Source: a virus
Taxonomy: Duplodnaviria; Heunggongvirae; Uroviricota; Caudoviricetes
Length of the DNA: 9,500 nucleotides
Virus record (IMG/VR): IMGVR_UViG_2648501498_000020
Direction: 5' to 3' (one strand)
In this document: one piece after another, positions 1 to 9,500 of the stretch
Position numbering within the stretch: the first letter of the stretch is position 1
Layout of the letters: each line of letters begins with the position of its first letter
Notes under the pieces: model-generated
Seen by the model: only the letters and a program-made list of their open reading frames with translations
What the model was told of the DNA's origin: nothing
Databases searched by the model: none
Made by a program: the position numbers and the translations under genes

Positions 1-345
1 AGATGAAAAATTGAACCACACATTATATTGCTGATCACTATAATATGGCGGTGTCATGTCATGAACAGGACAAGGGTGCTTATCGAAATTGGTAGAAATA
101 CCGATTAAATTTGCAAAGTATATTTTCAACTGTCCACTATCAAAAAGGTATATTTCCAAAGGATTATTTTCAGATATTTGATCTTTTAAATCATTAAACT
201 CCCTTGGACATTGTTCATCAGCTTTTGCCCACCATCCCCACCAAACTGAGCCCTTAGATTTGATTATATCCTGATGTAGAGTGATTGTTTCTCCGGCGGG
301 TGTGACCAAATCCCTGAAACGAAGAATGATAGTTTTGCAATTCAT
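1..345 (-). CDS. hypothetical protein, AT-rich accessory gene (first 115 codons; continues beyond window start)
   Basis: Minus-strand ATG at 345-343 with AAGGAA Shine-Dalgarno 8 nt upstream; 115 codons to position 1 with no stop (MNCKTIILRFRDLVTPAGETITLHQDIIKSKGSVWWGWWAKADEQ...). Region is about 70% A+T, unlike the rest of the window. Not in the ORF track because it runs off the edge. Product not recognised. Confidence 0.6.
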   Translation of the reverse strand, partial: MNCKTIILRFRDLVTPAGETITLHQDIIKSKGSVWWGWWAKADEQCPREFNDLKDQISENNPLEIYLFDSGQLKIYFANLIGISTNFDKHPCPVHDMTPPYYSDQQYNVWFNFSS

Positions 346-430
346 TTATATTCCTTCAATATTCATTTAAATGTCGGGTTCTCTCTACTGATATAAATTA
401 CAATTAAAATCATTGGTAGGGAAGCGCGCA

Positions 431-449
431 GTGCTTTCCCCGCCTCGCC
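431..449. other. cos site: P2/P4-type 19-nt cohesive-end sequence
   Basis: Plus strand reads GTGCTTTCCCCGCCTCGCC, the exact reverse complement of GGCGAGGCGGGGAAAGCAC, which I recall as the P2/P4 cohesive end. GC-rich hairpins follow at 450-520. Confidence 0.75.
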
Positions 450-550
450 CGCCCGCTTTGCGGGGCGGTTTCAATGCAGTTGCACTGACACGCTCAGGCC
501 GCGCCGGGAATGGCGCGGTCTGCAGAAAATGAGGCAGGAAAACGCATGCA

Positions 551-583
551 AAGCCATGCACCTTATCGATGCATGGCTTTTTT
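551..583. terminator. terminator-like hairpin between psu and cos
   Basis: Perfect 10-bp stem AAGCCATGCA (551-560) / TGCATGGCTT (570-579) with 9-nt loop, followed by a T-run on the plus strand (578-583); on the minus strand the hairpin is followed by GCATGCGTTTT. Lies just downstream of the psu stop, so it probably ends the sid-delta-psu transcript and may act bidirectionally. Confidence 0.45.
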
Positions 584-612
584 CAGTAAAACGGGCGGAT
601 TTTCGGGGAATT

Positions 613-1185
613 TTACACAGACTGATGTGATTCCAGTTGCGCACTTTTACGCGAAAAAATCATGTTCTGCGCAGGGGTGAATTTTTCACGGCTGTCATCC
701 ACCGAAGCCGCGTCAGGCCTGAATCCGATGGTCGTTAAAATGTCACTATCCTGTGCGGAATAATTAATTTTTTCCCCCTTCGCAAGCCAGGACAGAAGGG
801 CTTCACGCAGGGCATCTGTGGCACGCTGTATGGCACAGTTTCGGGCAATGGCCGTCAGCTCACTGTATCCCATCAGCTCCGGTGCCAGTGCCGCCGCCAG
901 TGCTGTGCCGTGCTGCTGCATAAAATCATTCAGCCGGTCGCGGATGCTGATGTGCTGAACGGCTTCATGCGAACGAATATAACGACCGGCGGCCTGATTC
1001 ACCTGCCATTTTCTGACTTCGATAATATTGCGTAATTCGTCCAGGCGACTGACGTTTCTGCCTTCCCCGGACAGAAGCCGCAGATATTCCTGTTCGGCCG
1101 CAGCCAGCTCATTTTTGCGTTGCAGCCATGCTGCTTTGTTATTCTGACAGGTGTCAAAGGCCTGCTGTAAGGCTGTGCTCTCCAT
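613..1185 (-). CDS. psu: Psu, polarity suppression protein (Rho antagonist / capsid decoration), P4-type
   Basis: 190-aa ORF recognised as P4 Psu; length matches my recollection. GAGAAAGAGA purine-rich SD upstream of the ATG. Last gene of the minus-strand late operon. Confidence 0.9.
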   Translation of the reverse strand: MESTALQQAFDTCQNNKAAWLQRKNELAAAEQEYLRLLSGEGRNVSRLDELRNIIEVRKWQVNQAAGRYIRSHEAVQHISIRDRLNDFMQQHGTALAAALAPELMGYSELTAIARNCAIQRATDALREALLSWLAKGEKINYSAQDSDILTTIGFRPDAASVDDSREKFTPAQNMIFSRKSAQLESHQSV

Positions 1186-1258
1186 CGTTATCTCTTTCTC
1201 ATCATGCTGAAGAATAAAAATACGGTGTGCGGCGACGGCCGGGGTTAACCGGCAGCCC

Positions 1259-1759
1259 TCATTCCAGACGCAGCGAATATGATTGTGTTTTTAACCGTAC
1301 TGGCGGCAGTTCCTGTTTTTCATGCAGGCGTTCTGCCAGTTCGTCCGGCGTGACCGGGCGGACAATGAAGCGGGTGATGGTCTGAAGCGTTTTAAACACC
1401 AGACCACAGCCCGGATCCGTGCACACATAAAAACGCTCGGTGACTTCCTGAGACAGACGCCGCGATGTTCTTGACAGTGCAAGGCCTTTACATCTCCGAC
1501 AACAATATCCGGTAACAAGCATTCTTTTCGGGCGTTTCATACTGCCGGAGGCTGACGTCAGTGAATCGCGGTATCTCTGTTTGCCTGAAATGTATTCCAT
1601 TCCTGAATCTTTACTGTCAGAGAAAAAGCTTTCACTCGCTTCAAATGTCGCAGAGCAATAAATATTCCGGCACTGTGCAATCATTATCTTGGTGCCATCG
1701 TCCATGAAATGTGCGCGACGAGTGTGAGCAACATGTCCACACGACGGGCAGTAAATCAT
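1259..1759 (-). CDS. delta: Delta, late-gene transcriptional activator (tandem Ogr-like zinc finger)
   Basis: 166 aa with two Cys4 modules (CPSCGH...CRNIYC and CCRRC...CTDPGC), consistent with a duplicated Ogr-type zinc finger as in P4 Delta. Start ATG overlaps the sid stop (ATGA). Confidence 0.9.
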   Translation of the reverse strand: MIYCPSCGHVAHTRRAHFMDDGTKIMIAQCRNIYCSATFEASESFFSDSKDSGMEYISGKQRYRDSLTSASGSMKRPKRMLVTGYCCRRCKGLALSRTSRRLSQEVTERFYVCTDPGCGLVFKTLQTITRFIVRPVTPDELAERLHEKQELPPVRLKTQSYSLRLE

Positions 1760-2490
1760 GACAGCAGTCCTCTGGCCTTAAGCTCTGCACCCTGCTGGTC
1801 TATTTTGTCCTGCCACACCTTGCGCTGTGCCGGTGTGCCTGCCACCTCATAATCCATGTGCGGGAGTGTTGCCGCTGACAGCCCGGTCAGCCGGAGAACC
1901 GGCTCGCCGGTGAGGCTGATTTGCATCTGTTTAATTTTCTGTTCCAGCGATGATTTCACCTGCTGCATGACAGCCTTTTCCGGTGCGACGTAGCCCTGAT
2001 GGCCGGTGGTGTTGGCGAGCGGATTTTCCTGTACCAGAATGCTCAGATGCATTGCCCGGACAAGCGCCTCACAGGTTTCATTCAGGGCGTGTTCCAGCTC
2101 ATGCTCTGCATACAGACTCAGAAGGTGATGATGTGCCTTCCGGTAGGCGGTGGCCGTGCTGTCACACGCCCCTTTCAGGCGTTCGCGTTCAAAATTCAGC
2201 ACCACGGCCAGATTGTCATATTCCTGTACCAGCTCCCGGCGTGCCACGCGCTCAATGTGGCGCTGTTTCAGCTCGTCGCTCAGGACACCACCGGCTGCAC
2301 GAAAGGCCGTGCGCCAGTCGTCAGCGTCGTTTCCGTCGGCCTGCGCCAGCGCATTTTTTTCCTGCTCTGCCCGTTCAATGGCCGTGACGGTCTCATCCAT
2401 CAGGCGGGCGTTCTCAAGATGGGCGGCTCTGGCCTTTTCCAGTTGTGCCAGCGCGGGTTGCAGATATTCAGGGATGGTGTTGTCAGACAT
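1756..2490 (-). CDS. sid: Sid, external scaffold / capsid size determination protein
   Basis: ORF track begins at a GTG (2508), but the ATG at 2490-2488 has AGGAG 8 nt upstream and gives 244 aa, the P4 Sid length I recall. Coiled-coil-like, Ala/Glu/Leu/Gln-rich sequence. Confidence 0.85.
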   Translation of the reverse strand: MSDNTIPEYLQPALAQLEKARAAHLENARLMDETVTAIERAEQEKNALAQADGNDADDWRTAFRAAGGVLSDELKQRHIERVARRELVQEYDNLAVVLNFERERLKGACDSTATAYRKAHHHLLSLYAEHELEHALNETCEALVRAMHLSILVQENPLANTTGHQGYVAPEKAVMQQVKSSLEQKIKQMQISLTGEPVLRLTGLSAATLPHMDYEVAGTPAQRKVWQDKIDQQGAELKARGLLS

Positions 2491-2562
2491 TTTCCGGCTC
2501 CTCGTCACTTCAGGTTAAGAAAATTGTGACGTACACCGGACAACAACACGACGCATTGCAGA

Positions 2563-2580
2563 TGTGCCAGCCCTGACACA
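2563..2580 (-). promoter_or_regulatory. candidate Delta/Ogr activator site (TGT-N12-ACA) for Psid
   Basis: TGTGCCAGCCCTGACACA fits the TGT-N12-ACA dyad of P2/P4 late promoters. Its centre is about 55 bp upstream of a predicted minus-strand start near 2516, leaving a ~26-nt leader before the sid ATG. Low-information motif. Confidence 0.3.
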
Positions 2581-2659
2581 GGAGACTCATCCTCAGACCG
2601 GCAAGCCAGGAAAAGGTCGCAGGAAAAACCGGCTTACTGTTTGTTTTTTTATATTTTAC

Positions 2660-2763
2660 TGTTCACCTCTGTTCACCTTAATAAAAAAGATAAGTAATAC
2701 AGTAAATTAAATGGTGAACAATCGCAGTAATGACTGTTCACCGTCTGTTCACCACTGTTCACC
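2660..2763. repeat. ori-like iteron cluster: six copies of octamer TGTTCACC (five direct, one inverted)
   Basis: TGTTCACC at 2660, 2670, 2735, 2746, 2756 and inverted GGTGAACA at 2713; an 80-bp stretch of >80% A+T follows (2770-2850). Same octamer recurs in crr (7494-7796). I recall P4 ori as holding six such alpha-binding iterons about 4.5 kb from crr; the spacing here is about 4.9 kb. Confidence 0.7.
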
Positions 2764-2922
2764 CGTTCATGGACTTTTTGTGCTGTTTATTACTTTTTAT
2801 TTTTATTAATTAACTGAAATAAATAAGAAAAAAACAATTTGTATTTCACTATAATTTTTTCCAGCTCCTTCCAGAGCGTTTTAAAGCTATCTGGCGTTGA
2901 TGTGCAAAAAACACACAGCAAT

Positions 2923-2940
2923 TGTAAGGCTGCCGGAACA
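2923..2940 (+). promoter_or_regulatory. candidate Delta/Ogr activator site (TGT-N12-ACA) for the late leftward promoter PLL upstream of vis
   Basis: TGTAAGGCTGCCGGAACA; centre about 110 bp upstream of the vis ATG. A start near 2986 would lie about 400 bp upstream of the PLE-like promoter, as I recall for P4. Confidence 0.3.
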
Positions 2941-3042
2941 AATCCCCCCTGTTGCGTCTGCTGAAAATATTCACAAAATAAAGCGCTACCCGAAGCCGGA
3001 CGGACTTATCCGGTGCTGTATGGACATTAACGAGGTAGCCCG

Positions 3043-3309
3043 ATGCAAGCTGTTTTTTCTTCCCCGTCTCCCGCCCCTGTGACGCCACTGATGCCGCTGC
3101 CGGACATCACGCAGGAGCGTTTTTTACGTCTGCCGGAAGTGATGCACCTGTGCGGCCTGTCACGCTCGACCATCTATGAACTCATCCGTAAGGGGGAATT
3201 TCCGCCGCAGGTGAGTCTTGGCGGTAAAAATGTGGCCTGGCTGCACTCTGAAGTCACTGCATGGATGGCCGGGCGCATTGCCGGACGCAAACGGGGGTAC
3301 GACGCATGA
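3043..3309 (+). CDS. vis: Vis, AlpA-family small DNA-binding regulator / excision directionality factor
   Basis: 88-aa ORF; GAGG SD 5-6 nt upstream of the ATG at 3043. [28 protein letters not shown] is a typical AlpA/Xis-type helix-turn-helix. Stop TGA 3307-3309 overlaps a downstream ATG (ATGA). Confidence 0.8.
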
Positions 3310-3905
3310 TGATGCCCGCTCTGCAAAAACTCCCTTTTTCTGGCTTGCCTTTTTCCGGCATTTGCGGATATAGTTTTTCCGCTGCCGCAAAATCGGCAGC
3401 CGGGCGTGAGAACCCGAGCAATCTAACGGCGACATATGACGCGCCATGCGTCTTTTTTTGTGTCGCAATCAACGCCACAGAGCGCCAGATTATGGTGTGG
3501 TGTGTGGTCAGTCGTGCAGATGGCATTCCGTGCATCCTGCCCGCGTCCGCTCATTATGCCGCAGAGTCAATGGTAGCTCAGGCGGGGCAGCCTCCGGGCT
3601 GGCCGGTATCCGTTAGAGCCGGTATTCTCACCCCCGTCTGGGCTATCGCCATCGAGCGTGAGAACTCCGGCGATAGCGTAACCTGCTATCTAACGGAGGC
3701 TGCCATCATGGCTACAACCCTTACCCCCTCACACCCTGAATTTGTCTTTGTGTTTGCGGCTGTCCGTCGCGCAGACCGTCATCCTCGTATCTGTATGCTT
3801 CGCACCGTCGCCGGTGATGAACGCAGCGCCCGCCGTTCCCTTGTCCGTGACTATGTGCTCTCCCTTGCTGCCCGTCTGCCGGTGGTGGAGGTGTCCCGTG
3901 CGTAA
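3306..3905 (+). CDS. long ORF (199 codons from ATGATGATG) spanning the immunity leader; possibly translated only on read-through from vis
   Basis: ORF track gives 3261..3905 (214 aa); the ATG at 3306 overlaps the vis stop (ATGA) and gives 199 codons. It runs across seqA, cI and seqC, and its start lies upstream of the PLE-like promoter, so PLE transcripts could not encode all of it. Coding status uncertain. Confidence 0.35.
3345..3374 (+). promoter_or_regulatory. candidate sigma70 promoter (PLE-like): TTGCCT -N18- TATAGT
   Basis: -35 TTGCCT (3345-3350) and -10 TATAGT (3369-3374), giving a predicted start near 3381, just upstream of seqA. Sequence inspection only. Confidence 0.4.
3406..3429 (+). 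promoter_or_regulatory. seqA: leader target complementary to cI RNA
   Basis: GTGAGAA...TCTAACGG; both blocks are exact reverse complements of the CCGTTAGA and TTCTCAC blocks at 3610-3631. Confidence 0.5.
3560..3650 (+). ncRNA. cI: cI immunity RNA region (approximate bounds) containing seqB
   Basis: seqB CCGTTAGAGCCGGTATTCTCAC (3610-3631) is complementary in two blocks to seqA (3406-3429) and seqC (3658-3696), with GC-rich hairpins around it (CAGCC-TCCG-GGCTG). Matches the P4 arrangement as I recall it. Ends not determinable from sequence. Confidence 0.5.
3658..3696 (+). promoter_or_regulatory. seqC: second target complementary to cI RNA, overlapping the kil ribosome-binding site
   Basis: GTGAGAA (3658-3664) ... 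TCTAACGG (3689-3696); the 3' block overlaps GGAGG (3695-3699), the SD of the ATG at 3708. Confidence 0.5.
3708..3905 (+). CDS. kil: Kil-like small protein (65 aa; in-frame internal start of the long ORF, eta possibly nested)
   Basis: ATG 3708 preceded by GGAGG (3695-3699) at 8-nt spacing; [65 protein letters not shown]. First start codon with a strong SD downstream of the cI region. kil/eta naming is from memory of the P4 literature. Confidence 0.5.
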
Positions 3906-4185
3906 TAAAAAAGCCCCTCAGACCGTCTCAGCACGTCATGACGCCCGTGAACACCTCAGCATTGAGGCTTACCATAAGCTCAACCGCGCCAGCGCCGTAT
4001 CCCGGTTTGTTGGGGGTGATTTGATTCACCGTGAACTCTCCGGTCTGCATCAGCTCTACATTCCGCATATTTTCAGCTACCTGAATGAAGATATTGATTT
4101 TGTGCTGAATGAGCTGAAAGCCAAAGGCCTGTGCCGCGATTTTCTCGCCCAGCAGAAAGACCGGGGAGACAGGACGCATGTTTGA
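3898..4185 (+). CDS. epsilon: Epsilon, anti-repressor of helper prophage (derepression of P2-like helper)
   Basis: GTG start at 3898 with GGAGG 8 nt upstream, overlapping the kil stop; gives 95 aa, the length I recall for P4 Epsilon. The ORF-track version (3742..4185) has an implausible N-terminal extension overlapping kil. Confidence 0.7.
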
Positions 4186-4633
4186 TTTTCCCCAGCCCGG
4201 TGAGATTTACCGTTCTGCCGGTTTTCCCGATGTGGCCGTGGTCGGCATTCTGGAAGACGGTATTCCGTGGGAAATGCCGTACCGCTGCCCGGACATTGTC
4301 TGGAATCCGTACCGCCGTAAATTCAGTATCCTTGTGCGTATCCTCGCTGACGGGCGCACCACAGACATCCCGCTGGGGCGTTTTCTGCGGGAATTTACCT
4401 GTGACCGTCCTGACCTGTTCAAACGCAGCCCCGTAAACCGGCATGCGGTACTGAAAGAAATGGCCGGAGACCCGGAATTACAGAAATGGCGGGAAAAATA
4501 TCTGGATATTTACCCGCAGGACCCTGTTCCGGTCAGCCGGGCAGCACCGGTAGCGCGGGAATGGCGGGAAATTCCCCGCACGGAGCCTGACCCGGAAACC
4601 ACCCCGGATAACAGTTACCGCAATTATCTGTAA
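4178..4633 (+). CDS. hypothetical protein, P4 orf151-like
   Basis: 151-aa ORF; start overlaps the epsilon stop; GGGGAGACAGG SD-like sequence upstream. Same size and position as P4 orf151. Confidence 0.8.
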   Translation: MFDFPQPGEIYRSAGFPDVAVVGILEDGIPWEMPYRCPDIVWNPYRRKFSILVRILADGRTTDIPLGRFLREFTCDRPDLFKRSPVNRHAVLKEMAGDPELQKWREKYLDIYPQDPVPVSRAAPVAREWREIPRTEPDPETTPDNSYRNYL

Positions 4634-4768
4634 TTAAAAAACGACACCCGAAAAATTAAATGTGCGTATTCGCGCAGGGATACGCACGTCTTCAGGAGAC
4701 GCAGATATGCCTTATCAGTTAATGCAACCGGCACGGAATGCAGTCATCTGTCACAGGGAGGAAAGCAA

Positions 4769-5089
4769 ATGAAAACACCCTTACCGCCCGTCTTACGCGC
4801 TGCCCTTTACCGTCGCGCTGTCGCCTGTGCCTGGCTGACCGTGTGCGAACGTCAGCACCGCTACCCGCATCTCACCCTTGAGTCACTGGAGGCGGCCATC
4901 GCCGCTGAGCTGGAAGGCTTTTATCTGCGCCAGCACGGTGAGGAAAAAGGGCGTCAGATAGCCTGTGCCCTGCTGGAAGATTTAATGGAATCCGGCCCCC
5001 TGAAGGCCGCGCCGTCGCTGTCCTTTCTCGGGCTGGTTGTGATGGATGAACTCTGTGCCCGTCACATAAAAGCGCCGGTACTGCACTGA
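4769..5089 (+). CDS. hypothetical protein, P4 orf106-like
   Basis: 106-aa ORF with GGGAGG SD 7-8 nt upstream; sits immediately upstream of alpha. Function unknown. Confidence 0.75.
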
Positions 5090-5103
5090 AGGAGAACAAC
5101 ACC

Positions 5104-5976
5104 ATGAAAATGAACGTAACCGCCACCGTCAGCCATGCACTCGGCCACTGGCCGCGTATTCTCCCGGCGCTGGGGATTCAGGTGCTGAAAAACCGTCATC
5201 AGCCCTGTCCGGTCTGTGGCGGGAGTGACCGCTTCCGTTTTGATGACAGGGAGGGGCGCGGCACCTGGTACTGCAATCAGTGTGGTGCCGGTGACGGCCT
5301 GAAACTGGTTGAAAAGGTGTTTGGTGTTTCCCCGTCCGACGCGGCCGCAAAGGTGGCTGCCGTGACCGGCAGCCTGCCCCCGGCTGACCCGGCAGTGACG
5401 GCCGCCGCCGGTGCTGAAACAGAAGCCGCCCGGAAGAACGCCGCCGCACTGGCACAAACCCTGATGGCGAAAACCCGTCCCGGAACCGGTAACGCCTACC
5501 TGACCCGCAAGGGCTTTCCCGGCCGGGAATGCCGGATGCTGACCGGCACACACAGAGCCGGTGGCGTGAGCTGGCGTGCCGGTGACCTTGTGGTGCCACT
5601 GTATGACGACAGCGGCGAACTGGTTAACCTTCAGTTAATCAGTGCTGACGGCCGTAAGCGCACCCTGAAAGGCGGACAGGTCAGGGGCACCTGTCACATC
5701 CTTGAAGGACAGAATCAGGCCGGAAAACGTCTGTGGATAGCGGAGGGATACGCGACCGCACTTACCGTGCATCACCTGACCGGTGAAACGGTGATGGTGG
5801 CGCTTTCTTCCGTGAACCTCCTTTCTCTGGCCAGCCTTGCCCGGCAGAAGCATCCGGCCTGTCAGATTGTCCTTGCCGCAGACCGTGACCTCAGCGGTGA
5901 CGGCCAGAAAAAAGCCGCCGCAGCCGCAGATGCGTGTGAAGGTGTTGTTGCCCTGCCGCCGGTCTTCGGTGACTGA
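5104..5976 (+). CDS. alpha: Alpha N-terminal fragment: zinc-binding + TOPRIM primase domain (ends at in-frame TGA)
   Basis: AGGAGA SD 8 nt upstream; CPVCGGSDRFRFDD...WYCNQCG zinc-binding motif and EGYATALT primase motif. Ends ...PVFGD then TGA at 5974-5976. Confidence 0.85.
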   Translation: MKMNVTATVSHALGHWPRILPALGIQVLKNRHQPCPVCGGSDRFRFDDREGRGTWYCNQCGAGDGLKLVEKVFGVSPSDAAAKVAAVTGSLPPADPAVTAAAGAETEAARKNAAALAQTLMAKTRPGTGNAYLTRKGFPGRECRMLTGTHRAGGVSWRAGDLVVPLYDDSGELVNLQLISADGRKRTLKGGQVRGTCHILEGQNQAGKRLWIAEGYATALTVHHLTGETVMVALSSVNLLSLASLARQKHPACQIVLAADRDLSGDGQKKAAAAADACEGVVALPPVFGD

Positions 5977-6066
5977 AATGATGCCTTCACGCAGTACGGC
6001 GGGGAAGCCACCCGTAAGGCCATTTACGATGCCATCCGGCCACCGGCTGAAAGCCCGTTCGATACC

Positions 6067-7437
6067 ATGAGCGAAGCGGAGTTTTCCGCCATGAGTACCA
6101 GCGAAAAGGCCATGCGTATCTATGAGCATTACGGCGAGGCGCTCGCGGTCGATGCCAACGGCCAGCTTCTGTCCCGCTATGAAAATGGTGTCTGGAAGGT
6201 GCTGCCGCCACAGGACTTTGCCCGGGATGTGGCCGGGCTGTTTCAGCGTCTGCGCGCGCCGTTCTCCTCCGGGAAGGTGGCCTCCGTGGTGGACACCCTG
6301 AAGCTGATTATTCCGCAGCAGGAAGCCCCCTCCCGCCGCCTGATTGGCTTTCGTAACGGCGTGCTCGACACGCAGAGCGGCACGTTCCACCCGCACAGTC
6401 CGTCACACTGGATGCGCACCCTGTGCGATGTGGATTTCACCCCACCGGTGGAAGGGGAAACGCTGGAAACCCACGCCCCCGCGTTCTGGCGCTGGCTTGA
6501 CCGTGCCGCCGGTGGCCGTGCGGAAAAACGCGACGTGATTCTGGCCGCACTGTTTATGGTGCTGGCAAACCGCTACGACTGGCAGCTCTTTCTGGAGGTG
6601 ACCGGTCCCGGCGGCAGCGGCAAAAGTATCATGGCCGAAATAGCCACCCTGCTGGCCGGGGAGGATAACGCCACGTCGGCCACCATCGAGACGCTGGAAT
6701 CCCCGCGTGAACGTGCCGCGTTAACTGGCTTCTCACTGATACGCCTGCCGGACCAGGAAAAATGGAGCGGCGACGGAGCCGGACTCAAGGCCATCACCGG
6801 CGGCGATGCGGTGTCCGTTGACCCGAAATACCGGGATGCGTACTCCACGCACATCCCGGCGGTGATTCTGGCCGTGAACAATAACCCGATGCGCTTCACC
6901 GACCGCAGCGGCGGCGTGTCACGCCGGCGGGTGATTATTCACTTCCCGGAACAGATAGCCCCGCAGGAGCGCGACCCGCAGCTTAAGGACAAAATCACCC
7001 GCGAGCTGGCGGTCATCGTGCGTCACCTGATGCAGAAATTCAGCGACCCGATGCTCGCCCGGTCACTGCTTCAGTCCCAGCAGAACTCAGACGAGGCGCT
7101 GAACATCAAACGGGATGCCGACCCGACGTTTGATTTTATCGGCTATCTGGAAACCCTGCCGCAGACCAGCGGCATGTATATGGGGAACGCCAGTATCATC
7201 CCGCGTAATTACCGTAAATACCTCTATCACGCCTATCTGGCCTACATGGAGGCAAACGGCTACCGGAATGTACTCAGTCTGAAAATGTTCGGGCTGGGGC
7301 TACCGGTGATGCTGAAGGAATACGGACTGAATTACGAGAAGCGCCATACCAAACAGGGGATACAGACCAACCTGACACTGAAAGAGGAAAGCTACGGCGA
7401 CTGGCTGCCAAAATGTGACGACCCTGCGACAACCTGA
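6067..7437 (+). CDS. alpha: Alpha C-terminal fragment: D5/SF3-type helicase (Walker A GPGGSGKS) plus C-terminal DNA-binding region
   Basis: Same reading frame as 5104..5976; 30 stop-free sense codons lie between the TGA and the ATG at 6067. Walker A GPGGSGKS, Walker-B-like VILAVNN. No convincing SD before 6067. Confidence 0.8.
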   Translation: MSEAEFSAMSTSEKAMRIYEHYGEALAVDANGQLLSRYENGVWKVLPPQDFARDVAGLFQRLRAPFSSGKVASVVDTLKLIIPQQEAPSRRLIGFRNGVLDTQSGTFHPHSPSHWMRTLCDVDFTPPVEGETLETHAPAFWRWLDRAAGGRAEKRDVILAALFMVLANRYDWQLFLEVTGPGGSGKSIMAEIATLLAGEDNATSATIETLESPRERAALTGFSLIRLPDQEKWSGDGAGLKAITGGDAVSVDPKYRDAYSTHIPAVILAVNNNPMRFTDRSGGVSRRRVIIHFPEQIAPQERDPQLKDKITRELAVIVRHLMQKFSDPMLARSLLQSQQNSDEALNIKRDADPTFDFIGYLETLPQTSGMYMGNASIIPRNYRKYLYHAYLAYMEANGYRNVLSLKMFGLGLPVMLKEYGLNYEKRHTKQGIQTNLTLKEESYGDWLPKCDDPATT

Positions 7438-7453
7438 CCATCATGACTCATCT

Positions 7454-7478
7454 GACCGGCATCTGCCGGTCTTTTTTT
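7454..7478 (+). terminator. intrinsic terminator downstream of alpha
   Basis: GACCGGC-ATCT-GCCGGTC hairpin followed by TTTTTTT, 17 nt after the alpha stop. Confidence 0.7.
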
Positions 7479-7493
7479 ATCCCGACATCCCCC

Positions 7494-7796
7494 GAAGGTG
7501 AACAATCTACTGTTCACCCTTCACCGTATATTCACCCGTTATCACACTGAAATTAAAAGAGAAAAACGAAAGGTGAACAGTGTGAACAATCAAATCAAAA
7601 AAAACTTTTTTCTCCCTGTGTGATTTTCAGTACGGGGGATTAATCACCGGTATGAGTCACACCAGCAGAATGCCGGAGGTGAAGAATCGAATGTTCACCC
7701 TTCACCCATTATTCACCACCTATCATACTGAAATAAAAGGAGAAAAAAGAAAGGTGAACAGTGTGAACAGTTCTTTCGAAAAAAAATTTTTTTCCT
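7494..7796. repeat. crr (cis replication region): two ~120-bp direct repeats about 181 bp apart, each with TGTTCACC / GGTGAACA iterons
   Basis: Repeat 1 about 7494-7615, repeat 2 about 7675-7796 (GAAGGTGAACAATCTACTGTTCACCCTTCACC... vs GGAGGTGAAGAATCGAATGTTCACCCTTCACC...; both end AAAGGTGAACAGTGTGAACA + A/T run). Matches my recollection of P4 crr as two 120-bp direct repeats separated by 60 bp. Confidence 0.75.
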
Positions 7797-7939
7797 GTAC
7801 GATATAGCATCAATCCAAGTAAAAATGCGCTTTAATTTCACATTAACTTACAGCCATTGGTATACAATTAGGTATACGCACAAAAACTGAATTAAACAAA
7901 ATCGTTAAAAATCAAAGCAATATAATATTTATTCAAACT

Positions 7940-7962
7940 CCGCCAGCCCACCAAAATTCTCC
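7940..7962 (+). other. possible att core: CCA-terminated motif resembling the 3' end of a tRNA/tmRNA
   Basis: ATTCAAACTCCGCCAGCCCACCA has a TTCAAA T-loop-like segment, an acceptor-like segment and a terminal CCA, about 210 bp upstream of the int start. No full tRNA can be folded: upstream sequence is AT-rich. Speculative. Confidence 0.25.
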
Positions 7963-7999
7963 ATCGGTGATTACCAGAGTCATCCGATGAAGTCCTAAG

Positions 8000-8047
8000 A
8001 GCCCGCACGGCGCAAGCCCGCACGGCGCAAGCCCTGCGGGCTTTTTT
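8000..8047 (+). terminator. tandem 15-bp repeat (AGCCCGCACGGCGCA x2) forming a GC-rich hairpin followed by TTTTTT
   Basis: Two exact tandem copies at 8000-8014 and 8015-8029; stem GCCCGCA (8016-8022) / TGCGGGC (8035-8041) then T-run 8042-8047. On the plus strand, between the CCA motif and int. Confidence 0.45.
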
Positions 8048-8101
8048 GTGCCTTGAATTTGTCCCGCGAAGTCTGATGCCAACTAATTAAATCCGAACCT
8101 T

Positions 8102-8154
8102 TTAGGCACCTTGTTAGGCACCTCATAAAGCTTTATTGTTTTTGAGGTGCCTAA
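8102..8154. promoter_or_regulatory. three copies of 10-mer TTAGGCACCT (two direct, one inverted) upstream of int: candidate Int arm-type / autoregulatory sites
   Basis: TTAGGCACCT at 8102-8111 and 8114-8123; exact reverse complement AGGTGCCTAA at 8145-8154, ending 19 bp before the int ATG (8173). Confidence 0.45.
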
Positions 8155-8172
8155 AACTATGGAAACCCGGCA

Positions 8173-8229
8173 ATGGCAAGACAAACCAAACCTCTATCCG
8201 TTAAAGAAATCGAATCTGCTAAACCCAAG
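8173..8229 (+). pseudogene. int: tyrosine integrase (P4/CP4-57-like), N-terminal ~19 codons only, interrupted by IS insertion
   Basis: MARQTKPLSVKEIESAKPK resembles the conserved N-terminus of P4-family integrases. After codon 19 the frame reads [22 protein letters not shown], which belongs to the IS terminus. Junction placed at about 8229/8230 where the IS-like TGT begins; exact base uncertain. Confidence 0.6.

Positions 8230-9500
<1,271 letters not shown>

Follow-up and report, generated by a model that had tools for sequence, protein, structure and literature searches.

Metis, a two-gene system of MisA and MisB, was named by Osterman et al. (bioRxiv 10.1101/2025.11.05.686725), who cloned it from E. 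coli 401675, 402837 and E308. The 401675 version gave the strongest defence of the three and was used for in vivo work. Expressed from pBAD on a colE1 plasmid, it protects against T2, T4, T5, T6 and T7, phages of a type that degrades the Dam-methylated host chromosome to N6-methyl-dAMP (m6dAMP). With this system, added m6dAMP suffices for growth arrest, and defence requires host dam and phage denA, escape mutants arising in denA. [quoted passage not shown] MisA of 401675 alone defends yet is toxic or slows growth, and MisB catalytic mutants keep defence and become toxic. Purified MisB dephosphorylates m6dAMP, hence its assignment as a safety valve against basal signal.

A metallophosphatase and HAD pair from an ECOR strain, DS-9, was described in the DefensePredictor study (Science 2026, PMC13092281). 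It acts against Bas1, Bas26 and Bas60, gives small plaques with T5 and loses defence upon D207A or N292A substitution; the text does not use the word 'PUA' and leaves the mechanism open. The PUA-Cal-HAD locus of ECOR28, whose length and residue numbering are the same as those of DS-9, was studied by Zhang et al. (bioRxiv 10.64898/2026.01.15.699771). The complex consists of a hexamer of PUA-Cal with six copies of HAD attached. AMP occupies the PUA pocket in the resting state; during infection the pocket binds m6-dAMP from the DenA-dependent breakdown of Dam-methylated host DNA, and ligand binding leads to filaments, as seen by cryo-EM. The first step, from dNTP to dNDP, is catalysed by HAD, and the second, from dNDP to dNMP, by Cal. 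Three phage DNA mimics, Arn of T4, Ocr of T7 and Gam of lambda, inhibit the ECOR28 system.

Type II Metis (MisC-MisB), which corresponds to Rst_Hydrolase-3Tm of Rousset 2022 (E. coli 2862600), has MisB, the HAD phosphatase, in common with type I and is likewise P4-hotspot cargo and m6dAMP- and Dam-dependent. Its effector is a 3-TM protein, a predicted pore, instead of a PUA-calcineurin enzyme. DS-9B, too, is flagged as Rst_Hydrolase-Tm by DefenseFinder. The P4 psu-int hotspot, which adjoins cos, was defined by Rousset et al. 2022 (PMC9122126), whose Table S1A lists 'Metallophos + HAD_2' P4 cargos (WP_000995671/WP_000995670 with WP_000734786); its entry NKPB01000060 is among the loci of the present analysis. 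Their plasmid pFR96 ('Phosphoesterase + HAD'), filed among 'additional tested systems' in Table S2B, showed no activity against lambda, T4, P1, 186cIts, CLB_P2, LF82_P8, AL505_P2 or T7. Among the P4 systems that they tested on P2-like phages, TIR-NLR alone protected. Both mechanistic studies, Osterman et al. and Zhang et al., are preprints. The word 'satellite' is absent from the main text of both, and neither appears to link Metis to P4 satellites.

A cargo gene beside cos in a P4-like satellite

The window analysed here, meaning the whole 9,500-nt stretch of DNA, is identical to an entire draft contig, JHSF01000101.1. Its left edge stands apart in composition, with 34.5% G+C at positions 1-423 against 54.3% at 424-9500 (36.2% over 1-345 and 30.5% over the first 200 nt). 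The original prediction had put this segment at about 70% A+T, which holds for its left half; over 1-423 as a whole the value is 65.5%. Right of 423 the window is not evenly G+C-rich, and 32-37% G+C is found at 2600-3000.

Within the AT-rich segment, a minus-strand frame opens at an ATG (345-343) and runs for 115 codons, free of stops, to the window edge; its translation includes GSVWWGWWAKADE. A Shine-Dalgarno sequence, GAAGGA, lies 6 nt upstream of this ATG (minus strand, 352-357), so that the start at 345, the ribosome-binding site and the open frame claimed earlier are all present. As the window is an entire draft contig, the gene is cut by the contig end and not by biology. Upstream of the gene, positions 346-423 (minus strand) form the AT-rich leader of a cargo cassette, whose right end at 423/424 is the hotspot boundary: in a megablast search of 5,426 complete E. 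coli genomes, alignments to other P4-like elements begin at this point and cover only what lies to its right. This breakpoint is 7 nt from a 19-nt sequence at 431-449 (GGCGAGGCGGGGAAAGCAC on the minus strand, an exact string match) that we take to be the P2/P4 cohesive end, cos, the fixed flank of the hotspot.

Right of the hotspot the core P4 genes begin with psu, for the polarity suppression protein (613-1185; Pfam Psu, 1.1e-88, and annotated as such in E. coli PK6), which lies on the minus strand in common with the cargo gene. Pfam further identifies Ogr/Delta (delta, 1259-1759), an AlpA-like regulator, an Ash/Icd-like protein and the alpha primase-helicase, and Rfam the P4 immunity RNAs C4, isrK and c4-a1b1 (3368-3653). 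The surroundings are thus of P4 type, as had been recognised from the sequence. In this copy of the satellite, alpha is interrupted by a nonsense mutation and the right end holds a gene of the IS21 family.

The truncated alpha fragment served as a lineage marker for finding sister contigs of the window. One of them, JHTG01000057.1, matches the window without a single difference across their 9,235-base overlap and continues leftward through an intact misA (537 aa), misB (a 279-aa HAD gene identical to that of PK6), int and smpB, with no internal stop in misA or misB. In PK6, the complete gene encodes a 537-aa protein (WP_000995671, annotated 'metallophosphoesterase family protein'); misB, for a 279-aa HAD hydrolase (WP_000734786), starts 2 nt after the misA stop and is followed by the integrase by ssrA. 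MisA of the sister contig carries N231D relative to PK6. This position is outside the window, and it is the sole substitution relative to the experimentally tested allele described below. Only 115 of the 537 misA codons are in the window itself; for the other codons, and for the whole of misB, we rely on the sister contig.

Extension to the left thereby recovered the full gene, its HAD partner and int. The full locus of the sister contig reads smpB - int - misB - misA - cos - psu, and the order int - HAD gene - misA - cos - psu beside ssrA/smpB is found in PK6 as well, confirming a position between cos/psu and int that the original prediction had drawn from circular gene order. Lying there, variable among elements and with its breakpoint at cos, the cassette occupies the psu-int defence hotspot. 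The 270 nt between psu and misA fold into a number of highly stable hairpins (z = -5.6), one of them a terminator-like stem immediately following psu. For this reason we consider read-through from psu into misA, and with it transcription of misA as part of the same-strand P4 late operon (sid-delta-psu), unlikely.

Distribution of the cassette and its homologues

Positions 1-423 occur at 100% identity in 3 of the 5,426 complete E. coli genomes. The cos-psu-delta-sid backbone, by comparison, has 3,155 matching places in 2,256 genomes and is found with at least 80% coverage in 867. A second cassette lineage, with ~66% DNA identity, is present in three more complete E. coli genomes. Its similarity to the window rises to ~91-95% from positions ~214-222, within PUA motif II, rightward through the leader (346-423, ~91% conserved) and into a diverged cos. 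On this alignment, the two lineages share a recombination junction inside the most conserved motif of the gene. Because the diverged cos follows the shared leader, the second-lineage loci are P4-like satellite remnants too. We had taken the loci of KC-Dl-1 and GmM062 for non-P4 contexts, a reading rejected on the diverged cos remnant beside each cassette, and aligning these two loci also led us to abandon the notion of a cassette that is mobile in E. coli without P4. In complete E. coli genomes the cassette occurs six times, each time beside a P4 cos in intact or diverged form, which suggests that in this species type I Metis travels mainly on P4-like satellites, as type II does.

A search of 5.8 billion proteins returned 833 MisA homologues. 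The best 120 of these all combine PUA-like and Metallophos domains, are nearly all ~530-555 aa long and come from Proteobacteria, Myxococcota, Omnitrophota and Acidobacteriota. We examined five distant homologues in other classes and phyla; each has a gene for a ~280-aa HAD protein directly downstream on the same strand, and the neighbourhoods of distant homologues include TIR, SIR2, PD-(D/E)XK, transposase and phage-replication genes.

These data bear on whether the gene might simply be a core or housekeeping gene of P4 satellites, or a metabolic phosphatase of the host, uninvolved in any conflict. Generic annotations ('metallophosphoesterase family protein', 'HAD family hydrolase', '3',5'-cyclic AMP phosphodiesterase CpdA') could be read that way. 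We give such a role practically no chance and reject it on distribution, the cassette having three exact carriers against 867 genomes with a near-complete P4 backbone. The gene is accordingly not conserved in all P4-like elements, in line with its original description as non-core. Furthermore, the G+C content of the misA cassette is 20 points below that of its surroundings, the neighbours in other phyla are those listed above, and experimental defence phenotypes have been reported.

Identity of the allele and architecture of MisA and MisB

All seven gene-specific 'Metis 401675' primers match exactly, identifying the CHARACTERISED allele. Four mutagenesis primers match the window at 203-228, 232-252, 293-312 and 316-345, and the remaining three match the misA end, the misB start and the misB end of the identical PK6 cassette. 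The W39A primer replaces codon 39 (229-231), while the primer pair labelled 'R9E' in fact replaces codon 11 (AGG, 313-315). In the portions of Osterman Table S1 available to us, the N-terminus and the stretch 319-398 of 401675 MisA equal ours, unlike a 93% variant, and the C-terminus of 401675 MisB is identical to ours. The same portions give the E308 allele as DS-9A and 402837 as a close variant of DS-9A. Since both the primers and the Table S1 stretches match exactly, the window gene is a 401675-type misA: the two agree in allele, architecture, operon order and PUA pocket residues, with no difference in the 115 visible codons and N231D as the difference in the sister contig. The earlier clone, pFR96, came from E. 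coli HVH3; the 399 nt of its insert that could be compared equal window positions 78-476 exactly, which includes the leader as part of the 'native promoter' insert, and the first 399 residues of its protein 1, likewise the part available, are identical to ours. This plasmid, with the same DNA from the same hotspot, was reported as inactive and no mechanism was proposed for it.

The novelty implied by the original prediction therefore does not hold, the cassette having been listed and cloned from the P4 hotspot in 2022 and its mechanism published in 2025-2026. The cassette is already on record as cargo of the P4 hotspot; this very allele has been cloned on two occasions and its mechanism characterised. 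The guess that the unrecognised gene was anti-phage cargo fares well: the gene is misA of Metis, and activity has been shown experimentally for the same allele.

By Pfam, full-length MisA comprises a Pua-like domain (PF24405, 1.5e-38, residues 6-171) and a Metallophos match (2.2e-13), the calcineurin-like phosphoesterase at residues ~206-495; the protein is a fusion of the two. MisB matches HAD_2 and Hydrolase. The AlphaFold model of MisA has a pLDDT of 85, or 95 for the N-terminal domain alone. Among NCBIfam models the best is NF053862 (DS9_1_antiphage; 400 bits, E 1.5e-119), aligned over protein residues 9-499 and model positions 1-479 of 486; the score is below the equivalog cut-off of 420 bits. 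MisA is thus a sister lineage of the same system type, outside the DS-9 equivalog group. PADLOC v2 (2023) recognises MisB over the full model length as the 'Hydrolase' of the hydrolase-TM system of Rousset (4.7e-64) and does not recognise MisA, for which it gives weak PDC-S60, 'Effector' and PDC-S10 matches alone. A defence-profile search by itself would have half-missed this Metis system. The profile and structure searches proposed for the complete proteins thus returned PUA-like, calcineurin-like and HAD domains, with MisB already known to PADLOC.

The catalytic residues of both proteins are intact. In MisA, the binuclear-metal phosphoesterase motifs D212-x-H214, G250-D251, G287-N-H-D290, N375, H422-H423, G464-H465 and H467 are all present and invariant. 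All are beyond the window edge; their sequence was taken from the identical copies in PK6 and the sister contig. The residues required for DS-9 catalysis are conserved as D212 and N288. MisB, a C1-cap HAD phosphatase whose gene is co-oriented with misA and directly downstream of it, carries the HAD residues D8/D10 (DxD), K181 and G205-D206/D211. ECOR28 PUA-Cal-HAD and DS-9 have the same three-domain, two-gene architecture and share the motifs VWWGWWxKxxExxP, TPxYY, DxH / GD / GNHD / H / GH / GHxH and HAD DxD, with MisA 34% and MisB 52% identical to ours. Their kinship to Metis extends to the m6-dAMP trigger, the dependence on dam and denA, and abortive infection.

The structurally nearest relatives of the MisA catalytic domain are nucleotide phosphodiesterases such as Rv0805 and SMPDL3A. 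The best Foldseek match is an integrative model of B. subtilis YydB, and the top 50 further comprise Rv0805, SMPDL3A/B, Lmo2642, GpdQ, purple acid phosphatases, Vps29 and 5'-nucleotidase; Mre11 and SbcD are absent from these 50. A search of PDB sequences with full MisA and an N-domain profile gave nothing meaningful, and a PUA-Cal structure is apparently unreleased. PUA-like domains such as ASCH, YTH, EVE/THYN1 and the McrB N-domain read modified bases within RNA or DNA polymers, and a system akin to type IV restriction can be imagined in which the PUA domain reads modified bases in phage DNA and the phosphoesterase is an Mre11/SbcD-type nuclease. We judge this highly improbable and reject it, as it is contradicted by published biochemistry as well as by the structural neighbours, which are small-molecule and nucleotide phosphodiesterases. 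DNA binding by the homologue is methylation-nonspecific and m6A-containing DNA does not trigger filaments (bioRxiv 10.64898/2026.01.15.699771). Free m6dAMP is sufficient in vitro and in vivo, and defence hinges on host Dam, not on phage DNA modification. MisA differs from the polymer readers in having a free mononucleotide as ligand, and its identity to them is 7-14%.

The 5′ part of misA in the window (codons 1-115 of 537; 1-345, minus strand) encodes most of this N-terminal PUA-like sensor domain, including the predicted ligand pocket. Its motifs RFRD, H24, VWWGWWxKxxExxP and TPxYY all fall within codons 9-102 and are invariant in an alignment of 37 homologues, the most distant at 34% identity. 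In ECOR28 they correspond, residue for residue, to F9, R10, H23, W35, W38, K40, Y100 and Y101. At R9-F10-R11-D12 (310-321, minus strand), F10 is expected to stack on the base and R11 to contact the phosphate; in ECOR28, F9 and R10 touch the ligand and R10A abolishes defence (bioRxiv 10.64898/2026.01.15.699771). PUA motif II, V34-WWGWWAKADEQC-P47 (205-246, minus strand; consensus VWWGWWxKxxExxP), would supply the aromatic pocket and, through K41, a phosphate contact for m6dAMP. W36, G37, W38, W39, K41 and E44 are invariant in the alignment. Defence is abolished by ECOR28 W35A, W37A/W38A and K40A, which correspond to W36, W38/W39 and K41 here; W39A was made in the 401675 allele itself, where pocket mutations are said to abolish defence (bioRxiv 10.1101/2025.11.05.686725). 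PUA motif V, T98-P-P-Y101-Y102 (TPxYY; 40-54, minus strand), contributes a tyrosine pair to the predicted aromatic pocket, with P99, Y101 and Y102 invariant; Y100A/Y101A abolishes ECOR28 defence, and cryo-EM shows these tyrosines stacked on the adenine (bioRxiv 10.64898/2026.01.15.699771). Every residue whose mutation kills ECOR28 or DS-9 defence is conserved here and invariant across the 37 homologues. The VWWGWWAKADE segment of motif II is present in the reading frame just as the original prediction had pointed out; it is not odd, as had been supposed, being the defining ligand-pocket motif of the family.

Trigger and output of the system

Together, these findings make it very probable that the truncated frame (345-1) is the N-terminal 115 residues of MisA, sensor and effector in one, and that the type I Metis system to which it belongs is accessory cargo in the psu-int hotspot, next to cos, of a P4-like satellite integrated beside ssrA. 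In such a system, phage degradation of the Dam-methylated host chromosome would release free m6dAMP, which would sit in the aromatic PUA pocket formed by F10, R11, H24, W36, W39, K41, Y101 and Y102, all of them encoded in the window. [quoted passage not shown] Destruction of NAD+ and/or dNTPs by the phosphoesterase would then abort the infection, while MisB may act as a safety valve by removing basal m6dAMP signal. We commit to the common core of the published accounts, m6dAMP-triggered nucleotide destruction leading to abortive infection. The best-documented output for the 401675 allele is NAD+ cleavage with accompanying dNTP loss.

The output is disputed between the two preprints. For ECOR28 under native expression, Zhang et al. 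report dNTP collapse, little change in NAD+ and an essential HAD, whereas Osterman et al. report NAD+ loss, which Zhang et al. ascribe to overexpression (bioRxiv 10.64898/2026.01.15.699771). ECOR28 also differs from the 401675 system in that T4 escapes it via Arn. With the same m6dAMP trigger, the output of our system could instead be a collapse of dNTPs, converted to dNDPs by MisB, here an essential co-effector, and then to dNMPs by the Cal domain of MisA. Both steps would take place in a MisA6-MisB6 complex, assembled beforehand, that forms filaments once the ligand binds, NAD+ cleavage being a latent side activity of overexpression. We regard this as a serious alternative, though one that falls somewhat short of probable. 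In its favour, ECOR28 expressed from native promoters showed dNTP collapse in vivo and HAD-then-Cal activity in vitro, its filament structure was solved by cryo-EM, and HAD deletion or catalytic mutation loses its defence. The HAD residues mutated in that work, D8, D10, W16, E57, K181, G205, D206 and D211, are all conserved in our MisB. However, it is the exact allele studied here that depleted NAD+, whose MisA defends alone and whose MisB catalytic mutants still defend, though they are toxic. The ECOR28 protein, moreover, is merely 34% identical to ours, and its m6-dAMP signal-relay loop, DLGKSEG (with K14), reads DLVTPAG here.

Expression of a satellite-borne Metis and its significance

Two studies have obtained opposite phenotypes from one allele. 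With its own 131-bp upstream region on a low-copy plasmid it was inactive against T4 and T7 (Rousset 2022), and from pBAD it was strongly protective (Osterman 2025). Activity claims for the 401675 allele rest on pBAD induction from a colE1 plasmid rather than on the native context, and the native-region clone pFR96 was negative on a different phage panel; under native expression the 401675-type allele is therefore a putative defence system.

One reading of this discrepancy is that the cassette, when carried by P4 itself, is expressed too weakly to defend or effectively not at all, and is a mere passenger or a gene pair in decay that becomes active upon artificial induction alone. It would account for the failure of pFR96 (the native region from window position 476 leftward, on pSC101) against eight phages while the pBAD construct restricts T4 and T7, and the alpha nonsense mutation and IS21-family gene would suit a decaying element. 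The leader offers a further point, as we found no sigma-70-like consensus site between cos and the misA ATG, the sole match being inside the gene; such a missing match is uninformative more than negative. The stable hairpins that separate psu from misA would suit a silent cassette too. We nonetheless consider a silent cassette unlikely. T4 Arn, T7 Ocr and lambda Gam inhibit the homologous system, and the temperate phages P1, 186 and P2 would not, by our own inference, be expected to degrade the host chromosome to mononucleotides. The negative pFR96 panel can therefore be explained without silence. The restriction of T4 and T7 from pBAD then fits a possibility discussed by Zhang et al., that the inhibitors are overcome at higher expression. 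Furthermore, misA and misB are intact in the sister contig, the whole family is under strong purifying selection at the pocket and catalytic residues, and DS-9 and ECOR28 defend from native promoters.

For a P4-borne Metis, the opposite phenotypes lead us to a more speculative proposal, which we rate as quite unlikely: that the satellite or the infection controls expression or stoichiometry of the system, and that its native output (dNTP collapse through a MisA-MisB filament) differs from the NAD+ loss seen upon overexpression. P4 Psu might, for instance, relieve silencing of the AT-rich cassette by Rho or H-NS, or transcription might start at a promoter beyond the fragment that was cloned.

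As a discovery the locus carries little weight, the gene, its partner, the P4-hotspot position and the mechanism all being in the literature already. It also serves as a calibration case, in which defence cargo was picked from base composition and synteny alone and the motif that binds the danger signal was singled out. What the present analysis adds is the link between P4 satellites and Metis, together with the opposite phenotypes of one allele according to expression level. Because of these opposite phenotypes, NAD+ against dNTP as the target, and safety valve against co-effector as the role of MisB, are directly testable on this cassette. If expression control of this kind is true, the 401675-type allele would be a natural test case between the two mechanistic models.

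A mosaic junction within misA

Comparison of misA, the gene for the PUA-like sensor-effector of the type I Metis anti-phage system (minus strand, codons 1-115 in positions 1-345), with L002 and L003 5887-6267, the E. coli KC-Dl-1 and GmM062 loci, revealed a mosaic junction at ~214-222. These loci belong to another Metis lineage of E. coli (WP_042092307/WP_000995674), which shares ~60% amino acid identity with the window allele. From PUA motif II rightward, DNA identity between the lineages is ~91-95%, and this high-identity stretch spans the start codon and leader and runs into diverged cos sequence. Left of the junction, identity in DNA is only ~66%. This pattern suggests that cargo has been exchanged through recombination, with cos and the ultra-conserved 5′ end of misA serving as anchors. 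The L002 and L003 'island' loci are flanked by IS481, IS66 and IS110 together with a frameshifted integrase fragment. Because their identity continues into diverged cos sequence, our comparison shows these putative islands to be decayed P4-like satellites.

More distant type I Metis loci (L004 7733-9499; L006 1-3980) adjoin mobile-element and defence genes. The Pseudoalteromonas locus neighbours a Phage_GPA replication-protein gene, possibly derived from a satellite or prophage, and the Bradyrhizobium locus neighbours TIR and SIR2/pYEATS genes as well as transposases.

The conserved 5′ end of misA also contains a residue whose published mutant label does not match its codon number here. The primer pair named 'Metis 401675 MisA R9E' (Osterman et al., Supplementary Table 2) abuts codon 11 (AGG, R11; 313-315), swapping in GAG and leaving codon 9 untouched. 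The W39A primer pair agrees with its label. The mismatch reflects either a labelling slip or another numbering, and is relevant only when mutants are compared across papers; R10 of the ECOR28 homologue corresponds to R11 of the window allele.

Spacer structures and the immunity region

The 270-nt spacer between psu and misA (346-615) folds more stably than its shuffled counterparts (z = -5.6). On the minus strand of its psu-cos portion (480-612) lie a 13-bp perfect hairpin directly downstream of psu (AAAGCCAUGCAUC...GGUGCAUGGCUUU) and another hairpin, rich in G+C (GACCGCGCC...GGCGCGGCC). The structures probably correspond to the psu terminator and a cos-associated structure.

Three Rfam families score above their gathering thresholds between 3368 and 3653: c4-a1b1 RNA (3368-3420), isrK RNA (3381-3458) and C4 antisense RNA (3566-3653), all overlapping an Ash/Icd-like ORF (3261-3905). 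At the RNA level, the P4 immunity region is intact. A second AT-rich stretch (2600-3000, 32-37% G+C) separates sid from the AlpA-like gene and presumably holds the divergent promoter and regulatory region of P4. Its presence shows that, in this element, low G+C content is not by itself a marker of cargo.

An IS insertion and a disrupted alpha gene

Homology to P4 elements of the type present in E. coli PK6, which carries a complete misA-misB cassette, stops at 7954. Beyond this point (7955-9500) the satellite's right end has an IS insertion, with an IS21-family IstB ATPase gene (8296-8958, minus strand; PF01695, 2e-100), whose counterpart in related genomes is annotated IS100kyp, and the contig ends within the ORF that follows. 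This insertion probably accounts for the break in the draft assembly.

The P4 alpha primase-helicase gene is interrupted by a premature stop at 5974-5976, where a single G-to-A change at 5976 gives TGA in place of the TGG (Trp) of the intact PK6 gene. The stop splits the gene into two ORFs (5104-5976 and 6067-7437), separating a 290-aa Zn-ribbon/Toprim fragment from a D5_N/DUF5906/Pox_D5 fragment. The index of the public collection records an identical truncated product for 33 blocks (24 contigs read); the mutation is therefore a lineage marker, not a sequencing error. The satellite is probably replication-defective, with its defence cargo still intact.

Follow-up and report, generated by a model that had tools for sequence, protein, structure and literature searches.

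Ribosome travel on a leader decides termination in several well-known systems, among them the protection of RNA from Rho by translation and the leader-peptide attenuation of tna and trp. In the immI-type layout of phages P1 and P7 the order is c4 RNA, icd and ant, and in P1 immI an antisense RNA blocks icd translation, which results in termination upstream of the downstream genes. The eta/kil locus of satellite phage P4, worked out in the 1990s, is a textbook-style case in which the choice of promoter determines whether the leader is translated, and with it whether transcription terminates. Whereas attenuation of the tna/trp type relies on ribosome stalling or metabolite sensing, in the P4 type it is the promoter used that sets whether a start codon is present on the RNA.

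The passages of PMC10111431 devoted to eta, which draw on Forti et al. 1999 (J Bacteriol 181:5225-5233), place a constitutive promoter inside eta, whose transcript soon ends owing to contacts between RNAs at CI and seqA, besides being processed to the stable CI RNA. These passages equate C4 with the CI immunity RNA of P4, describe Kil as a truncated form, with full-length Eta arising from the late promoter only, and class eta as a Bro-network protein gene. They further describe eta as coupled to an alpA homologue, and translation of Eta as blocking termination, whereby transcription from the late promoter continues across eta and the genes downstream. A second paper (PMC4825925) reports CI/seqA/seqC-dependent termination of a primary untranslated transcript and treats isrK as a structural homologue of the P4 seqA leader, while a survey of P4-like satellites (PMC8628076) mentions neither eta nor kil.

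A P4-type element and its long frame

The window analyzed here is a 9,500-nucleotide stretch of viral DNA (IMG/VR record IMGVR_UViG_2648501498_000020). Its positions 3000-4200 were found to be 97.8% identical, without gaps, to P4 (X51522 / NC_001609, minus strand 9073-7873), and the order of its genes is the same as in P4. Judging from these alignments, the window is very probably a P4-type satellite prophage, and positions 3306-3905 its eta gene with a nested kil. The predicted Eta shares 190 of its 199 amino acids with the P4 counterpart and Kil all of its 65 (100% identity), and as in the P4 eta/kil locus described by Forti et al. 1999, the ORF length, the ATGA junction, the internal PLE promoter and the order seqA-CI-seqC are all found here. 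In RefSeq the corresponding ORF, 600 nt long and with a 4-nt overlap with the vis homologue, is routinely named 'host cell division inhibitor Icd-like protein'. Thousands of complete E. coli genomes contain prophages of a similar kind; among the genomes listed none spans the whole window, the best matching at 98.8% over 1-7954 and at 98.2% over 424-9500. The features of the window referred to below are as follows.

613-1185, minus strand: psu
1259-1759, minus strand: delta
1756-2508, minus strand: sid, followed in the gene order by the origin region
2923-2940, plus strand: candidate activator box for Delta/Ogr at the late promoter PLL, a TGT-N12-ACA dyad found by pattern search
3043-3309, plus strand: vis (orf88), an 88-codon ORF for an AlpA-family excisionase/regulator, its stop overlapping the eta start
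3306-3905, plus strand: eta (orf199), the long ORF, 199 codons plus a stop that it shares with kil, which lies in the same frame
3345-3374, plus strand: PLE, predicted constitutive early promoter inside eta (TTGCCT, 18 nt, TATAGT)
3368-3420, plus strand: c4-a1b1, Rfam match of 49.5 bits (gathering score 46.7)
3381-3458, plus strand: isrK (the seqA leader), Rfam match of 72 bits, above the gathering score
3566-3653, plus strand: C4, the CI immunity RNA, full-length Rfam match of 74.5 bits (gathering score 45)
3653-3704, plus strand: seqC, the second target of CI, which directly repeats seqA and has its core TCTAACGGA at 3689-3697
3708-3905, plus strand: kil, 65 codons nested in eta, an Icd-like host-killing/division-inhibitor gene
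3898-4185, plus strand: epsilon (helper derepression protein; P4 annotation by alignment), its GTG start overlapping the end of eta/kil by 8 nt
4178-4633: orf151
4769-5089: orf106
5104-7437: alpha
8296-8958, minus strand: IS21-family istB, beyond the end of P4-like homology at ~7954

The gene upstream of the long frame, vis, matches the Pfam family Phage_AlpA (E=7e-21), and its P4 counterpart is annotated as ORF88 / excisionase and transcriptional regulator. Positions 3300-3319 read cgacgcATGATGATGcccgc, and within the local sequence cgacgcATGATGATGccc the stretch ATGATGATG occupies 3306-3314. Here the vis stop, TGA at 3307-3309, overlaps the ATG at 3306 to form an ATGA (3306-3309), an overlap that matches the coupling with vis known from P4 eta/kil; translation of eta would presumably be coupled to that of vis here as well. 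From ATG 3306 the frame runs open for 199 codons, across seqA, CI and seqC, and ends with the TAA at 3903-3905.

The ORF list begins the long ORF at 3261, where an earlier in-frame ATG lies inside vis, and it is from this mechanical start that the sequence-only reading took its start coordinate. ATG 3261 is indeed the earliest ATG past the upstream in-frame stop and would yield a 214-codon ORF, but we consider a start there highly improbable, as the extension that it adds is not conserved: in five relatives (L005, L006, L008, L009 and L011) a stop stands in frame directly before the vis-overlapping ATG, and on this ground we rejected 3261. The ATGA junction, on the other hand, is kept in P4, L003, L005-L007 and L009-L011, that is, wherever the upstream gene can be read (the L008 contig ends earlier), and RefSeq annotates the 199-codon version rather than the 214-codon one. 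In the run of ATG triplets at the junction only the first ATG is conserved (compare ATGAATATG in L005 with ATGAGACAG in L010), and, ATG 3261 being unconserved, the real start is therefore at 3306. The name orf199, which we take to be the published one, agrees with this start. The coordinates given in the earlier reading are all correct.

The window copy also departs from P4 in its alpha gene, where codon 291 is changed from TGG to the nonsense codon TGA (5974-5976). This copy may be a decaying prophage; given the alpha nonsense codon and the adjacent IS element, the eta/kil switch may no longer be used in it.

Promoters, immunity RNAs and the choice of start codon

Having placed the start of eta, we turn to the elements that lie inside it. 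A promoter scan of 2500-4300 returned a single sigma-70-like match, with TTGCCT at 3345 and TATAGT at 3369-3374, the sequence of which is the same as that of PLE in P4. The +1 predicted from it, at ~3381, falls exactly at the 5' end of isrK as matched by Rfam, 75 nt past ATG 3306, so that both the consensus promoter and the Rfam 5' end put the predicted PLE start inside eta. The claim that eta begins upstream of the PLE start is thereby borne out, as far as a predicted start allows.

At the 3' end of the isrK match a hairpin (3438-3452) is followed by T7, a terminator-like site that we take to be the intrinsic terminator of P4 reportedly described as t1 by Briani et al. 2000. The seqA core, TCTAACGG at 3422-3429, is complementary to the CI loop at 8 of 8 positions, and the seqC core TCTAACGGA at 9 of 9; the loop itself, TCCGTTAGA at 3609-3617, is the specificity determinant. 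In the region of seqA, CI and seqC the direct repeats D1/D2 also occur, as do the inverted repeats I1, I3 and I4, and the leader (3381-3720) folds far more stably than shuffled controls (z = -4.24). All three elements thus fall inside eta on the upstream side of kil, whose ribosome-binding site seqC abuts and overlaps: the kil Shine-Dalgarno sequence, GGAGG, is at 3695-3699. CI carries in addition an anti-SD segment, GGCAGCCTCCG at 3586-3596, complementary at 11 of 11 positions to CGGAGGCTGCC at 3694-3704, which contains this GGAGG.

The kil ATG at 3708, preceded by that GGAGG and sharing its stop with eta, is the first well-signalled start 3' of PLE, and GGAG-N8-ATG is kept before kil in all relatives. 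Kil matches the NCBIfam model phage_ICD_like (E=1.6e-21). The locus accordingly combines two nested ORFs of ~199 and ~65 codons with a common stop, and a C4/CI antisense-RNA immunity system as grouped in Rfam clan CL00128, that is, a C4-type RNA, flanking complementary targets and an Icd-like ORF. Downstream, the ATG of orf151 at 4178 overlaps the epsilon stop, and overlapping junctions run from vis through eta and epsilon to orf151.

As for the late promoter, TGT-N12-ACA is the motif of the Delta/Ogr-activated late promoters of P2 and P4. The candidate box at 2923-2940 would put a PLL start near 2985, ~400 nt upstream of PLE; its TGT and ACA are conserved in P4 and its interior differs. The pattern occurs 5 times in the window against 1.95 expected, and is weak taken alone.

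These elements suggest the following sequence of events. In the immune (lysogenic) state transcription would start at PLE (~3381), inside eta, and the eta start codon would therefore be missing from the RNA. The leader would be untranslated and strongly folded, and would be processed to CI RNA, which would pair with seqA and seqC; as the CI-paired seqC overlaps the kil ribosome-binding site, kil would also stay untranslated, and transcription would end ahead of the replication genes. Activation of PLL, upstream of vis, by Delta or Ogr would instead yield a transcript bearing vis and the overlapping eta start. Ribosomes ending vis would re-initiate at ATG 3306 and translate across t1, CI, seqC and kil, and in doing so would disable both the terminator and the CI-target structures and protect the RNA against Rho, leaving late transcripts insensitive to immunity. 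The anatomy, the identity with P4 and the conservation described below are our own observations; that translation of Eta prevents termination, and that full-length Eta is made from the late promoter only, we take from the literature (the eta passages of PMC10111431). The read-through, we infer, is physically caused by ribosomes passing across t1 and the CI fold, and it is plausible that translation of eta disrupts CI structure, as had been proposed.

The window being 97.8% identical to P4 at this locus, the published experiments transfer directly. They agree point for point, at least as given in the eta passages of PMC10111431, with the promoter-dependent switch that the sequence-only reading had proposed, which is the model of Forti et al. 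1999: transcripts from the late promoter are translated through the CI region and resist termination, those from PLE retain only the internal start (3708 in the window), and eta is coupled to the gene before it, a point that the ATGA overlap also supports. That interpretation is right but already known, a rediscovery of P4 eta/kil.

The departures of the window from P4 in this region are few and cluster in three short co-varying blocks, within seqA (3423-3428), the CI loop (3612-3617) and seqC (3691-3696). The window has TCTAACGG in seqA and CCGTTAGA in the CI loop, P4 TTCACAGG and CCTGTGAA, respectively. From this co-variation the window element should differ from P4 in immunity specificity. 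Its determinant recurs in many P4-like contigs of IMG/VR, and at least 10 different types of seqC core were found before the kil SD in the loci examined. The retronphage phiR73 is said to have been described by Sabbattini et al. in 1996 as a P4-like element with altered immunity specificity; elements of this type are alike in that the CI loop and both of its targets change in compensation, giving heteroimmunity with the architecture retained.

Conservation of the open frame in related elements

We searched for relatives with Eta, keeping one genome per species, and obtained 22 loci, their identity ranging over 49-93%. In 20 loci (49-87% Eta identity), which belong to Klebsiella, Kluyvera, Pseudescherichia, Atlantibacter, Mangrovibacter, Pantoea, Erwinia, Mixta and other genera, as well as in the window and P4, isrK and C4 lie inside an ORF of 174-199 codons; among the other loci of this search two were cut by contig ends and one, L019, had a broken frame. 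The distance from the ATG to the 5' end of isrK is 75 nt in the Enterobacteriaceae group, 51 nt in the Pantoea group and 69 nt in L012. In the Enterobacteriaceae group an ATGA junction to an 88-aa vis is present wherever the contig includes the upstream gene, and in L008, where the contig ends before that gene, the start context is alike. Some 15 nt upstream of the ATG of the Pantoea group there is a TGA, together with a GAGGAAA stretch.

Across the full span in 21 related sequences, the eta frame has 0 stops and the two remaining forward frames 101 and 175; upstream of kil the counts are 0 against 81 and 105. The other frames thus carry ~4-5 stops per sequence upstream of kil, from which a Poisson estimate puts the chance of an open 134-codon stretch in any one sequence at ~1%. 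Because a search with Eta could favour intact ORFs, a second search was run, in which Kil alone was aligned against IMG/VR. The sequence upstream was long enough in 79 loci. In 77 of these (52 of 54 when only distinct upstream sequences are counted) at least 119 codons ahead of the kil ATG are open. Counted in codons upstream from that ATG, the conserved start is at 119, 127, 130, 131 or 134; the lengths vary by whole codons, so the indels were in frame. Two Kil-selected loci, L082 and L099, have a broken frame and, together with L019, indicate that at least decaying elements can dispense with the ORF.

The comparison was extended to immI-type systems, represented by N15 and PY54, as P1 was not retrieved by tblastn with Kil at E <= 1e-3. 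In both N15 (CA RNA, icd, antA) and PY54 an isrK-like leader and a C4 antisense RNA are followed by an Icd-like ORF, as here. The frame of the Icd-like gene of N15 is, however, open from the C4 5' end only (L105 1069-1371), and icd of PY54 is annotated after C4 only; in neither does a frame cross the isrK leader from a start that lies upstream of the promoter and is coupled to the preceding gene. Among the systems examined, the eta extension and the logic of two promoters therefore appear to be specific to the P4 lineage.

One could suppose that the open frame upstream of kil is never translated and merely reflects a G+C-rich structured RNA, with kil the sole gene. The region is indeed dominated by conserved RNA structures, and at deep divergence it is missing the codon-position signal expected of a coding sequence. 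We nevertheless regard this as very improbable, since the other forward frames of the very same RNA-rich sequence are interrupted 81 and 105 times while the eta frame is not, lengths always vary by whole codons and nearly all Kil-selected loci (77/79) retain the frame. The eta start, moreover, is preceded by a purine-rich stretch and is always at or just past the point where the upstream gene stops, and N15 and PY54 have the same RNAs with the frame closed across isrK, which shows that an open frame is not imposed by the RNAs. The account of P4 in the eta passages of PMC10111431 likewise has Eta translated from the late promoter. Taken together, the stop counts and the in-frame indels clearly point to an eta frame kept by selection.

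For annotation, this means that the 199-codon ORF over the P4 immunity RNAs is real and conserved, and is not to be discarded as an overlap artefact. Old P4 records label an in-frame 137-codon part of it 'cI repressor protein', a label that is misleading for eta. The value added by the present analysis is comparative, in that the arrangement is kept in P4-like elements of many Enterobacterales genera and with many immunity types.

Selection on translation and on the product

Having found the frame to be conserved, we asked at which level selection acts on it. In kil the third codon position changes 2.2 times as much as positions 1-2 at deep divergence, and pN/pS is 0.10 among close relatives. 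Codons 1-134 of eta show no such periodicity, their third-position ratios at deep divergence ranging from 0.78 to 1.15. In the segment between isrK and C4 change is equal at the three codon positions, which saturation or misalignment could also explain; this stretch is hypervariable, with a length difference of 15 codons. Clear selection at the protein level thus appears to be confined to the kil part.

Residues 22-146 of Eta nonetheless match the Pfam family Phage_ASH (PF10554) at 95.1 bits, against a cut-off of 26. Its first 134 residues could accordingly form a functional domain (Ash / 'Bro network'), the product itself acting in antitermination or in some other regulation, and the placing of eta among the Bro-network protein genes in those passages of PMC10111431 would fit this, as would the pN/pS of ~0.3 in two small RNA-free segments among close relatives, a value that derives from just 7 and 9 variable sites. 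We consider a functional domain unlikely on balance, although it could coexist with the role of translation set out above. Against it stand the lack of a third-position excess in codons 1-134 compared with kil, and the finding that the conserved peptide stretches of the N-terminal part coincide exactly with isrK and C4, with hypervariable sequence between them. All 9 of the amino acid differences from P4, moreover, fall within the first 134 residues; 7 are at or next to the RNA determinants that co-vary, and BLASTP scores none of the differences as conservative. The conservation captured by Phage_ASH may therefore be that of the RNA rather than of the protein.

A mildly new angle that emerges from these data is a hint that selection upstream of kil acts on translation rather than on the peptide. 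Tentatively, and as a possibility that we rate somewhat short of even, codons 1-134 of eta would be selected for translation only, serving as a 'ribosome runway' across t1, CI and seqC on late transcripts, while their amino acid sequence simply follows the embedded RNAs. If this is true, Phage_ASH would be a protein family whose conservation belongs to two RNA elements, and immunity types would evolve through RNA co-variation under one extra constraint, namely that no stops arise in one frame.

Immunity determinants of the window element

When the immunity region of the window was compared with that of the satellite phage P4, nearly all differences were found to be confined to three short blocks, listed here together with a further site.

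Blocks of difference from P4 (window coordinates)
3423-3428, co-varying block
3612-3617, co-varying block
3691-3696, co-varying block
3680-3684, additional site of difference

The determinant blocks read TCTAACGG / CCGTTAGA in the window and TTCACAGG / CCTGTGAA in P4, and their co-variation preserves the pairing of the CI RNA loop with its targets seqA and seqC, which predicts an immunity specificity of the window element other than that of P4. The same determinant type is also carried by IMG/VR contigs (e.g., L026, L031, L032, L034, L037, L047, L051, L052, L091 and L101). Moreover, an 11-nt segment of the CI RNA, located in its first hairpin (3586-3596, GGCAGCCTCCG), is perfectly complementary to the kil Shine-Dalgarno region (3694-3704, CGGAGGCTGCC), and thus CI bears an anti-Shine-Dalgarno sequence in addition to its specificity loop.

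The eta frame in related loci and in annotation

The linear-plasmid prophages N15 (locus L105, 964-1371) and PY54 (locus L106, 969-1371) resemble the window in that an isrK-like leader is accompanied by a C4 RNA and an Icd-like ORF. They differ from it in that no frame runs across the leader. In N15 the C4 RNA is overlapped by an old "secondary immunity repressor" ORF, reminiscent of the obsolete 137-codon "cI protein" of P4 records. In the reference records NC_001609 / X51522 the product given for this in-frame part of eta (locus L001, 1990-2406) is still "cI gene product / transcriptional repressor", and the one given for sid is "polarity suppression Psu-like"; both product names appear outdated or misplaced.

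The eta frame was found to be broken in three P4-like loci, one from Apirhabdus (L019) and two from IMG/VR that were found through Kil alone (L082 and L099). All three harbor kil, and the Apirhabdus locus retains isrK and C4 as well, despite its interrupted frame. These loci may be decaying copies, or else natural tests of the need for eta.

The Pfam Phage_ASH match covers Eta residues 22-146, spanning the isrK and C4 RNA elements, and this part of eta (window 3306-3707), unlike kil, lacked a third-codon-position excess at deep divergence, suggesting that the conservation of this "protein family" may stem from the RNA.

State of the element and its gene junctions

The alpha primase/helicase gene (5104-7437) contains an in-frame TGA at 5974-5976; the corresponding codon is TGG (Trp291) in an E. 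coli prophage copy of 99% identity. Judging by this TGA, the window element is probably defective in replication. P4-like homology with several E. coli prophages ends near 7954. A Pfam search with the 126-aa ORF at 9075-9455 (minus strand) gave no match.

Features beyond the P4-like homology (about 7955-9500) and at gene junctions
8296-8958, minus strand, istB, IS21-family (IS100kyp-like)
3898-3905, 8-nt overlap of the epsilon GTG start with the end of eta/kil
4178-4185, 8-nt overlap of the orf151 ATG with the end of epsilon

With these two 8-nt overlaps, vis, eta, epsilon and orf151 are linked by an unbroken series of overlapping junctions.

Follow-up and report, generated by a model that had tools for sequence, protein, structure and literature searches.

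The window, by which we mean the whole 9,500-nt stretch analysed here, is 97.7% identical to the satellite phage P4 between positions 450 and 7792. It keeps the P4 gene order, with psu, delta and sid on the minus strand followed by vis, eta/kil, epsilon, orf151, orf106 and alpha on the plus strand. The products of psu, delta, sid, vis, kil, epsilon, orf151, orf106 and alpha differ from those of P4 by 0–11 amino acids each, and the immunity region (3200–3950) is 96.8% identical to that of P4. Judged by its sequence, the element is a P4-like satellite prophage of E. coli and the region is an immunity region of the P4 type. One point of difference from P4 is alpha, the primase-helicase gene, which is a pseudogene in the window: an in-frame TGA at 5974–5976, where P4 has TGG (W291), splits it into ORFs at 5104–5976 and 6067–7437. 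Because of this nonsense codon the satellite copy is probably replication-defective, and the circuit described below would be unable to control replication any longer; in such a copy it may survive mainly through the silencing of kil or through recent descent. No tRNA or tmRNA gene was found within the window.

The gene vis (ORF88 in the P4 annotation; 3043–3309, plus strand) encodes an AlpA-type regulator/excisionase (Pfam Phage_AlpA, E=7e-21) one residue different from that of P4. Its stop overlaps the start codons of eta in the sequence ATGA (3306–3309), which points to vis as the first gene of an immunity-insensitive late transcript. The eta reading frame, taken from the ORF list (3306–3905, plus strand; 197–199 aa from ATGATGATG at 3306–3314), spans the whole RNA circuit, and its in-frame 3' part is kil (3708–3905, plus strand), whose 65-aa product is identical to P4 Kil. 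Pfam returned no match for the 65-aa kil segment, and for Eta only the Ash family (Phage_ASH). According to PMC10111431, eta is in the P4 model translated only from the upstream late promoter. The Shine-Dalgarno sequence of kil is GGAGG (3695–3699, plus strand), with 8 nt between it and the ATG (3708–3710).

The leader is placed as in P4, 3' of the promoter PLE and 5' of kil-epsilon-orf151-orf106-alpha, colinear with the left, or alpha, operon; kil is the first translated gene 3' of PLE. A promoter scan found a PLE-type, presumptively constitutive promoter, TTGCCT-18 nt-TATAGT (3345–3374, plus strand), identical to that of P4, and position 3345, at which the region singled out in the original prediction begins, is the start of the -35 hexamer of this sigma-70-like promoter. 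The Rfam isrK model (RF01394) matches from 3381 to 3458 on the plus strand, end to end and including the terminator, with 72 bits against a gathering score of 50; this 5' leader RNA would comprise two hairpins, the upstream target seqA and the terminator known as t1 in the P4 literature. A terminator scan placed t1 at 3438–3459 (plus strand), with GACGCGCCATGCGTC forming the hairpin (3438–3452), followed by T7. The hairpin and T run lie directly 3' of seqA and correspond to the terminal hairpin of the isrK model. A further plus-strand match, c4-a1b1 (RF03163; 3368–3420), reached 49.5 bits, above its gathering score. The CI RNA gene, of the C4 antisense RNA family (RF01695), occupies 3566–3653 on the plus strand as a precursor, with 74.5 bits against a gathering score of 45 and all model positions (1–87 of 87) matched; in its predicted fold (MFE -48.1 kcal/mol) a 17-bp outer stem encloses two inner hairpins. 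A permissive Rfam search of 3250–3950 gave nothing besides C4, isrK and c4-a1b1. The putative Rho-dependent terminator region timm was placed at 3708–3864 (plus strand), inside kil and with two substitutions relative to P4, by transferring from P4 (NC_001609) the coordinates of the fragment X51522:8365-8209, which is the P4 timm fragment (PMC3177188). In published work C4 is identified with the CI RNA of P4, and the seqA leader with IsrK (PMC3632133, PMC4825925, PMC10111431).

The original prediction had proposed a cI RNA with a recognition element, seqB, complementary to two leader targets, and the sequences are as it described them. On the plus strand, CCGTTAGAGCCGGTATTCTCAC at 3610–3631 is a two-block reverse complement of both targets. 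The upstream one, seqA (GTGAGAACCCGAGCAATCTAACGG, 3406–3429, plus strand), reads GTGAGAA-N9-TCTAACGG, with box 1 at 3406–3412 and box 2 at 3422–3429, and the downstream one, at 3658–3696, reads GTGAGAA-N24-TCTAACGG. The arrangement is far above chance: the pattern GTGAGAA-N(5-30)-TCTAACGG has three matches in the window (two on the plus strand and one on the minus) against 0.00 expected, and none of 200 dinucleotide shuffles reproduced this. By itself TCTAACGG occurs three times against 0.20 expected; GTGAGAA by itself is less telling, with four matches against 1.0 expected. Exact complementarity amounts to 7+8 nt between seqB and seqA and 7+9 nt between seqB and seqC. The second duplex is one base longer than originally proposed, through the pair U3609-A3697, so that G3695, G3696 and A3697, three of the five Shine-Dalgarno bases, lie inside it. 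With this base included, seqB runs from 3609 to 3631 (plus strand; box 2 (U)CCGUUAGA, box 1 UUCUCAC) and seqC from 3658 to 3697 (plus strand; box 1 GTGAGAA at 3658–3664, box 2 TCTAACGGA at 3689–3697), and box 2 of seqC overlaps the kil Shine-Dalgarno sequence. That the second target ends in the GGAGG belonging to the ATG at 3708 had been part of the prediction, and the duplex reaches even further into it, to 3697.

The predicted folds display these boxes. In the CI precursor, which by its C4 match contains seqB as had been supposed, box 2 forms the loop of hairpin 2 and box 1 is the single strand 3' of that hairpin; in the seqA leader, box 1 is the loop of hairpin 2 and box 2 is single-stranded. 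Co-folding, proposed earlier as a check, agreed with the model in part. The unconstrained two-RNA MFE structure contained all 15 seqA pairs, and for seqC only box 1, box 2 being paired in another register with CI unfolded. In the same structure the loop of CI hairpin 1, CCUCC (3591–3595), paired with the Shine-Dalgarno sequence; an anti-Shine-Dalgarno role for this loop was considered and rejected because its sequence varies among relatives (CCTTC, CCCTC, TCCTC).

In P4, the CI RNA, a product of processing of the untranslated leader, pairs with seqA and seqC and causes premature termination (PMC4825925, PMC3632133, PMC10111431). The RNA immunity switch is therefore already known from that phage, and all the sequence-level defining features of P4 immunity and of the C4 clan are present in the window. 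The claim that the region has the architecture of P4 immunity is upheld by the identity to P4 and by the C4, isrK and c4-a1b1 matches, with the qualification that the element is not P4 itself but an allelic variant in box 2. Its parts list, seqA, seqB and seqC, was right as far as it went, and the predicted intrinsic terminator 3' of seqA (hairpin and T run) would also belong to it. The suggested effect of seqC pairing, a block of kil translation coupled to Rho-dependent polarity, agrees with the published P4 model, in which such a block exposes a Rho-dependent terminator (Forti et al. 1999, cited after PMC10111431), and is in that respect not special to the window. The overlap of the target with the kil ribosome site likewise belongs to that model.

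We consider P4-type antisense-RNA immunity to be the overall explanation of the locus, with a probability of roughly 0.93, and nothing in the sequence contradicts it. The promoter at 3345–3374 would constitutively transcribe an untranslated leader, which would be processed to a small, stable and highly structured CI RNA of the C4 family within 3566–3653. This RNA would present one short box in a hairpin loop and a second in the adjoining single strand, and would pair in trans with nascent leaders made by its own element or by superinfecting elements carrying the same allele. Pairing would take place at seqA, just before the intrinsic terminator, and at seqC, over part of the kil ribosome-binding site, leading to more termination in the leader and to a block of kil translation, and the untranslated kil RNA would then be accessible to Rho at timm (about 3708–3864). 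In the lysogen the expected outcome is that kil, epsilon and the alpha replication genes are silent. Transcripts arriving from the upstream late promoter would escape, as ribosomes on eta, coupled to vis through the ATGA at 3306–3309, would traverse the whole region. For this window the sequence anatomy, family membership, complementarity and covariation (see below) are established. Processing by RNase P/PNPase, action in trans, terminator activity and Rho dependence would carry over by analogy with P4. Knowledge of the P4 processing enzymes, the trans action, the activity of t1, t4 and timm, and the Rho dependence reportedly comes in part from work by Forti (1995, 1999, 2002), Sabbattini (1995) and Briani (1996, 2000). 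In P4, CI RNA supplied from a plasmid was reported to repress a kil reporter from which its own seqB had been deleted.

What is peculiar to the window is the allele: the recognition sequence differs from that of P4 by four bases, and the difference is matched at all three sites. Between 3340 and 3720 there are 19 differences from P4, and 12 of these fall in the 24 box-2 positions (hypergeometric P=6.7e-12). Box 2, which is TTCACAGG/CCTGTGAA in P4, is TCTAACGG/CCGTTAGA here, so that at each of the three sites four of eight positions have changed (3612, 3613, 3615 and 3616 in seqB) with pairing kept. The locus, gene order and geometry are those of P4, and the promoter, CI stems, box 1, Kil and the Shine-Dalgarno overlap are identical. 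The allele alters Eta residues from NSQA to NLTA, SCE to SVR and YSQE to YLTE; since the box-2 changes are nonsynonymous in Eta and yet preserve pairing, the RNA constraint dominates the coding constraint. Predicted box-2 duplexes have energies of -11.9 and -14.4 kcal/mol with the cognate CI RNA versus -4.3 and -6.2 kcal/mol when the P4 CI RNA is placed on the same targets. Because box 2 differs in half of its positions at all three sites, the immunity specificity is probably different from that of P4, or cross-immunity would at least be weakened. The P4-like region as such is present in 1056 of 5426 complete E. coli genomes, about a fifth; the exact 41-nt seqB segment of the window occurs in 99 of these 5426 and the corresponding segment of P4 in 206. 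The box combination of the window was found in four of the first 80 IMG/VR loci described next. P4-like satellites of E. coli could be sorted into immunity types by their two-box allele.

Relatives were collected by using the eta translation as a query against IMG/VR, which gave 80 P4-like loci, and then a second query, which gave 80 more, among them a lineage whose Eta identity is as low as about 60%. The covariation alignment comprised 82 P4-like sequences, 51 of them distinct. Across it, 99.1% of alignment cells form standard pairs for seqA-seqB (15 pairs) versus 41–52% when the partner is slid, and for seqB-seqC (16 pairs) 99.3% versus 35–53%. Nine of the 15 and nine of the 16 pairs, respectively, have changed on both sides, and in neither duplex was the covariation score reached by any of 500 shuffles. 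One pair alternates between G-C and G-U in 18 of the 51 distinct sequences, which fits pairing of plus-strand RNA and not a DNA operator. In the same alignment the CI stems are almost invariant and the boxes variable.

In a set of 78 distinct P4-like sequences box 1 has four alleles and box 2 has 13 variants, and together they form 20 combinations. Full complementarity to seqB is found for seqA in 74 and for seqC in 76 of them, spacers of 23–26 nt being allowed in the matching of seqC. The spacers are in fact fixed, at 9 nt in seqA and at 24 or 25 nt in seqC, and in 77 of the 78 the downstream box ends at the GG of GGAGG or GGAGA. The divergent P4-like elements, with about 60% Eta identity, show the same geometry and the same Shine-Dalgarno overlap, and the same box alleles recur across lineages that are this distant in Eta. 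One divergent locus (L256 in our IMG/VR set) has box 1 ACGCCAA in seqB and TTGGCGT in both targets, with the geometry unchanged; box 1 is consequently not restricted to the three GAG/GGA/AGG permutations seen elsewhere. Three further loci (L137, L147 and L260) have seqA boxes of an immunity type other than that of their own seqB, with seqC fully matched; in a fourth (L165) seqA is mismatched and seqC is degraded too. The three hybrids would be obtainable by a single crossover between seqA and cI, and they suggest that a mismatched seqA is tolerated. Only three pairs of P4-like elements from the same genome were available; the seqB allele is shared in two of these (L139/L142 and L260/L262) and different in the other (L149/L179), and these pairs support no rule of exclusion between like alleles. 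A pattern scan of genome contigs for the CI hairpin proved too GC-generic, giving chance high-GC matches and one plausible enterobacterial locus.

If anything here is new, it is how broad and modular the set of alleles is and how three sites come to change together. The large census of P4-like elements in PMC8628076 leaves out the immunity RNA and has no such allele survey. We put forward only tentatively, and with more doubt than confidence, that the P4-type recognition code is a modular and highly polymorphic system, which would imply strong diversifying selection and a dedicated route for switching. If this were true, selection would act on immunity specificity among co-circulating satellites. 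With the sites in the order A1-A2...B2-B1...C1-C2 and matched changes at all three, no single crossover can deliver a switch; a coordinated route might be, for example, short-patch conversion among the three repeats by way of tolerated intermediates with a mismatched seqA, and such intermediates are observed in L137, L147 and L260. The allele series also offers natural orthogonal antisense RNA/target pairs on one conserved scaffold.

Standard annotation gives a different picture of the region. The P4 RefSeq record (NC_001609) has at 3041–3457, the equivalent of window positions 3489–3905, a 137-aa ORF labelled 'transcriptional repressor', a label that goes back to the old idea of a cI protein and is out of step with the biology. 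In E. coli genomes the only PGAP label over the region is 'Icd-like protein' (6467–7066 in our locus L202), and eta has as its counterpart, in a relative with 99.8% identity, a 199-aa 'Icd-like protein' of RefSeq. Neither NC_001609 nor the PGAP annotation of L202 has a CI/C4 or IsrK-like RNA feature, and no RNA gene is annotated in the RefSeq immunity region of the relative in E. coli MDR_56. The regulator is in this sense invisible in standard annotation, where only the 'Icd-like protein' appears without an RNA gene. A classic antisense-RNA immunity circuit can be recognised here from sequence alone.

The P4 label bears on a reading in which the repeats are DNA operators for a protein repressor, or protein-coding repeats in Eta, for the 'transcriptional repressor' CDS covers the equivalent of 3489–3905 and seqA and seqC share the eta reading phase, both encoding REN...LT. 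We find this reading scarcely credible: seqB has the inverted orientation and codes for unrelated residues, the substitutions that define the allele are nonsynonymous with base pairing kept, and the G-U wobble substitutions fit only plus-strand RNA; moreover the kil segment lacks a Pfam match and Eta, with Phage_ASH as its only match, has no known repressor fold. If the pairing is accepted as one of RNA, the three sites might still act only in cis, as alternative leader structures of a classical attenuator and without a processed, trans-acting RNA. All three do lie on one transcript within 300 nt, and local leader structure is predicted to sequester box 2 of seqC and the Shine-Dalgarno sequence in part. 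Two things make this very improbable, namely that the seqB boxes occupy the loop and single strand of a full-length C4 fold (-48 kcal/mol) whose stems are nearly invariant, and that P4 immunity acts on superinfecting genomes and hence in trans (PMC4825925).

A third proposal would add a layer to P4-type immunity and not replace it: the short RNA ending at t1 (3381–3458), which carries seqA, might itself act in trans. It is possible that such an IsrK-like RNA titrates the CI RNA or remodels the read-through transcript, by analogy with the short IsrK of Gifsy-1, which activates translation of the ORF that follows it. This would accord with the full-length isrK match of 72 bits, with the description of the seqA RNA as a structural homologue of IsrK and of a processed RNA 3' of IsrK (PMC4825925), and with TraDIS data in which the IsrK-like elements of two P4-like prophages were required in S. 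Typhi (PMC3632133). Against it stand the four of 78 relatives in which seqA is mismatched to its own seqB and box 1 of seqC is kept in all four (box 2 in three of the four). Mismatches in seqA with seqC mostly retained suggest that seqA is the more dispensable partner, and we regard the additional layer as unlikely. The IsrK sRNA of Salmonella Gifsy-1 (RF01394) is a near relative of the leader segment at 3381–3458, which matches the whole model with its terminator; it differs in that translation of the Gifsy-1 read-through transcript is switched on in trans by the short RNA (PMC4825925), whereas the homologous P4 segment has been described as a target of the CI RNA.

Besides P4, whose antisense-RNA immunity we take the locus to share, the closest known systems include phiR73 and the c4 loci of P1 and P7. 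Heteroimmune P4-like variants are already described: phiR73 is a heteroimmune relative of P4 whose specificity has changed through substitutions in seqB that have their match in seqA and in seqC, the same principle of matched changes at the three sites as in the window. Its specificity is said to have been treated by Sabbattini et al. in Virology in 1996, under the title 'Immunity specificity determinants in the P4-like retronphage phiR73'. In P1 and P7, the a'/b' boxes of c4 pair with a1b1 and a2b2, icd translation is repressed and Rho-dependent termination occurs before ant; the c4/icd/ant model of these phages likewise couples occlusion of the Shine-Dalgarno sequence to Rho-dependent polarity. 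The likeness extends to the Rfam family and clan (C4, c4-a1b1), to the use of two boxes for recognising one target upstream and one downstream, the latter at the ribosome site of an Icd-like gene, and to heteroimmunity through box changes; RefSeq, too, names eta/kil 'Icd-like'. At the DNA level P1-like phages show only about 72–74% similarity over about 180 nt. The controlled genes are an antirepressor, ant, in P1 and P7 and the kil, epsilon and alpha replication genes here, and the former are plasmid prophages, the latter a satellite.

The flanks of the element were compared with its 99.8% identical relative in E. coli MDR_56, which is integrated at ssrA and has HEPN and DUF262 genes in the hotspot between psu and int. 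Beyond psu, positions 1–423 of the window match neither P4 nor this closest E. coli relative with its HEPN and DUF262 genes. P4-like satellites carry a variable cargo hotspot (Rousset et al., PMC9122126), and the unmatched stretch fits such a hotspot. At the other end, similarity to P4 stops at 7792 and the match to the right end of the MDR_56 relative reaches 7954. Within that match lies an ssrA-3'-like sequence, TTCAAACTCCGCCAGCC (7933–7949), of which the full CCACCA end runs to 7954; it looks like the att end of the element. Judged from this ssrA-like end (7933–7954) and the MDR_56 relative, the integration site is ssrA here, in contrast to leuX in P4. It is followed by a terminator resembling that of ssrA, with a duplicated GCCCGCACGGCGCAA unit, and another P4-type integrase gene starts at about 8174 (ATGGCAAGACAAACC..., MARQTKPLSVKEIESAKPK...), which suggests tandem islands at ssrA. 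This gene is cut at about 8230 by an IS21-family insertion sequence (8230–9500), of which Yersinia and E. coli phage records contain copies with 99% identity; it encodes IstB on the minus strand (8296–8958; Pfam E=2e-100).

Apart from the immunity boxes, substitutions relative to P4 are dense at 2810–2935 (about 44 in 200 nt, with surroundings 98–99% identical). This cluster is intergenic and lies upstream of both vis and the late promoter; where P4 repeats the motif CTTTAAGTGG, the window has a palindrome-like CCAGAGCGTTTTAAAGCTATCTGG. The divergence may represent a changed, putative regulator-binding site.

Follow-up and report, generated by a model that had tools for sequence, protein, structure and literature searches.

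In the E. coli trp operon, trpB-trpA (AUGA) and trpE-trpD (UGAUG) are coupled by the overlap of a stop codon with the next start codon. Short ORFs placed ahead of other genes are known from further systems: tap-repA of R1 and repY-repZ of IncB/IncI-alpha have conserved leader ORFs that are targeted by antisense RNA, and short upstream ORFs also encode the attenuation leaders trpL, hisL and pheL and the arrest peptides ermCL, tnaC and secM. Among P4-like elements themselves, Moura de Sousa and Rocha described a 75-aa protein that is found in 61% of the elements, is encoded between epsilon and alpha, and is 'absent from P4' (PMC8628076). Here we consider a 21-codon ORF (the stub) immediately upstream of the copy-number gene cnr in a P4-type element. 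This ORF is probably a vestige of a lost gene of the family phrog_10110, and it may still bring ribosomes to cnr.

The ORF lies in a window of 9,500 nt (IMG/VR record IMGVR_UViG_2648501498_000020), by which we mean the whole stretch of DNA that was analysed. The window is a P4-type satellite prophage element with 97.7% identity to P4 over 450-7792 and 99.3% identity to phage P4 (X51522/NC_001609) over 4100-5300; past 7792, no alignment with the P4 stretch compared was found. It is distinct from P4 itself, with differences and indels densely clustered at 2768-2935, which is the late-promoter region between the ori repeats and orf88. Searches with Rfam located the P4 immunity RNAs, namely the C4/CI antisense RNA at 3566-3653 (74.5 bits), an isrK-like RNA at 3381-3458 (72 bits) and the c4 a1b1 target at 3368-3420. 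The alpha gene of the window has an in-frame TGA (5974-5976) where P4 has TGG (W291 to stop) and is split into pieces of 290 aa and 456 aa in the same frame, while at 59 other P4-type loci it is intact with 777 aa; probably, the window holds the copy of a decaying prophage, or else its alpha requires readthrough. The features that matter here are collected in Table 1; epsilon, orf151, cnr and alpha belong to the P4 left operon.

Table 1. Features around the orf151-cnr spacer, in window positions.
Feature	Position	Strand	Basis or remark
epsilon	3898-4185	+	P4 left operon
orf151 (phrog_10748)	4178-4633	+	ORF list, P4 annotation, PHROG match (2.9e-101); upstream of the spacer
Conserved hairpin	4660-4689	+	RNA fold; conserved in the orf151-bearing relatives examined
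Shine-Dalgarno AGGAG of the small ORF	4694-4698	+	Sequence
21-codon ORF (stub in the phrog_10110 gene slot)	4707-4772	+	Sequence, re-translation, comparison with relatives
cnr Shine-Dalgarno GGGAGG	4756-4761	+	Inside stub codons 17-19; RBS annotated in X05623
Predicted helix, cnr Shine-Dalgarno (4756-4765) with cnr codons 4-7 (4780-4789)	4756-4789	+	Fold; tentative
cnr / orf106 (DUF5375, phrog_5991)	4769-5089	+	ATG overlaps the stub TGA
alpha (primase-helicase)	5104-7437	+	Next operon gene after cnr

The small ORF sits within the 135-nt gap between orf151 and orf106, the latter being cnr, of the family DUF5375. Its anatomy, as first described in a sequence-only reading of the window, was confirmed by inspection of the sequence and by re-translation: AGGAG is followed, after a spacer of 8 nt, by the ATG (4707-4709) of a 21-codon ORF, whose TGA (4770-4772) overlaps the ATG of cnr (4769-4771) as ATGA (4769-4772), and the last codons of the ORF contain the cnr Shine-Dalgarno, 7 nt before the cnr ATG. 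The 8-bp hairpin stem that the same reading had placed at 4661-4686 is also present, with coordinates that needed a shift of one base: its arms are GTGCGTAT (4662-4669) and ATACGCAC (4680-4687). AGGAG is unchanged in 153 P4-type copies. Position 4761 is G in the window and A in the P4 reference, where the peptide ends ...REKSK (E19K relative to the window) and the cnr Shine-Dalgarno is GGGAGA.

The ORF is annotated in none of the records that we examined, including the RefSeq annotations of about 900 E. coli copies. The literature searched likewise mentions neither the peptide nor any small ORF upstream of cnr, and no copy of the peptide or of its DNA occurs in the O157 Sakai small-gene supplements. 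The 21-aa peptide gave no match to PHROG and none to Pfam; its exact sequence is also absent from a collection of 15 billion proteins, which is uninformative given that gene callers skip ORFs this short. No promoter-like site that could act as an internal promoter for cnr-alpha was detected on either strand of 4000-5300, and GenBank X02534 marks only a '-10 consensus' there, at 4629-4634.

Overlap with the stop of an upstream ORF is a family-wide arrangement of cnr. Across 55 usable cnr loci, collected from different species, the cnr start overlaps such a stop, as ATGA or GTGA, in 54. The upstream ORF has 75 codons in 29 loci and 73-90 codons in 44, and four near-P4 contigs carry the 21-codon ORF in this place. 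Upstream proteins of 75 and 86 aa match phrog_10110 (at 3e-46 and 4.8e-40, respectively), with no sequence match in Pfam, NCBIfam or PDB. Pairwise differences per site in the phrog_10110 gene are 0.135, 0.105 and 0.305 at codon positions 1-3, a distribution that indicates purifying selection. Most elements with the 75-codon gene are without epsilon and orf151. In complete E. coli genomes, the P4-type junction was found in 904 of 5,426 (query coverage of at least 80%), the E272-type junction described below in 16, and a full-length phrog_10110 gene adjoining cnr in 85; in E. coli, then, the stub prevails, and elsewhere it is the exception. A separate case is the Raoultella scottii locus (L025, 2697-3004), whose phrog_10110 gene has a 1-nt deletion and a frameshift 23 codons before its end, which reads as an independent decay of the gene with the ATGA junction retained.

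The stub can be compared with the full-length gene in relatives that also carry orf151, among them E. coli E272 (L061), a Serratia genome, two genomes of Enterobacteriaceae and several contigs from IMG/VR. Past the end of orf151, these relatives have the same A-rich spacer as P4 and then the hairpin. E272 and about 12 other loci share with P4 orf151, the hairpin, AGGAGAC and ATGCCT (window 4660-4712 from hairpin to start), and in these loci ATGCCT opens a phrog_10110 gene of 86-90 codons (86 in E272) that ends in ATGA with cnr. When P4 is compared with E272-like loci by BLAST, homology extends from orf151 past the hairpin and start codon as far as 4712 (or 4739, with gaps) and restarts at 4753-4756, at the cnr Shine-Dalgarno (about 40 loci). 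The P4 ORF and a real gene therefore have the start signals as well as the stop/start junction in common. The two ORFs differ in length by 195 nt (261 nt vs 66 nt), which is 65 codons, in frame.

Other short forms occur in the same place, such that the series behind the same hairpin and Shine-Dalgarno comprises 86, 24, 21 and 0 codons. The 24-codon form, an intermediate in locus L088, is a stub (MPYKQNNDAINHNNPCSLTGEVNI) with the start ATGCCTTAT; over its final 12 codons it can be aligned in frame to the 3' end of the complete gene (p=0.018), and its peptide is unrelated to that of the P4 stub after MPY. In L056, the stub is absent, and hairpin, Shine-Dalgarno and ATG are fused directly onto cnr at about codon 3. 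The slot is occupied in relatives by a gene of 73-90 codons or by the unlike stub of 24 codons, or else it is empty. In the L056 locus (2950-3321, Scandinavium sp.) the N-terminus of cnr becomes MADQLTPVLRV; the heptamer CAGTTAA, common to both sequences, suggests that this form arose by microhomology deletion from a P4-like stub, with the similarity between the L056 cnr start and the P4 stub being without statistical support. Another variant was seen in a metagenome contig (L183), where nine consecutive C stand in place of the first cnr codons, just after the ATG (ATGCCCCCCCCCTTACC), and the stub reads through to 43 codons; this run is probably an artefact of assembly or sequencing.

Our reading of the stub rests on its two ends and its position, since the interior (4713-4755, 43 nt) has no significant similarity to anything with which we compared it, i.e., the E272 gene (5' part, 3' part or whole), the L088 stub and the 5' end of the L056 cnr. 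Permutation tests against the E272 gene and the L088 stub gave p values from 0.09 to 0.84. For this reason we do not claim a simple two-breakpoint deletion, given that the interior matches no part of the full gene. An alternative placement by MAFFT, in which the stub is matched to the 23 codons at the 3' end of the full gene and ATG 4707 to an internal Met, was rejected as unreliable, as its middle is about 43% identical and BLAST gives it no support. With regard to family membership, the stub has the slot upstream of cnr and the ATGA junction with the cnr Shine-Dalgarno in common with the phrog_10110 gene, as well as the hairpin, AGGAGAC and the ATGCCT start in common with that gene in orf151-bearing elements. 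On the other hand, it lacks a profile match and interior homology, and whereas the family gene has 73-90 codons and is under selection, the P4 stub has 21 codons, no HMM match and a peptide that is not under selection. By sequence, then, the stub is to be regarded as a non-member of phrog_10110 that appears to use the slot, start and stop signals of a phrog_10110 gene.

These observations make it likely that the stub originated from a lost gene. Most simply, the long form is ancestral, because the full gene is widespread across genera and selected while the short form is confined to P4-type sequences. The ancestor would have had, directly before cnr, a phrog_10110 gene of 73-90 codons whose TGA overlapped the cnr ATG. 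P4-type sequences would then have lost all of it except the translation start and the last five or so codons, which hold the cnr Shine-Dalgarno, at a net cost of 195 nt and in frame, and the outcome would be a short ORF that begins at the former start and ends in the former stop/start junction. The route may have been a single internal deletion, decay in several steps, or a recombination event that joined gene modules. As for present function, we suppose that ribosomes would still enter at the start signals handed down from the gene, read the 21 codons and stop on the cnr AUG. In this way cnr would retain the ancestral coupling by termination and reinitiation, and the predicted pairing of its Shine-Dalgarno would be opened. 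Any such effect would come from translation as such, whatever the peptide.

The likeness to trpB-trpA-type coupling is close in anatomy: the same AUGA overlap is present, the downstream Shine-Dalgarno lies in the end of the upstream ORF, and the arrangement is conserved across the family. It differs in that the upstream partner in P4 would be a 21-codon remnant without a product of its own. The overlap of stop and start, with the cnr Shine-Dalgarno inside the upstream ORF, is a feature of coupled pairs, and it is possible that the stub delivers ribosomes to the cnr start independently of the peptide sequence. Structure prediction adds to this a helix between the G-rich Shine-Dalgarno and the C-rich Pro-Leu-Pro-Pro codons 4-7 of cnr, with pair probabilities of 0.74-0.99 in three sequence contexts and the AUG in a 14-nt loop. 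Across relatives, four of its pairs are G-C in 80-94% of sequences and the outermost in 43%, and the pairs are kept in 66-97% when G-U and A-U are counted as well. In 35 distinct homologous sequences, 72% of cells are paired, a value that does not exceed controls. We regard the helix as tentative, because the same 35 sequences show no covariation beyond controls and RNAalifold returns no consensus. Its pairing is moreover inseparable from coding and Shine-Dalgarno constraints, as one strand is the Shine-Dalgarno and the other consists of proline codons.

The main alternative is that the ORF is a remnant without effect on cnr, either because it is poorly translated or because cnr uses its own GGGAGG. 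We consider this rather unlikely, although several observations are in its favour. The 6-nt Shine-Dalgarno of cnr is strong and optimally spaced, such that coupling may be dispensable; the AUG of the stub is itself predicted to be mostly paired (probability of being unpaired, 0.16); and the helix that would hide the cnr Shine-Dalgarno is the one without covariation support. One locus (L090) has lost the stub start (ATG to ATA) and retains intact cnr (106 aa) and alpha (777 aa), and L056 manages without a stub. Neutral evolution of the peptide, shown in the next paragraph, is also what such a relic would display. What stands against this alternative is the stop/start overlap at cnr in nearly every locus, the predicted sequestration of the cnr Shine-Dalgarno, and the fact that the stages of 86, 24, 21 and 0 codons all keep hairpin, Shine-Dalgarno and ATG in phase with the entry into cnr. 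No frameshift or stop was found in the stub among the 153 P4-type copies, a result of low statistical power. That both stub forms are in frame has a chance of about 1 in 9 without selection and is weak evidence for a selected coupling.

Selection on the peptide was assessed in 153 ungapped P4-type copies, representing 74 haplotypes from IMG/VR, metagenomes and genomes; the metagenome search with orf151 returned only near-identical P4-type copies, which served the polymorphism counts and not the assessment of diversity. The stub has 10 variable sites, of which 9 are non-synonymous (one being the start loss) and 1 is synonymous, while cnr has 11 non-synonymous and 25 synonymous ones (Fisher p=0.0011 for stub vs cnr); in an earlier subset, the third codon position holds 17/20 of the variable sites in cnr. 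The density of variable sites in the stub (0.16) is no lower than in the flanking spacer (0.10), and a single replacement, S20N, is present in 60/153 copies. Taken together, the substitution pattern indicates that the stub peptide is not under purifying selection. The peptide sequence being unconserved, it argues against both readings in which the peptide itself matters. The upstream neighbour orf151 was also compared in 74 P4-type copies: its 49 variable sites are spread near-evenly over codon positions (14, 12 and 23), whereas those of cnr in the same comparison number 1, 2 and 17, which suggests that orf151 is under much weaker constraint than cnr.

The first of these readings is that of a regulatory leader, in which the peptide or a ribosome stalled on it would sense a signal and control cnr and alpha. 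This was the interpretation offered by the sequence-only reading, and it has the appearance of the locus on its side: a short ORF with a good Shine-Dalgarno overlaps the ribosome-binding site of a regulated gene, and a conserved hairpin stands before it. Nevertheless, we find it very unlikely. Conservation across P4-like elements had been put forward as its test, and the small ORF proved not to be conserved outside P4-type sequences, while within them nine of the ten polymorphisms alter the peptide or remove its start. The peptide has no tandem runs of regulatory codons, and no terminator-like or alternative structure lies between the ORF and cnr: none of the former was found on the + strand of 4707-5104, and the 2 terminator-like matches in 4000-5300 are both elsewhere, with 1.3 expected by chance; the fold z-score is -1.15. 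Rfam gave no family match in 4600-4800 (E<=1). Finally, the hairpin is upstream of the ORF, and an attenuator would be downstream. Thus, while the stub resembles attenuation and arrest leaders as a short ORF upstream of regulated genes, it has neither their regulatory codon runs nor a terminator/antiterminator nor a conserved peptide, and it is not an attenuation leader.

A more specific likeness is that to R1 tap-repA and repY-repZ: in P4 as in these systems, a leader that has about 20-30 codons and a Shine-Dalgarno of its own terminates where a replication-control gene begins, and the ribosome-binding site of that gene falls inside the leader, in a stretch with predicted structure. The P4 ORF is, however, unconserved, and the gene downstream of it encodes the negative regulator Cnr and not an initiator. 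An antisense RNA of the R1 type at the start of the stub was sought through Rfam families (4600-4800) and promoter-like sites (4000-5300), and neither search gave one. With an unconserved ORF and no antisense RNA brought to light by these searches, the P4 arrangement does not belong to these systems.

The second reading that depends on the peptide, a functional micro-protein of 21 residues acting in P4 biology, is highly improbable; only the good start signals and an ORF that is intact in about 150 copies speak for it, and they are outweighed by the neutral substitution pattern, the lack of homologues and of family matches, the unrelated peptide of the L088 stub and the frequency of S20N. Nor is there much to be said for a chance ORF in an intergenic spacer, an equally implausible explanation: short ORFs are common and 8.4% of 20,000 shuffles of the 135-nt spacer contain an ATG ORF of at least 15 codons that ends at ATGA, but the figure falls to 0.23% once a 5-nt Shine-Dalgarno is required with the exact ATGA end, because of which the arrangement is not one of chance, and the start signals appear to be inherited from the start of a real gene, to which both ends of the ORF are homologous.

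If the stub is the vestige that we take it to be, the 135 nt that separate orf151 from cnr in P4 would be the former site of a gene that is common in relatives and whose start and stop signals survive, which fills in the published description of P4 as an element that 'lacks' the 75-aa protein. The full gene, the 24-codon stub, the 21-codon stub and the direct fusion form a natural series that could be used to test upstream ribosome delivery to cnr. There is also a caution here for genome scans, in that a well-formed small ORF, led by a Shine-Dalgarno and overlapping the start of the next gene, can be the remnant of a gene. The relevance of these points is modest and chiefly for P4 researchers. 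A stronger version, in which selection keeps the stub as a sequence-independent device for ribosome delivery to cnr, seems to us unlikely. Were it true, hairpin, Shine-Dalgarno and ATG would be the real loading site for the translation of cnr, a minimal ORF would have been kept after the loss of the gene and would open the masked cnr Shine-Dalgarno, and the forms of 86, 24, 21 and 0 codons, all in phase with the cnr entry, would be successive solutions to one constraint.

The hairpin upstream of the stub has in part been noted before, as GenBank X02534 already labels its dyad a 'region of dyad symmetry'. As RNA it has 12 pairs (4660-4671 with 4678-4689) around the loop GCGCAG. It is kept in every orf151-bearing element examined, and these comparisons make it part of the start region of the gene that follows orf151. 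Among six distinct variants, 8 pairs are invariant; 4670/4679 occurs as U-G, C-G and U-A, 4671/4678 as C-G and U-G, and 4662/4687 as G-C and G-U, while the outermost pair (4660/4689) is unpaired in 1/6. This pattern fits a structure at the RNA level, and the covariation does not exceed the shuffle control (232/500), with only 6 distinct variants available for the comparison. The hairpin is not an intrinsic terminator, because no T run follows it on its 3' side. On Northern blots of P4, an early-promoter RNA of 1.3 kb is reportedly seen, whose 3' end would fall near the hairpin, and we mention this as a lead only. In several E. coli genomes, homology to the window starts at 4667, inside what the fold shows as the hairpin, beside an element of the IS66 family (for example L060, 2447-2501, in E. 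coli 2013C-4187, and at least 3 other genomes); in these, the IS66-family insertion separates orf151 and half of the hairpin from the stub and cnr.

Follow-up and report, generated by a model that had tools for sequence, protein, structure and literature searches.

The window, a 9,500-nt stretch of DNA from the IMG/VR virus record IMGVR_UViG_2648501498_000020, carries a P4-like satellite prophage of one E. coli lineage, integrated at ssrA. The order and lengths of its genes are those of P4 (psu-delta-sid, ori, alpA, CI RNA, epsilon, orf151, orf106, alpha, crr), and C4/isrK RNA matches are found in the satellite with Rfam. The TGTTCACC octamer occurs 11 times in the window, in ori and crr, against an expectation of 0.45. 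The alpha gene spans positions 5104-7437 of the plus strand and is 98.3% identical to P4 alpha at the nucleotide level over the whole gene; it is interrupted by an in-frame stop codon. The features of the locus are as follows.

2660-2763 (no strand assigned): ori, six exact TGTTCACC type-1 repeats in a P4-like arrangement, from motif matches
5104-5973 (plus strand): 5' part of alpha, 290 aa, 30.3 kDa, covering the zinc ribbon and the larger part of TOPRIM; its last residue is D290 of D-W-N-D
5974-5976 (plus strand): premature TGA at codon 291, followed by A at 5977; TGG (Trp291) in P4 and in the other relatives except L016
5977-7434 (plus strand): remaining alpha frame, aa 292-777, open, with the end of TOPRIM, D5_N, the SF3 helicase and the winged-helix origin-binding domain
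5978-6070 (plus strand): out-of-frame ORF of 30 or 31 codons, starting at ATG 5978 or 5981, 2-5 nt past the premature TGA, and ending at TGA 6068-6070
6078-6093 (plus strand): candidate internal start, GGAG at 6078-6081, a 9-nt spacer and ATG 6091 (Met330), -6.1 kcal/mol
7435-7437 (plus strand): natural alpha stop, TGA, from the translation
7454-7481 (plus strand): predicted intrinsic terminator after alpha, t-alpha in P4, by prediction and comparison with P4
7492-7792 (no strand assigned): crr, two 120-bp direct repeats with five exact TGTTCACC Alpha-binding octamers (repeat family D1, converted from the coordinates of the longer contig L004)

In the frame 1 translation of 5104-7440, the sole internal stop is codon 291 (PPVFGD-stop-NDAFTQYGG), in agreement with the first-pass annotation, which had described a single frame broken only by the TGA at 5974-5976. 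Its count of 777 sense codons was one too high: the frame comprises 776 sense codons and the internal TGA, and it is their sum, 777 positions, that equals the annotated length of P4 alpha. Pfam searches of the frame with the Trp restored place Zn_Ribbon_Prim (PF08273) at aa 30-66 (1.9e-18) and Toprim_3 (PF13362) at aa 210-299 (1.1e-12), and EGYATA and DxD motifs are found in the primase part. D5_N (PF08706, aa 336-467) and DUF5906 (PF19263) lie 3' of the stop, with a Walker A motif, GPGGSGKS, at aa 501-508, followed by the Pox_D5/winged-helix domain (PF03288, aa 670-768); the C-terminal 100 aa are identical to PDB 1KA8 at 100 of 100 residues. The earlier layout, a zinc-binding and TOPRIM primase upstream and a helicase and DNA-binding region downstream, is borne out, with Toprim_3 extending across the stop. 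Similarly to P4 Alpha (NP_042036.1, 777 aa), the gene has the same length, domain order and neighbors, orf106 on the 5' side and the terminator and crr on the 3' side; it differs by TGA in place of TGG at codon 291 and by 10 further amino acid differences, none of which is private to the window allele. By its domains and context the locus is the P4 alpha gene, but a disrupted allele in which a single uninterrupted ORF of about 777 codons is lacking.

Alignment to P4 alpha and its relatives gives TGG at codon 291 in every sequence examined other than L016, a second satellite considered below; consequently, the lesion is a G-to-A transition at 5976, and of the possibilities raised at first pass, the one that the evidence supports is inactivation through mutation of a TGG codon. 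TGG is present in P4 and in the two closest E. coli alleles, and the TGA is missing from all 1,203 places surveyed in 5,426 complete E. coli genomes. Trp291 is conserved in 119 of 119 full-length homologs, among which the stop is the only residue private to the window allele; among distant relatives spanning the site, all 27 have D290 and D293, and 24 of the 27 have W291. Neither an exact 44-mer with TGA nor a degenerate codon-aware TGA pattern matches GTDB representatives, JGI metagenomes or IMG/VR, while a TGR pattern, used as a positive control, recovers at least 120 IMG/VR contigs with TGG at the site. A megablast search of complete E. coli genomes with the TGA 33-mer CGGTCTTCGGTGACTGAAATGATGCCTTCACGC likewise gave no match. 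A stop shared by close relatives was looked for, and the relatives carry TGG, with L016 as the sole exception: the stop is not conserved. A host of another species was considered as a cause of the absence from complete E. coli genomes and rejected, since the smpB-ssrA flank matches E. coli at 99.1% identity.

That a single base separates the window from all complete genomes could indicate a sequencing or assembly error concealing a true TGG codon, an option listed at first pass. However, 21 contigs from independent sources encode the identical 290-aa product; they come from three isolate assemblies at NCBI, three metagenome assemblies at ENA, and Logan assemblies of separate SRA runs. L016, another assembly, also has this TGA, and the base lies outside any homopolymer. 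With the product recurring in independent data sets, the assembly-error reading is effectively refuted. Eight loci, from the three isolate assemblies, the three metagenome assemblies and two SRA runs, were compared with the window and are approximately 100% identical to it over up to 9.2 kb. The differences total a single SNP, one homopolymer indel of 1 nt, a 15-bp repeat-unit change and a run of 10 Ns, together with three substitutions (4475, 4478 and 4523) that lie 5' of alpha in one metagenome scaffold, L011. This near-identity points to one recent event followed by clonal inheritance.

The TGA falls within the invariant D-W-N-D motif that closes the TOPRIM primase domain, nine residues short of the end of Toprim_3 (aa 299); the domain profile aligns DWND, weakly (E=0.027), with the 'DPDD' of the bacterial DnaG core (PDB 5GUJ). 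Because the cut lies inside this motif and before Toprim_3 ends, the fragment 1-290 probably has no primase activity, judging from its sequence. In a natural split arrangement each part would be expected to hold complete domains, and at Toprim_3 and D-W-N-D this is not the case. The mass computed for the fragment is close to the ~32 kDa estimated earlier.

The remainder of the satellite shows no comparable damage. Its other genes, ori and crr are all intact; the 486 alpha codons past the stop are fully open and without private substitutions, which fits a very recent event and is no proof of a loss of function. An IS-disrupted satellite integrase was considered and rejected: the target of IS100 lies beyond attR, and the satellite has a 397-aa integrase of its own, which is intact in L004 (1566-2759) and L005, two longer contigs of this lineage. 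The integrase that IS100 does interrupt is that of a neighboring island, as shown by the position of its first 20 codons (8171-8229) past the satellite attR. The TAG in istB is real and located in the IS, outside the satellite. The earlier description of a decaying element was therefore overstated: the istB TAG and the IS-broken integrase exist, but both lie outside the genes of a satellite that is otherwise intact.

The premature TGA is shared with one other element. L016 (GCA_041122525.1) is a second, clearly different P4-like satellite at another chromosomal site, and its N-terminal fragment is represented by a single contig in a cluster look-up. Its TGA could have arisen by recombination or by recurrence, and either is compatible with the closest TGG relative of the L016 allele in complete genomes, which shares only 99.4% identity with it. 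One-step nonsense substitutions in alpha number 208, of which 54 are transitions, and an identical TGA in two satellites is not what one would expect of a random, one-off mutation; this counts against such an origin.

Several observations bear on whether the interrupted gene still yields functional protein. It could encode two cooperating polypeptides, the primase fragment 1-290 and a separately started Met330-777 or Met322-777 fragment, or the C-terminal fragment could act alone with host DnaG. Gene callers annotate an ORF at 6091-7437, a putative helicase/origin-binding fragment of 448 aa and 50.2 kDa, and a GGAG precedes its ATG at 9-nt spacing, although at -6.1 kcal/mol this signal is weaker than those of genuine starts in the window (about -7 to -11; -7.2 to -11.1). 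First-pass annotation had listed two separate polypeptides as an option while remarking that ATG 6067 (Met322) lacks a Shine-Dalgarno sequence; the latter holds (-0.1 kcal/mol), and the next in-frame ATG, 6091, which does have one, was missed. In addition, the terminal TGA of the out-of-frame ORF overlaps ATG 6067 (ATGA), joining the premature stop to this start by what may be a chance termination-reinitiation route back into the alpha frame. Relatives in which the helicase part or the primase part is joined to other domains place the break close to a natural module boundary. In favor of a split, primase-null and helicase-null Alpha mutants are reported to complement each other in trans, and the Alpha primase is reportedly required only when DnaG is inactive. 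By contrast, the N-terminal fragment stops within D-W-N-D, and the GGAG and ATG 6091 belong to normal coding sequence, occur in intact alleles too and thus did not evolve for an internal-start role. A search for an internal promoter found none, and no relative is split at this site besides the two TGA alleles, a near-clonal set and a singleton, so the arrangement is not a clade-wide trait. With the split not conserved and part of the TOPRIM motif missing, a functional two-protein arrangement appears quite improbable, whereas initiation at Met330 is plausible as a minor source of the putative helicase/origin-binding fragment.

Alternatively, Trp-tRNA(CCA) could read the UGA-A, so that a minor fraction of ribosomes makes authentic Alpha, either enough for replication or at a level selected to throttle it. 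Because the lost codon was Trp, read-through would rebuild the exact wild-type protein, and the occurrence of the same TGA in L016 could be taken as a further point in favor. In a K-12 reporter, where Trp-tRNA competes with RF2, UGA read-through is about 2% at 37 C and 4% at 25 C (PMC10570021), and RF2 binds UGAA relatively weakly (PMC5373646), in partial support of the leaky context suggested at first pass. However, once K-12 carries the RF2 variant of E. coli B, which is more active, read-through products, including that of the pheL UGAA, become undetectable (PMC5373646). The alpha stop is absent from all other relatives, and no stimulatory structure is found 3' of it, the fold of 5965-6064 being no more stable than shuffled sequences (z=+0.66). 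Natural E. coli isolates have the more active type of RF2. At gathering thresholds, Rfam has no match in alpha and none at the stop; selenocysteine insertion and programmed read-through were rejected on the basis of a non-conserved stop with no RNA structure, SECIS or Rfam match. The natural E. coli read-through genes nudL and pheL also have UGA followed by A, with Trp-tRNA as the near-cognate decoder, but their stops are conserved features of the genes, whereas the alpha stop replaces a conserved Trp, is not conserved and lacks a signal. The Qβ A1 protein is another natural example of UGA read-through by Trp-tRNA. Together, these observations make a leaky but functional allele improbable, while low-level read-through that rebuilds some Alpha is plausible as a minor by-product. 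A more elaborate version, in which the allele was selected as a 'dimmer', is very improbable: read-through would give about 1/100 of normal Alpha, possibly with the Met330 helicase fragment, keeping the satellite quiescent, cheap for the host and rescuable, and movement of the allele between P4-like satellites by recombination would account for the same TGA in two distinct satellites, each at its own chromosomal site.

The reading best supported, to which we assign a probability of about 85%, is ordinary pseudogenisation: a recent G-to-A transition turned Trp291 into a stop in the P4-like satellite of one E. coli lineage. This single transition would have arisen recently and then been inherited with the lineage. 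Translation would mostly stop past residue 290, with a 30-kDa zinc-ribbon/TOPRIM fragment as the main predicted product; it would lack the W-N-D half of the acidic D-W-N-D motif and the helix that follows, and would be severed from the helicase and origin-binding domains needed at ori and crr. As the fragment is cut off from the domains that act at these sites, the satellite is most likely replication-defective or strongly impaired, to the extent that this can be read from the sequence. Since Alpha is dispensable for integration, immunity and the defence-type cargo, the satellite would persist as an integrated island.

Loss of alpha is not confined to this allele. The alpha copies P0122 and P0133, as well as two of 30 full-length IMG/VR copies, are independently broken by frameshifts or deletions, and deletion remnants of alpha are present at L014, L017, L018 and L020. 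Classical P4 genetics used laboratory alpha amber (UAG) mutants, which similarly carry a nonsense codon in alpha and are expected to lose replication in a non-suppressing host; the window allele differs in being natural and in having UGA, which is intrinsically leakier than UAG. Pseudogenised core components, mainly alpA with frameshifts, have been described in P4-like satellites (de Sousa and Rocha 2021, PMC8628076). There, as here, a small lesion affects a core component that is still recognizable in place in an otherwise complete P4-like element; by contrast to the alpA frameshifts, the present lesion is a nonsense codon in alpha, found in one clonal lineage and in one other satellite.

The disruption of alpha is therefore gene decay of a known, ordinary kind and not a new coding trick. 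Gene callers emit proteins of 290 and 448 aa at the locus, for which the appropriate annotation is a disrupted alpha pseudogene, rather than two genes, within a P4-like satellite that is otherwise complete; beyond annotation, the finding has little importance. The repeated TGA in L016 is an example of either short-patch recombination or recurrence between satellites that circulate together. Trp-to-UGA is the only type of nonsense mutation whose read-through restores the wild-type protein, and the allele could serve as a natural gauge of UGA leakiness in wild E. coli with their native RF2. In this lineage, the satellite has probably become a non-replicating, domesticated defence island.

Translation of window 5104-7440 (plus strand) meets a single internal stop, TGA at codon 291 (5974-5976, next base A; …PPVFGD-stop-NDAFTQYGG…), ahead of the natural stop at 7435-7437; both translation and bases thus uphold the P4 alpha frame with one in-frame TGA described in the first-pass annotation. 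The gene is that of P4 (X51522/NC_001609; 98.3% DNA identity across all 2,334 bases), with the same annotated length of 777 aa and a region, residues 671-770, that exactly matches the solved P4 origin-binding domain 1KA8, but P4 has TGG at codon 291. In the frame with Trp restored, Pfam assigns the following domains:

aa 30-66, Zn_Ribbon_Prim
aa 210-299, Toprim_3
aa 336-467, D5_N
aa 500-608, DUF5906, with the Walker A motif GPGGSGKS at 501
aa 670-768, Pox_D5

Codon 291 is TGG in P4 and in the two E. coli alleles most similar to this one (identities 99.5% and 99.3%), which identifies the change as a G-to-A transition at 5976. Alignment to P4 alpha and its relatives, the check proposed by the first-pass annotation, gives TGG well beyond these: FGDWND is found in all of the best 120 protein homologues (85-99% identical; E. 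coli, Salmonella, Klebsiella, Enterobacter, Citrobacter), so that the stop is not shared by close relatives, and it is the sole position private to the TGA allele against 119 full-length homologues. Among distant relatives covering the site (31-59% identity), D290 and D293 are present in 27 of 27 and W291 in 24 of 27. In a domain profile, D-W-N-D aligns weakly with the 'DPDD' of the bacterial DnaG catalytic core 5GUJ (E=0.027), and we take it to be the third acidic, metal-binding cluster of TOPRIM primases. Searched against 5,426 complete E. coli genomes, a 62-nt probe spanning the site matches at 1,203 places in 1,005 of them, every time with at least one mismatch, and a 33-nt probe able to seed only on TGA has no match. 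Neither the exact TGA allele nor, with a degenerate codon-aware pattern, any TGA at the site was found in GTDB species representatives, JGI metagenomes or IMG/VR; the TGR version of the pattern matches at least 120 IMG/VR contigs, all of which are therefore TGG. A conserved recoding site is rejected, since relatives have TGG and the searched collections yielded no TGA.

The exact 290-aa product upstream of the stop is recorded on 21 contigs; the eight loci compared are the window itself (JHSF01000101.1, GCA_001265845.1), isolate assemblies GCA_001266375.1 and GCA_002460965.1, three ENA metagenome assemblies and two Logan SRA assemblies. Recurrence across isolate, metagenome and SRA assemblies rejects a sequencing or assembly artefact, an option raised at first. 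These loci are near-identical to the window across up to 9.2 kb, differing by one SNP, one homopolymer indel, a 15-bp repeat-unit change and a 10-base N run; one metagenome scaffold (L011) has three further substitutions 5' of alpha, at 4475, 4478 and 4523. Such near-identity argues for a single mutation in a single lineage, now inherited, and the TGA allele appears to be recent and clonal. The smpB-ssrA flank matches complete E. coli genomes at 99.1% identity, which makes the host E. coli.

The 448-aa ORF that gene callers predict from Met330 of the alpha frame (6091-7437) also retrieves a different P4-like satellite, L016 (GCA_041122525.1, contig JBBZZK010000004.1), with a 392-aa integrase, other cargo, a short delta and another chromosomal site, whose alpha (9014-11347) likewise has TGA at codon 291 (9884-9886); its N-terminal fragment is recorded on one contig only. 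The two satellites are 98.0% identical, with 119 differences in the 6 kb compared. Alpha alleles are visibly mosaic, and these two are identical from 5834 to 6026, spanning the stop, a haplotype also present in intact alleles, e.g., that of comparison locus L002. Given 208 possible one-step nonsense changes in alpha, 54 of them transitions, the prior for a second, independent mutation of that base is about 0.5-2%, and short-patch recombination between satellites would be the more economical reading; recurrence or an older common allele could also account for the match. The match with L016 leaves a slight chance of the allele being tolerated or favoured, and it is very improbable that a selected, Trp-restoring leaky allele is spreading by recombination. 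Two occurrences, both shallow, fall short of conservation, so L016 leaves the verdict of a recent mutation intact.

Alpha is the sole damaged gene of the satellite, and the element as a whole has not collapsed. On longer contigs from this lineage, the satellite is integrated at the ssrA 3' end and runs ssrA, an integrase of 397 aa that is intact and lies outside the window, a cargo of two genes, psu, delta, sid, ori, alpA, the CI-RNA region, ash/epsilon genes, orf151, orf106, alpha and crr, all core genes having their P4 lengths. Between int and psu, at the P4 defence hotspot (2787-5242 of the longer contig L004), lies the cargo: a HAD-type hydrolase of 279 aa (PADLOC 'Hydrolase', 4.7e-64) and a 537-aa Pua-like metallophosphatase (weak PADLOC matches to PDC-S60 and an effector endonuclease), of whose gene window 1-345 holds only the 3' end. 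Six copies of the Alpha-binding octamer TGTTCACC lie in ori (2660-2763) and five more in crr (7497-7760), with 0.45 expected in the window. Also present are:

3368-3420, c4-a1b1, P4 immunity RNA region (Rfam)
3381-3458, isrK, P4 immunity RNA region (Rfam)
3566-3653, C4 antisense RNA, P4 immunity RNA region (Rfam)
7454-7481, alpha terminator

The immunity RNA region (3368-3653) overlaps an ORF (3306-3905) called as an Icd-like/Phage_ASH protein. In the ssrA gene 5' of the satellite (L004:1019-1381), ARAGORN reads the tmRNA tag peptide ANDESFALAA; relative to the usual E. coli tag, ANDENYALAA, the lineage's degradation tag would differ at two residues, N to S and Y to F.

The 'decaying element' of the first-pass annotation thus shrinks to alpha, and its other signs of decay lie elsewhere. 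A degenerate ssrA-end copy at about 7935-7958 marks a boundary beyond which, past the satellite's attR, a second ssrA-type island sits in tandem; its counterpart in a complete genome of matching layout has espC. The integrase cut by IS100 (IS100kyp; 8230-9500) after about 20 codons (8171-8229, from ATG 8171) begins beyond that copy and therefore belongs to the adjoining island. The TAG in istB is real (codon 36, CAG to TAG, 8971-8973, minus strand) with no bearing on alpha: it is a property of a circulating IS100 variant, because the same 71-nt allele occurs in 15 complete-genome records, including plasmids of ETEC O169:H41. In this IS100 copy a 220-aa istB ORF restarts at Met40. Directly after attR, the 15-bp unit AGCCCGCACGGCGCA stands twice in tandem (8000-8029); a metagenome copy of the lineage (L006) has a single unit.

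Other alpha copies are broken too. Two homologues in complete chromosomes (P0133, P0122) are frameshifted after residues 300 and 390, as are 2 of 30 full-length copies in IMG/VR; near the pao locus, deletion remnants (L014, L017, L018, L020) have a reverse-transcriptase cargo abutting the last 448 alpha codons. Gene callers give the identical 448-aa ORF in the pao-locus remnants, and these four and L015 are degraded satellites retaining integrase, reverse-transcriptase cargo and the 3' 1.4-1.8 kb of alpha. A survey of P4-like satellites describes variants without alpha and pseudogenised core genes (PMC8628076). Judged from these alleles, alpha decay appears common and due to independent lesions.

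The TGA would make a 290-aa fragment (30.3 kDa, computed) the main product, ending 9 residues short of the Toprim_3 end, within the invariant D-W-N-D motif. Any read-through recreates authentic Alpha, because the codon lost is Trp and it is Trp-tRNA that competes with RF2 for UGA; in a K-12 reporter, such decoding amounts to about 2% (37°C) to 4% (25°C) (PMC10570021). The context called leaky at first is so in that UGAA binds RF2 relatively weakly (PMC5373646); however, with the more active E. coli B RF2 variant in K-12, UGA read-through products, including that of pheL UGAA, are undetectable (PMC5373646). No stabilising RNA structure was found 3' of the stop (z=+0.66). Wild E. coli isolates generally carry the more active RF2 type, and the leak is therefore probably well below 1%. 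A 50-kDa D5_N/helicase/winged-helix fragment started at Met330 is conceivable: ATG 6091, in frame, is preceded at 9 nt by GGAG (-6.1 kcal/mol; real starts range from -7.2 to -11.1), in contrast to ATG 6067, correctly noted earlier as lacking such a signal. An out-of-frame ORF of 30 codons (5978-6070), with an ATG pair 2-5 nt past the TGA, ends in an ATGA overlapping ATG 6067, a fortuitous arrangement by which ribosomes could be returned to alpha's own frame. Two polypeptides are thus imaginable from ATG 6091 rather than 6067, but the 290-aa part is broken within Toprim_3. None of these signals evolved for the purpose, because intact alleles have the same bases as part of their normal coding sequence. 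Ziegelin and colleagues reportedly showed in 1995 that Alpha mutants null for primase and those null for helicase complement each other in trans, and the Alpha primase is said to be essential only without DnaG; if so, the Met330 fragment might support some replication.

The first-pass interpretation as a whole has partial support: among its options the evidence favours inactivating mutation, whereas error and general collapse fall away. With its TOPRIM motif broken, the fragment would leave a replication-defective satellite kept as an integrated island. Since Alpha must unite priming, unwinding and ori/crr binding (PMC8628076; PMC2777425; PMC4234260), the simplest inference is that the satellite is defective in replication and survives as an integrated island.

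Follow-up and report, generated by a model that had tools for sequence, protein, structure and literature searches.

The window analyzed here, a 9,500-nucleotide stretch of viral DNA, contains a P4-type cis replication region (crr) followed by a CCA-ended motif, a terminator, a set of short repeats, and the start of an integrase gene, and this arrangement raises the question of whether the sequence between crr and int is one attachment site or is composed of parts with different origins. The sequence-only reading had taken it for a single functional attP (or attL) of a P4-like element with its own int downstream, i.e., a site that would rebuild the 3' end of the tmRNA along with its terminator upon integration. 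Comparison with homologous loci showed that window positions 424-9500 share 98.1% identity with part of the E. coli Z1323HEC0423 chromosome (locus L001), and 7793-8229 is in all likelihood a composite recombination junction, the seam between two mobile elements that are stacked in an EPEC-like E. coli at ssrA, the gene for tmRNA. On the basis of sequence comparison, the attR of a P4-like satellite prophage (left half) has very probably been fused with a remnant of the attL of the EspC island (right half) to give a tandem array at ssrA. The context of this array was taken from 98%-identical loci; ssrA and the satellite int lie outside the 9.5-kb window. The type of structure is already known, and the region adds one more case in which a displaced piece of ssrA adjoins what is left of an attL. 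The annotation is corrected from an attP to the attR of an ssrA-specific P4-like satellite plus an EspC attL remnant, and the practical value is modest.

Anatomy of the junction and of the satellite prophage

The features of the locus are collected in Table 1. The anatomy of the region, its homologies, and the architecture that recurs across species are direct observations.

Table 1. Features of the proposed composite junction and of the adjoining prophage and island sequences (positions in the window)
Feature	Coordinates	Strand	Remarks
vis/ORF88, AlpA-family excisionase	3043..3309	+	corresponds to P4p11, "excisionase and transcriptional regulator"; AlpA family in L001
P4 crr (cis replication region, two 120-bp repeats)	7492..7792	+	internal repeat 7492-7612 / 7673-7792
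AT-rich P arm of the satellite att site	7793..7930	+	no P4 homology
Predicted P-arm arm-type Int-binding dimer ATTGGTATACaaTTAGGTATAC (ATTGGTATAC/TTAGGTATAC), period 12	7856..7877	+	53 bp before core
Core fragment ATTCAAACTCCGCCAGCCCACCA	7931..7953	+	mimic of ssrA nt 341-363, T-loop to CCA
CCACCA	7948..7953	+	only block common to attL and attR right of position 357
ssrA 3' trailer hairpin, IntA-type island P' arm	7959..7992	+	fold; identical after intact ssrA in E2348/69 and K-12
Predicted Rho-independent terminator	7997..8047	+	stem 7997-8045, T-run 8042-8047
Exact tandem 15-mer AGCCCGCACGGCGCA	8000..8029	+	copies 8000-8014 and 8015-8029; bounded by 5-bp microhomology AGCCC
Predicted P' arm-type dimer TTAGGCACCTtgTTAGGCACCT, period 12	8102..8123	+	TTAGGCACCT copies 8102-8111 and 8114-8123, both exact
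Inverted third TTAGGCACCT copy, exact	8145..8154	-	19 bp before int ATG
int' stub, first 18 codons (MARQTKPLSVKEIESAKPK...), IntA(CP4-57)-type tyrosine integrase	8174..8229	+	56 nt, ATG at 8174
IS100 (IS21 family), in int	8230..9500	-	99.2% identical to Yersinia pestis IS100; istB 8296-8958, istA start

Window positions 450-7792 are 97.7% identical to P4 (11624-4291) and comprise the homologues of psu, delta, sid, vis/ORF88, cI, epsilon, alpha, and crr. This homology ends exactly at the outer edge of crr, which is annotated at 4291-4590 in P4; because crr is the last P4-homologous stretch, the swap of the att/int module starts at 7793. The satellite would have kept the replication and capsid-size genes of P4 and carry an int/att module specific for ssrA, and it provides an example of P4-like satellites swapping these modules exactly at the crr boundary. 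The P arm that begins there (7793-7930) was found at the right end of P4-like prophages in three E. coli loci (L001, L005, and L006), and a search of the phage collection with 7800-7953 gave no match.

In alpha, which encodes the primase-helicase, the codon at 5974-5976 is changed from TGG to TGA (W291*) relative to P4 and L001, with no indels, so that the gene is split into open reading frames at 5104-5976 and 6067-7437. The satellite prophage is probably replication-defective, and it may be inert because of this premature stop. Positions 1-423 of the window are AT-rich, possess no long open reading frame, and match neither P4 nor L001 (the homology to L001 begins at 424); this segment falls in the int-to-cos region, a variable cargo site of P4-like elements.

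Positions 7793-7953 would form the attR of the satellite, consisting of the AT-rich P arm, a dimer with a 12-bp period, and the core. Positions 7954-8229 would represent the former attL of an older CP4-57-like island, namely the EspC island, of which the ssrA trailer hairpin, the terminator, the TTAGGCACCT dimer with its inverted copy, which would overlap the int promoter region, and an int start destroyed by IS100 would remain. The IS100 insertion is the same in L001 and in EPEC E2348/69. The remainder of int is found beyond IS100 in L001, as a pseudogene, and an intact homologue of the stub gene in strain E47 is 85% identical to K-12 IntA. The stub was considered as the satellite's own int and was rejected; it belongs to the IntA-type gene of the older EspC island, and the satellite int is located elsewhere, as seen in L001.

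Putative arm-type repeats, trailer, and terminator

Three exact copies of the 10-mer TTAGGCACCT are present, as the sequence-only reading had proposed, but they are not all direct: two are direct and the third is inverted. The claimed spacing between the last copy and the int start codon was confirmed. By chance, 0.41 matches to TTAGGCACCT with at most one mismatch are expected per window. In our scan of about 60 loci for dimers with a 12-bp period, such dimers preceded the core at -73 to -77 and followed it at +112 to +135; as a rule, the one that follows was accompanied by an inverted copy about 43 bp further on. The repeats in these loci were of the GGTATAC, GGACCAA, TAGGCACC, TAGGCCCA, and GGTACAC types, and they travel with the int types. 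Dimers with a 12-bp period at fixed distances offer a simple means of telling which integrase type an arm site belongs to. All GGTATAC-type loci have the ATTGGTATACaaTTAGGTATAC dimer at -73, and other loci have the TTAGGCACCT dimer at +132/+133 after the core. The window possesses both features expected of an att site in this respect, a tandem arm dimer about 50 bp upstream of the core (at the same 53 bp as in P4) and, on the way from the core to int, a second tandem dimer with an inverted copy. Its P' dimer starts 148 bp after the core, compared to 133 bp in relatives that lack the 15-mer duplication.

The sequence TTAGGCACC was found on both sides, as the P' dimer in the window and, in at least 13 species, as a P-arm dimer at -75/-76. 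Arm-type Int sites would be expected to show this distribution, and TTAGGCACCT appears to behave as such a site across Enterobacterales. By their sequence types, the P-arm repeats ATTGGTATAC/TTAGGTATAC and the right-side TTAGGCACCT repeats belong to two different integrases. The TTAGGCACCT sites would now be orphans, because their Int is dead and the partner arm is absent.

Alternatively, the TTAGGCACCT copies could serve first of all as operators of the int promoter, mediating Int autorepression or AlpA/Vis-type control, and not as arm sites for recombination. Their distance to the int ATG is 19-72 bp, and the Int of P4 is described as repressing its own gene from comparable positions, by binding to DNA near the int transcription start (PMC2951348, citing Piazzolla 2006). 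A primarily regulatory role is possible and yet rather doubtful, in that the TTAGGCACCT dimer is also present on the opposite side of cores, at -75/-76 and far from int starts, in at least 13 species, and the promoter scan revealed no sigma-70 consensus here. The arm-site and operator roles are compatible and not mutually exclusive; by analogy to P4, the P' sites likely have a dual role in recombination and autoregulation.

Upstream of these repeats, the GC-rich hairpin and T-run of the terminator were predicted to fold with -30 kcal/mol for 7990-8050. The terminator sequence also follows intact ssrA in E2348/69 and K-12 and is the one supplied to ssrA by IntA-type islands; the satellite P' arm has its own homologous trailer and terminator. 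Judging from these loci, 7997-8047 served ssrA before the satellite inserted, and the prophage now separates the two. The sequence-only reading had described two tandem 15-mers folding into a terminator, and the pair is indeed an exact tandem within a hairpin that is followed by a T-run ending at 8047. The tandem cannot be regarded as a designed feature, however. AGCCCGCACGGCGCA is present as a single copy in L001, L002, K-12, and E2348/69, and a 48-nt query over the duplication junction was covered across that junction in none of 5,426 complete E. coli genomes; the duplication is private to this sequence. The duplicated sequence still folds, with the first copy paired in the predicted structure. 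The AGCCC bounds would fit replication slippage, with no designed role.

We also considered whether the junction encodes a small RNA similar to Salmonella IsrM that would extend from the satellite P arm to the terminator at 8047. The predicted terminator is strong, and the Rfam IsrM model (RF02763) matches the 3' hairpin with 26.1 bits (E = 3e-5). This score is well short of the gathering score of 376 that applies over the whole model, only the terminator aligns, the scan of 7400-8300 revealed no promoter-like (sigma-70-like) site, and the terminator is fully accounted for as the former ssrA terminator; we regard such an RNA as improbable. The model aligns with 8000-8047 through its terminal hairpin only, which suggests that IsrM itself ends at a terminator of the ssrA type, located in the arm of an IntA-type island.

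The core fragment and the probable tandem array at ssrA

The core copies the T-loop-to-CCA end of the tmRNA gene, as expected for an att site and analogous to the leuX segment that forms the P4 core. When aligned with the 3' end of ssrA (the intact E. coli gene ends ...GGGTTCAACTCCCGCCAGCTCCACCA), ATTCAAACTCCGCCAGCCCACCA matched in 21 of 25 aligned columns with three 1-nt indels: the T-loop has an additional A, the T-stem is short of one C, and U357 is deleted. The CCA-ended motif noted from the sequence alone therefore exists, although it is located at 7931-7953 and not, 9 nt away, at 7940-7962. Its proposed identity as the T-loop-to-CCA end of a tRNA or tmRNA was borne out by the alignment with ssrA, as was the suspicion that it does not derive from leuX; with ssrA as the source, the specificity must be other than that of P4. 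The idea that the site rebuilds the 3' end of its target holds for the terminator, which IntA-type islands supply to ssrA, but not for the delta-U357 core, which is no functional end. Because the acceptor strand is one nucleotide short, 7931-7953 cannot be a working tmRNA 3' end. ARAGORN detected no tRNA or tmRNA gene in the window and Rfam none in 7500-8300 even at E ≤ 10, in keeping with the lack of a functional gene of either kind; the fragment is too short and too degenerate for these programs, so it was identified by locus comparison instead. The partial ssrA 3' end with delta-U357 (CGCCAGC-CCACCA) lies at the int-distal end of the element, as expected of a displaced fragment, and this form has already been tabulated for P4-integrase islands at ssrA (PMC10107115, Table 1).

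Three collections were scanned for the core by using the pattern TTCA(A/G)ACTCCGCCAGC(N)CCACCA. The IMG/VR viral contigs (A-variant pattern only) yielded 13 loci, 12 of them with delta-T; the set with one genome per species yielded 49 Enterobacterales loci (delta-T in 48/49) plus three unrelated chance matches; and the metagenome contigs (pattern extended by CTT) yielded nine loci, eight with delta-T. The core 22-mer was present in 49 Enterobacterales species representatives. In the loci scanned, the satellite-linked sequence stops at CCACCA and more than 25 different sequences begin immediately after it, which argues that the core is conserved and linked to the element rather than a decayed bacterial remnant. 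Free attP sites (a P-type core with its cognate P' arm) were absent from the IMG/VR and metagenome scans, in which only integrated junctions with non-cognate arms were seen.

Two other origins of the deviations were examined and rejected. Decay of the core after integration does not explain the three indels, which are common to K-12 CP4-57 and 48 other species. Acquisition of delta-T from the bacterial or older-island side (B') was excluded as a general cause, as delta-T persists over more than 25 downstream contexts. A minority of P-type cores (ATTCAAACTCCGCCAGCTCCACCA) retain the T, as observed at 14243-14255 of L005, at 1815-1838 of L009, and in L060 and L076; therefore, the element side shows some variation between T and delta-T at position 357. 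An enterobacterial P-type core with an arm dimer was also found in two short non-enterobacterial contigs, one from Martelella alba (L051, 662 bp) and one from Streptomyces sp. (L061, 1151 bp), which are probably assembly contamination.

The order of genes in L001 is smpB, ssrA, the integrase WP_024225803, the P4-like prophage, the CCA-ended fragment, int'::IS100, and the espC island. The ATTGGTATACaaTTAGGTATAC dimer (GGTATAC type) recurs there, 111 bp downstream of the CCA end of the real ssrA; an inverted pair follows it, and directly behind lies the satellite int, whose product is 63% identical to IntA. The attL of this locus runs from ...CAGCTCCACCA (also written ...TTCAACTCCCGCCAGCTCCACCA) into CTTGCTC, and its attR from ...ATTCAAACTCCGCCAGCCCACCA (...CAGC-CCACCA) into AAATTCTCC. 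Intact ssrA and the int of the element were present at the other end of the element in L001, L005, L006, and L011. EPEC E2348/69, which is without the satellite, has an intact ssrA and then directly the sequence of window 7954 onward, with its terminator, TTAGGCACCT set, and int'::IS100. From the ssrA 3' end onward, this strain and window 7936-9500 share 96.7% identity. According to passages of the review PMC7545054, which refers to Mellies 2001, the EspC island of EPEC is inserted at ssrA. The ssrA-proximal end of that island in E2348/69 is the same as the right half of the window in its terminator, TTAGGCACCT repeats, and int'::IS100, with the difference that it abuts intact ssrA, whereas the window has the P4-like satellite in between. 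No partner P arm for TTAGGCACCT was detected within 36 kb of E2348/69, and the EspC island is therefore without a recognizable attR. The window provides an example of newcomer elements displacing older islands and their terminators from ssrA.

Further variants of stacking at ssrA were seen in strains E47 and Z1323PEC0014, and many junctions (L021-L072) combine non-cognate P and P' types, indicating that tandem arrays at ssrA are common. In E. coli E47 (L005, 1-5204), an anti-phage dCTP deaminase gene lies between the integrase of a P2-like prophage and the satellite int, and the satellite of this strain has a SIR2-family gene after int; these genes look like defence cargo of the ssrA array.

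With these loci at hand, the interpretation of the region as one functional attP with its own int is very unlikely. In its favor, crr, att, and int follow one another as in free P4, the core is derived from the tmRNA, and the terminator and repeats are placed as expected. A P4-type att site has one repeat type on both arms and one adjacent intact integrase; here the P-arm repeats are GGTATAC and the P'-arm repeats TTAGGCACCT, and the adjacent int is an 18-codon stub. A GGTATAC P arm facing a TTAGGCACCT P' arm means that the region joins halves of two different att sites, served by two integrases. Furthermore, the 98%-identical locus places the satellite int and the matching GGTATAC P' repeats beside the real ssrA, so the region is not one attP; strains that lack the satellite have the same downstream block after ssrA; and a core copy without U357 would not rebuild a working tmRNA. 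That the tmRNA-end likeness and the repeats are mere chance features of an AT-rich intergenic region, a notion with no support beyond the shortness of the motifs, is practically inconceivable given the contiguous homology from the ssrA 3' end onward, the core in 49 species with dimers at fixed distance, and a 10-mer count above expectation.

Proposed excision at ssrA and comparison with known systems

For the composite junction, we propose that the satellite Int, which would be encoded beside the real ssrA outside the window, binds the GGTATAC dimers via its N-terminal arm-binding domain. Together with Vis, the expected directionality factor for recombination of attL with attR, it would recombine the attL beside ssrA with the attR at 7856-7953. 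If excision proceeded as it does for CP4-57 and CP4So, the body of ssrA would become linked to 7942-8047, and the resulting tmRNA would lack U357, be inactive, and end at the terminator at 8047. When CP4-57 and CP4So excise, delta-U357 is transferred to ssrA and the tmRNA becomes inactive (PMC10107115 and PMC5148205); published demonstrations of attL by attR excision concern these two elements only. The delta-U357 core predicts that satellite excision could inactivate the tmRNA in an EPEC background. Laboratory strain DTU-1 carries a full ssrA with delta-T357 and the native downstream sequence, i.e., the CP4-57 excision scar, and 12 natural E. coli genomes possess a second, long, genuine ssrA fragment with delta-T next to native downstream sequence. 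The latter pattern is as expected if a scarred ssrA was later re-occupied or repaired by another element.

The comparative junctions and the published excision products point to different places of strand exchange. In the junctions, linkage changes after CCACCA. The excision products and DTU-1 carry delta-U357, which implies exchange of at least one strand 5' of 357, in the shared 8-bp CCGCCAGC. We speculate that an overlap region spanning 357 would reconcile the two; the products would then be heteroduplexes whose strands separate at replication, and a working attL would be selected for.

Because the three indels are kept in 48 of the 49 species representatives and are always linked to the P arm, irrespective of what follows CCACCA, one can entertain the thought that the delta-U357 core is not a decayed leftover but a "poison" version of the tmRNA 3' end that the element carries and selection maintains, although we consider this unlikely. 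The linkage to the P arm and the delta-U357 of published excision products would both fit an exchange spanning 357, with heteroduplex products. If true, part of the progeny would lose trans-translation upon induction of the satellite, and the core might serve for addiction or as a regulatory switch coupled to the mobilization of the satellite.

The composite junction has clear counterparts among known systems. Tandem islands, as reportedly described by Williams in 2003, regenerate the target gene, leave a displaced fragment to mark the far end, and stack at ssrA; the window exhibits no essential difference from that picture. The closest relative of its right half is CP4-57 of K-12, in which the sequence after ssrA is nearly identical to window 7954-8050 (trailer and terminator) and TTAGGCCCA/ATAGGCCCA plus an inverted copy precede intA at positions equal to those of the window's repeats. 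The CP4-57 attR core AATTCAGACTCCGCCAGCCCACCA also has all three deviations from ssrA that are found in the window, including delta-U357. The window differs from CP4-57 in that its IntA-type int is disrupted by IS100, its arm repeats are TTAGGCACCT, its core comes from a different element (the P4-like satellite with GGTATAC arms), and it alone has the private 15-bp duplication in the terminator. P4 attP (NC_001609, in the layout of Pierson and Kahn) resembles the window in its overall plan: directly after crr, two tandem 12-bp "arm sequence repeats" stand 53 bp before a 20-bp core that is the leuX T-loop-to-CCA segment, much as the window core copies the end of its target gene, and about 112 bp beyond that core come two more repeats in tandem, with an inverted copy at the int start. 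The differences are that P4 targets leuX and the satellite ssrA, the P4 repeats are of the TGGGGGCA type, the two Int proteins are only 36% identical, and the arms in the window stem from two different elements.
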